In this document: positions 1 to 64,000 of the stretch, piece by piece | Layout: every line of letters begins with the position of its first letter | Position numbering within the stretch: the first letter of the stretch is position 1 | Assembly (NCBI GenBank): GCA_950097015.1 | Contig: CATNEN010000033.1 | Coordinates: forward strand, 3,534,001 to 3,598,000 | Length of the DNA: 64,000 bases | Source of the DNA: Macrostomum hystrix | Lineage: Eukaryota > Animalia > Platyhelminthes | Reading direction: 5' to 3' | Notes under the pieces: generated by a model | Seen by the model: only the letters and a program-made list of their open reading frames with translations | Databases searched by the model: none | What the model was told of the DNA's origin: nothing | Made by a program: the position numbers and the translations under genes

Positions 1-456
1 TGGATAGAGAGGCTGAGATGGATAGAGAATCTGAGATGGATAGAGGCTGAGATGGATAGAGAATCTGAGATGGATAGAGAATCTGAGATGGATAGAGAGG
101 CTGAGATGGATAGAGAGGCTGAGATGGATAGAGAGGCTGAGATGAATAGAGGCTGAGATGAATAGAGGCTGAGATGGATAGAGAGGCTGAGATGAATAGA
201 GGCTGAGATGGATAGAGGCTGAGATGGATAGAGGCTGAGATGAATAGAGGCTGAGATGGATAGAGGCTGAGATGGATAGAGGCTGAGATGAATAGAGGCT
301 GAGATGGATAGAGGCTGAGATGGATAGAGGCTGAGATGGATAGAGGCTGAGATGAATAGAGGCTGAGATGGATAGAGGCTGAGATGGACACAAAGTGGAA
401 GAGTGGGACAAAACGGTATAGGGGACAGAGTGAGACAGAGATAGGGAGGAGTAGGA

Positions 457-517
457 TGAATGAACTTCTTGAAGCCCCAATCCTTGCCTTGAATGAAGCG
501 GTAGGCTCGCTGGCTCT
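457..517 (-). pseudogene. SPOP: Truncated copy of SPOP MATH exon 3 (leftmost of 40 copies)
   Basis: Minus strand reads tgttaac-ctttcgctctttgtccggtacag|AG AGC CAG CGA GCC TAC CGC TTC ATT CAA GGC AAG GAT TGG GGC TTC AAG AAG TTC ATT CA, i.e. (E)SQRAYRFIQGKDWGFKKFI, matching human SPOP E118-I137. It then joins intron sequence instead of continuing RRDFLLDE. Confidence 0.93.
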
Positions 518-3500
518 CTGTACCGGACAAAGAGCGAAAGGTTAACAATTAAAATCGGAAGTTATTTACTATTTGTACTTTCTATCTAGTAATAAGGGAT
601 CCGAGTGAGACTGAAATTAAGATTGAGAGAGACTGGGAATGAGATTGAAAGACTGAGACTGGAGTTGAGAGAGTGAGACTGTGGTTGACAGAAAGAGATG
701 GATAGAGAGACTGAGATGGATAGAGGCTGAGATGGATAGAGAATCTGAGATAGATAGAGGCTGAGATGGATAGAGAGGCTGAGATGGATAGAGAATCTGA
801 GATGGATAGAGGCTGAGATGGATAGAGAATCTGAGATGGATAGAGAATCTGAGATGGATAGAGAGGCTGAGATGGATAGAGAGGCTGAGATGGATAGAGA
901 GGCTGAGATGAATAGAGGCTGAGATGAATAGAGGCTGAGATGGATAGAGGCTGAGATGAATAGAGGCTGAGATGGATAGAGGCTGAGATGGATAGAGGCT
1001 GAGATGAATAGAGGCTGAGATGGATAGAGGCTGAGATGGATAGAGGCTGAGATGAATAGAGGCTGAGATGGATAGAGGCTGAGATGGATAGAGGCTGAGA
1101 TGAATAGAGGCTGAGATGGATAGAGGCTGAGATGGACACAAAGTGGAAGAGTGGGACAAAACGGTATAGGGGACAGAGTGAGACAGAGATAGGGAGGAGT
1201 AGGATGAATGAACTTCTTGAAGCCCCAATCCTTGCCTTGAATGAAGCGGTAGGCTCGCTGGCTCTCTGTACCGGACAAAGAGCGAAAGGTTAACAATTAA
1301 AATCGGAAGTTATTTACTATTTGTACTTTTCTATCTAGTAATAAGGGATCCGAGTGAGACTGAAATTAAGATTGAGAGAGACTGGGATTAAAATAGAGTG
1401 AGACTGAAATTAAGATTGAGAGAGACTGGGAATGAGATTGAAAGACTGAGACTGGAGTTGAGAGAGTGAGACTGTGGTTGACAGAAAGAGATGGATAGAG
1501 AGACTGAGATGGATAGAGGCTGAGATGGATAGAGAATCTGAGATAGATAGAGGCTGAGATGGATAGAGAGGCTGAGATGGATAGAGAATCTGAGATGGAT
1601 AGAGGCTGAGATGGATAGAGAATCTGAGATGGATAGAGAATCTGAGATGGATAGAGAGGCTGAGATGGATAGAGAGGCTGAGATGGATAGAGAGGCTGAG
1701 ATGAATAGAGGCTGAGATGAATAGAGGCTGAGATGGATAGAGGCTGAGATGAATAGAGGCTGAGATGGATAGAGGCTGAGATGGATAGAGGCTGAGATGA
1801 ATAGAGGCTGAGATGGATAGAGGCTGAGATGGATAGAGGCTGAGATGAATAGAGGCTGAGATGGATAGAGGCTGAGATGGATAGAGGCTGAGATGAATAG
1901 AGGCTGAGATGGATAGAGGCTGAGATGGACACAAAGTGGAAGAGTGGGACAAAACGGTATAGGGGACAGAGTGAGACAGAGATAGGGAGGAGTAGGATGA
2001 ATGAACTTCTTGAAGCCCCAATCCTTGCCTTGAATGAAGCGGTAGGCTCGCTGGCTCTCTGTACCGGACAAAGAGCGAAAGGTTAACAATTAAAATCGGA
2101 AGTTATTTACTATTTGTACTTTTCTATCTAGTAATAAGGGATCCGAGTGAGACTGAAATTAAGATTGAGAGAGACTGGGATTAAAATAGAGTGAGACTGA
2201 AATTAAGATTGAGAGAGACTGGGAATGAGATTGAAAGACTGAGACTGGAGTTGAGAGAGTGAGACTGTGGTTGACAGAAAGAGATGGATAGAGAGACTGA
2301 GATGGATAGAGGCTGAGATGGATAGAGAATCTGAGATAGATAGAGGCTGAGATGGATAGAGAGGCTGAGATGGATAGAGAATCTGAGATGGATAGAGGCT
2401 GAGATGGATAGAGAATCTGAGATGGATAGAGAATCTGAGATGGATAGAGGCTGAGATGGATAGAGAGGCTGAGATGGATAGAGAGGCTGAGATGGATAGA
2501 GAGGCTGAGATGGATAGAGAGGCTGAGATGGATAGAGAGGCTGAGATGAATAGAGGCTGAGATGGATAGAGGCTGAGATGGATAGAGAGGCTGAGATGGA
2601 TAGAGAGACTGAGATGGATAGAGGCTGAGATGGATAGAGGCTGAGATGGATAGAGAGGCTGAGATGGATAGAGGCTGAGATGGATAGAGAGACTGAGATG
2701 GATAGAGGCTGAGATGAATAGAGGCTGAGATAGATAGAGGCTGAGATGGATAGAGGCTGAGATGGATAGAGGCTGAGATGGATAGAGGCTGAGATGGATA
2801 GAGGCTGAGATGAATAGAGGCTGAGATGGATAGAGGCTGAGATGGATAGAGGCTGAGATGAATAGAGGCTGAGATGGATAGAGGCTGAGATGGACACAAA
2901 GTGGAAGAGTGGGACAAAACGGTATAGGGGACAGAGTGAGACAGAGATAGGGAGGAGTAGGATGAATGAACTTCTTGAAGCCCCAATCCTTGCCTTGAAT
3001 GAAGCGGTAGGCTCGCTGGCTCTCTGTACCGGACAAAGAGCGAAAGGTTAACAATTAAAATCGGAAGTTATTTACTATTTGTACTTTCTATCTAGTAATA
3101 AGGGATCCGAGTGAGACTGAAATTAAGATTGAGAGAGACTGGGAATGAGATTGAAAGACTGAGACTGGAGTTGAGAGAGTGAGACTGTGGTTGACAGAAA
3201 GAGATGGATAGAGAGACTGAGATGGATAGAGGCTGAGATGGATAGAGAATCTGAGATAGATAGAGGCTGAGATGGATAGAGAGGCTGAGATGGATAGAGA
3301 ATCTGAGATGGATAGAGGCTGAGATGGATAGAGAATCTGAGATGGATAGAGAATCTGAGATGGATAGAGAGGCTGAGATGGATAGAGAGGCTGAGATGGA
3401 TAGAGAGGCTGAGATGAATAGAGGCTGAGATGAATAGAGGCTGAGATGGATAGAGAGGCTGAGATGAATAGAGGCTGAGATGGATAGAGGCTGAGATGGA

Positions 3501-6500
3501 TAGAGGCTGAGATGAATAGAGGCTGAGATGGATAGAGGCTGAGATGGATAGAGGCTGAGATGAATAGAGGCTGAGATGGATAGAGGCTGAGATGGATAGA
3601 GGCTGAGATGGATAGAGGCTGAGATGAATAGAGGCTGAGATGGATAGAGGCTGAGATGGACACAAAGTGGAAGAGTGGGACAAAACGGTATAGGGGACAG
3701 AGTGAGACAGAGATAGGGAGGAGTAGGATGAATGAACTTCTTGAAGCCCCAATCCTTGCCTTGAATGAAGCGGTAGGCTCGCTGGCTCTCTGTACCGGAC
3801 AAAGAGCGAAAGGTTAACAATTAAAATCGGAAGTTATTTACTATTTGTACTTTCTATCTAGTAATAAGGGATCCGAGTGAGACTGAAATTAAGATTGAGA
3901 GAGACTGGGAATGAGATTGAAAGACTGAGACTGGAGTTGAGAGAGTGAGACTGTGGTTGACAGAAAGAGATGGATAGAGAGACTGAGATGGATAGAGGCT
4001 GAGATGGATAGAGAATCTGAGATAGATAGAGGCTGAGATGGATAGAGAGGCTGAGATGGATAGAGAATCTGAGATGGATAGAGGCTGAGATGGATAGAGA
4101 ATCTGAGATGGATAGAGAATCTGAGATGGATAGAGAGGCTGAGATGGATAGAGAGGCTGAGATGGATAGAGAGGCTGAGATGAATAGAGGCTGAGATGAA
4201 TAGAGGCTGAGATGGATAGAGGCTGAGATGAATAGAGGCTGAGATGGATAGAGGCTGAGATGGATAGAGGCTGAGATGAATAGAGGCTGAGATGGATAGA
4301 GGCTGAGATGGATAGAGGCTGAGATGAATAGAGGCTGAGATGGATAGAGGCTGAGATGGATAGAGGCTGAGATGAATAGAGGCTGAGATGGATAGAGGCT
4401 GAGATGGACACAAAGTGGAAGAGTGGGACAAAACGGTATAGGGGACAGAGTGAGACAGAGATAGGGAGGAGTAGGATGAATGAACTTCTTGAAGCCCCAA
4501 TCCTTGCCTTGAATGAAGCGGTAGGCTCGCTGGCTCTCTGTACCGGACAAAGAGCGAAAGGTTAACAATTAAAATCGGAAGTTATTTACTATTTGTACTT
4601 TTCTATCTAGTAATAAGGGATCCGAGTGAGACTGAAATTAAGATTGAGAGAGACTGGGATTAAAATAGAGTGAGACTGAAATTAAGATTGAGAGAGACTG
4701 GGAATGAGATTGAAAGACTGAGACTGGAGTTGAGAGAGTGAGACTGTGGTTGACAGAAAGAGATGGATAGAGAGACTGAGATGGATAGAGGCTGAGATGG
4801 ATAGAGAATCTGAGATAGATAGAGGCTGAGATGGATAGAGAGGCTGAGATGGATAGAGAATCTGAGATGGATAGAGGCTGAGATGGATAGAGAATCTGAG
4901 ATGGATAGAGAATCTGAGATGGATAGAGGCTGAGATGGATAGAGAGGCTGAGATGGATAGAGAGGCTGAGATGGATAGAGAGGCTGAGATGGATAGAGAG
5001 GCTGAGATGGATAGAGAGGCTGAGATGAATAGAGGCTGAGATGGATAGAGGCTGAGATGGATAGAGAGGCTGAGATGGATAGAGAGACTGAGATGGATAG
5101 AGGCTGAGATGGATAGAGGCTGAGATGGATAGAGAGGCTGAGATGGATAGAGGCTGAGATGGATAGAGAGACTGAGATGGATAGAGGCTGAGATGAATAG
5201 AGGCTGAGATAGATAGAGGCTGAGATGGATAGAGGCTGAGATGGATAGAGGCTGAGATGGATAGAGGCTGAGATGGATAGAGGCTGAGATGAATAGAGGC
5301 TGAGATGGATAGAGGCTGAGATGGATAGAGGCTGAGATGAATAGAGGCTGAGATGGATAGAGGCTGAGATGGACACAAAGTGGAAGAGTGGGACAAAACG
5401 GTATAGGGGACAGAGTGAGACAGAGATAGGGAGGAGTAGGATGAATGAACTTCTTGAAGCCCCAATCCTTGCCTTGAATGAAGCGGTAGGCTCGCTGGCT
5501 CTCTGTACCGGACAAAGAGCGAAAGGTTAACAATTAAAATCGGAAGTTATTTACTATTTGTACTTTCTATCTAGTAATAAGGGATCCGAGTGAGACTGAA
5601 ATTAAGATTGAGAGAGACTGGGAATGAGATTGAAAGACTGAGACTGGAGTTGAGAGAGTGAGACTGTGGTTGACAGAAAGAGATGGATAGAGAGACTGAG
5701 ATGGATAGAGGCTGAGATGGATAGAGAATCTGAGATAGATAGAGGCTGAGATGGATAGAGAGGCTGAGATGGATAGAGAATCTGAGATGGATAGAGGCTG
5801 AGATGGATAGAGAATCTGAGATGGATAGAGAATCTGAGATGGATAGAGAGGCTGAGATGGATAGAGAGGCTGAGATGGATAGAGAGGCTGAGATGAATAG
5901 AGGCTGAGATGAATAGAGGCTGAGATGGATAGAGAGGCTGAGATGAATAGAGGCTGAGATGGATAGAGGCTGAGATGGATAGAGGCTGAGATGAATAGAG
6001 GCTGAGATGGATAGAGGCTGAGATGGATAGAGGCTGAGATGAATAGAGGCTGAGATGGATAGAGGCTGAGATGGATAGAGGCTGAGATGGATAGAGGCTG
6101 AGATGAATAGAGGCTGAGATGGATAGAGGCTGAGATGGACACAAAGTGGAAGAGTGGGACAAAACGGTATAGGGGACAGAGTGAGACAGAGATAGGGAGG
6201 AGTAGGATGAATGAACTTCTTGAAGCCCCAATCCTTGCCTTGAATGAAGCGGTAGGCTCGCTGGCTCTCTGTACCGGACAAAGAGCGAAAGGTTAACAAT
6301 TAAAATCGGAAGTTATTTACTATTTGTACTTTCTATCTAGTAATAAGGGATCCGAGTGAGACTGAAATTAAGATTGAGAGAGACTGGGAATGAGATTGAA
6401 AGACTGAGACTGGAGTTGAGAGAGTGAGACTGTGGTTGACAGAAAGAGATGGATAGAGAGACTGAGATGGATAGAGGCTGAGATGGATAGAGAATCTGAG

Positions 6501-9500
6501 ATAGATAGAGGCTGAGATGGATAGAGAGGCTGAGATGGATAGAGAATCTGAGATGGATAGAGGCTGAGATGGATAGAGAATCTGAGATGGATAGAGAATC
6601 TGAGATGGATAGAGAGGCTGAGATGGATAGAGAGGCTGAGATGGATAGAGAGGCTGAGATGAATAGAGGCTGAGATGAATAGAGGCTGAGATGGATAGAG
6701 GCTGAGATGAATAGAGGCTGAGATGGATAGAGGCTGAGATGGATAGAGGCTGAGATGAATAGAGGCTGAGATGGATAGAGGCTGAGATGGATAGAGGCTG
6801 AGATGAATAGAGGCTGAGATGGATAGAGGCTGAGATGGATAGAGGCTGAGATGAATAGAGGCTGAGATGGATAGAGGCTGAGATGGACACAAAGTGGAAG
6901 AGTGGGACAAAACGGTATAGGGGACAGAGTGAGACAGAGATAGGGAGGAGTAGGATGAATGAACTTCTTGAAGCCCCAATCCTTGCCTTGAATGAAGCGG
7001 TAGGCTCGCTGGCTCTCTGTACCGGACAAAGAGCGAAAGGTTAACAATTAAAATCGGAAGTTATTTACTATTTGTACTTTTCTATCTAGTAATAAGGGAT
7101 CCGAGTGAGACTGAAATTAAGATTGAGAGAGACTGGGATTAAAATAGAGTGAGACTGAAATTAAGATTGAGAGAGACTGGGAATGAGATTGAAAGACTGA
7201 GACTGGAGTTGAGAGAGTGAGACTGTGGTTGACAGAAAGAGATGGATAGAGAGACTGAGATGGATAGAGGCTGAGATGGATAGAGAATCTGAGATAGATA
7301 GAGGCTGAGATGGATAGAGAGGCTGAGATGGATAGAGAATCTGAGATGGATAGAGGCTGAGATGGATAGAGAATCTGAGATGGATAGAGAATCTGAGATG
7401 GATAGAGGCTGAGATGGATAGAGAGGCTGAGATGGATAGAGAGGCTGAGATGGATAGAGAGGCTGAGATGGATAGAGAGGCTGAGATGGATAGAGAGGCT
7501 GAGATGAATAGAGGCTGAGATGGATAGAGGCTGAGATGGATAGAGAGGCTGAGATGGATAGAGAGACTGAGATGGATAGAGGCTGAGATGGATAGAGGCT
7601 GAGATGGATAGAGAGGCTGAGATGGATAGAGGCTGAGATGGATAGAGAGACTGAGATGGATAGAGGCTGAGATGAATAGAGGCTGAGATAGATAGAGGCT
7701 GAGATGGATAGAGGCTGAGATGGATAGAGGCTGAGATGGATAGAGGCTGAGATGGATAGAGGCTGAGATGAATAGAGGCTGAGATGGATAGAGGCTGAGA
7801 TGGATAGAGGCTGAGATGAATAGAGGCTGAGATGGATAGAGGCTGAGATGGACACAAAGTGGAAGAGTGGGACAAAACGGTATAGGGGACAGAGTGAGAC
7901 AGAGATAGGGAGGAGTAGGATGAATGAACTTCTTGAAGCCCCAATCCTTGCCTTGAATGAAGCGGTAGGCTCGCTGGCTCTCTGTACCGGACAAAGAGCG
8001 AAAGGTTAACAATTAAAATCGGAAGTTATTTACTATTTGTACTTTCTATCTAGTAATAAGGGATCCGAGTGAGACTGAAATTAAGATTGAGAGAGACTGG
8101 GAATGAGATTGAAAGACTGAGACTGGAGTTGAGAGAGTGAGACTGTGGTTGACAGAAAGAGATGGATAGAGAGACTGAGATGGATAGAGGCTGAGATGGA
8201 TAGAGAATCTGAGATAGATAGAGGCTGAGATGGATAGAGAGGCTGAGATGGATAGAGAGGCTGAGATGGATAGAGAGGCTGAGATGAATAGAGGCTGAGA
8301 TGGATAGAGGCTGAGATGAATAGAGGCTGAGATGGATAGAGGCTGAGATGGATAGAGGCTGAGATGAATAGAGGCTGAGATGGATAGAGGCTGAGATGGA
8401 TAGAGGCTGAGATGAATAGAGGCTGAGATGGATAGAGGCTGAGATGGATAGAGGCTGAGATGAATAGAGGCTGAGATGGATAGAGGCTGAGATGGACACA
8501 AAGTGGAAGAGTGGGACAAAACGGTATAGGGGACAGAGTGAGACAGAGATAGGGAGGAGTAGGATGAATGAACTTCTTGAAGCCCCAATCCTTGCCTTGA
8601 ATGAAGCGGTAGGCTCGCTGGCTCTCTGTACCGGACAAAGAGCGAAAGGTTAACAATTAAAATCGGAAGTTATTTACTATTTGTACTTTCTATCTAGTAA
8701 TAAGGGATCCGAGTGAGACTGAAATTAAGATTGAGAGAGACTGGGAATGAGATTGAAAGACTGAGACTGGAGTTGAGAGAGTGAGACTGTGGTTGACAGA
8801 AAGAGATGGATAGAGAGACTGAGATGGATAGAGGCTGAGATGGATAGAGAATCTGAGATAGATAGAGGCTGAGATGGATAGAGAGGCTGAGATGGATAGA
8901 GAATCTGAGATGGATAGAGGCTGAGATGGATAGAGAATCTGAGATGGATAGAGAATCTGAGATGGATAGAGAGGCTGAGATGGATAGAGAGGCTGAGATG
9001 GATAGAGAGGCTGAGATGAATAGAGGCTGAGATGAATAGAGGCTGAGATGGATAGAGGCTGAGATGAATAGAGGCTGAGATGGATAGAGGCTGAGATGGA
9101 TAGAGGCTGAGATGAATAGAGGCTGAGATGGATAGAGGCTGAGATGGATAGAGGCTGAGATGAATAGAGGCTGAGATGGATAGAGGCTGAGATGGATAGA
9201 GGCTGAGATGGATAGAGGCTGAGATGAATAGAGGCTGAGATGGATAGAGGCTGAGATGGACACAAAGTGGAAGAGTGGGACAAAACGGTATAGGGGACAG
9301 AGTGAGACAGAGATAGGGAGGAGTAGGATGAATGAACTTCTTGAAGCCCCAATCCTTGCCTTGAATGAAGCGGTAGGCTCGCTGGCTCTCTGTACCGGAC
9401 AAAGAGCGAAAGGTTAACAATTAAAATCGGAAGTTATTTACTATTTGTACTTTTCTATCTAGTAATAAGGGATCCGAGTGAGACTGAAATTAAGATTGAG

Positions 9501-12500
9501 AGAGACTGGGATTAAAATAGAGTGAGACTGAAATTAAGATTGAGAGAGACTGGGAATGAGATTGAAAGACTGAGACTGGAGTTGAGAGAGTGAGACTGTG
9601 GTTGACAGAAAGAGATGGATAGAGAGACTGAGATGGATAGAGGCTGAGATGGATAGAGAATCTGAGATAGATAGAGGCTGAGATGGATAGAGAGGCTGAG
9701 ATGGATAGAGAATCTGAGATGGATAGAGGCTGAGATGGATAGAGAATCTGAGATGGATAGAGAATCTGAGATGGATAGAGGCTGAGATGGATAGAGAGGC
9801 TGAGATGGATAGAGAGGCTGAGATGGATAGAGAGGCTGAGATGGATAGAGAGGCTGAGATGGATAGAGAGGCTGAGATGAATAGAGGCTGAGATGGATAG
9901 AGGCTGAGATGGATAGAGAGGCTGAGATGGATAGAGAGACTGAGATGGATAGAGGCTGAGATGGATAGAGGCTGAGATGGATAGAGAGGCTGAGATGGAT
10001 AGAGGCTGAGATGGATAGAGAGACTGAGATGGATAGAGGCTGAGATGAATAGAGGCTGAGATAGATAGAGGCTGAGATGGATAGAGGCTGAGATGGATAG
10101 AGGCTGAGATGGATAGAGGCTGAGATGGATAGAGGCTGAGATGAATAGAGGCTGAGATGGATAGAGGCTGAGATGGATAGAGGCTGAGATGAATAGAGGC
10201 TGAGATGGATAGAGGCTGAGATGGACACAAAGTGGAAGAGTGGGACAAAACGGTATAGGGGACAGAGTGAGACAGAGATAGGGAGGAGTAGGATGAATGA
10301 ACTTCTTGAAGCCCCAATCCTTGCCTTGAATGAAGCGGTAGGCTCGCTGGCTCTCTGTACCGGACAAAGAGCGAAAGGTTAACAATTAAAATCGGAAGTT
10401 ATTTACTATTTGTACTTTCTATCTAGTAATAAGGGATCCGAGTGAGACTGAAATTAAGATTGAGAGAGACTGGGAATGAGATTGAAAGACTGAGACTGGA
10501 GTTGAGAGAGTGAGACTGTGGTTGACAGAAAGAGATGGATAGAGAGACTGAGATGGATAGAGGCTGAGATGGATAGAGAATCTGAGATAGATAGAGGCTG
10601 AGATGGATAGAGAGGCTGAGATGGATAGAGAATCTGAGATGGATAGAGGCTGAGATGGATAGAGAATCTGAGATGGATAGAGAATCTGAGATGGATAGAG
10701 AGGCTGAGATGGATAGAGAGGCTGAGATGGATAGAGAGGCTGAGATGAATAGAGGCTGAGATGAATAGAGGCTGAGATGGATAGAGGCTGAGATGAATAG
10801 AGGCTGAGATGGATAGAGGCTGAGATGGATAGAGGCTGAGATGAATAGAGGCTGAGATGGATAGAGGCTGAGATGGATAGAGGCTGAGATGAATAGAGGC
10901 TGAGATGGATAGAGGCTGAGATGGATAGAGGCTGAGATGGATAGAGGCTGAGATGAATAGAGGCTGAGATGGATAGAGGCTGAGATGGACACAAAGTGGA
11001 AGAGTGGGACAAAACGGTATAGGGGACAGAGTGAGACAGAGATAGGGAGGAGTAGGATGAATGAACTTCTTGAAGCCCCAATCCTTGCCTTGAATGAAGC
11101 GGTAGGCTCGCTGGCTCTCTGTACCGGACAAAGAGCGAAAGGTTAACAATTAAAATCGGAAGTTATTTACTATTTGTACTTTCTATCTAGTAATAAGGGA
11201 TCCGAGTGAGACTGAAATTAAGATTGAGAGAGACTGGGAATGAGATTGAAAGACTGAGACTGGAGTTGAGAGAGTGAGACTGTGGTTGACAGAAAGAGAT
11301 GGATAGAGAGACTGAGATGGATAGAGGCTGAGATGGATAGAGAATCTGAGATAGATAGAGGCTGAGATGGATAGAGAGGCTGAGATGGATAGAGAATCTG
11401 AGATGGATAGAGGCTGAGATGGATAGAGAATCTGAGATGGATAGAGAATCTGAGATGGATAGAGAGGCTGAGATGGATAGAGAGGCTGAGATGGATAGAG
11501 AGGCTGAGATGAATAGAGGCTGAGATGAATAGAGGCTGAGATGGATAGAGGCTGAGATGAATAGAGGCTGAGATGGATAGAGGCTGAGATGGATAGAGGC
11601 TGAGATGAATAGAGGCTGAGATGGATAGAGGCTGAGATGGATAGAGGCTGAGATGAATAGAGGCTGAGATGGATAGAGGCTGAGATGGATAGAGGCTGAG
11701 ATGAATAGAGGCTGAGATGGATAGAGGCTGAGATGGACACAAAGTGGAAGAGTGGGACAAAACGGTATAGGGGACAGAGTGAGACAGAGATAGGGAGGAG
11801 TAGGATGAATGAACTTCTTGAAGCCCCAATCCTTGCCTTGAATGAAGCGGTAGGCTCGCTGGCTCTCTGTACCGGACAAAGAGCGAAAGGTTAACAATTA
11901 AAATCGGAAGTTATTTACTATTTGTACTTTTCTATCTAGTAATAAGGGATCCGAGTGAGACTGAAATTAAGATTGAGAGAGACTGGGATTAAAATAGAGT
12001 GAGACTGAAATTAAGATTGAGAGAGACTGGGAATGAGATTGAAAGACTGAGACTGGAGTTGAGAGAGTGAGACTGTGGTTGACAGAAAGAGATGGATAGA
12101 GAGACTGAGATGGATAGAGGCTGAGATGGATAGAGAATCTGAGATAGATAGAGGCTGAGATGGATAGAGAGGCTGAGATGGATAGAGAATCTGAGATGGA
12201 TAGAGGCTGAGATGGATAGAGAATCTGAGATGGATAGAGAATCTGAGATGGATAGAGGCTGAGATGGATAGAGAGGCTGAGATGGATAGAGAGGCTGAGA
12301 TGGATAGAGAGGCTGAGATGGATAGAGAGGCTGAGATGGATAGAGAGGCTGAGATGAATAGAGGCTGAGATGGATAGAGGCTGAGATGGATAGAGAGGCT
12401 GAGATGGATAGAGAGACTGAGATGGATAGAGGCTGAGATGGATAGAGGCTGAGATGAATAGAGGCTGAGATGGATAGAGGCTGAGATGGATAGAGGCTGA

Positions 12501-15500
12501 GATGAATAGAGGCTGAGATGGATAGAGGCTGAGATGGACACAAAGTGGAAGAGTGGGACAAAACGGTATAGGGGACAGAGTGAGACAGAGATAGGGAGGA
12601 GTAGGATGAATGAACTTCTTGAAGCCCCAATCCTTGCCTTGAATGAAGCGGTAGGCTCGCTGGCTCTCTGTACCGGACAAAGAGCGAAAGGTTAACAATT
12701 AAAATCGGAAGTTATTTACTATTTGTACTTTCTATCTAGTAATAAGGGATCCGAGTGAGACTGAAATTAAGATTGAGAGAGACTGGGAATGAGATTGAAA
12801 GACTGAGACTGGAGTTGAGAGAGTGAGACTGTGGTTGACAGAAAGAGATGGATAGAGAGACTGAGATGGATAGAGAGGCTGAGATGGATAGAGAGGCTGA
12901 GATGAATAGAGGCTGAGATGGATAGAGGCTGAGATGGATAGAGGCTGAGATGAATAGAGGCTGAGATGGATAGAGGCTGAGATGGATAGAGGCTGAGATG
13001 AATAGAGGCTGAGATGGATAGAGGCTGAGATGGATAGAGGCTGAGATGGATAGAGGCTGAGATGAATAGAGGCTGAGATGGATAGAGGCTGAGATGGATA
13101 GAGGCTGAGATGAATAGAGGCTGAGATGGATAGAGGCTGAGATGGATAGAGGCTGAGATGAATAGAGAATCTGAGATGGATAGAGGCTAAGATGGATAGA
13201 GGCTGAGATGGATAGAGAGGCTGAGATGGATAGAGGCTGAGATGGATAGAGAGACTGAGATGGATAGAGGCTGAGATGGATAGAGGCTGAGATGGATAAA
13301 GGCTGAGATGGATAGAGAATCTGAGATGGATAGAGAATCTGAGATGGATAGAGAATCTGAGATGGATAGAGAGGCTGAGATGGATAGAGGCTGAGATGGA
13401 TAGAGAGGCTGAGATGGATAGAGAGGCTGAGATGGATAGAGAGGCTGAGATGGATAGAGAGGCTGAGATGAATAGAGGCTGAGATGGATAGAGAGACTGA
13501 GATGGATAGAGAGACTGAGATGGATAGAGGCTGAGATGAATAGAGGCTGAGATGGATAGAGAGACTGAGATGGATAGAGGCTAAGATGGATAGAGGCTGA
13601 GATGGATAGAGAGGCTGAGATGGATAGAGGCTGAGATGGATAGAGAGACTGAAATGGATAGAGGCTGAGATGGATAGAGGCTGAGATGGATAGAGAATCT
13701 GAGATGGATAGAGAATCTGAGATGGATAGAGAATCTGAGATGGATAGAGAATCTGAGATGGATAGAGAGGCTGAGATGGATAGAGAGGCTGAGATGGATA
13801 GAGAGGCTGAGATGGATAGAGAGGCTGAGATAGATAGAGGCTGAGATGGATAGAGAGGCTGAGATGGATAGAGAATCTGAGATGGATAGAGGCTGAGATG
13901 GATAGAGAATCTGAGATGGATAGAGAATCTGAGATGGATAGAGGCTGAGATGGATAGAGAGGCTGAGATGGATAGAGAGGCTGAGATGGATAGAGAGGCT
14001 GAGATGGATAGAGAGGCTGAGATGGATAGAGAGGCTGAGATGAATATAGGCTGAGATAGATAGAGGCTGAGATGGATAGAGAGGCTGAGATGGATAGAGA
14101 GACTGAGATGGATAGAGGCTGAGATGGATAGAGGCTGAGATGGATAGAGAGGCTGAGATGGATAGAGGCTGAGATGGATAGAGAGACTGAGATGGATAGA
14201 GGCTGAGATGGATAGAGGCTGAGATGGATAGAGGCTGAGATGGACACAAAGTGGAAGAGTGGGACAAAACGGTATAGGGGACAGAGTGAGACAGAGATAG
14301 GGAGGAGTAGGATGAATGAACTTCTTGAAGCCCCAATCCTTGCCTTGAATGAAGCGGTAGGCTCGCTGGCTCTCTGTACCGGACAAAGAGCGAAAGGTTA
14401 ACAATTAAAATCGGAAGTTATTTACTATTTGTACTTTTCTATCTAGTAATAAGGGATCCGAGTGAGACTGAAATTAAGATTGAGAGAGACTGGGATTAAA
14501 ATAGAGTGAGACTGAAATTAAGATTGAGAGAGACTGGGAATGAGATTGAAAGACTGAGACTGGAGTTGAGAGAGTGAGACTGTGGTTGACAGAAAGAGAT
14601 GGATAGAGAGACTGAGATGGATAGAGGCTGAGATGGATAGAGAATCTGAGATAGATAGAGGCTGAGATGGATAGAGAGGCTGAGATGGATAGAGAATCTG
14701 AGATGGATAGAGGCTGAGATGGATAGAGAATCTGAGATGGATAGAGAATCTGAGATAGATAGAGGCTGAGATGGATAGAGAGGCTGAGATGGATAGAGAG
14801 GCTGAGATGGATAGAGAGGCTGAGATGGATAGAGAGGCTGAGATGGATAGAGAGGCTGAGATGAATAGAGGCTGAGATGGATAGAGGCTGAGATGGATAG
14901 AGAGGCTGAGATGGATAGAGAGACTGAGATGGATAGAGGCTGAGATGGATAGAGGCTGAGATGGATAGAGAGGCTGAGATGGATAGAGGCTGAGATGGAT
15001 AGAGAGACTGAGATGGATAGAGGCTGAGATGGATAGAGGCTGAGATGGATAAAGGCTGAGATGGATAGAGAGGCTGAGATGAATAGAGGCTGAGATGAAT
15101 AGAGGCTGAGATGGATAGAGGCTGAGATGAATAGAGAGGCTGAGATGAATAGAGGCTGAGATGAATAGAGGCTGAGATGGATAGAGGCTGAGATGAATAG
15201 AGGCTGAGATGGATAGAGGCTGAGATGAATAGAGGCTGAGATGGATAGAGGCTGAGATGGATAGAGGCTGAGATGAATAGAGGCTGAGATGGATAGAGGC
15301 TGAGATGGACACAAAGTGGAAGAGTGGGACAAAACGGTATAGGGGACAGAGTGAGACAGAGATAGGGAGGAGTAGGATGAATGAACTTCTTGAAGCCCCA
15401 ATCCTTGCCTTGAATGAAGCGGTAGGCTTGCTGGCTCTCTGTACCGGACAAAGAGCGAAAGGTTAACAATTAAAATCGGAAGTTATTTACTATTTGTACT

Positions 15501-18500
15501 TTTCTATCTAGTAATAAGGGATCCGAGTGAGACTGAAATTAAGATTGAGAGAGACTGGGATTAAAATAGAGGGAGACTGGGAAATCTGAGTTGGATAGAG
15601 AATCTGAGATGGATAGAGGCTGAGATGGATAGAGAATCTGAGATGGATAGAGAGGCTGAGATGGATAGAGAGGCCGAGATGGATAGAGAGGCTGAGATGG
15701 ATAGAGAGGCTGAGATGGATAGAGGCTGAGATGGATAGAGGCTGAGATGGATAGAGAATCTGAGATGGATAGAGGCTGAGATGGATAGAGAATCTGAGAT
15801 GGATAGAGGCTGAGATGGATAGCGAGGCTGAGATGGATAGAGGCTGAGATGGATAGAGAGACTGAGATGGATAGAGGCTGAGATGGATAGAGGCTGAGAT
15901 GGATAAAGGCTGAGATGGATAGAGAATCTGAGATGGATAGAGAATCTGAGATGGATAGAGAGGCTGAGATGGATAGAGGCTGAGATGGATAGAGGCTGAG
16001 ATGGATAGAGAATCTGAGATAGATAGAGGCTGAGATGGATAGAGAGGCTGAGATGGATAGAGAGGCTGAGATGGATAGAGAGGCTGAGATGAATAGAGGC
16101 TGAGATGAATAGAGGCTGAGATGGATAGAGGCTGAGATGAATAGAGGCTGAGATGGATAGAGGCTGAGATGGATAGAGGCTGAGATGAATAGAGGCTGAG
16201 ATGGATAGAGGCTGAGATGGATAGAGGCTGAGATGAATAGAGGCTGAGATGGATAGAGGCTGAGATGGATAGAGGCTGAGATGAATAGAGGCTGAGATGG
16301 ATAGAGGCTGAGATGGACACAAAGTGGAAGAGTGGGACAAAACGGTATAGGGGACAGAGTGAGACAGAGATAGGGAGGAGTAGGATGAATGAACTTCTTG
16401 AAGCCCCAATCCTTGCCTTGAATGAAGCGGTAGGCTCGCTGGCTCTCTGTACCGGACAAAGAGCGAAAGGTTAACAATTAAAATCGGAAGTTATTTACTA
16501 TTTGTACTTTCTATCTAGTAATAAGGGATCCGAGTGAGACTGAAATTAAGATTGAGAGAGACTGGGAATGAGATTGAAAGACTGAGACTGGAGTTGAGAG
16601 AGTGAGACTGTGGTTGACAGAAAGAGATGGATAGAGAGACTGAGATGGATAGAGGCTGAGATGGATAGAGAATCTGAGATAGATAGAGGCTGAGATGGAT
16701 AGAGAGGCTGAGATGGATAGAGAATCTGAGATGGATAGAGGCTGAGATGGATAGAGAATCTGAGATGGATAGAGAATCTGAGATGGATAAAGGCTAAGAT
16801 GGATAGAGAGGCTGAGATGGATAGAGAGGCTGAGATGGATAGAGAGGCTGAGATGGATAGAGAGGCTGAGATGGATAGAGAGGCTGAGATGAATAGAGGC
16901 TGAGATGGATAGAGGCTGAGATGGATAGAGGCTGAGATGAATAGAGGCTGAGATGGATAGAGGCTGAGATGGATAGAGGCTGAGATGAATAGAGGCTGAG
17001 ATGGATAGAGGCTGAGATGGATAGAGGCTGAGATGGATAGAGGCTGAGATGAATAGAGGCTGAGATGGATAGAGGCTGAGATGGATAGAGGCTGAGATGA
17101 ATAGAGGCTGAGATGGATAGAGGCTGAGATGGATAGAGGCTGAGATGAATAGAGAATCTGAGATGGATAGAGGCTAAGATGGATAGAGGCTGAGATGGAT
17201 AGAGAGGCTGAGATGGATAGAGGCTGAGATGGATAGAGAATCTGAGATAGATAGAGGCTGAGATGGATAGAGAGGCTGAGATGGATAGAGAATCTGAGAT
17301 GGATAGAGGCTGAGATGGATAGAGAATCTGAGATGGATAGAGAATCTGAGATGGATAGAGGCTGAGATGGATAGAGAGGCTGAGATGGATAGAGAGGCTG
17401 AGATGGATAGAGAGGCTGAGATGGATAGAGAGGCTGAGATGGATAGAGAGGCTGAGATGAATAGAGGCTGAGATGGATAGAGGCTGAGATGGATAGAGAG
17501 GCTGAGATGGATAGAGAGACTGAGATGGATAGAGGCTGAGATGGATAGAGGCTGAGATGGATAGAGAGGCTGAGATGGATAGAGGCTGAGATGGATAGAG
17601 AGACTGAGATGGATAGAGGCTGAGATGAATAGAGGCTGAGATAGATAGAGGCTGAGATGGATAGAGGCTGAGATGGATAGAGGCTGAGATGGATAGAGGC
17701 TGAGATGGATAGAGGCTGAGATGAATAGAGGCTGAGATGGATAGAGGCTGAGATGGATAGAGGCTGAGATGAATAGAGGCTGAGATGGATAGAGGCTGAG
17801 ATGGACACAAAGTGGAAGAGTGGGACAAAACGGTATAGGGGACAGAGTGAGACAGAGATAGGGAGGAGTAGGATGAATGAACTTCTTGAAGCCCCAATCC
17901 TTGCCTTGAATGAAGCGGTAGGCTCGCTGGCTCTCTGTACCGGACAAAGAGCGAAAGGTTAACAATTAAAATCGGAAGTTATTTACTATTTGTACTTTCT
18001 ATCTAGTAATAAGGGATCCGAGTGAGACTGAAATTAAGATTGAGAGAGACTGGGAATGAGATTGAAAGACTGAGACTGGAGTTGAGAGAGTGAGACTGTG
18101 GTTGACAGAAAGAGATGGATAGAGAGACTGAGATGGATAGAGGCTGAGATGGATAGAGAATCTGAGATAGATAGAGGCTGAGATGGATAGAGAGGCTGAG
18201 ATGGATAGAGAGGCTGAGATGGATAGAGAGGCTGAGATGAATAGAGGCTGAGATGGATAGAGGCTGAGATGAATAGAGGCTGAGATGGATAGAGGCTGAG
18301 ATGGATAGAGGCTGAGATGAATAGAGGCTGAGATGGATAGAGGCTGAGATGGATAGAGGCTGAGATGAATAGAGGCTGAGATGGATAGAGGCTGAGATGG
18401 ATAGAGGCTGAGATGAATAGAGGCTGAGATGGATAGAGGCTGAGATGGACACAAAGTGGAAGAGTGGGACAAAACGGTATAGGGGACAGAGTGAGACAGA

Positions 18501-21500
18501 GATAGGGAGGAGTAGGATGAATGAACTTCTTGAAGCCCCAATCCTTGCCTTGAATGAAGCGGTAGGCTCGCTGGCTCTCTGTACCGGACAAAGAGCGAAA
18601 GGTTAACAATTAAAATCGGAAGTTATTTACTATTTGTACTTTTCTATCTAGTAATAAGGGATCCGAGTGAGACTGAAATTAAGATTGAGAGAGACTGGGA
18701 TTAAAATAGAGTGAGACTGAAATTAAGATTGAGAGAGACTGGGAATGAGATTGAAAGACTGAGACTGGAGTTGAGAGAGTGAGACTGTGGTTGACAGAAA
18801 GAGATGGATAGAGAGACTGAGATGGATAGAGGCTGAGATGGATAGAGAATCTGAGATAGATAGAGGCTGAGATGGATAGAGAGGCTGAGATGGATAGAGA
18901 ATCTGAGATGGATAGAGGCTGAGATGGATAGAGAATCTGAGATGGATAGAGAATCTGAGATGGATAGAGGCTGAGATGGATAGAGAGGCTGAGATGGATA
19001 GAGAGGCTGAGATGGATAGAGAGGCTGAGATGGATAGAGAGGCTGAGATGGATAGAGAGGCTGAGATGAATAGAGGCTGAGATGGATAGAGGCTGAGATG
19101 GATAGAGAGGCTGAGATGGATAGAGAGACTGAGATGGATAGAGGCTGAGATGGATAGAGGCTGAGATGGATAGAGAGGCTGAGATGGATAGAGGCTGAGA
19201 TGGATAGAGAGACTGAGATGGATAGAGGCTGAGATGAATAGAGGCTGAGATAGATAGAGGCTGAGATGGATAGAGGCTGAGATGGATAGAGGCTGAGATG
19301 GATAGAGGCTGAGATGGATAGAGGCTGAGATGAATAGAGGCTGAGATGGATAGAGGCTGAGATGGATAGAGGCTGAGATGAATAGAGGCTGAGATGGATA
19401 GAGGCTGAGATGGACACAAAGTGGGACAAAACGGTATAGGGGACAGAGTGAGACAGAGATAGGGAGGAGTAGGATGAATGAACTTCTTGAAGCCCCAATC
19501 CTTGCCTTGAATGAAGCGGTAGGCTCGCTGGCTCTCTGTACCGGACAAAGAGCGAAAGGTTAACAATTAAAATCGGAAGTTATTTACTATTTGTACTTTC
19601 TATCTAGTAATAAGGGATCCGAGTGAGACTGAAATTAAGATTGAGAGAGACTGGGAATGAGATTGAAAGACTGAGACTGGAGTTGAGAGAGTGAGACTGT
19701 GGTTGACAGAAAGAGATGGATAGAGAGACTGAGATGGATAGAGGCTGAGATGGATAGAGAATCTGAGATAGATAGAGGCTGAGATGGATAGAGAGGCTGA
19801 GATGGATAGAGAATCTGAGATGGATAGAGGCTGAGATGGATAGAGAATCTGAGATGGATAGAGAATCTGAGATGGATAGAGAGGCTGAGATGGATAGAGA
19901 GGCTGAGATGGATAGAGAGGCTGAGATGAATAGAGGCTGAGATGAATAGAGGCTGAGATGGATAGAGAGGCTGAGATGAATAGAGGCTGAGATGGATAGA
20001 GGCTGAGATGGATAGAGGCTGAGATGAATAGAGGCTGAGATGGATAGAGGCTGAGATGGATAGAGGCTGAGATGAATAGAGGCTGAGATGGATAGAGGCT
20101 GAGATGGATAGAGGCTGAGATGGATAGAGGCTGAGATGAATAGAGGCTGAGATGGATAGAGGCTGAGATGGACACAAAGTGGAAGAGTGGGACAAAACGG
20201 TATAGGGGACAGAGTGAGACAGAGATAGGGAGGAGTAGGATGAATGAACTTCTTGAAGCCCCAATCCTTGCCTTGAATGAAGCGGTAGGCTCGCTGGCTC
20301 TCTGTACCGGACAAAGAGCGAAAGGTTAACAATTAAAATCGGAAGTTATTTACTATTTGTACTTTCTATCTAGTAATAAGGGATCCGAGTGAGACTGAAA
20401 TTAAGATTGAGAGAGACTGGGAATGAGATTGAAAGACTGAGACTGGAGTTGAGAGAGTGAGACTGTGGTTGACAGAAAGAGATGGATAGAGAGACTGAGA
20501 TGGATAGAGGCTGAGATGGATAGAGAATCTGAGATAGATAGAGGCTGAGATGGATAGAGAGGCTGAGATGGATAGAGAATCTGAGATGGATAGAGGCTGA
20601 GATGGATAGAGAATCTGAGATGGATAGAGAATCTGAGATGGATAGAGAGGCTGAGATGGATAGAGAGGCTGAGATGGATAGAGAGGCTGAGATGAATAGA
20701 GGCTGAGATGAATAGAGGCTGAGATGGATAGAGGCTGAGATGAATAGAGGCTGAGATGGATAGAGGCTGAGATGGATAGAGGCTGAGATGAATAGAGGCT
20801 GAGATGGATAGAGGCTGAGATGGATAGAGGCTGAGATGAATAGAGGCTGAGATGGATAGAGGCTGAGATGGATAGAGGCTGAGATGAATAGAGGCTGAGA
20901 TGGATAGAGGCTGAGATGGACACAAAGTGGAAGAGTGGGACAAAACGGTATAGGGGACAGAGTGAGACAGAGATAGGGAGGAGTAGGATGAATGAACTTC
21001 TTGAAGCCCCAATCCTTGCCTTGAATGAAGCGGTAGGCTCGCTGGCTCTCTGTACCGGACAAAGAGCGAAAGGTTAACAATTAAAATCGGAAGTTATTTA
21101 CTATTTGTACTTTTCTATCTAGTAATAAGGGATCCGAGTGAGACTGAAATTAAGATTGAGAGAGACTGGGATTAAAATAGAGTGAGACTGAAATTAAGAT
21201 TGAGAGAGACTGGGAATGAGATTGAAAGACTGAGACTGGAGTTGAGAGAGTGAGACTGTGGTTGACAGAAAGAGATGGATAGAGAGACTGAGATGGATAG
21301 AGGCTGAGATGGATAGAGAATCTGAGATAGATAGAGGCTGAGATGGATAGAGAGGCTGAGATGGATAGAGAATCTGAGATGGATAGAGGCTGAGATGGAT
21401 AGAGAATCTGAGATGGATAGAGAATCTGAGATGGATAGAGGCTGAGATGGATAGAGAGGCTGAGATGGATAGAGAGGCTGAGATGGATAGAGAGGCTGAG

Positions 21501-24500
21501 ATGGATAGAGAGGCTGAGATGGATAGAGAGGCTGAGATGAATAGAGGCTGAGATGGATAGAGGCTGAGATGGATAGAGAGGCTGAGATGGATAGAGAGAC
21601 TGAGATGGATAGAGGCTGAGATGGATAGAGGCTGAGATGGATAGAGAGGCTGAGATGGATAGAGGCTGAGATGGATAGAGAGACTGAGATGGATAGAGGC
21701 TGAGATGAATAGAGGCTGAGATAGATAGAGGCTGAGATGGATAGAGGCTGAGATGGATAGAGGCTGAGATGGATAGAGGCTGAGATGGATAGAGGCTGAG
21801 ATGAATAGAGGCTGAGATGGATAGAGGCTGAGATGGATAGAGGCTGAGATGAATAGAGGCTGAGATGGATAGAGGCTGAGATGGACACAAAGTGGAAGAG
21901 TGGGACAAAACGGTATAGGGGACAGAGTGAGACAGAGATAGGGAGGAGTAGGATGAATGAACTTCTTGAAGCCCCAATCCTTGCCTTGAATGAAGCGGTA
22001 GGCTCGCTGGCTCTCTGTACCGGACAAAGAGCGAAAGGTTAACAATTAAAATCGGAAGTTATTTACTATTTGTACTTTCTATCTAGTAATAAGGGATCCG
22101 AGTGAGACTGAAATTAAGATTGAGAGAGACTGGGAATGAGATTGAAAGACTGAGACTGGAGTTGAGAGAGTGAGACTGTGGTTGACAGAAAGAGATGGAT
22201 AGAGAGACTGAGATGGATAGAGGCTGAGATGGATAGAGAATCTGAGATAGATAGAGGCTGAGATGGATAGAGAGGCTGAGATGGATAGAGAGGCTGAGAT
22301 GGATAGAGAGGCTGAGATGAATAGAGGCTGAGATGGATAGAGGCTGAGATGAATAGAGGCTGAGATGGATAGAGGCTGAGATGGATAGAGGCTGAGATGA
22401 ATAGAGGCTGAGATGGATAGAGGCTGAGATGGATAGAGGCTGAGATGAATAGAGGCTGAGATGGATAGAGGCTGAGATGGATAGAGGCTGAGATGAATAG
22501 AGGCTGAGATGGATAGAGGCTGAGATGGACACAAAGTGGAAGAGTGGGACAAAACGGTATAGGGGACAGAGTGAGACAGAGATAGGGAGGAGTAGGATGA
22601 ATGAACTTCTTGAAGCCCCAATCCTTGCCTTGAATGAAGCGGTAGGCTCGCTGGCTCTCTGTACCGGACAAAGAGCGAAAGGTTAACAATTAAAATCGGA
22701 AGTTATTTACTATTTGTACTTTCTATCTAGTAATAAGGGATCCGAGTGAGACTGAAATTAAGATTGAGAGAGACTGGGAATGAGATTGAAAGACTGAGAC
22801 TGGAGTTGAGAGAGTGAGACTGTGGTTGACAGAAAGAGATGGATAGAGAGACTGAGATGGATAGAGGCTGAGATGGATAGAGAATCTGAGATAGATAGAG
22901 GCTGAGATGGATAGAGAGGCTGAGATGGATAGAGAATCTGAGATGGATAGAGGCTGAGATGGATAGAGAATCTGAGATGGATAGAGAATCTGAGATGGAT
23001 AGAGAGGCTGAGATGGATAGAGAGGCTGAGATGGATAGAGAGGCTGAGATGAATAGAGGCTGAGATGAATAGAGGCTGAGATGGATAGAGGCTGAGATGA
23101 ATAGAGGCTGAGATGGATAGAGGCTGAGATGGATAGAGGCTGAGATGAATAGAGGCTGAGATGGATAGAGGCTGAGATGGATAGAGGCTGAGATGAATAG
23201 AGGCTGAGATGGATAGAGGCTGAGATGGATAGAGGCTGAGATGGATAGAGGCTGAGATGAATAGAGGCTGAGATGGATAGAGGCTGAGATGGACACAAAG
23301 TGGAAGAGTGGGACAAAACGGTATAGGGGACAGAGTGAGACAGAGATAGGGAGGAGTAGGATGAATGAACTTCTTGAAGCCCCAATCCTTGCCTTGAATG
23401 AAGCGGTAGGCTCGCTGGCTCTCTGTACCGGACAAAGAGCGAAAGGTTAACAATTAAAATCGGAAGTTATTTACTATTTGTACTTTTCTATCTAGTAATA
23501 AGGGATCCGAGTGAGACTGAAATTAAGATTGAGAGAGACTGGGATTAAAATAGAGTGAGACTGAAATTAAGATTGAGAGAGACTGGGAATGAGATTGAAA
23601 GACTGAGACTGGAGTTGAGAGAGTGAGACTGTGGTTGACAGAAAGAGATGGATAGAGAGACTGAGATGGATAGAGGCTGAGATGGATAGAGAATCTGAGA
23701 TAGATAGAGGCTGAGATGGATAGAGAGGCTGAGATGGATAGAGAATCTGAGATGGATAGAGGCTGAGATGGATAGAGAATCTGAGATGGATAGAGAGGCT
23801 GAGATGGATAGAGAGGCCGAGATGGATAGAGAGGCTGAGATGGATAGAGAGGCTGAGATGGATAGAGGCTGAGATGGATAGAGGCTGAGATGGATAGAGA
23901 ATCTGAGATGGATAGAGGCTGAGATGGATAGAGAATCTGAGATGGATAGAGGCTGAGATGGATAGCGAGGCTGAGATGGATAGAGGCTGAGATGGATAGA
24001 GAGACTGAGATGGATAGAGGCTGAGATGGATAGAGGCTGAGATGGATAAAGGCTGAGATGGATAGAGAATCTGAGATGGATAGAGAATCTGAGATGGATA
24101 GAGAGGCTGAGATGGATAGAGGCTGAGATGGATAGAGGCTGAGATGGATAGAGAATCTGAGATAGATAGAGGCTGAGATGGATAGAGAGGCTGAGATGGA
24201 TAGAGAGGCTGAGATGGATAGAGAGGCTGAGATGAATAGAGGCTGAGATGAATAGAGGCTGAGATGGATAGAGGCTGAGATGAATAGAGGCTGAGATGGA
24301 TAGAGGCTGAGATGGATAGAGGCTGAGATGAATAGAGGCTGAGATGGATAGAGGCTGAGATGGATAGAGGCTGAGATGAATAGAGGCTGAGATGGATAGA
24401 GGCTGAGATGGATAGAGGCTGAGATGAATAGAGGCTGAGATGGATAGAGGCTGAGATGGACACAAAGTGGAAGAGTGGGACAAAACGGTATAGGGGACAG

Positions 24501-27500
24501 AGTGAGACAGAGATAGGGAGGAGTAGGATGAATGAACTTCTTGAAGCCCCAATCCTTGCCTTGAATGAAGCGGTAGGCTCGCTGGCTCTCTGTACCGGAC
24601 AAAGAGCGAAAGGTTAACAATTAAAATCGGAAGTTATTTACTATTTGTACTTTCTATCTAGTAATAAGGGATCCGAGTGAGACTGAAATTAAGATTGAGA
24701 GAGACTGGGAATGAGATTGAAAGACTGAGACTGGAGTTGAGAGAGTGAGACTGTGGTTGACAGAAAGAGATGGATAGAGAGACTGAGATGGATAGAGGCT
24801 GAGATGGATAGAGAATCTGAGATAGATAGAGGCTGAGATGGATAGAGAGGCTGAGATGGATAGAGAATCTGAGATGGATAGAGGCTGAGATGGATAGAGA
24901 ATCTGAGATGGATAGAGAATCTGAGATGGATAAAGGCTAAGATGGATAGAGAGGCTGAGATGGATAGAGAGGCTGAGATGGATAGAGAGGCTGAGATGGA
25001 TAGAGAGGCTGAGATGGATAGAGAGGCTGAGATGAATAGAGGCTGAGATGGATAGAGGCTGAGATGGATAGAGGCTGAGATGAATAGAGGCTGAGATGGA
25101 TAGAGGCTGAGATGGATAGAGGCTGAGATGAATAGAGGCTGAGATGGATAGAGGCTGAGATGGATAGAGGCTGAGATGGATAGAGGCTGAGATGAATAGA
25201 GGCTGAGATGGATAGAGGCTGAGATGGATAGAGGCTGAGATGAATAGAGGCTGAGATGGATAGAGGCTGAGATGGATAGAGGCTGAGATGAATAGAGAAT
25301 CTGAGATGGATAGAGGCTAAGATGGATAGAGGCTGAGATGGATAGAGAGGCTGAGATGGATAGAGGCTGAGATGGATAGAGAATCTGAGATAGATAGAGG
25401 CTGAGATGGATAGAGAGGCTGAGATGGATAGAGAATCTGAGATGGATAGAGGCTGAGATGGATAGAGAATCTGAGATGGATAGAGAATCTGAGATGGATA
25501 GAGGCTGAGATGGATAGAGAGGCTGAGATGGATAGAGAGGCTGAGATGGATAGAGAGGCTGAGATGGATAGAGAGGCTGAGATGGATAGAGAGGCTGAGA
25601 TGAATAGAGGCTGAGATGGATAGAGGCTGAGATGGATAGAGAGGCTGAGATGGATAGAGAGACTGAGATGGATAGAGGCTGAGATGGATAGAGGCTGAGA
25701 TGGATAGAGAGGCTGAGATGGATAGAGGCTGAGATGGATAGAGAGACTGAGATGGATAGAGGCTGAGATGAATAGAGGCTGAGATAGATAGAGGCTGAGA
25801 TGGATAGAGGCTGAGATGGATAGAGGCTGAGATGGATAGAGGCTGAGATGGATAGAGGCTGAGATGAATAGAGGCTGAGATGGATAGAGGCTGAGATGGA
25901 TAGAGGCTGAGATGAATAGAGGCTGAGATGGATAGAGGCTGAGATGGACACAAAGTGGAAGAGTGGGACAAAACGGTATAGGGGACAGAGTGAGACAGAG
26001 ATAGGGAGGAGTAGGATGAATGAACTTCTTGAAGCCCCAATCCTTGCCTTGAATGAAGCGGTAGGCTCGCTGGCTCTCTGTACCGGACAAAGAGCGAAAG
26101 GTTAACAATTAAAATCGGAAGTTATTTACTATTTGTACTTTCTATCTAGTAATAAGGGATCCGAGTGAGACTGAAATTAAGATTGAGAGAGACTGGGAAT
26201 GAGATTGAAAGACTGAGACTGGAGTTGAGAGAGTGAGACTGTGGTTGACAGAAAGAGATGGATAGAGAGACTGAGATGGATAGAGGCTGAGATGGATAGA
26301 GAATCTGAGATAGATAGAGGCTGAGATGGATAGAGAGGCTGAGATGGATAGAGAGGCTGAGATGGATAGAGAGGCTGAGATGAATAGAGGCTGAGATGGA
26401 TAGAGGCTGAGATGAATAGAGGCTGAGATGGATAGAGGCTGAGATGGATAGAGGCTGAGATGAATAGAGGCTGAGATGGATAGAGGCTGAGATGGATAGA
26501 GGCTGAGATGAATAGAGGCTGAGATGGATAGAGGCTGAGATGGATAGAGGCTGAGATGAATAGAGGCTGAGATGGATAGAGGCTGAGATGGACACAAAGT
26601 GGAAGAGTGGGACAAAACGGTATAGGGGACAGAGTGAGACAGAGATAGGGAGGAGTAGGATGAATGAACTTCTTGAAGCCCCAATCCTTGCCTTGAATGA
26701 AGCGGTAGGCTCGCTGGCTCTCTGTACCGGACAAAGAGCGAAAGGTTAACAATTAAAATCGGAAGTTATTTACTATTTGTACTTTTCTATCTAGTAATAA
26801 GGGATCCGAGTGAGACTGAAATTAAGATTGAGAGAGACTGGGATTAAAATAGAGTGAGACTGAAATTAAGATTGAGAGAGACTGGGAATGAGATTGAAAG
26901 ACTGAGACTGGAGTTGAGAGAGTGAGACTGTGGTTGACAGAAAGAGATGGATAGAGAGACTGAGATGGATAGAGGCTGAGATGGATAGAGAATCTGAGAT
27001 AGATAGAGGCTGAGATGGATAGAGAGGCTGAGATGGATAGAGAATCTGAGATGGATAGAGGCTGAGATGGATAGAGAATCTGAGATGGATAGAGAATCTG
27101 AGATGGATAGAGGCTGAGATGGATAGAGAGGCTGAGATGGATAGAGAGGCTGAGATGGATAGAGAGGCTGAGATGGATAGAGAGGCTGAGATGGATAGAG
27201 AGGCTGAGATGAATAGAGGCTGAGATGGATAGAGGCTGAGATGGATAGAGAGGCTGAGATGGATAGAGAGACTGAGATGGATAGAGGCTGAGATGGATAG
27301 AGGCTGAGATGGATAGAGAGGCTGAGATGGATAGAGGCTGAGATGGATAGAGAGACTGAGATGGATAGAGGCTGAGATGAATAGAGGCTGAGATAGATAG
27401 AGGCTGAGATGGATAGAGGCTGAGATGGATAGAGGCTGAGATGGATAGAGGCTGAGATGGATAGAGGCTGAGATGAATAGAGGCTGAGATGGATAGAGGC

Positions 27501-30500
27501 TGAGATGGATAGAGGCTGAGATGAATAGAGGCTGAGATGGATAGAGGCTGAGATGGACACAAAGTGGGACAAAACGGTATAGGGGACAGAGTGAGACAGA
27601 GATAGGGAGGAGTAGGATGAATGAACTTCTTGAAGCCCCAATCCTTGCCTTGAATGAAGCGGTAGGCTCGCTGGCTCTCTGTACCGGACAAAGAGCGAAA
27701 GGTTAACAATTAAAATCGGAAGTTATTTACTATTTGTACTTTCTATCTAGTAATAAGGGATCCGAGTGAGACTGAAATTAAGATTGAGAGAGACTGGGAA
27801 TGAGATTGAAAGACTGAGACTGGAGTTGAGAGAGTGAGACTGTGGTTGACAGAAAGAGATGGATAGAGAGACTGAGATGGATAGAGGCTGAGATGGATAG
27901 AGAATCTGAGATAGATAGAGGCTGAGATGGATAGAGAGGCTGAGATGGATAGAGAATCTGAGATGGATAGAGGCTGAGATGGATAGAGAATCTGAGATGG
28001 ATAGAGAATCTGAGATGGATAGAGAGGCTGAGATGGATAGAGAGGCTGAGATGGATAGAGAGGCTGAGATGAATAGAGGCTGAGATGAATAGAGGCTGAG
28101 ATGGATAGAGGCTGAGATGAATAGAGGCTGAGATGGATAGAGGCTGAGATGGATAGAGGCTGAGATGAATAGAGGCTGAGATGGATAGAGGCTGAGATGG
28201 ATAGAGGCTGAGATGAATAGAGGCTGAGATGGATAGAGGCTGAGATGGATAGAGGCTGAGATGGATAGAGGCTGAGATGAATAGAGGCTGAGATGGATAG
28301 AGGCTGAGATGGACACAAAGTGGAAGAGTGGGACAAAACGGTATAGGGGACAGAGTGAGACAGAGATAGGGAGGAGTAGGATGAATGAACTTCTTGAAGC
28401 CCCAATCCTTGCCTTGAATGAAGCGGTAGGCTCGCTGGCTCTCTGTACCGGACAAAGAGCGAAAGGTTAACAATTAAAATCGGAAGTTATTTACTATTTG
28501 TACTTTTCTATCTAGTAATAAGGGATCCGAGTGAGACTGAAATTAAGATTGAGAGAGACTGGGATTAAAATAGAGTGAGACTGAAATTAAGATTGAGAGA
28601 GACTGGGAATGAGATTGAAAGACTGAGACTGGAGTTGAGAGAGTGAGACTGTGGTTGACAGAAAGAGATGGATAGAGAGACTGAGATGGATAGAGGCTGA
28701 GATGGATAGAGAATCTGAGATAGATAGAGGCTGAGATGGATAGAGAGGCTGAGATGGATAGAGAATCTGAGATGGATAGAGGCTGAGATGGATAGAGAAT
28801 CTGAGATGGATAGAGAATCTGAGATGGATAGAGGCTGAGATGGATAGAGAGGCTGAGATGGATAGAGAGGCTGAGATGGATAGAGAGGCTGAGATGGATA
28901 GAGAGGCTGAGATGGATAGAGAGGCTGAGATGAATAGAGGCTGAGATGGATAGAGGCTGAGATGGATAGAGAGGCTGAGATGGATAGAGAGACTGAGATG
29001 GATAGAGGCTGAGATGGATAGAGGCTGAGATGGATAGAGAGGCTGAGATGGATAGAGGCTGAGATGGATAGAGAGACTGAGATGGATAGAGGCTGAGATG
29101 AATAGAGGCTGAGATAGATAGAGGCTGAGATGGATAGAGGCTGAGATGGATAGAGGCTGAGATGGATAGAGGCTGAGATGGATAGAGGCTGAGATGAATA
29201 GAGGCTGAGATGGATAGAGGCTGAGATGGATAGAGGCTGAGATGAATAGAGGCTGAGATGGATAGAGGCTGAGATGGACACAAAGTGGAAGAGTGGGACA
29301 AAACGGTATAGGGGACAGAGTGAGACAGAGATAGGGAGGAGTAGGATGAATGAACTTCTTGAAGCCCCAATCCTTGCCTTGAATGAAGCGGTAGGCTCGC
29401 TGGCTCTCTGTACCGGACAAAGAGCGAAAGGTTAACAATTAAAATCGGAAGTTATTTACTATTTGTACTTTCTATCTAGTAATAAGGGATCCGAGTGAGA
29501 CTGAAATTAAGATTGAGAGAGACTGGGAATGAGATTGAAAGACTGAGACTGGAGTTGAGAGAGTGAGACTGTGGTTGACAGAAAGAGATGGATAGAGAGA
29601 CTGAGATGGATAGAGGCTGAGATGGATAGAGAATCTGAGATAGATAGAGGCTGAGATGGATAGAGAGGCTGAGATGGATAGAGAATCTGAGATGGATAGA
29701 GGCTGAGATGGATAGAGAATCTGAGATGGATAGAGAATCTGAGATGGATAGAGAGGCTGAGATGGATAGAGAGGCTGAGATGGATAGAGAGGCTGAGATG
29801 AATAGAGGCTGAGATGAATAGAGGCTGAGATGGATAGAGGCTGAGATGAATAGAGGCTGAGATGGATAGAGGCTGAGATGGATAGAGGCTGAGATGAATA
29901 GAGGCTGAGATGGATAGAGGCTGAGATGGATAGAGGCTGAGATGAATAGAGGCTGAGATGGATAGAGGCTGAGATGGATAGAGGCTGAGATGGATAGAGG
30001 CTGAGATGAATAGAGGCTGAGATGGATAGAGGCTGAGATGGACACAAAGTGGAAGAGTGGGACAAAACGGTATAGGGGACAGAGTGAGACAGAGATAGGG
30101 AGGAGTAGGATGAATGAACTTCTTGAAGCCCCAATCCTTGCCTTGAATGAAGCGGTAGGCTCGCTGGCTCTCTGTACCGGACAAAGAGCGAAAGGTTAAC
30201 AATTAAAATCGGAAGTTATTTACTATTTGTACTTTCTATCTAGTAATAAGGGATCCGAGTGAGACTGAAATTAAGATTGAGAGAGACTGGGAATGAGATT
30301 GAAAGACTGAGACTGGAGTTGAGAGAGTGAGACTGTGGTTGACAGAAAGAGATGGATAGAGAGACTGAGATGGATAGAGGCTGAGATGGATAGAGAATCT
30401 GAGATAGATAGAGGCTGAGATGGATAGAGAGGCTGAGATGGATAGAGAATCTGAGATGGATAGAGGCTGAGATGGATAGAGAATCTGAGATGGATAGAGA

Positions 30501-33500
30501 ATCTGAGATGGATAGAGAGGCTGAGATGGATAGAGAGGCTGAGATGGATAGAGAGGCTGAGATGAATAGAGGCTGAGATGAATAGAGGCTGAGATGGATA
30601 GAGGCTGAGATGAATAGAGGCTGAGATGGATAGAGGCTGAGATGGATAGAGGCTGAGATGAATAGAGGCTGAGATGGATAGAGGCTGAGATGGATAGAGG
30701 CTGAGATGAATAGAGGCTGAGATGGATAGAGGCTGAGATGGATAGAGGCTGAGATGAATAGAGGCTGAGATGGATAGAGGCTGAGATGGACACAAAGTGG
30801 AAGAGTGGGACAAAACGGTATAGGGGACAGAGTGAGACAGAGATAGGGAGGAGTAGGATGAATGAACTTCTTGAAGCCCCAATCCTTGCCTTGAATGAAG
30901 CGGTAGGCTCGCTGGCTCTCTGTACCGGACAAAGAGCGAAAGGTTAACAATTAAAATCGGAAGTTATTTACTATTTGTACTTTTCTATCTAGTAATAAGG
31001 GATCCGAGTGAGACTGAAATTAAGATTGAGAGAGACTGGGATTAAAATAGAGTGAGACTGAAATTAAGATTGAGAGAGACTGGGAATGAGATTGAAAGAC
31101 TGAGACTGGAGTTGAGAGAGTGAGACTGTGGTTGACAGAAAGAGATGGATAGAGAGACTGAGATGGATAGAGGCTGAGATGGATAGAGAATCTGAGATAG
31201 ATAGAGGCTGAGATGGATAGAGACGCTGAGATGGATAGAGAATCTGAGATGGATAGAGGCTGAGATGGATAGAGAATCTGAGATGGATAGAGAATCTGAG
31301 ATGGATAGAGGCTGAGATGGATAGAGAGGCTGAGATGGATAGAGAGGCTGAGATGGATAGAGAGGCTGAGATGGATAGAGAGGCTGAGATGGATAGAGAG
31401 GCTGAGATGAATAGAGGCTGAGATGGATAGAGGCTGAGATGGATAGAGAGGCTGAGATGGATAGAGAGACTGAGATGGATAGAGGCTGAGATGGATAGAG
31501 GCTGAGATGAATAGAGGCTGAGATGGATAGAGGCTGAGATGAATAGAGGCTGAGATGGATAGAGAGACTGAGATGGATAGAGGCTGAGATGGACACAAAG
31601 TGGAAGAGTGGGACAAAACGGTATAGGGGACAGAGTGAGACAGAGATAGGGAGGAGTAGGATGAATGAACTTCTTGAAGCCCCAATCCTTGCCTTGAATG
31701 AAGCGGTAGGCTCGCTGGCTCTCTGTACCGGACAAAGAGCGAAAGGTTAACAATTAAAATCGGAAGTTATTTACTATTTGTACTTTTCTATCTAGTAATA
31801 AGGGATCCGAGTGAGACTGAAATTAAGATTGAGAGAGACTGGGATTAAAATAGAGTGAGACTGAAATTAAGATTGAGAGAGACTGGGAATGAGATTGAAA
31901 GACTGAGACTGGAGTTGAGAGAGTGAGACTGTGGTTGACAGAAAGAGATGGATAGAGAGACTGAGATGGATAGAGGCTGAGATGGATAGAGAATCTGAGA
32001 TAGATAGAGGCTGAGATGGATAGAGAGGCTGAGATGGATAGAGAATCTGAGATGGATAGAGGCTGAGATGGATAGAGAATCTGAGATGGATAGAGAATCT
32101 GAGATGGATAGAGGCTGAGATGGATAGAGAGGCTGAGATGGATAGAGAGGCTGAGATGGATAGAGAGGCTGAGATGGATAGAGAGGCTGAGATGGATAGA
32201 GAGGCTGAGATGAATAGAGGCTGAGATGGATAGAGGCTGAGATGGATAGAGAGGCTGAGATGGATAGAGAGACTGAGATGGATAGAGGCTGAGATGGATA
32301 GAGGCTGAGATGGATAGAGAGGCTGAGATGGATAGAGGCTGAGATGGATAGAGAGACTGAGATGGATAGAGGCTGAGATGAATAGAGGCTGAGATAGATA
32401 GAGGCTGAGATGGATAGAGGCTGAGATGGATAGAGGCTGAGATGGATAGAGGCTGAGATGGATAGAGGCTGAGATGAATAGAGGCTGAGATGGATAGAGG
32501 CTGAGATGGATAGAGGCTGAGATGAATAGAGGCTGAGATGGATAGAGGCTGAGATGGACACAAAGTGGAAGAGTGGGACAAAACGGTATAGGGGACAGAG
32601 TGAGACAGAGATAGGGAGGAGTAGGATGAATGAACTTCTTGAAGCCCCAATCCTTGCCTTGAATGAAGCGGTAGGCTCGCTGGCTCTCTGTACCGGACAA
32701 AGAGCGAAAGGTTAACAATTAAAATCGGAAGTTATTTACTATTTGTACTTTCTATCTAGTAATAAGGGATCCGAGTGAGACTGAAATTAAGATTGAGAGA
32801 GACTGGGAATGAGATTGAAAGACTGAGACTGGAGTTGAGAGAGTGAGACTGTGGTTGACAGAAAGAGATGGATAGAGAGACTGAGATGGATAGAGAGGCT
32901 GAGATGGATAGAGAGGCTGAGATGAATAGAGGCTGAGATGGATAGAGGCTGAGATGGATAGAGGCTGAGATGAATAGAGGCTGAGATGGATAGAGGCTGA
33001 GATGGATAGAGGCTGAGATGAATAGAGGCTGAGATGGATAGAGGCTGAGATGGATAGAGGCTGAGATGGATAGAGGCTGAGATGAATAGAGGCTGAGATG
33101 GATAGAGGCTGAGATGGATAGAGGCTGAGATGAATAGAGGCTGAGATGGATAGAGGCTGAGATGGATAGAGGCTGAGATGAATAGAGAATCTGAGATGGA
33201 TAGAGGCTAAGATGGATAGAGGCTGAGATGGATAGAGAGGCTGAGATGGATAGAGGCTGAGATGGATAGAGAGACTGAGATGGATAGAGGCTGAGATGGA
33301 TAGAGGCTGAGATGGATAAAGGCTGAGATGGATAGAGAATCTGAGATGGATAGAGAATCTGAGATGGATAGAGAATCTGAGATGGATAGAGAGGCTGAGA
33401 TGGATAGAGGCTGAGATGGATAGAGAGGCTGAGATGGATAGAGAGGCTGAGATGGATAGAGAGGCTGAGATGGATAGAGAGGCTGAGATGAATAGAGGCT

Positions 33501-36405
33501 GAGATGGATAGAGAGACTGAGATGGATAGAGAGACTGAGATGGATAGAGGCTGAGATGAATAGAGGCTGAGATGGATAGAGAGACTGAGATGGATAGAGG
33601 CTAAGATGGATAGAGGCTGAGATGGATAGAGAGGCTGAGATGGATAGAGGCTGAGATGGATAGAGAGACTGAAATGGATAGAGGCTGAGATGGATAGAGG
33701 CTGAGATGGATAGAGAATCTGAGATGGATAGAGAATCTGAGATGGATAGAGAATCTGAGATGGATAGAGAATCTGAGATGGATAGAGAGGCTGAGATGGA
33801 TAGAGAGGCTGAGATGGATAGAGAGGCTGAGATGGATAGAGAGGCTGAGATAGATAGAGGCTGAGATGGATAGAGAGGCTGAGATGGATAGAGAATCTGA
33901 GATGGATAGAGGCTGAGATGGATAGAGAATCTGAGATGGATAGAGAATCTGAGATGGATAGAGGCTGAGATGGATAGAGAGGCTGAGATGGATAGAGAGG
34001 CTGAGATGGATAGAGAGGCTGAGATGGATAGAGAGGCTGAGATGGATAGAGAGGCTGAGATGAATATAGGCTGAGATAGATAGAGGCTGAGATGGATAGA
34101 GAGGCTGAGATGGATAGAGAGACTGAGATGGATAGAGGCTGAGATGGATAGAGGCTGAGATGGATAGAGAGGCTGAGATGGATAGAGGCTGAGATGGATA
34201 GAGAGACTGAGATGGATAGAGGCTGAGATGGATAGAGGCTGAGATGGATAGAGGCTGAGATGGACACAAAGTGGAAGAGTGGGACAAAACGGTATAGGGG
34301 ACAGAGTGAGACAGAGATAGGGAGGAGTAGGATGAATGAACTTCTTGAAGCCCCAATCCTTGCCTTGAATGAAGCGGTAGGCTCGCTGGCTCTCTGTACC
34401 GGACAAAGAGCGAAAGGTTAACAATTAAAATCGGAAGTTATTTACTATTTGTACTTTTCTATCTAGTAATAAGGGATCCGAGTGAGACTGAAATTAAGAT
34501 TGAGAGAGACTGGGATTAAAATAGAGTGAGACTGAAATTAAGATTGAGAGAGACTGGGAATGAGATTGAAAGACTGAGACTGGAGTTGAGAGAGTGAGAC
34601 TGTGGTTGACAGAAAGAGATGGATAGAGAGACTGAGATGGATAGAGGCTGAGATGGATAGAGAATCTGAGATAGATAGAGGCTGAGATGGATAGAGAGGC
34701 TGAGATGGATAGAGAATCTGAGATGGATAGAGGCTGAGATGGATAGAGAATCTGAGATGGATAGAGAATCTGAGATAGATAGAGGCTGAGATGGATAGAG
34801 AGGCTGAGATGGATAGAGAGGCTGAGATGGATAGAGAGGCTGAGATGGATAGAGAGGCTGAGATGGATAGAGAGGCTGAGATGAATAGAGGCTGAGATGG
34901 ATAGAGGCTGAGATGGATAGAGAGGCTGAGATGGATAGAGAGACTGAGATGGATAGAGGCTGAGATGGATAGAGGCTGAGATGGATAGAGAGGCTGAGAT
35001 GGATAGAGGCTGAGATGGATAGAGAGACTGAGATGGATAGAGGCTGAGATGGATAGAGGCTGAGATGGATAAAGGCTGAGATGGATAGAGAGGCTGAGAT
35101 GAATAGAGGCTGAGATGAATAGAGGCTGAGATGGATAGAGGCTGAGATGAATAGAGAGGCTGAGATGAATAGAGGCTGAGATGAATAGAGGCTGAGATGG
35201 ATAGAGGCTGAGATGAATAGAGGCTGAGATGGATAGAGGCTGAGATGAATAGAGGCTGAGATGGATAGAGGCTGAGATGGATAGAGGCTGAGATGAATAG
35301 AGGCTGAGATGGATAGAGGCTGAGATGGACACAAAGTGGAAGAGTGGGACAAAACGGTATAGGGGACAGAGTGAGACAGAGATAGGGAGGAGTAGGATGA
35401 ATGAACTTCTTGAAGCCCCAATCCTTGCCTTGAATGAAGCGGTAGGCTTGCTGGCTCTCTGTACCGGACAAAGAGCGAAAGGTTAACAATTAAAATCGGA
35501 AGTTATTTACTATTTGTACTTTTCTATCTAGTAATAAGGGATCCGAGTGAGACTGAAATTAAGATTGAGAGAGACTGGGATTAAAATAGAGGGAGACTGG
35601 GAAATCTGAGTTGGATAGAGAATCTGAGATGGATAGAGGCTGAGATGGATAGAGAATCTGAGATGGATAGAGAGGCTGAGATGGATAGAGAGGCCGAGAT
35701 GGATAGAGAGGCTGAGATGGATAGAGAGGCTGAGATGGATAGAGGCTGAGATGGATAGAGGCTGAGATGGATAGAGAATCTGAGATGGATAGAGGCTGAG
35801 ATGGATAGAGAATCTGAGATGGATAGAGGCTGAGATGGATAGAGAGGCTGAGATGGATAGAGGCTGAGATGGATAGAGAGACTGAGATGGATAGAGGCTG
35901 AGATGGATAGAGGCTGAGATGGATAAAGGCTGAGATGGATAGAGAATCTGAGATGGATAGAGAATCTGAGATGGATAGAGAGGCTGAGATGGATAGAGGC
36001 TGAGATGGATAGAGGCTGAGATGGATAGAGAATCTGAGATAGATAGAGGCTGAGATGGATAGAGAGGCTGAGATGGATAGAGAGGCTGAGATGGATAGAG
36101 AGGCTGAGATGAATAGAGGCTGAGATGAATAGAGGCTGAGATGGATAGAGGCTGAGATGAATAGAGGCTGAGATGGATAGAGGCTGAGATGGATAGAGGC
36201 TGAGATGAATAGAGGCTGAGATGGATAGAGGCTGAGATGGATAGAGGCTGAGATGAATAGAGGCTGAGATGGATAGAGGCTGAGATGGATAGAGGCTGAG
36301 ATGAATAGAGGCTGAGATGGATAGAGGCTGAGATGGACACAAAGTGGAAGAGTGGGACAAAACGGTATAGGGGACAGAGTGAGACAGAGATAGGGAGGAG
36401 TAGGA

Positions 36406-36466
36406 TGAATGAACTTCTTGAAGCCCCAATCCTTGCCTTGAATGAAGCGGTAGGCTCGCTGGCTCT
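36406..36466 (-). pseudogene. SPOP: Truncated copy of SPOP exon 3 (proximal copy, first acceptor met after exon 2)
   Basis: Identical acceptor and 61-nt exon fragment. Phase 1 matches the exon 2 donor (ATG G|AG AGC = M-E-S). Confidence 0.93.
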
Positions 36467-39416
36467 CTGTACCGGACAAAGAGCGAAAGGTTAACAATTA
36501 AAATCGGAAGTTATTTACTATTTGTACTTTCTATCTAGTAATAAGGGATCCGAGTGAGACTGAAATTAAGATTGAGAGAGACTGGGAATGAGATTGAAAG
36601 ACTGAGACTGGAGTTGAGAGAGTGAGACTGTGGTTGACAGAAAGAGATGGATAGAGAGACTGAGATGGATAGAGGCTGAGATGGATAGAGAATCTGAGAT
36701 AGATAGAGGCTGAGATGGATAGAGAGGCTGAGATGGATAGAGAATCTGAGATGGATAGAGGCTGAGATGGATAGAGAATCTGAGATGGATAGAGAATCTG
36801 AGATGGATAAAGGCTAAGATGGATAGAGAGGCTGAGATGGATAGAGAGGCTGAGATGGATAGAGAGGCTGAGATGGATAGAGAGGCTGAGATGGATAGAG
36901 AGGCTGAGATGAATAGAGGCTGAGATGGATAGAGGCTGAGATGGATAGAGGCTGAGATGAATAGAGGCTGAGATGGATAGAGGCTGAGATGGATAGAGGC
37001 TGAGATGAATAGAGGCTGAGATGGATAGAGGCTGAGATGGATAGAGGCTGAGATGGATAGAGGCTGAGATGAATAGAGGCTGAGATGGATAGAGGCTGAG
37101 ATGGATAGAGGCTGAGATGAATAGAGGCTGAGATGGATAGAGGCTGAGATGGATAGAGGCTGAGATGAATAGAGAATCTGAGATGGATAGAGGCTAAGAT
37201 GGATAGAGGCTGAGATGGATAGAGAGGCTGAGATGGATAGAGGCTGAGATGGATAGAGAGACTGAGATGGATAGAGGCTGAGATGGATAAAGGAAGAGAT
37301 GGATAGAGAATCTGAGATGGATAGAGAATCTGAGATGGATAGAGAATCTGAGATGGATAGAGAGGCTGAGATGGATAGAGGCTGAGATGGATAGAGAGGC
37401 TGAGATGGATAGAGAGGCTGAGATGGATAGAGAGGCTGAGATGGATGGAGAGGCTGAGATGAATAGAGGCTGAGATGGATAGAGAGACTGAGATGGATAG
37501 AGAGACTGAGATGGATAGAGGCTGAGATGAATAGAGGCTGAGATGGATAGAGAGACTGAGATGGATAGAGGCTAAGATGGATAGAGGCTGAGATGGATAG
37601 AGAGGCTGAGATGGATAGAGGCTGAGATGGATAGAGAGACTGAAATGGATAGAGGCTGAGATGGATAGAGGCTGAGATGGATAAAGGCTGAGATGGATAG
37701 AGAATCTGAGATGGATAGAGAATCTGAGATGGATAGAGGCTGAGATGGATAGAGAATCTGAGATGGATAGAGGCTGAGATGGATAGAGAGGCTGAGATGG
37801 ATAGAGGCTGAGATGGATAGAGAGACTGAGATGGATAGAGGCTGAGATGGATAGAGGCTGAGATGGATAAAGGCTGAGATGGATAGAGAATCTGAGATGG
37901 ATAGAGAATCTGAGATGGATAGAGAATCTGAGATGGATAGAGAGGCTGAGATGGATAGAGGCTGAGATGGATAGAGAGGCTGAGATGGATAGAGAGGCTG
38001 AGATGGATAGAGAGGCTGAGATGGATAGAGAGGCTGAGATGGATAGAGAGGCTGAGATGAATAGAGGCTGAGATGGATAGAGAGACTGAGATGGATAGAG
38101 AGACTGAGATGGATAGAGGCTGAGATGAATAGAGGCTGAGATGGATAGAGAGACTGAGATGGATAGAGGCTGAGATGGATAGAGGCTGAGATGGATAGAG
38201 AGGCTGAGATGGATAGAGGCTGAGATGGATAGAGAGACTGAGATGGATAGAGGCTGAGATGGATAGAGGCTGAGATGGATAAAGGCTGAGATGGATAGAG
38301 AATCTGAGATGGATAGAGAATCTGAGATGGATAGAGAATCTGAGATGGATAGAGAGGCTGAGATGGATAGAGGCTGAGATGGATAGAGAGGCTGAGATGG
38401 ATAGAGAGGCTGAGATGGATAGAGAGGCTGAGATGGATAGAGAGGCTGAGATGGATAGAGAGGCTGAGATGAATAGAGGCTGAGATGGATAGAGAGACTG
38501 AGATGGATAGAGAGACTGAGATGGATAGAGGCTGAGATGAATAGAGGCTGAGATGGATAGAGAGACTGAGATGGATAGAGGCTAAGATGGATAGAGGCTG
38601 AGATGGATAGAGAGGCTGAGATGGATAGAGGCTGAGATGAATAGAGGCTGAGATGGATAGAGAGGCTGAGATGGATAGAGAGGCTGAGATGGATAGAGAG
38701 GCTGAGATGAATAGAGGCTGAGATGGATAGAGAGACTGAGATGGATAGAGAGACTGAGATGGATAGAGGCTGAGATGAATAGAGGCTGAGATGGATAGAG
38801 AGACTGAGATGGATAGAGGCTGAGATGGATAGAGGCTGAGATGGATAGAGAGACTGAGATGGATAGAGGCTGAGATGAATAGAGGCTGAGATGGATAGAG
38901 AGACTGAGATGGATAGAGGCTGAGATGAATAGAGGCTGAGATGGATAGAGAGACTGAGATGGATAGAGAGGCTGAGATGGATAGAGGCTGAGATGGATAG
39001 AGGCTGAGATGGATAGAGGCTGAGATGGATAGAGAGACTGAGATGGATAGAGGCTGAGATGGATAGAGGCTGAGATGGATAGAGAGACTGAGATGGATAG
39101 AGGCTGAGATGGATAGAGGCTGAGATGGATAGAGAGACTGAGATGGATAGAGGCTGAGATGAATAGAGGCTGAGATGGATAGAGAGACTGAGATGGATAG
39201 AGGCTGAGATGGATAGAGGCTGAGATGGACACAAAGTGGAAGAGTGGGACAAAACGGTATAGGGGACAGAGTGAGACAGAGATAGGGAGGAGTAGGAAAG
39301 TCTACAAAGAGATGGACTTTGATAGCCTCAACAATACTACTGCTGCAAAACAATCAGAAGTAGAGTGCAGAACATATTTGCAGCAAAATGACACAGACGG
39401 GCGCAAAGCGGCTCAC

Positions 39417-39571
39417 CCATAGCTTTATTGTCCTCCCGTTTTGAATTGAGCAGGGAGAATTTAAACTTGGCTCGGACCTCATTTTTGCTGCCACAATTCA
39501 CTAGCAGCAGGTAAAGTGACAGATAGTCACGACTCTCCTCGTCAAGGCCTTTCGGATTGATGCGAAGGCAC
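39417..39571 (-). CDS. SPOP: SPOP/roadkill MATH-domain exon (155 nt)
   Basis: ttctccttaaaccag|G TGC CTT CGC ATC AAT CCG AAA GGC... translates as (W)[51 protein letters not shown](E), ending ATG G|gtgagc. It closely matches [45 protein letters not shown]. The ORF track missed it. Confidence 0.96.
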
Positions 39572-40160
39572 CTGGTTTAAGGAGAAGGTAGCCAGGCATG
39601 TCCTCTGTGATTTTTTGTAATGAAAATCTAAGTAGCCAGGTTAGCAAAGCGAAAAGCAGATGAATGAAAATGACAAAATTGAACTGCCTGCTTAGTCAAG
39701 TTTGCCAGCACTCGTCTGTCTCTCTCGTATCCCGCAAGCACCGAGCCCCAATACGGGTGCATTCAGTTCTGCAAAGCTGACACTGCGCACTTTAATGTAT
39801 GGAGAAGGCTTTCTCCGTCTGTTGGCCAGTTCTAAAAATAGCCTAGCACGAACGAACTGCGGCGCCCAAACTGGCTGGCTGGGTAGGATTGCCAGCCTAC
39901 ACACGGAACTGTGCGCACTTGCGGGAAATATGAAAAAAATTTGCTTTCTGGCTTTTGGCCAACAATGAAGCGACGACAAGACTAAACATACTGAAAAAAT
40001 GCTATTTTTAAATATGCTTTTCGCCTGCTCATACTTAACTGCCTTGTCTAGGTCGTAAAAATGACCCATTCAGATTTCAGAAAAAAGATTATTAAGGTCA
40101 TTGAGTATCAATCACTGAAGATTCTAAAATGATATCAATAAAGCTGCCTTACCTTTACGT

Positions 40161-40953
40161 AGGGAAGAGAAAAGAGAGGACAGAGGAGATGTAAGGGGAG
40201 AAAGGCGCACAAGAGGGGAGGAGAGAAAGGTAGAGAAGCAGAGGTGAGAAAGGTAGGGAAGAGGAGGGGAGAAAGGTACAGAAGAGGAGGGGAGAAAGGT
40301 ACAGAAGGAGAGGTGAGAAAGGTACAGAAGGAGAGGGGAGAAAGGTACAGAAGGAGAGGTGAGAAAGGTACACTAAGGAGAGGTGAGAAAGGTACAGAAG
40401 GAGAGGGGAGAAAGGTACAGAAGGAGAGGTGAGAAAGGTACACTAAGGAGAGGTGAGAAAGGTACAGAAGGAGAGGTGAGAAAGGTACAGAAGGAGAGGG
40501 GAGAAAGGTACAGAAGGAGAGGTGAGAAAGGTACAGAAGGAGAGGTGAGAAAGGTACACTAAGGAGAGGTGAGAAAGGTACAGAAGGAGAGGTGAGAAAG
40601 GTACAGAAGGAGAGGGGAGAAAGGTACAGAGGAGGAGGGGAGAAAGGTACAGAAGGAGAGGTGAGAAAGGTACAGAGGAGGAGGGGAGAAAGGTACAGAG
40701 GAGGAGGGGAGAAAGGTTCAGAAGAGGAGGGGAGAAAGTTACAGAAGGAGAGGTGAGAAAGGTACAGAAGAGGAGGTGAGAAAGGTACAGAAGGAGAGGG
40801 GAGAAAGGTACACTAAGGAGAGGGGAGAAAGGTACAGAAGGAGAGGTGAGAAAGGTACAGAGGAGGAGGGGAGAAAGGTACAGAAGAGGAGGGGAGAAAG
40901 GTTCAGAAGAGGAGGGGAGAAAGGTACAGAAGAGGAGGGGAGAAAGGTACAGA
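40161..40953. repeat. 23-bp minisatellite (GAGAAAGGTACAGAAGGAGAGGT/G), ~30 copies, in SPOP intron
   Basis: Direct inspection; degenerate at the left end. Confidence 0.93.
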
Positions 40954-41780
40954 GTTAATGATCCATTGCACTACATTAACAATTGCGGCACTTATAAAGC
41001 CGTAGCGACAGGAGAAAGCACTATTAGAAAAGGTGGCGCCATCCCTCTGACCCTGCAATGTGACTAATTTAGGCCGAAAGGAAAATAATTCAATTCCGTT
41101 AGCAGCGAGATTAACTTACGCTACAAAGTTCAATAGTTCGCAGATCGCACAGGTAAAAATAGATAAGAATAAAAATTCAATAGAGGTAATATAGCTGAAG
41201 ATTAGGTCTCAGAAGAGGGCGGGGTGGCAGATTGCAGAAAGGCAAACAGCTAATTATAAAAACTACATGCATTATACATCCATAGTTCGATATGTATGGA
41301 AAAAGAAGGTTCTTAGACACAGGCGTGACAGCTAGAATTCTATTGCTTATTACGAATGGAAAAGAATACAATAACACTGGGGCGTGGACAACCCCAGGCT
41401 AGCACTGCGCACTCATTCTCTCTTTCTCCACTAGTCAGCGCAGTCTATCGTCATTGTTTGTAACTGCTCTTAGCAAGAGAGAGACACGGAAAAACGCATT
41501 AATTTCTATGCACTTTCCCCCTTCCACCCGACCTTAGCCAAGCCTCGGAGTGTTATGAATAACAAGAGCCGCTTAGCACAGTAACTGAGGCACGGTAAAC
41601 AAGTCAACTTGCTGTTGGTTTAAAAAGTGCACTTCTGTTAGAAACCTCACCATCAGAGTGCTAGTTTCTTTAAGTGAAAATTAAAATTGACAAGAGGGGG
41701 CACAATAGTACTCCTAGAAGAAGAAATCAAATTCAAGCACTCACTGATATTGAAGGATGCGAATGGGAACATTATTGCAT

Positions 41781-43140
41781 AGAGTGCAGGCACTGAGGGG
41801 TGGGAGAGTGCAGGCACAGAGGGGTGGGAGAGTGCAGGCACAGAGGGGAGGGAGAGTGCAGGCACTGAGGGGTGGGAGAGTGCAGGCACAGAGGGGAGGG
41901 AGAGTGCAGGCACAGAGGGATGGGAGAGTGCAGGCACAGAGGGATGGGAGAGTGCAGGCACAGAGGGATGGGAGAGTGCAGGCACAGAGGGATGGGAGAG
42001 AACAGGCACAGAGGGGAGGGAGAGTGCAGGCACAGAGGGATGGGAGAGAACAGGCACAGAGGGGAGGGAGAGTGCAGGCACAGAGGGGAGGGAGAGTGCA
42101 GGCACAGAGGGGAGGGAGAAGGCAGGCACAGAGGGGAGGGAGAAGGCAGGCACAGAGGGATGGGAGAGAACAGGCACAGAGGGGAGGGAGAGTGCAGGCA
42201 CAGAGGGGAGGGAGAGTGCAGGCACAGAGGGGAGGGAGAGTGCAGGCACAGAGGGGTGGGAGGGAGAGTGCAGGCACAGAGGGGAGGGAGAAGGCAGGCA
42301 CAGAGGGGAGGGAGAGTGCAGGCACAGAGGGGAGGGAGAGTGCAGGCACAGAGGGGAGGGAGAAGGCAGGCACAGAGGGGTGGGAGAGAACAGGCACAGA
42401 GGGGAGGGAGGGAGAGTGCAGGCACAGAGGGGAGGGAGAAGGCAGGCACAGAGGGGAGGGAGAAGGCAGGCACAGAGGGGAGGGAGAGTGCAGGCACAGA
42501 GGGGAGGGAGAAGGCAGGCACAGAGGGGTGGGAGAGAACAGGCACAGAGGGGAGGGAGGGAGAGTGCAGGCACAGAGGGGAGGGAGAAGGCAGGCACAGA
42601 GGGGTGGGAGAGTGCAGGCACAGAGGGGAGGGAGAGAACAGGCACAGAGGGGAGGGAGAGTGCAGGCACAGAGGGGAGGGAGAGTGCAGGCACAGAGGGG
42701 AGGGAGAGTGCAGGCACAGAGGAGAGGGAGAGTGCAGGCACAGAGGGGAGGGAGAGTGCAGGCACAGAGGAGAGGGAGAGTGCAGGCACGGAGGGGAGGG
42801 AGAGAACAGGCACAGAGGGGAGGGAGAAGGCAGGCACAGAGGGGAGGGAGAAGGCAGGCACAGAGGGGAGGGAGAGTGCAGGCACAGAGGGGAGGGAGAA
42901 GGCAGGCACAGAGGGGAGGGAGAGGGCAGGCATAGAGGGGAGGGAGAGGGCAGGCACAGAGGGGTGGGAGAAGGCAGGCACAGAGGGGAGGGAGAGGGCA
43001 GGCACAGAGGGGAGGGAGAAGGCAGGCACAGAGGGGAGGGAGAGTGCAGGCACAGAGGGGAGGGAGAAGGCAGGCACAGAGGGGAGGGAGAGGGCAGGCA
43101 TAGAGGGGAGGGAGAGGGCAGGCACAGAGGGGAGGGAGAG
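41781..43140. repeat. 24-bp minisatellite (GGGAGAGTGCAGGCACAGAGGGGA), ~55 copies, in SPOP intron
   Basis: Direct inspection; occasional 28-bp variants shift the apparent ORF frames. Confidence 0.95.
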
Positions 43141-43179
43141 GCCACAAGCAGCTGAGCAATAAGCACAGTGAAGACTCAC

Positions 43180-43709
43180 CAGCGCAGTTTATCACTGGGT
43201 CCGGCTGAGAATGTGGACGATTTGAGCACTTCGCCCATCTCCTCACGACAGAAGCTGAAATTATTGATAGTCCACAGGTAGGTGAATCTAGTGACCTTCA
43301 TCTGGGTGCAGCACCAGCTCTCGGCCACGGGCGCACCCAGATCCGGCGGTGTTGAGGGACTCCCCGGCCTGGAAAACGGCACCGAAGCTGACGGTGTCGG
43401 ATCGTTATTAGTTGAATCTAGCATTGGGGCCAGCTGGCGATGGTGCTGCAACAGTTGCCGCTGCTGCTGTTGCTGCTGAATGACAGGCAGACGAGGCGGA
43501 GACAGCTCGAGTCCCAGTTCCAGCGGCGCACCGGGACTATCTATCCGAGGCAGCGGATGATGCTGAGGAACAGCTGCTGCTGGGTTAGCCAAGGCAGGCG
43601 CCGCGGCTGCGGGCGAGGATAGGAAATAATCATTGGCGCGATTGAGCTGTCGATGCGGCTGCTGCAGCCGAAGCTGCTGCTGCTGGCACGGATGCTGAAT
43701 GATGGCGGC
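43180..43709 (-). CDS. SPOP: SPOP/roadkill N-terminal exon (Q/P-rich extension + start of MATH domain)
   Basis: Encodes [53 protein letters not shown] (cf. [39 protein letters not shown]). Donor TG|gtgagt at 43180. The frame is open back to a candidate acceptor tttctctttgatag| at 43710. The first in-frame ATG is at 43424; the ORF-track start at 43592 is TTG. The 5' boundary is less certain than the 3' boundary. Confidence 0.9.
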
Positions 43710-44919
43710 CTATCAAAGAGAAACTTAATATTTCAACAAGTTCAAGTGCGCTTTTTTCAGATCTATTTAAAATTTTAATTATATTAAAATATATGCGCTT
43801 TTTAAGAGCAGAGTAAGTAGAGAGAGAGAGTAACGTAGACGCCAACCAATGGGGTAGCTGGCCAATAGTGGACAAGGTTTCACAAAAGGTCAGTTGTACA
43901 GTCAGCATGTAGTAGCTGGCTAAACTTCGCACCTGAGTTTCCGGGAAAAGGGAGAGCAGGCCGGTTAGGTCTGGTAGGGATAGGAGAGTGAGGGTGATTC
44001 AGCGTGCCCTCTCATTTCGACAAAAGTGCAAAGCGATAAATAAAAACACAATATAAGCTTTTGGACTGAACAAATTTTTTTTCTACGATTATATTAAAGT
44101 TCAAGTGGGGATCCAGATATTTGAGAACTAATGATGGGCTAATAAAAAATGGACTCACATCTGACTGGGCAGCTCATTCCTGAGCAAGCTAGACAGAACA
44201 TTCTTCTAGCTTCTCTAATTCAGGCTATCTAGTATGTGCATCATAGCACTAGGCTAGACTAGGACTCTTGTTATAATTTATGCGAGCTAGAGTGCAATTT
44301 TAAGTGCACAGGCAAGAGAGTCGACTAGTTTACTATAATGAGATTAAATTTGACAATACAATGCCTGAACAAAGTACGCCGTTCTACACTAAAAGGAATT
44401 TGCAAAGAAAAGGATGGACAAATACGCACCTGCTTGCATTCACGACATCCAATTATTTTGAATATGCATAGAAACTTGCTTTATCGAGTTTTAATTAAAT
44501 ACATTTTTTCTGCCTATACTGTAAATTAAAAATATCCCGAATTTCCACTGTCAGCTAAAAATAGCCATTAAAAATACAAGGAACACTAATCCACTAATGC
44601 TCCTCAGCCACCATCTCAACTGCTTTCAACCGCGTTCACGATTTTTTGTCTTCAATGATTTTTCGTTTCTTTCTACTCATAGTAGTAAAAACCAGTTTTA
44701 GATATTTTTCCGCATTGTAAAAACACTATTGATATAAATAATTGAATTCCAATTCCCTTCCAATTTCCAATTTCCAATTTACTCCTATAGCATGTTGAAG
44801 TTTAGCAGCAGTGCTGGTGTCTGCTGCTAAACCTTGATCACCCTAAGATGTCTTTGGTATGCTCAGTAGAGTTGAGGAATAACAAATTCGTAGGCCAAGA
44901 CAGAGCTTGCATGTACAAA

Positions 44920-45211
44920 TCATCCAACATCCGCCTGGTCATCCAACATCTGCCTGGTCATCCAACATCTGCCTGGTCATCCAACATCCGCCTGGTCATC
45001 CAACATCCGCCTGGTCATCCAACATCTGCCTGGTCATCCAACATCCGCCTGGTCATCCAACATCTGCCTGGTCATCCAACATCTGCCTGGTCATCCAACA
45101 TCTGCCTGGTCATCCAACATCTGCCTGGTCATCCAACATCTGCCTGGTCATCCAACATCCGCCTGGTCATCCAACATCTGCCTGGTCATCCAACATCTGC
45201 CTGGTCATCCA
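44920..45211. repeat. 19-bp minisatellite (TCATCCAACATCYGCCTGG), ~15 copies
   Basis: Direct inspection. Confidence 0.95.
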
Positions 45212-46385
45212 CTCGTAGCCTCTGTACCACAGCGTAGCCTAGTAGGTAGGATAGTGCCTATCAGATACAGCAAGTTAGTGAATGCCACGATGTATACAAT
45301 GCCTTTTTATCATTATATTAGCTTGCTAAGTAAACTCTTAGCTCTTTATATTCACGTCAAGCCCTTCTACAACCTTCTACAACCTGTCTGGGTGACAGAG
45401 TAAGAGGGGGACAAGGATTGATTGCAAAGTGTTTACTTGTACAATTTACAACAGTTTACAGCACTGGAGCTAAAAATTTGTATGAAGCAACTAAAACTGC
45501 AGCTGGCTTCAGTATCTGGGGTTGGATAGGGATAGGGATGTTACAGCCAAAGAGCCAAGAGGGTAGATATAGAGAATGAGTGAGCTTGGGGTTGGCTTTT
45601 GTATCTTCTTTTCTGTATTCTTTTCTTGCACCTGATCCCTTGATCTATTTTGCTATCCTTGTCTATCTGCCCTGCACCACAGTATAAAAATCACTCATAT
45701 AATACGAGTATATGTTTTAACTTGAACTAAAGCACAAAAACAACTTCAAATCTCTTATATTTTATCTGGCTTTGTCAATTTGATTTTGCTTGAAACTTCA
45801 TTATTGTAACAGGGCTTAACACTATCTTTCTCTCTTGGTAGCATATCACTCAGGCTGATCTTATTCTTTCTTTCTCTGTTAGTTCTGCGTGTATTTCCCC
45901 ATGCTTTCAGCAGGTGGCCCTGAAAAAGGCCACTTTAACTTTTTCTACTCCAAAATTCTTACTTCTGCGGTAAAGAAAAGTTGACCTTAAACATCACATA
46001 TCATCTGCTTCAATAGTGTGGCTATAAAAGAGTTTAATGAATGCCACCACTGGGAAGCTAAGCACCAAACATCACCCTATGCATCAATGCTACTGAGAGA
46101 AAGGATGCTATCGATTTGCTATCTGGCCTAGGGACTCCAGAGATAATAATTTTCTGGCCCTTGTTCAAAAACTTTTGCCTTCCTCTGAACTAGCTGATGC
46201 ACTCCTACTAGCTAGTCTATAGGTAATATCAATAGCAATGCTATATGAGCAATTCCAAACAGGCATGCTTATGCTAGTGTGTCAGAAATGGTTATCAACA
46301 CACAATATTGCTGTAGCTAGTACTCTTTTGATAAATGTTTAATAGTGTTAATTTTTTAATAATAGCTGGACCAAACAATGGTGAT

Positions 46386-46665
46386 CATACATGCGCAACA
46401 CCCGGCCGACCCGGCCGAATCGGCCGGGTGAAACGAGGGCCAAGCAAGGTAAGTCGCAAAAACCAATAGACCAAGTGCAAAAAAATCAAAGGGGGGACCA
46501 AGGGACAAAAAAGGAAGGCATGAAGAAAGGAAAAAGGGGAGAGAAAAAGAGAGCAAATGAGAGCAAACTAAGTCATAAATAGAGCAATGAAATGAAATAA
46601 GTCGCAAATGAGAGCAAAAACTAAGTCACATGGCCGGCTAAGATTTGGGAGGTTGCGCATGTATG
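46386..46665. mobile_element. hAT-type MITE, 280 bp
   Basis: Perfect 14-bp TIRs CATACATGCGCAAC / GTTGCGCATGTATG and an 8-bp TSD ATGGTGAT at 46378-46385 and 46666-46673. An 8-bp TSD is typical of hAT. Confidence 0.85.
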
Positions 46666-47687
46666 ATGGTGATGTATTTTTAAGATAACAGTGCTTATTG
46701 GCACAGTTGAGTGCAAATAGTACTAAATGGATCTATGCCAATAATGCCTACCTTATCTGCATGGCAGCTTTCAGGAATAGGCTACCAGATAATTGTCAGT
46801 TTGTATATGCTATGCAAATAGTGCCAACTTTATCCATATAGATCTGCCACTAATGTCCACCTTATCAACATAGCAGCTTGTTGAAATTGACAACTGCACA
46901 ATTTAAAGCTATATTATCTGAAAACTATTCAAGTTTTTTACTGTTGTGTTGCATTAGAAAATAATTTTTTAATCTAGGTTAATATATTTTTAACTTTGTG
47001 TTACATATTTACAGGCAAAGCAATAATATTTACCAATATACCAAAATTGACAATCTTGGCTTGAAATTATTTAGTTACAATGCCAGCTGAAATGAATAAA
47101 CTAAATGATGCAGATCTAAAATTTTGTACTAAGTGTAATTCTTACTGCCATCAGCTTAATTCTGAAGCATTTCAAATGAAAACTGTGTAATGTCAACAAT
47201 GATAAAAACAAGAGTCAAAAGGATGTAGAACTTAAATGAGGTATCACAAAAATTCTACATCATTTCAGATGGAAACTACAATATAAACAACAACGACATA
47301 GCAAGACAAAATAAAACCAAGAAGCAGAGCTATATATTCACTTCTGTGTTAAAATCCTATCTTCTTAGGAAGGATACAAAAATATTATGGTCGGGATCAT
47401 AAGACAAAACTGAAAGGGTATACAATCACTTAGACTATAAAATTGTGTTTAGGGGATCATAAGATAAATTCAAATCATAACATAATATGTAAATTTTCAT
47501 CACAGACCCAAAGACCCAAATGCAAGGCAGGATTTGCCTGGAGCAGTGCACTACCACCCACCTCACTTTTGTTTTATGTTCCCCTCCTAGAGTTCTAGGA
47601 AAAATTACTATGTTGGGGACTGTAACTTGCAAGACAAAACCAAATATATAAGTACCTTCATAGTTACTGAAATTGAAGTTGAAAATC

Positions 47688-48103
47688 CTCACTTTTGAGG
47701 AACTTCCATTGGGTAGCCCAGATAGATGGAATAATAGCATGATTTTAATGGTGCAAATTATTTCTCAATGATTTTATTGCAGATTGTATAATGAAATAAA
47801 TGATCATCACCATCACATGAACAATTGTCAGGGATTTTAAAACAAAAGAATGCCCCTGGCTCAGGCATAGAGCCAATATATTACATTATAATTTATTATT
47901 TTCTGTTATTTCAATGATAATTTCTTCCTTACCTATAGTTTTGCAGCCTATAAACATAGTAGCTATGCAGCATGAATGAAATGTATATAAATACATGCAT
48001 ATGTATTTATATAAATTTAATTAAAAATCATCTAAAATCCTTTGCACCGTTAAAATCCTGCCATTCTGTCTGGGCAATGTAATGGAAGTTCCTCAAAAGT
48101 GAG
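47688..48103. mobile_element. Degenerate MITE with ~85-bp imperfect TIRs
   Basis: CTCACTTTTGAGGAACTTCCATT (47688) and its reverse complement ending at 48103; similarity continues inward. No clear TSD. Confidence 0.6.
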
Positions 48104-49431
48104 CATATATGTATGTAGGCAGTCTCTTTTGCAAATTATTATAGGTATGATATGTATTTAAGAAAAATATTAGAAACATTAAGGTACAAAACTTTGTCAC
48201 ATTGTCCTTGATTGTTTATCGCCGATTGACTGTGTAAGTGGTAAAGTGGGTGCACGTACTACTGTATATGATTCATGAAACCGACGTGATGTTACAGATT
48301 TTCTAGAAATTAGAATGTTGAAAAGTTAATTTTTATTAGGATAATGTGACATAAGCAGTATAACAAACTTCTCTACAATACTAGAATAAAAATTTTCCCT
48401 TAAGGAATAGTGGAGACTTAAGACCAGTTTATTTTTATTTTTAGTTTTCTTAGAAAGTTAGATTCATTAATAATTGGTCTTCATTTTTTGTTTGTTTATC
48501 AAAACACAATAGCAACCAATCAGACATAAAATTAGCCATCCCATTTTTAACGAAAAAAAAATGACGTAATTCTCGTAACAGTTTCGAAAGCGACATTAAA
48601 ATTGAGTTAGTCACTATATCGGCTTTTTACTAGCTATATTATTGTGCTTGATGATAAATAAATGAAAATAAAATGAATATAAATTTTCATAAATGAAGCT
48701 TTCTAAACCTCGTTGAAGCAACATGTTTTGCAAGATATACTAAAAGAACAGCATTGGATCTGCTTCCAATAAAAAGTTATCAACATTCTAATGTGAAAAA
48801 GTGAAAAGTTTCTATCTCGCTTGAACGCTAGTGCATTTTCCAGTGGAAATCTTCCTGAAGAAACGAAGTGTCGCGTCCTTCTTCTAGTGTTCCTTGTCGC
48901 ATTTTTGAGTTGGGTGCAAAAATCAGATGCAGCAAGTCCATACATGTAATTATTTTTGCAGTGCATTCAAGCAGCACAAGCTCACACCAATCCAATCCCT
49001 TGTCCAAATGGCTCTCCGACATGAGCCAAAAGAGGCAGCCCGAGTCGCTGGACTTTTCCCCTAGAGGACAGCTCTCCTGCAGCAGCATCTTGCTGTTTTA
49101 GGTCAGGTCAGGATAGGATGTTTGAGCAGGAAGTGCAATTGTCTGACCAGAGTTTGAGAGAATTAAGAGAGATAGCTGTGACCCAAACCTTTAAAGTAAA
49201 GTGAGTTTAATATTGTAAAGAGTAAAGTAAACACAAATGCTTTCTAGCTCATTTATTTTTAATGCAATCTGTTTAGCGTGAATAAAGTTTAATAGGGAGA
49301 TACAGTATTATACGAGGGGTGCGCAAAAAGTTTTGGCAACTGGTCCATAACTTTTTAAATAAGCCTTGAAAAGCGACAATTTTTTGTAGAATAATTTTTT
49401 TTATGAATTTTTTGTACAATCATATGTAGCG

Positions 49432-50221
49432 TGTGACGTTGTCAGGTGTTGGTGGCCCAGAGGGAGGCCATTTTAACAATAACACGTTTGTTTAATTTAA
49501 GCCATTATTTTTCTCTTTTCATTACGCGCTACTATAAGTAAACGTTAGAGTACGAACGCATCTTAATATGCTTAACGCGATCGGACCCCTGCGTACAATT
49601 TATTCAATAATTTTGAGCCTGGTTGTAAGGAAAATGTGTTTTTCCGTGCCAGCCATTGAGAGGGCTGTGCATATTTTATGCCAAAATTAAGCTTCTCGCG
49701 TGCACCCACCCCCAGCCCGCTCGTTATCAGTCTAGGCTGGTTTGTCCCTGTCCCCTGCCCTCCCGGTTTTTGGAGTCGTAGCGAGGCATTCCGCCATATC
49801 TATTCCGACAATTCTCGTCTCGTATCTCATCTCTCAGAAGTATAGCAACTGCTCGATCACGCCAACGCCACAGTCCACTTCATCGTCACCCTTTCTCGCG
49901 CCTCGGTTCATTGTCCGGTATCATCGCCATTTGGATTCTCTCGCCTAGCTCTGGCAGCCTGACGACATTGATATCCTCGCCACTTCGTCATCTTGCTAAA
50001 TTTAGTTACCTTTTTGTTGCATAGCCGTCTAGTGCACTCCCAATACTGCCATTGCGGTCCGACTGATAATGAACGGAACCCCTATCAGTACCGTCATATC
50101 AATAATAAACGAGAACCTATCATCGCCGGTGTTGTAGCGCCATCGTTATACTGTGTCAAGAAAAGTGCTACCGCTACACAGCCTCGCCTTCGTTACTTTG
50201 GGCCAAGCCCGATACGTCACA
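49432..50221. mobile_element. Solo LTR (790 bp)
   Basis: Starts TGTGACG, ends CGTCACA (7-bp terminal IR, TG..CA), with a 4-bp TSD AGCG at 49428-49431 and 50222-50225 and AATAAA near 50104. Removing it restores the mariner left TIR. Confidence 0.85.
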
Positions 50222-50313
50222 AGCGTTTGTTCATAAATTTTTAGCCTAATGCACTGAACTTTTCATTCACTAGACCATATTGACTAACGTATAGTCTTGT
50301 TTTCAGCCTTAAA

Positions 50314-51348
50314 ATGGAAAATATCACCGCTGATCAGTGCAGATTTTATGTTTTCATGCGGTCACAGCTCGGTGAAAACGCTATCCAAATTCATACCGAC
50401 CTGGTTCAAGTCATAGCAGGTACCCCTTCGTACCGCACCGTCGCCCGTTGGATTGAATCAATCAGCGCTGGTCGAAGCTCCATGAACGACAGTCCTCGTT
50501 CTGGAAGGCCCATCGCATCCGTGACCGAGCAGAACATTGTGGCTGTGCGATAGCTGGTGGACACATCCTAATATCACTGTTGCCCTAATTAGCCAGACAA
50601 TCAGAATTTCTGATGGCAGTGTCCGAACCATCCTGCATGATCATCTTGGCCTTTGCAATTGGTCACGGCTCGTTGAATGCCTCGCGCACTCACTGCAGAA
50701 CAGAAGCAGGAGAGTGTTCGACGCAGCCAAGAATTTCTGCATCGCTTCGATGAAGGTGGCACTAAGCGACTCACTGATGTCGTTACTGGAGACGAGAAGT
50801 GGTTTTTCTACTTCCAAGTGCCCCACAAGAACCAAAGCAAGGTTTGGATTGGTGCTGATGAAGACCGTCCAACCGTTCTGCGCCCTGGGTTTCGCTCACG
50901 GAACCAGATGTTTTTCTCGTATTTCTCGTATTCTCGTATTTCTCGGCATCACTGGGCCAGTGGCAGTTGTTATGGTGCCGAATGGGCAGAACATCAATGC
51001 CACATTCTATACTGCAGTATAGTATACTATACATATCTCTACTATACTGCAAGGTTTTGCCTAAAGTCGTGGTTGTAGTCACAGAAAAGCAGCCAACCCG
51101 CCTCCAAAGTGGCAGAATTCACCTGCACCACGACAACGCTTCCGTTCCAGCCACACTGCGGACATGACAACGAGCTTTTTTCCGACAACAAGCTTAAGGT
51201 CATACCGCACCCACCATACAGTCCCGACGTCTCTCCCTGCGACTTCTGGGCCTTCTCAAAGCTGACCGAAAGCATGGCCGGATGCCATTTTCAGCGGTCT
51301 CAAGACCTGGCTCGCCGCAGCAATTCAGAGCTACGAGGGTTACGTTAG
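50314..51348 (+). pseudogene. Mariner (DD34D-type) transposase, disrupted
   Basis: Fragments with HTH (SYRTVARW..PRSGRP), VTGDEKWFFY, HLHHDNA and HPPYSPDVSPCDFWAF. In-frame stop at ~50551 and several frameshifts. Confidence 0.93.
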
Positions 51349-53143
51349 TCAATATGCTCTAGTAAATTAAAAGTTCAGTGCATTGGGCTAAAAATTATAA
51401 ACAAACGCAATATATGATTTTTGTTCTTGAACAAAAAATTGTCGCTTTTCAAAGTTAATCTAGAAAGTTATGGGCCAGTTGCCAAAACTTTTTGTGCACC
51501 CCTCGTATATACTCAGCGTACATGCGCATGCGGCCTGCTATGCAAAGTAGGAACAAGGGTTACAAGACGAATAGAGTTAAAGACAACCGATCTTTGACTA
51601 ATCATCTTTCTGCTCAATATATAGTTTCTCTCTCTAAGGACATTCAAAATAAGAAAGCGGCAATCAAAACGAGAATTAGGAAGGCAAAACAATCTAACGA
51701 TCAAACAGTCAAATATTTTTATTTACAGTATATGTAATCATTTTTGCACGACTCCTTTTTACCACCTCTTGGTAACGCCTGAACCCTCCCTTCCTGCGTA
51801 TATGCTCGCATAATTCTAAACGCAGTTGCAATCGGCACTTGCAGCCGTTGCAGGATGGCTGCTGAGGCTTTTAGTGTTGCCCCTGCGCTTTAACTGTCTA
51901 TTTCCCATATAAGTTTCAACGCTGAATTTCCAGTATTCTAGGAGTCGAAATGACACACACACACAGACACACAGACAAACAACACGTGAACATAAGCATA
52001 TATATATATAGAAATGCTTTAGTAGTTCAACACTCGTTATCGTATTAGCCTGGACGCTTTACCATAGACTATTTCACTTTTTCGACGGTCGGTCTTCCAC
52101 TATCTGAGCTCTCCGGTCCTGGCATCTTGTTACAAGTGGGTAGGGTTTCGGGCTGGCGCGAGAGGGTCTGCAAAATGCGTCTTTTGTTCTCCTGTTGGCT
52201 GGAGCGAACGTGTGACAGAGGGATAAGGCTGGGGTGAAGCAAGATTTTATCGATCAAGAAAAAGAGCATGTGCATGTGCAGAGGACAGAGAGAGAGGTGT
52301 AAGATGTTAAGAAGAATGTTTTGACCTAGACAAAACATTAAATTTGTTTGTCACAGACGTTTTTCGTCTTACCAGCCAATTTTGCAGACACAAAAGTTTA
52401 AGCCTACACAACAAGCCTCTTCCTTAGGGGCTCATACATGCTCCTTTGTTAGTTAAAGCTTTTGAAGCCTAGACAGTCGAAAGAGCTTTCCAATGCGGTA
52501 CGTTATCCTGATTCTGTGCTTTTATGTATATTTTATGCATCTACCTATCTTATCATAGTATTTTCGAAAAACTAAATTTAGTAAAACCGATTTACTATAA
52601 CTATAAGTGGTGACTTTTGCATTGGTCTATATGTCGCTGCTCGTACAGAGGGTGCAGGCCCTCACCGAAAATAATCGGCATAAAATTCGCGAACTGTTCC
52701 GAATTCGACACGAACTCAATTTTAGGTTAGTCAGTTTCTGATTTCGTATATCTCGAAATCGGCTGCAGACAGGATTTTCTGATTAGCAAAATAGTTTCAT
52801 AAATCCATCTTCAATTATACCTTCTCCATAATTTTTTCGGTTTTTCTGATTTTTCACCCACCTTAATTGTACTTAATTAAGTCCATCATCTTTGCAGATA
52901 AGTGAAAAGCAGTCTTCATCAAATGCGAAGACTGATATTGTATCATTTTGGAGGGGTTTTTAGAGGTATACCAATCAAGCCTGATTGTTGCACGATTCAA
53001 ATGTCTATGGCCGAAACAAACGCTAGAGGCCTGACATTCAAAGCTATATTTAGCACTGCATAACGTATAACGCAAGCAATAAAAGCAACATTAGAAGCAA
53101 CAGCAGTTAAGGCAGTATGCCTCAGTTACCTATTTCTTATGCC

Positions 53144-54507
53144 TCATGGCTTATTACTAATGTGTACGTGAAATTGGCAGTTGTAGAAAGTACCAGAAAT
53201 CGCAGAAGCAAGCGTCTGCTGCGTCTCCAAACTGCGCCCGACGACGGCTATTGGCTGCTCAGTATCAGCAGTCTGTGCACTGTTCGCTAACTGCGTATCG
53301 GCTGGTACCAGCTCGGAGTCATCAGAGCCGACCGTAGTTACACGCCGGGCTCCATCGGGCGACTCTGTAGCAGCGATTTTAGCCCCTCCGATGGAACTGA
53401 TTGTTGTCGACAGTGCAACCATCTCCCCATCGCGCTTTCTGCTGTGCCGAATGTACCTTTCCACTGAGCTCTCGCTTTTGTGTCCCGTAACTGCGCTGAT
53501 ATCCCGCAGGGAGACTCCAGCCGCATTCAACTCGGTTTGCCAATGTAACTCGAAGACAATGCCCAGTATAGGCTTTGCTTAGTTTGGCCGCTTCTGAGAT
53601 GACACGCATCAAGTTTCCGAGTGTGTTGACGCCGAGTACCTGCTTAGCGAAATACCAGGAGTCGGCTAGCCCTCGCAATCTAGGACGTAGGAACAGCAAA
53701 GAGCTTGGCACCCCTTCTCTGCTCTCTTCGATCTTCTTCAGGTAGAGATCCACACACTCATAGGGACATCTGCTTTCAAACGTTTCAACAAGCACGCTCT
53801 GCTTTCGATCTTCTGAAGTCCGCGTCTCTAAACTTCCACGGACATTTTTGGTCTCCATAGGTGCCAGTCTAAATGCACGTCGCCCATCGATTGTATATCT
53901 CTGAATGGCATCTACCGTCAGCTTACGGAACCATTCCCGACCTCGCAGTCCAAAGTGAAATGCCAACACAAAGTACATTTCCTGTTGTAATTTTACCGGT
54001 GTACTCCTGTCAAAGTAGACGCGCAATTTCTCTAGGTCTGCTTTCTCGACTGCACAAAACTGCTTCACCGAGCCACCTTCCTGGATGAACTTGGCAGCTG
54101 TAGCTTTCAGTTGTAGGTTGGCCTTCACAAAGCGTTGATCTTCAATTATGTTTAATCCACGTACGCGAAGTAAATAGCGGTACAAACCGGCGCGAGCAGT
54201 AACCAGAGAGGCAGGGGCATAGTATCCACAGTCGACCTTGCGCATAAAAGCGTAGAATATGCGCAGAGCAGTAACCAACTGTTGGATGTCGGCAGTCTCG
54301 AGATTGACCGAGTAGTTCTTGCTTGAGAGCACCTCTTGAAATTTTCGAACTGCCCATTGCTCTTGCTTCAGAACGGATTTCGGTGTGTTGTCAAACTGCA
54401 TCAGATCCATTTCATTGAGAAGAGCTTGCTCTGTATCCTCTCCGCAAAAAAAGCTCCTCCAGTGCGCCACAATCCAGCTGGGCTAGATCATCAATCATGT
54501 CCTGCAT
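53144..54507 (-). pseudogene. Crypton-like tyrosine recombinase A (family 1), two +1 homopolymer frameshifts
   Basis: Catalytic motifs HFGLRGRE (R), TKN (K), GHCLR (HxxR), TGHK (H) and ERY (Y). Removing one base at 54446-54452 and one at 53536-53538 gives one ORF, MQDMIDDL...HCLRVTLATELNAAG...TFYNCQF. Confidence 0.88.
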
Positions 54508-54599
54508 AACCCCCTCGCGTTGAATGCGCTCGCTAATCTCGGTGGCAGAAGCGCCGACAACGTCGCCCTGCGACATGTGCAGAAGACCTATTGGCACAC

Positions 54600-55010
54600 C
54601 AGTAGAAGCCTCGTAGATCCTTCAGCGCAGTGTAGCGCTCTCCATTTTTGTTCCGGGCCTCCATTACAAAATATTTCAGCTGGTAGTTCAGGTCACATTT
54701 GCTACCATCCTCCAGCTCGGCGAGAACCATAAGTGACTGGCCTCCACACGTCGACCAGATACGCTTCTTCTCGTCATGCCACTCGCGGAAGACTTGAAAG
54801 GCCCACTGCGCCTTTTTTCTTGGTGGTCGTCGGCACGGTCTCTTCAATGTGTCTGGCAATTTCATTCTCCGAAAGTTGCTCGAACCGGCCAGTGAGAGCG
54901 GCTTCATTAGGTCCAGCGTTATTCCCGGGCTCCAGGATGAAATCCAGCAGGTCCGGTGAAATCTCCATGTCCGGGGCTTCAACAATAACTACAGCAGAGA
55001 TGTCACCCAT
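54600..55010 (-). pseudogene. N-terminal fragment A' of a family-2 Crypton-like recombinase
   Basis: RFEQLSENEIARHIEETVPTTTKKK|AQWAFQVFREW...DLNYQLKYFVMEARNKNGERY aligns by eye with the N-termini of C and D. Frameshift in the A6 run at 54813-54818. Similarity stops near 54600; no catalytic domain follows. Confidence 0.75.
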
Positions 55011-55143
55011 CTTCGGTAGCAAACTCCACACAAAAGAAGTTATTTTTTTCTGATCTTACACAGCATATTCGGCTTTATAGAACTTTACGAGGGTCACTCA
55101 GAAAGTCTTTAGCCTGAACAAGAAAACAGCAACTAAAAAACCA

Positions 55144-56204
55144 TTACAACTGCTCAAAGTACTCTCCCCCCGCATTGATACAGGCTTGCATCCTGTGGAA
55201 CCAGCTGTCGAAGCACTGCCGCCAATCCTCATCCCGGAGCTCCCCGATGACGTCTTTGAACTCATTCACAGCTTCTTCCGGCGAAGAAAAAATCTGGCCC
55301 TTTAATATCTCCTTGCACTTCGGGAATAAAAAAAGTCGCACGGTGCCAGGTCTGGACTGTACGCAGGGTGAGTCATCAGCTGGACACCACAGTCGGCCAG
55401 AAACTCGAGAGTTTGAGCTGCCATGTGCGCACTGGCATTGTCGTGCTGCAGAAGCACCCCACGCATTCCGCACCTTGGGCGCCTCTGGCTCACAGCAGAA
55501 AAAACTTTGGGCAGGCAAACCGTTGTGTACCAGTCAGCGGTGACTGTCCGGCGATCTTCCAGTGAAACGGAAGCCACATGTCCAGTGCGCATGAAGAAGC
55601 AGGCCGCCATCTGCTTGCCGACACTCCGGTTGCGTCGAAACTTGGTTGGGCTGTCCTCGTCTCTGAAGGTCCACATGGATGACTGGCGCTTGTTTTCGGG
55701 GTCGTATTGATAAATCCAGGTCTCATCTCCCGTGAGGATGTCCCAGATACGCCGGCTGGTCCCAGATTCGAATTTCTGCAGCATAAATCGGCACCAAGCC
55801 ACCCGGGTGTCCCTCTGCTCGTCCGACAGCTGATGGGGGATCCACCGGGAAGCCAGCTTCCGCACTCCGAGGTGTTCGTGCAGAATGGTGTGCACACTCC
55901 CCGATCCAATGCCCATCTCCTGCTGAATCTGCTGGTAGGTCACTCGCCGGTCAGCGTCAATCATGCTGGACACATCGCAGATATTTTCTGGGATCACTGC
56001 GTCGCAGGGTCTCCCGGATCGATGCTCATCTTCGAGGCTTTCTCGACCTCGGCGAAACTCAGCGAACCAGTTTTTGACGGTTGCGTATGAAGGACACAGA
56101 TGAGCGAAAACGTCTTGTAAAGTTTGAAATGAATCGGCCGGCGACTTGCCTTGCTTGAAATGCAAGTACATCATAGCTCTGAAGTCACGATTTTCCAGCT
56201 TCAT
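55144..56204 (-). CDS. Mariner DD34D transposase, one -1 frameshift in a T7 run
   Basis: ATG at 56204 (MKLENRDF). Motifs WIPHQL, TGDETW, HDNA, YSPDLAPCDF. The C-terminus FPK...GGEYFEQL continues in another frame after 55328-55334. Confidence 0.92.
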
Positions 56205-56429
56205 TGACCAACTTCCCCACTCAGACCCAATAATCATGATTGTTCAACGGTAGACGGATGTCTATGGCCACGCCAGGCCACGCCAAACAGATTGGCCTTT
56301 TTGACTTTATTTTAGGCAAAAACGAATTGAAACGATTTGAAACAATTAGCGCAACTGAAACAGTAACGCAACTGACAGCAGCATGTGCTGCACTCCCTCT
56401 GTCCATTGTCAAAATACAGATGCAGATGC

Positions 56430-57838
56430 TCAGTGGGGCTCCTGGGGCGGTCCGATCGTGAAAGTGCAGTTGGTGAAACTGCAGTCACCAAATACCGCAG
56501 CGTAGTTGCGGCCCGTAACGCTGACGGCTCTGTTGCTCACGTTGCTAGTCGCACTTGACACCACCCCTGGGGCGGGCTCCGATTCGCCCTCCACATGCCG
56601 GACCAGTGCGTCGCTCACAGACGTTGCCAGATCCCTCATCGTGCGATCTCGCTTGCGTGACAGGTACCATCGCACGGTCGCCTCACTCTGCTGGCCCGTG
56701 ATGCTCATGATGTCATTGATGGTGAATCCGGCGTCCCGCAGATCTGCGATCCGCGTCACGCGGATGCAATGATTGGTGTACCGCTTAAACAATGTGCAGA
56801 CCCGACTGAGGCGCTGCATCAGGGAGCCCAGCCAGTTGATCCCGCGCGTCTGCTTCGCCGAATACACGACCTGACAGTTCTTGTTGGGCATTGGCCGGGG
56901 AAAGAAGGTGTCATCCTTCGTCTCAGCTGGCAGGGTTGCGCCGTATAGCTGTAGCAGCTCCAGCTGTTTGCCATAAATCCGCGCCTGCTTCGGTACGTAT
57001 CCCTTCGCCCTGACAGGATCGGCACTCTGGTTCTTGGTGGACAACGGCGGAAGCTCCATGTAGGCGTTACCATCGGCATCCTCCTTGGCGATGAGTAGCT
57101 GCCGTCTCCGTAGTGCCTTCAGATGTTCTTGGCCGCGTTCACCAAGGATGTACAGAAGTGTAAAGAGTACTTCATCTTGCAGCTTCTCCCCGGTGGTGCG
57201 ATCGAAATACTTATGGAGTTTCGCCAGGTCCGCCTCCTCGATAGGCTCAAAGTGCTTCACCGCGCCACCAGCGTTGTTCCAATCGCGCACTTTCACCCGC
57301 AGCATCCTGTTGGACTTAGCAAACTCAGGCGCGCCCACCAGATCGAGGTTCCGTTGAAGGATATGTCGGAAGTACCGCTGAATACCCGCGCGGATACACA
57401 CCAAGGTTGCCGGAGAATACAGTTCGCCATTAGCCTTGCGCAAACGAAAGTAGAATAGTCGAAGGTATTCGTTAATCTCAGATGATTCCATGCTCCTGAG
57501 CCGTTCGGTCGCATGCCCGACACTGGCCATGAAGTCAACAAACTGCTGACCATACTGTGTCATTTGCTCTCTGGTCGTCTTTGGCAACGATTGCACCTCC
57601 GCTTCGTCCATCTCCTTCTCCGCTCCAACTTTCGGAACACCGTCGGGTCCCACCTCCGGTAGGATGACGCCCAGGAGGTGTCGTCGTCATTCTGCCCGGG
57701 ATCTTCCAGGTAGGCTATGAAACGAGAAAGGTCGTCGTCGTCCCTATGATCGGCCGAACTTAGATGCGTCAAGAGTCGCAACTCTGGTGCGGTGACACCG
57801 TTTAAGGCGTCAACCGGTAGATTAGCCCAATTTATCAT
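56430..57838 (-). CDS. Crypton-like tyrosine recombinase B (family 1)
   Basis: Uninterrupted 393-aa ORF from the ATG at 57611, with LGERGQE, TKN, NHCIR, TGQ (H->Q), RWY and C-terminal FTNCTF. A probable N-terminal extension from ATG 57838 needs one frameshift near 57680. Confidence 0.9.
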
Positions 57839-58087
57839 TTGCAAGTTTAAGGCGCTCACTGGTGGTTCAGACTGTTCAGGCTTGGGGCTTCTACTCTTGC
57901 CTTCCTTCCTTCCTTCCATCCTTCCGTCAGCTTTAGCCAATGTTTTTTTGTCTATGGTCCATCCTTCTCCTCTGCCCAGCCAATCCTCACGAACAAGTAG
58001 AGCTATTTTTATACCGTCATTGAGCAACGTTGCTCAATGACGGTTTGTGCAACGGAGGAAATCTTGTCGGGTGCGTTTGTCAATGTT

Positions 58088-58192
58088 GTTGTGTATGCGG
58101 TTGCCGAGATAGACAATAAGAATTTGTCACTCGTCGCTTCGTGACACTCGTGACAATTTCTTATTGTCTATCTCGGCAACCGCATATACAAC
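58088..58192. repeat. Palindrome, 43-bp arms (2 mismatches), 19-nt loop, upstream of recombinase B
   Basis: GTTGTGTATGCGGTTGCCGAGATAGACAATAAGAATTTGTCAC / GTGACAATTTCTTATTGTCTATCTCGGCAACCGCATATACAAC. Confidence 0.95.
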
Positions 58193-58458
58193 TTACCATT
58201 GTGCAATTGAACGGCGCAAGGGGTGAACTGACTTTGGCTCACTGCAGTGGACTCAAAAGTAACTGCTTCTGTTTGAAAATTTAGCTATAAGACTTTTAAA
58301 AGGTGGTCTTTACCATAGACAAATTTCATGCTTCTGCGTCTCGTGGATCATACTCAGGCTAAAGACTTTCTGAGTGACCCTCGTATAGCCAATAGTCTAT
58401 GACTGAGGCTTAGTCTCATTTAGTCCCACTTGGTCGAGTCGTGCGGCAATTAAATATT

Positions 58459-58575
58459 ATAATCCCCACTTGAAATCGTAGTCTATGGCATAGAACGACT
58501 GAGGACTGCGTTTCTTGGCCGAGGCGAAGCCGAGGCCGTTCCTTGGCCAAAGAAACTAAATCAACTGGGGATTAT
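58459..58575. repeat. Imperfect palindrome, upstream of A' once the mariner is removed
   Basis: ATAATCCCCACTTGA / TCAACTGGGGATTAT outer arms and TTTCTTGGCCGAGG / CCTTGGCCAAAGAAA inner arms around GGCGAAGCC. Confidence 0.8.
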
Positions 58576-58845
58576 TTTATACTTAACCTACAAGATATGA
58601 GGGTTCACGCTTGATTCCTAGGCTCTTTCTTTACCAGTGGAATGGCCGTCTATGGCCAAACCTCACTAAAACATGAAGCCTGAGAACTCCAAACGAGGCC
58701 ATTGAACCAGTTCACAGGCCTGAAACGTGGCCAGTGAACATTGTATTTTAAACTTTACTTTATTAAAAGATACCAACAGTAAGAACGTTCAGCGAATCAA
58801 TTTATATTGTTCCTTCGTTCCATTGTTCGCAAGTTCACCAGAAAA

Positions 58846-59871
58846 TCACTCAAACGTGATTTCTACAGTGTTAGCCTCACTGTTGACGATCATACGTATC
58901 TTCTTCTTCGGGGGAACACTGATCTCTTCAGAAACAGGATTCAATGTAGGCTCAATAGACGCGGCTGCTCCTCCGGCGTGCAGAGCGCAGGTCATACGCG
59001 AATGGTCCTGGACGTCCAGCCGTATGTACCTCTCAATTGCGTTCGACGAATGTCCAGTGACTCGGGCTACATCGTCCCTTGCCAGTCCAGCCCGGTGCAG
59101 GGTGCTGGTACACGTCTTCCTCAGAGACTGGTTGGTGAACTTGCCATCCCGTGGACACGGGCTTTTCGCCACAATGGAGTCGAGAGTATGCCGGTCGATT
59201 GGTGCATTCTGGTACCATCTGCCGCTTTTGATAGCTGATTCACTCCGAAACCAAGTAAGAAAGAGGTTCTCATGCTTGCATTGGTCCGGTCGGTAGCCGT
59301 CGTAGATTTTGTAGATGCATGGAAGGCAGCGCGCATGATCCGGGGAGTGCGTCGCCATGACAACCTTCACAGGATGATTCTTTCTTCTTATTCCAGAATT
59401 GTTAGTTTTCATGCTCCGCTCCTCTCTATACACCAACATTTAATTGCCATCGTGTAGTTCGATGCGAATCTATTGGCCTCTCTTCAGACTGTGGAGCTCT
59501 GTTCCACCACGTAGGGCGGAGTTTTTTCCAATGTAGAACACAAGCGTATGCAGCAGCGTCTTGAAAGTCTTGAAAGCAGCGAACAAGAAAGTCTTCAGCA
59601 GATAGTTCCAATCCGATTTATTCCACTCGGCCCGCTCCTTCAGCACCGCAAGACCAGAGCTGTCACCGCGAAGCAGCTTAGTTTGCCTCTCCTGAAACCA
59701 GTCGTCAAATACCTTAAGTGCCCATCGCTCCTTCTTGCGCGTCGATTCCGGCACCGCAGCGTCAATCCTCTCAGCAACCTCGTCATCAGACACTAGAGCA
59801 AATCTCGAAGGCTCTTCTCTCAATTGAACCTCATCCAGCCAGTCAAGAACAAGTTCCAAATCTTCCTCCAT
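58846..59871 (-). pseudogene. Crypton-like tyrosine recombinase C (family 2), decayed
   Basis: VPESTRKKERWALKVF, ALRGG, KTN, NQSLRKT, TGHS, ERY. Two in-frame stops at 59440-59472 and ~80 aa missing near 59570 relative to D. Confidence 0.88.
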
Positions 59872-60129
59872 GTTGAAGAGACTTTGCAACTCTCTCACTG
59901 ATTCTATAAAGTCTGCCTGACTGTCTGTCTCTGCTTCTCAGTGTCCAGTCCTTCCTTTTCTACTTGAAAATTTTAGTGTCTATGGTAAATATGGGGGCTG
60001 CGCCCCCCTACCCCCGCTTTGGAAGCTTTCGCTTCCAATATCTGTAGATTAAGTACTATGTACTTAATAAGTACTATCTACGCGTTATTCTTAGGCCGAG
60101 GCAAACCTTCACAGGATGATTCTTGCTTC

Positions 60130-61078
60130 TGAGGCAGTGTAAAATTAGGTTTTCTTTATCATTTTTAAATTCCCGCCACTTTTCCTCACGCGCTAGCTAA
60201 ATGTCGTTATATCACGCAGTGCTCTTTGTGCGTTATATTGCTCTCAAGTAGAAACCTGCACCCACCCCAATTTCTTTGTGTATATATAGAGAGAAAATAT
60301 AAATGCGATCTTTACCTTGGCTCACCCTTGCCTAACCCTTGCCTCACCCTTGCGCACCCTTGCTCACCTTGCTTAACCGTCCGCTACCTGTTTGACCTAC
60401 TTTACGTTCTATACGTTCTCAACGTTTAGCTCTACATTCGATACAACGAAATATAAGCGATTCCACTTCCAACCTCTATTCCAGTTTCGCTATTAAATAG
60501 ACCGAGTTTCTGAGTTATTTTCCTAATAAAAGGAAACAGTTAAAGATACCTTTGCCTTCCCAACCCTCTCCCAAAGATCTCTCGTCGGCCTTCTTTACCA
60601 AAACCCACCCTATTATATGATCCCTTTGAAATCCCAATATACCGTCCTAAAATCCCGTCCAAAAGTCCACCTGAAGTCTATCTGAAGTTCACCTAAAGTT
60701 ACCTAAATACCCCCTGAAGTCCCTAAAAACTCCGCCTTTATCCCTCATGAGACTGTACTAATCCCGGACCCCATAGAGGAAAGTAAGTGAAAGCGCGAAG
60801 GTCGTTCACCAGGCAACTTTAATCCATCCTGATACGCCCCACGGACTGTGTGTCCCAGATCAGTGACCTTAGCCCTCGTGCCAGCATCAGTAAATTCCGC
60901 TCCCAGTGTTAGTAGCTAGTGTCTTGCCGCTCGGGCATTAGCGCTACCTTAGGTATAACCCGAACAGCGTGGAAAAATACCTACTCTCACCCTCATAAAT
61001 TACGCTACCATCCCCCCCAAATACTCAGCTCACCAATCCCAAATTCAATAAATAGAGAGAGCTGAGAGGTCTGCTACA
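60130..61078. mobile_element. Solo LTR (949 bp)
   Basis: TGAGGCAG...CTGCTACA (TG..CA, imperfect IR), 4-bp TSD CTTC at 60126-60129 and 61079-61082, AATAAA near 61047. Removing it rejoins a 43-nt sequence also found at 59362-59404. Confidence 0.8.
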
Positions 61079-61460
61079 CTTCTTATTCCAGAATTGTTAT
61101 GCAAAGCCTCGGCCTAAGAAGCGCGTCCGAGGTCTTTCTGTCATAGAAACCAAAAGAACAGACAAAGATTATATGCATAAAATCCGATTGCTTATTTTAG
61201 AGACATTTAATGGGCGCCTTCAGAGCGAGGAATCGGTAGTCTGTGGTACAGACTACTTTAATTCCGAGACCATTACATCATATAATGGGCCTCAAACGGC
61301 GCCCATTATATGATATAACGGTCTCGGGACACGAGCAGTTTGTACATAGACTACCAGCATTTATTGTGTATGTGATGCAAATAGAACAGGAAGAAAATAT
61401 AAAACGAAAACCTCAAACTTATTGTCACTCGTTGTCCATGCTTCAAAACGCTTCACGCAC

Positions 61461-62792
61461 TTACTTGAACAGGATTTCAATTTTTGGACCCAAAATGCTG
61501 ATGGACTTCACTCCGTGTCCTATAGGAGACTTAAGAGACTCACCAGAAGCGACCAGCTTACCAGTGGAACCGATTCTTGGGCTTGCTTCTGGAACAGAGA
61601 TGCCTTGCAACGCGCTGGATGCAATCCTAGCCACCTGGGCAGAAGGACCAATGTAGCGTTCAAGCGCAGCGGAACTGTGTCCAGTTACTTTAGAAATCTC
61701 AGGCCTCGACAGTCCAACATCACGCAATGTTGTAGCCCACGTCTTTCGCAGGGTTTGGTTGCTATAGTTTCCACCGGAAGGCGCAGGTAGACCATCCATC
61801 AGTGTGCGAACCACAGAATCGAGAGAGAGGCGTCCGAGGACTTGATTTTGAAACCACTTACCGGCACGAACAGACGTTTCACTCCGAAACCAGGACAGAA
61901 ATAGCTGAGGCTTCGTGCACTGATCTGGGCGCAGACTAACGTAACGTTTGTAGAGACAAATAAGACAACGATAATGATTAGCCGTGTGGTACGCAGTATT
62001 ACGTTTAATAGGTCGATTAAACGTCTTCAATCCGCACGGTCGTGTCTTTGAAACAGTTTGCTCCGCGTACACCAGAACCTCCTCGGAACCTTCAGTCGTC
62101 AGTTGGATTTGTTTGTTGTATTCCAGTTCGTGTAGGTCACGGCCACCTCGAAGTCCAAAGACCTTTCCGACAAGAAAGATTACTGTGACAAGAAGACTTT
62201 TTGGTGAATTGTCACCCAGCACTCCACGATTCCAAAGAGAATCCTCGTCCGCAGCAGCAATCGGCGAGGCACTCTTACACCCGTTGAGATTGCCTTCCTT
62301 AGCAGTCTCCCGCATAGCGGCATCAAGTGCACGTCGGGTTGCGACAAACTCCGCATCCGTCCAAATTGACATAGTGTAGACGTAGTAGTGTATGCTGGAT
62401 CATCGTAATCAGATCCTTAAGAGTTCCCGGGGGAACATCTCGCCATTTTCCTTGCGCACCTCAAAGACGAAAAATTGAAGAAGATGATTTAAATCACTCT
62501 TAGTCAGCTCCTCAATAGGCTTTAACAACATCAAGCCGGTAACTTCTCCTTCAAGTTGCAGTTGATTGCAATTTTCCTTCCAAGTTCTGAACACTTTAAT
62601 TGCCCACTTTTCCTTCGCGTGGGTAGAGTTCGGCAGACTCTCAGCCAGCCTGCGCTTCAAATCGGTCGAATCAAGCAGCTCACCAACACGGCTTGTCGAA
62701 GATAACGATGGACGCATCGCATCAGCAGCAGGTGGATTATCAGATGAATTGAAGAATTCAGAGAAGTCGAAGTCTTCCATAGCGCCAGCCAT
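61461..62792 (-). pseudogene. Crypton-like tyrosine recombinase D (family 2), short compensated frameshift pair
   Basis: The two ORF-track pieces share a frame. Adding one C at 62429-62433 reads FPPGTLKDLITMIQH before returning to SIWTDAEF. Motifs FGLRGG, SKT, NQTLRKT, TGHS, ERY. Confidence 0.88.
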
Positions 62793-63082
62793 TGCAAAAT
62801 GTATTGCCCAAGTACTTGATATAGCACTTAAACAATTTCTTCTCTTAATCGCTCATCTTCTTTTTAGTCTTTCTATGCTGACTGTCTTTTATTCTTAATA
62901 TTAATTTTTTCTATGGCCCGAAAGGATGCTATATGGATGTGCGATATTCAAAACTGTATTGGAAAACTACAAATGAAAGTTTGTCTATGGTTAGAATGTG
63001 GAGGCTTCGCCCCACACCCGCTAGCAGCCGCTGTCGAATAGATGGAATACTCTCCAAAATAGGTAATCTGATTTCATATAAA

Positions 63083-63138
63083 ATAATAGCCTTTTAATAA
63101 GCTGTCTAACCACAGAATGCTTATTAAATGGCTATTAT
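63083..63138. repeat. Palindrome, 20-bp arms (1 mismatch), upstream of recombinase D
   Basis: ATAATAGCCTTTTAATAAGC / GCTTATTAAATGGCTATTAT with a 16-nt loop. Confidence 0.9.
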
Positions 63139-63596
63139 CATATACATAAAGCATGATTTTTTAGTCTATAATGCTCGCAATGTATAACTTTGATGCTTTT
63201 TTCGGGCTTTTTATTTACTGCTTTATGTCTGTGGTCGGGAAATAATGTCCGCAAATGTTTATTTCAGTAGAAATTTAACGATTGAACGATTTAACAGCGC
63301 ATTTAATATCAATAGTAAATTATTAGTATACCTTTTTGCGATCTTGTTGGCCAAAACTGCGATAAATTTGGCCAGCCTGGGATAGACAAAAAAGCACAGA
63401 TTGTACCCTTTTGTCTATGGTTTCCGGCATTCATACTTGCGGTAACAATTTAATTGTTTGTCGGCTTTTTTTGATTGTTGCCGGATTTCAGACGAATGTA
63501 TTTGGCTATCAAAACAAGGAACAACAATAGCAACACGGCGAAAGTGTTTCATAGTCACAAAAAGTTCTTAAGAACAAACCGATCGAATCAATTGTT

Positions 63597-64000
63597 TTAC
63601 TTTCCGTAAAAGTTGAATGTGCAGTTGTGGAACTGACCACCACAGAGGCTTCTCGGCAGGTCTTGGCCGCCCTCGGGTGCTTTCATCAGCTCGCCTCTAT
63701 CAGACCCAGTTGTCACACTTTCGATGGTGGATTCCGCATCGTCGTCAATCTTGGTGACTTTGGACCCATAGGCAGCCAGACAAGCGCTCATTCGGGCCAC
63801 ACAGTCCATGTCTCGCCGCTTGTATACATCCACTGAGCTCGAATTCTTGTGTCCCGTCATTAGTGTAATCGCTTGATTATCGAAACCGGCCTTGGCCAAA
63901 CAGTTCACCTAAGTTTCAGCAGTTGGGTAAGACAGTATTCTTACAGTTTTACTGAAGTGAGTAGGCCATGCGATCTTTACTCACCGTGGTTACTCGCACA
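63597..64000 (-). CDS. 3' end of Crypton-like tyrosine recombinase E (family 1-like) with a 76-nt intron (63909-63984)
   Basis: GTG CGA GTA ACC ACG|gtgagt...ttag|GTG AAC TGT splices to VRVTTVNCLAKAGFDNQAITLMTGHKNSSSVDVY...GGQFHNCTF. The gene continues beyond the window. Confidence 0.85.

Follow-up and report, generated by a model that had tools for sequence, protein, structure and literature searches.

Recombinase genes in the window

The minus strand of the window, the whole 64-kb stretch of DNA analysed here, carries five tyrosine-recombinase genes of the DUF3504/QRICH1 type and one fragment. The original prediction had proposed this gene content, and it was confirmed by a Pfam search of the ORF pieces, which detected DUF3504 and/or QRICH1 in units D, fragment, C, B and E, and by tblastn for unit A'. 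D, B and E match DUF3504, whose profile had been suggested as a check, and the units that match QRICH1 are the fragment, C and E; the Pfam search returned no domain beyond these two for the ORF pieces of the units. Type 1 comprises E, B and the fragment unit, and type 2 comprises A', C and D. The closest outside relative of unit E, P0015, shares 64% identity with it and only 41% with unit B, and identity to P0001 is 59% for unit C and 33% for unit D (tblastn). Such low and unequal identities indicate that the units represent different families and are not local duplicates, in agreement with the predicted high divergence and lack of a recent tandem duplication. The DUF3504/QRICH1 matches likewise bear out the idea of Crypton-like elements from several diverged families.

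In an alignment of homologs the catalytic residues R173, K207, H295 and R298 vary little or not at all, and the Tyr column is also conserved; the second catalytic His is replaced by Gln in the C clade, and type 1 (E, B) has Gln in place of the His of HxxR. The C-terminal box of the recombinases (HxxR...H...Y) aligns weakly with XerA, and a precomputed Pfam match to PF00589 exists for the homologs P0006, P0010 and P0011. Each element has one ORF and encodes neither a reverse transcriptase nor a DDE transposase; the lengths are 1,995 bp for unit C and 1,969 bp for unit E. The homolog contigs are 1.5-2.3 kb long with a single gene each, and the nearest named relatives of the recombinases are Macrostomum lignano proteins. 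Judging from their domains and nearest relatives, the units probably belong to the CryptonA group (DUF3504 domain, animal host, no GCR1_C). The hallmarks of Cryptons, namely the catalytic residues, a single gene of ~2 kb, terminal repeats and mobility, are all found here. Every copy in the window with a judgeable frame (C, E, B and D) is defective; A' leaves the window at its edge and is not judgeable.

Unit A' (63597..64000, minus strand) covers the C-terminal part of the recombinase gene of a type-2 Crypton, with its stop at 63597, and continues past the window edge. The piece at 63600-63908 gave no match in the Pfam search; the ORF at 63597-63908 matched residues 365-458 of P0009, a Crypton recombinase C-terminus, in tblastn, and its C-terminal FHNCTFNF tail resembles those of units C and D and their homologs. 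Downstream of the gene, CCATAGAC (63413-63420) and a degenerate inverted GTCTATCC form a hairpin with 17-nt arms (63382..63420, minus strand). A non-Crypton spacer of ~230 nt (63146..63379) follows, starting with CAGGCTGGCCAAA and containing CCACAGAC at 63227-63234. We take the CAGGCTGGCCAAA start to resemble a Tc1-type terminal repeat, for which no partner was found in the 64-kb window; because of this resemblance, a reading of the ~220-nt A'/E stretch as a gene-less mini-Crypton was dropped.

Unit E, a type-1 Crypton of 1,969 bp (61177..63145, minus strand), has TTTAT(G) on both sides. From left to right it contains a left palindrome (63077-63144), an inverted copy of the right terminus (63051-63077), CCATAGAC (62983-62990), CCATAGAA (62909-62916), the CDS (62792-61461, minus strand) with two in-frame TGA codons at 62400-62411, a 3' hairpin GTCTATGT...CCACAGAC (61239-61351) and a conserved right-terminal 27-mer (61177-61203). 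Adjoining it is unit B, a degraded type-1 Crypton (58583..61176, minus strand) whose degenerate left palindrome, with perfect 15-nt arms at 61106-61120 and 60088-60102, is interrupted by a 948-bp insertion (60131-61078; AGAAG flanks) that is high-copy by contig depth. Its CDS pieces (59871-58846, minus strand) have lost ~90 codons and contain in-frame stops, and CCATAGAC lies on the 5' (59978-59985) and 3' (58648-58655) sides.

The type-1 fragment unit (54533..58582, minus strand) is split by a mariner. It retains a left palindrome (58450-58582; centre TCTATG-CCATAGAC at 58481-58488), TCATAGAC at 58392-58399 and a truncated N-terminal CDS piece (55010-54605, minus strand) fused to D, with the join inside both coding regions. 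Unit D is a type-2 Crypton without a 5' region (52944..54470, minus strand); its CDS (54470-53144, minus strand) has a frameshift near 53500, 3' CCATAGAC lies at 53003-53010, and its right end, ...CCAAAATG, is predicted at 52944 from alignment with unit C only. An isolated inverted motif copy, GTCTATGGTAAAG (52062..52069, minus strand), lies outside any recognisable Crypton unit, and the GTCTATGGTAAAG 13-mer is common to this copy and the mariner 5' UTR. A 39-kb stretch of satellite borders the array, and a mariner-like remnant (50308-51249) lies just outside the array on the opposite strand.

Element ends and terminal architecture

The mariner that splits the fragment unit is a SETMAR-like DDE transposon (55083..58388, minus strand) with terminal repeats at 55083-55117 and 58354-58388; its target was a TA within the 5' UTR of the fragment unit. 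Unit C, a type-2 Crypton (56202..58196, minus strand), is in turn inserted at the mariner start codon: the transposase begins with the ATG at 58199-58197, resumes after unit C at 56201 and runs to 55144, with a frameshift near 55305. In the read-based contig test, which spanned 55000-60999, contigs of two public runs (X1, depth 714, and X2) joined 56201 to 58197 and lacked the 1,995 bp, with 5 ambiguous letters. The empty sites that the original prediction proposed looking for were thus found for unit C, and such mariner copies without it indicate that unit C is a mobile Crypton of 1,995 bp. Mariner copies with the empty site have a single CAATG, and the insert has one on each side (58197-58201 and 56202-56206); X2 also contained a second right flank of unit C, joined at 56202. 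Deletion derivatives of unit C were present in X16 and X17.

Inside unit C lie the left terminal palindrome (58088-58192), an inverted copy of the right terminus, CATTGACAAAC (58075-58085), a second palindrome (58013-58044), 5' CCATAGAC (57950-57957), the CDS (57838-56430, minus strand) and 3' CCATAGAC (56260-56267). The CDS has a 2-nt frameshift at 57675-57677, and other copies of C have 2 nt fewer at 57675/57677, which restores a single 468-codon frame. In the E family, a right-terminal 22-mer is identical in E and L084 with divergence beyond it, and contigs L085 and L086 stop there; these divergence points and contig ends suggest that E ends at TTTAT(G). The ends of B, the fragment unit and D were placed by analogy and are putative.

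The elements start with a YWATG core (CAATG in C, TTATG in E) followed by a long palindrome, a start that the empty site establishes for C only. Just inside the left palindrome sits an inverted copy of the right terminus, which matches it at 22/27 positions in E and 22/25 in L084 (0/5,000 shuffles each); in C the match of 10/11 is weak alone, as 301/5,000 shuffles reach it. Among 12 5' palindromes of distant metagenomic relatives, nine have AATG within 12 nt upstream (P = 6e-8). The hairpins are predicted to fold strongly in silico (z = -4 to -12.5), and the predicted 130-nt hairpin of C (z = -12.5) is closed at its base by pairing between the CAATG core and CATTG; that the palindromes fold during recombination is conjecture. 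The junction cores are unequal (TTTAT/G, GTTAA/G and CAATG), so compatibility across families is an assumption.

The GTCTRTGG motif

The motif GTCTRTGG occurs 12 times in the 64 kb, all copies lying within 52062-63420, whereas shuffled sequences contained 2.2 +/- 1.45 copies and 0/100 reached 12. It lies 134 (D), 163 (C), 191 (B), 215 (E) and 177 (A') nt past the stop codons, as predicted for all five genes (134-215 bp). The companion claim, a copy before each visible ATG, holds exactly for C (119 nt) and B (114 nt), but E has the one-mismatch variant CCATAGAA at 124 nt (its exact copy is at 198 nt) and the fragment unit has the one-mismatch TCATAGAC. The copies form two positional classes, a 5' copy 103-124 nt before the ATG and a 3' copy 58-65 nt before the right end. 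This layout is common to relatives in Macrostomum lignano and public assemblies; the predicted positional link to homologous genes persists in L084/L085, L086, L087, L001 and M. lignano L002. In 83 relative loci (243 kb), however, there were 8 forward and 9 inverted matches against 7.4 expected per strand, with nearly all real matches in L001 and L002, and the motif is missing from the close relative L003. A universal Crypton role of the motif was rejected, since the 83 loci gave no excess over expectation.

The original prediction regarded the 8-mer as the conserved end of the elements, and in this reading GTCTATGG/CCATAGAC would also be the crossover and the array would grow by insertion at it. 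Some relatives look as this would require: the left hairpin of M. lignano L002 has GTCTATGG/CCATAGAC at its base and a further TCTATGG, placed like a terminal direct repeat, 147 nt past the stop, and L001 has GTCTATGGTA on either side of the gene. The predicted C circle junction, GGTCAATGGTAAG, is one base off GTCTATGGTAA, and TATGG termini have been reported as common to CryptonS elements (PMC3212892). Against this, the empty site sets the ends of C at CAATG, which places the two exact CCATAGAC copies within the unit, 58 nt and 239 nt from its ends; the 56201/58197 joint also ruled out a unit C bounded by GTCTATGG (58320) and CCATAGAC (56260) as 8-bp inverted ends. In the E family, 62 nt separate the motif from the ends at TTTAT(G). 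The exact inverted copy at 58313, previously counted as a Crypton feature, is mariner 5' UTR sequence (GTCTATGG, 58313-58320) and is kept in mariner copies without C. Moreover, insertion at the gene-strand forward motif would give inverted and not direct neighbours, because the CTATG of the forward motif is on the opposite strand. We consider an 8-mer end quite improbable. CCATAGAC is a conserved internal signal and not the crossover, and we read it as a putative protein-binding site, either a promoter/operator element or an accessory recombination site.

It is possible, though we give it less than even odds, that CCATAGAC is a promoter element of the host lineage, used by unrelated transposons and with no role in recombination, which would be compatible with the array explanation given below. 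The 5' copy lies 103-124 nt from the ATG in two recombinase families from three sources and in either orientation, being inverted in L001; the unrelated mariner also carries an inverted copy, 121 nt upstream of its ATG, which its copies in X1 and X2 retain. Cryptons of other hosts lack the motif and have other common upstream words, such as TTTGAATT and CGCGTTAGCG, which came from a de novo word search upstream of metagenomic relatives and fit promoter and binding-site readings alike. The 3' copy, however, tracks the right end (58-65 nt) and not the stop codon (134-281 nt), and long hairpins in E, L084 and L002 have the motif at their base. In addition, the mariner L088, 66% identical and with the same terminal repeat, shows no more than ATCTATGCC in the corresponding position, and the mariner copy of the motif may therefore partly be inherited chance; mariner L089 was not alignable at this position.

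Formation of the array and relation to known systems

Units E and B, and B and the fragment unit, are joined end to start with zero bases between them. The proposal that units insert next to one another agrees with these two joins, but C sits in the mariner and ~230 nt part A' from E. The prediction that each unit has its own recombinase was also correct, and each has its own upstream region as well. Clustering of homologs elsewhere, a further expectation, was seen as same-strand heterologous tandems in two unrelated metagenome contigs, L013 and L026. L013 encodes a pair of intact recombinases of 464 aa that are 56% identical to each other; a palindrome with ACAATG...CATTGT as its bounds precedes each gene, and the two palindromes are 91% identical. 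L026 has three pieces on one strand. Terminal overlaps, sought as a sign of circular or tandem Logan contigs, occurred in none of the loci.

We propose, with a probability of about 0.6, that at least five different CryptonA-type transposons make up the array, a nest that arose by site-specific integration and accretion at shared attachment sites. Crypton-type integration itself is a known route, and the model is summarised in PMC3212892; the accretion step is our inference. A circular copy would recombine with a chromosomal site through the short shared YWATG core, placed at the outer base of the long left-end palindrome. With the inverted copy of the right terminus inside this palindrome, joined ends, in a circle or between neighbours, would rebuild one long symmetric attachment site. 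Core-bearing junctions would stay at each integrated element, so that elements of the same or a related family arriving later could land there in fixed orientation, which would produce the exact E/B/fragment abutments and the common strand. The remaining joins reflect ordinary nesting or decay, with the mariner in the fragment unit's 5' UTR, C at the mariner start codon and a deletion fusing the fragment to D.

The border with 39 kb of satellite and the other transposon debris indicate that passive accumulation contributes. That it explains the whole array, through independent arrivals in a repeat-rich, possibly piRNA-cluster-like region where one orientation is tolerated or selected and no recombinase targeting occurs, seems unlikely to us. 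Besides the satellite, the mariner, the 948-bp high-copy insert and presumably a Tc1-like fragment within the array, such a trap would account for the defects in all frame-judgeable copies and for the mariner and unit C sharing a strand without any attachment-site logic. It does not fit the joins without an intervening base, the intact heterologous tandem in L013, or the mariner-like remnant on the other strand outside the array.

The units resemble CryptonA elements in their single DUF3504/QRICH1-type recombinase gene of ~2 kb with neither DDE transposase nor reverse transcriptase, in the 5-6 bp direct repeat at both ends, common with the target, and in their internally deleted non-autonomous derivatives. 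Kojima and Jurka (2011) found no terminal repeats in animal Cryptons and reported their ends as undefinable (PMC3212892). Here, in contrast to CryptonA as published, the ends are defined by the YWATG core, the long terminal palindrome and the inverted right-terminus copy, an internal 8-mer is common to several families, and different families form exact head-to-tail arrays. The active CryptonF-1_cRei of Chlamydomonas has a CACCG terminus matching its 5-bp target CAYCG and a 5' UTR bias (PMC9977147); similarly, unit C uses the 5-bp CAATG at a start codon and E lies in the 5' part of another transposon. CryptonF-1_cRei differs in belonging to group F with a GCR1_C domain, and the Crypton passages of that paper mention neither terminal palindromes nor arrays. 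In Fusarium, MarCry-1_FO is a Crypton inside a mariner, bounded by mariner terminal repeats and a TA duplication (PMC3212892), and unit C likewise sits in a mariner with terminal repeats inserted at a TA. Unlike MarCry-1_FO, the insertion here is a single nested one, as indicated by common mariner copies without a Crypton, and the contigs examined (X1, X2) gave no evidence of a composite mariner-Crypton family moving as a unit. A literature search, with Repbase outside its scope, found nothing relevant on Crypton arrays, hairpin ends or Macrostomum Cryptons.

The array also shares one orientation, and a putative hybrid attachment site at each junction, with tandem prokaryotic integrative elements and integron arrays. 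Its imperfect palindromes are like attC hairpins in having variable sequence with kept position and outer boxes, and a predicted crossover at the outer base of the hairpin. An integron has one platform integrase, an attI site and a common promoter, and its cassettes carry no recombinase of their own. Here, each Crypton unit has its own recombinase and upstream region, there is no platform integrase or common promoter, and the host is eukaryotic.

Crypton DNA transposons, reportedly described by Goodwin et al. in 2003, are to our knowledge the least understood class of eukaryotic DNA transposons. The locus provides an animal Crypton defined by an empty site, an architecture of core, palindrome and inverted right terminus that is seen again in distant metagenomic relatives, and evidence for head-to-tail stacking of different families. 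With these findings, both the attachment site and the accretion idea become open to direct tests, and the compact ~2-kb recombinase/site pairs are candidate tools. A fuller scheme, with the palindrome as attachment site, crossover at the hairpin base, compatible YWATG cores, heterologous trains in one orientation and CCATAGAC as an accessory element, is speculative and, as a whole, rather doubtful. If it were true, the hairpin or cruciform base would be in effect a preformed four-way junction, CCATAGAC would be a shared accessory site positioning the recombinase 58-65 nt from the crossover, and trains of self-encoding units would be a eukaryotic counterpart of integron/attC or tandem-island accretion.

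Recombinase families in the array

Six recombinase coding remnants were found on the minus strand between 52.9 and 64 kb; from 64 kb downward, the units that contain them are named A', E, B, fragment, C and D. Five of the six received Pfam assignments to DUF3504 and/or QRICH1, domains of Crypton tyrosine recombinase origin, and the sixth (A'), which runs past the window edge, gave a tblastn match to Crypton recombinase C-termini. Homology searches revealed relatives at 29–70% identity in Macrostomum lignano and in many 1.5–2.3 kb contigs of public assemblies. In the alignment, the catalytic Arg, Lys, HxxR and Tyr positions were kept across the homologs, and the C-terminal box aligned weakly with XerA; every feature that could be tested agrees with Crypton/CryptonA membership. 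The window also holds 12 copies of GTCTRTGG (2.2 expected), all within 52062–63420. The recombinase array with a recurring motif described in the original prediction is real.

The recombinases split deeply into two types, of which type 1 comprises E, B and fragment, and type 2 comprises A', C and D. Inside one type, the units and each other's nearest relatives share only 33–47% identity, and closer relatives exist outside the array (64% for E with the homologous protein P0015, 59% for C with P0001), which indicates that the units are separate families, not local duplicates. All window copies whose frame can be judged are defective. In unit E, two TGA codons with 6 nt between them (62400–62411) are the sole breaks in the frame, and the remainder aligns with P0015 over 451 residues in one frame.

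Elsewhere in the window, a 39-kb satellite (8–39229) is made of about 2,300 copies of the 16-nt unit AGAGGCTGAGATGGAT with 73% matches; its purines are almost all on one strand (GC skew about +0.64). More purine-rich arrays were seen at 40194–40953 (23/116-nt unit) and 41781–43140 (24-nt unit, 60% G+C).

Empty site and mobility of unit C

Unit C is hosted by a SETMAR-like mariner (55083–58388), itself located at a TA of the fragment unit's 5' UTR. Contigs from four public sequencing runs were compared with positions 55000–60999. In two of the four, the abundant form of the mariner has 56201 joined straight to 58197, where five letters (CAATG in the gene strand) fit either side. This empty joint defines unit C as a 1,995-bp insertion (56202–58196) at the mariner start codon; a direct repeat of 5 bp surrounds it, of which the empty site has one copy. 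Such a repeat is the hallmark of Cryptons (PMC3212892, PMC9977147), and integration through a 5-bp core is already known.

In the empty copies, the mariner 5' UTR, including the inverted motif copy GTCTATGG at 58313–58320, is continuous with the transposase, so this copy, earlier regarded as part of a Crypton, is mariner sequence. Both exact motif copies of unit C (CCATAGAC, of the GTCTRTGG form in gene-strand orientation) lie inside the element, at 239 nt from its left and 58 nt from its right end. The proposal that the 8-mer forms the ends is incorrect in detail.

In other copies of unit C, 2 nt are missing at 57675/57677, and the two ORF pieces thereby make up a single 468-codon frame, a form present in runs X1 and X2; a metagenome run contains another, different right flank at 56202. 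In runs X16 and X17, internally deleted derivatives (window 56480–57832), probably non-autonomous Cryptons, have lost 768, 1,086 or 1,096 bp and carry a few filler letters. Taken together, the empty sites, the second flank, the 468-codon frame and the deleted derivatives indicate that the C family is mobile and that it probably remains active somewhere in the lineage. Runs labelled as five different organisms contain near-identical copies of unit C, and so do metagenomes and metatranscriptomes from wastewater, biofilter and outdoor samples, a breadth that points to a small widespread freshwater animal as the host or to an element common to close species.

Terminal architecture and junctions

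A literature search, with Repbase outside its scope, found no defined ends for animal Cryptons and no report of a terminal-palindrome architecture of Cryptons, of an internal motif common to Crypton families or of heterologous head-to-tail Crypton trains. In unit C, a palindrome with 43-nt arms starts 4 nt past the core, and folding lengthens its stem outward, with the core CAATG pairing with CATTG on the far side. Type 1 ends were read with the help of the relatives L084/L085 and L086. E and L084 are ~70% alike in the 3' region and have in common a perfect 22-mer, AAAATAAGCAATCGGATTTTAT, followed by immediate divergence; contigs L085 and L086 stop where this similarity ends, and on the left side similarity begins at GTATATGA, where the 5' palindrome has its first base. 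These boundaries place E at 61177–63145, with TTTAT(G) on both sides.

The right-terminal 22–27 nt recur, inverted, just inside the left palindrome (22/27 in E and 22/25 in L084; 0/5,000 shuffles each); the unit C match of 10/11 is weak on its own. Because of this arrangement, joined ends, whether of a circle or of neighbours, would recreate a single long, symmetric site whose outer left arm contains the crossover. The same terminal plan holds for distant relatives: nine of the 12 metagenomic relatives checked (30–35% protein identity) have a long palindrome at the contig 5' edge. In a separate count, AATG lies ≤12 nt upstream of 9/12 such 5' palindromes (P = 6e-8).

Within the chain, the right end of E (61177) is directly followed by GCATATAATC..., which forms the left arm of the degenerate palindrome in B. 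At 58582, the base where the palindrome of the fragment unit begins, the B 3' region passes into GTATAAAATAATCCCC. At E–B and B–fragment, end and start abut exactly; the remaining joins differ in kind. A' and E are ~230 nt apart, and the spacer starts like what we take to be a Tc1-type terminal repeat. Fragment and D are fused at a point inside the coding region of each, for which a deletion spanning a former junction is the simplest explanation. The array idea of the original prediction is plausible, though shown only in part. Two metagenome contigs lend independent support to stacking. L013 encodes two intact 464-aa recombinases, head to tail and 56% identical, the palindromes ahead of each gene are 91% identical and bounded by ACAATG...CATTGT, and unit-to-unit similarity starts at the core; L026 contains three pieces on the same strand.

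The L013 palindromic module (130 nt; L013:43–172 and L013:2136–2264, 91% identical) suggests an attachment site exchanged, or strongly conserved, between families. The loop of B's 5' palindrome contains a 948-bp insertion (60131–61078) that has the 5-bp direct repeat AGAAG on either side and short tandem CCTTGCCTCACCCTTGC units inside; contig depth of up to 6,800 in run X1 identifies it as a high-copy repeat. The loop also holds (61079–61099 plus 60104–60130) a near-exact copy of a 43-nt B coding stretch, 59362–59404 (TNNSGIRRKNHPVKV), of which a 21-nt part matches perfectly and a 27-nt part differs at one position; templated repair at the hairpin would be one guess. Just outside the array, a mariner-like transposase remnant (50308–51249), 25% identical to the array mariner, lies on the plus strand, so the one-strand rule does not reach it.

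Position and possible role of the motif

The distances of 134–215 nt reported between stop codons and the motif were correct. Of the copies placed before four ATGs, two are exact and the other two are one-mismatch variants. The 5' copy is fixed in position relative to the ATG, at 119 nt in C, 114 in B, 124 in E, 116 in L084, 107 in the M. lignano element (L002) and, inverted, 103 in the relative L001, whereas it lies anywhere from 155 to 243 nt from the left end. The 3' copy is fixed relative to the right end, at 58 nt in C, 62 in E, L084 and L086, and 65 in B, with a variable distance to the stop codon (134–281 nt). Long hairpins in E, in L084 and in the M. lignano element have the motif at their base. 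In the M. lignano element, TCTATGG may itself be the terminal repeat; the unit C junction, GGTCAATGG, is one base off TCTATGG. The array mariner, an unrelated element, has the motif inverted, 121 nt before its ATG, but in a 66%-identical mariner the corresponding place matches only in part.

Enrichment of the motif was not found in Cryptons of other hosts, which have other upstream words in common. Six metagenomic Cryptons from one sample set (L005, L007, L014, L015, L018 and L019) carry CGCGTTAGCG 120–245 nt before the ATG in constant orientation, and between -50 and -105 they have TTTGAATT/AATTCAAA words; in another host, these words may be the equivalent of CCATAGAC. The data fit both a promoter/operator and a recombination-accessory role of the motif and do not separate them. 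We conclude that it is a conserved putative protein-binding signal specific to the host lineage.
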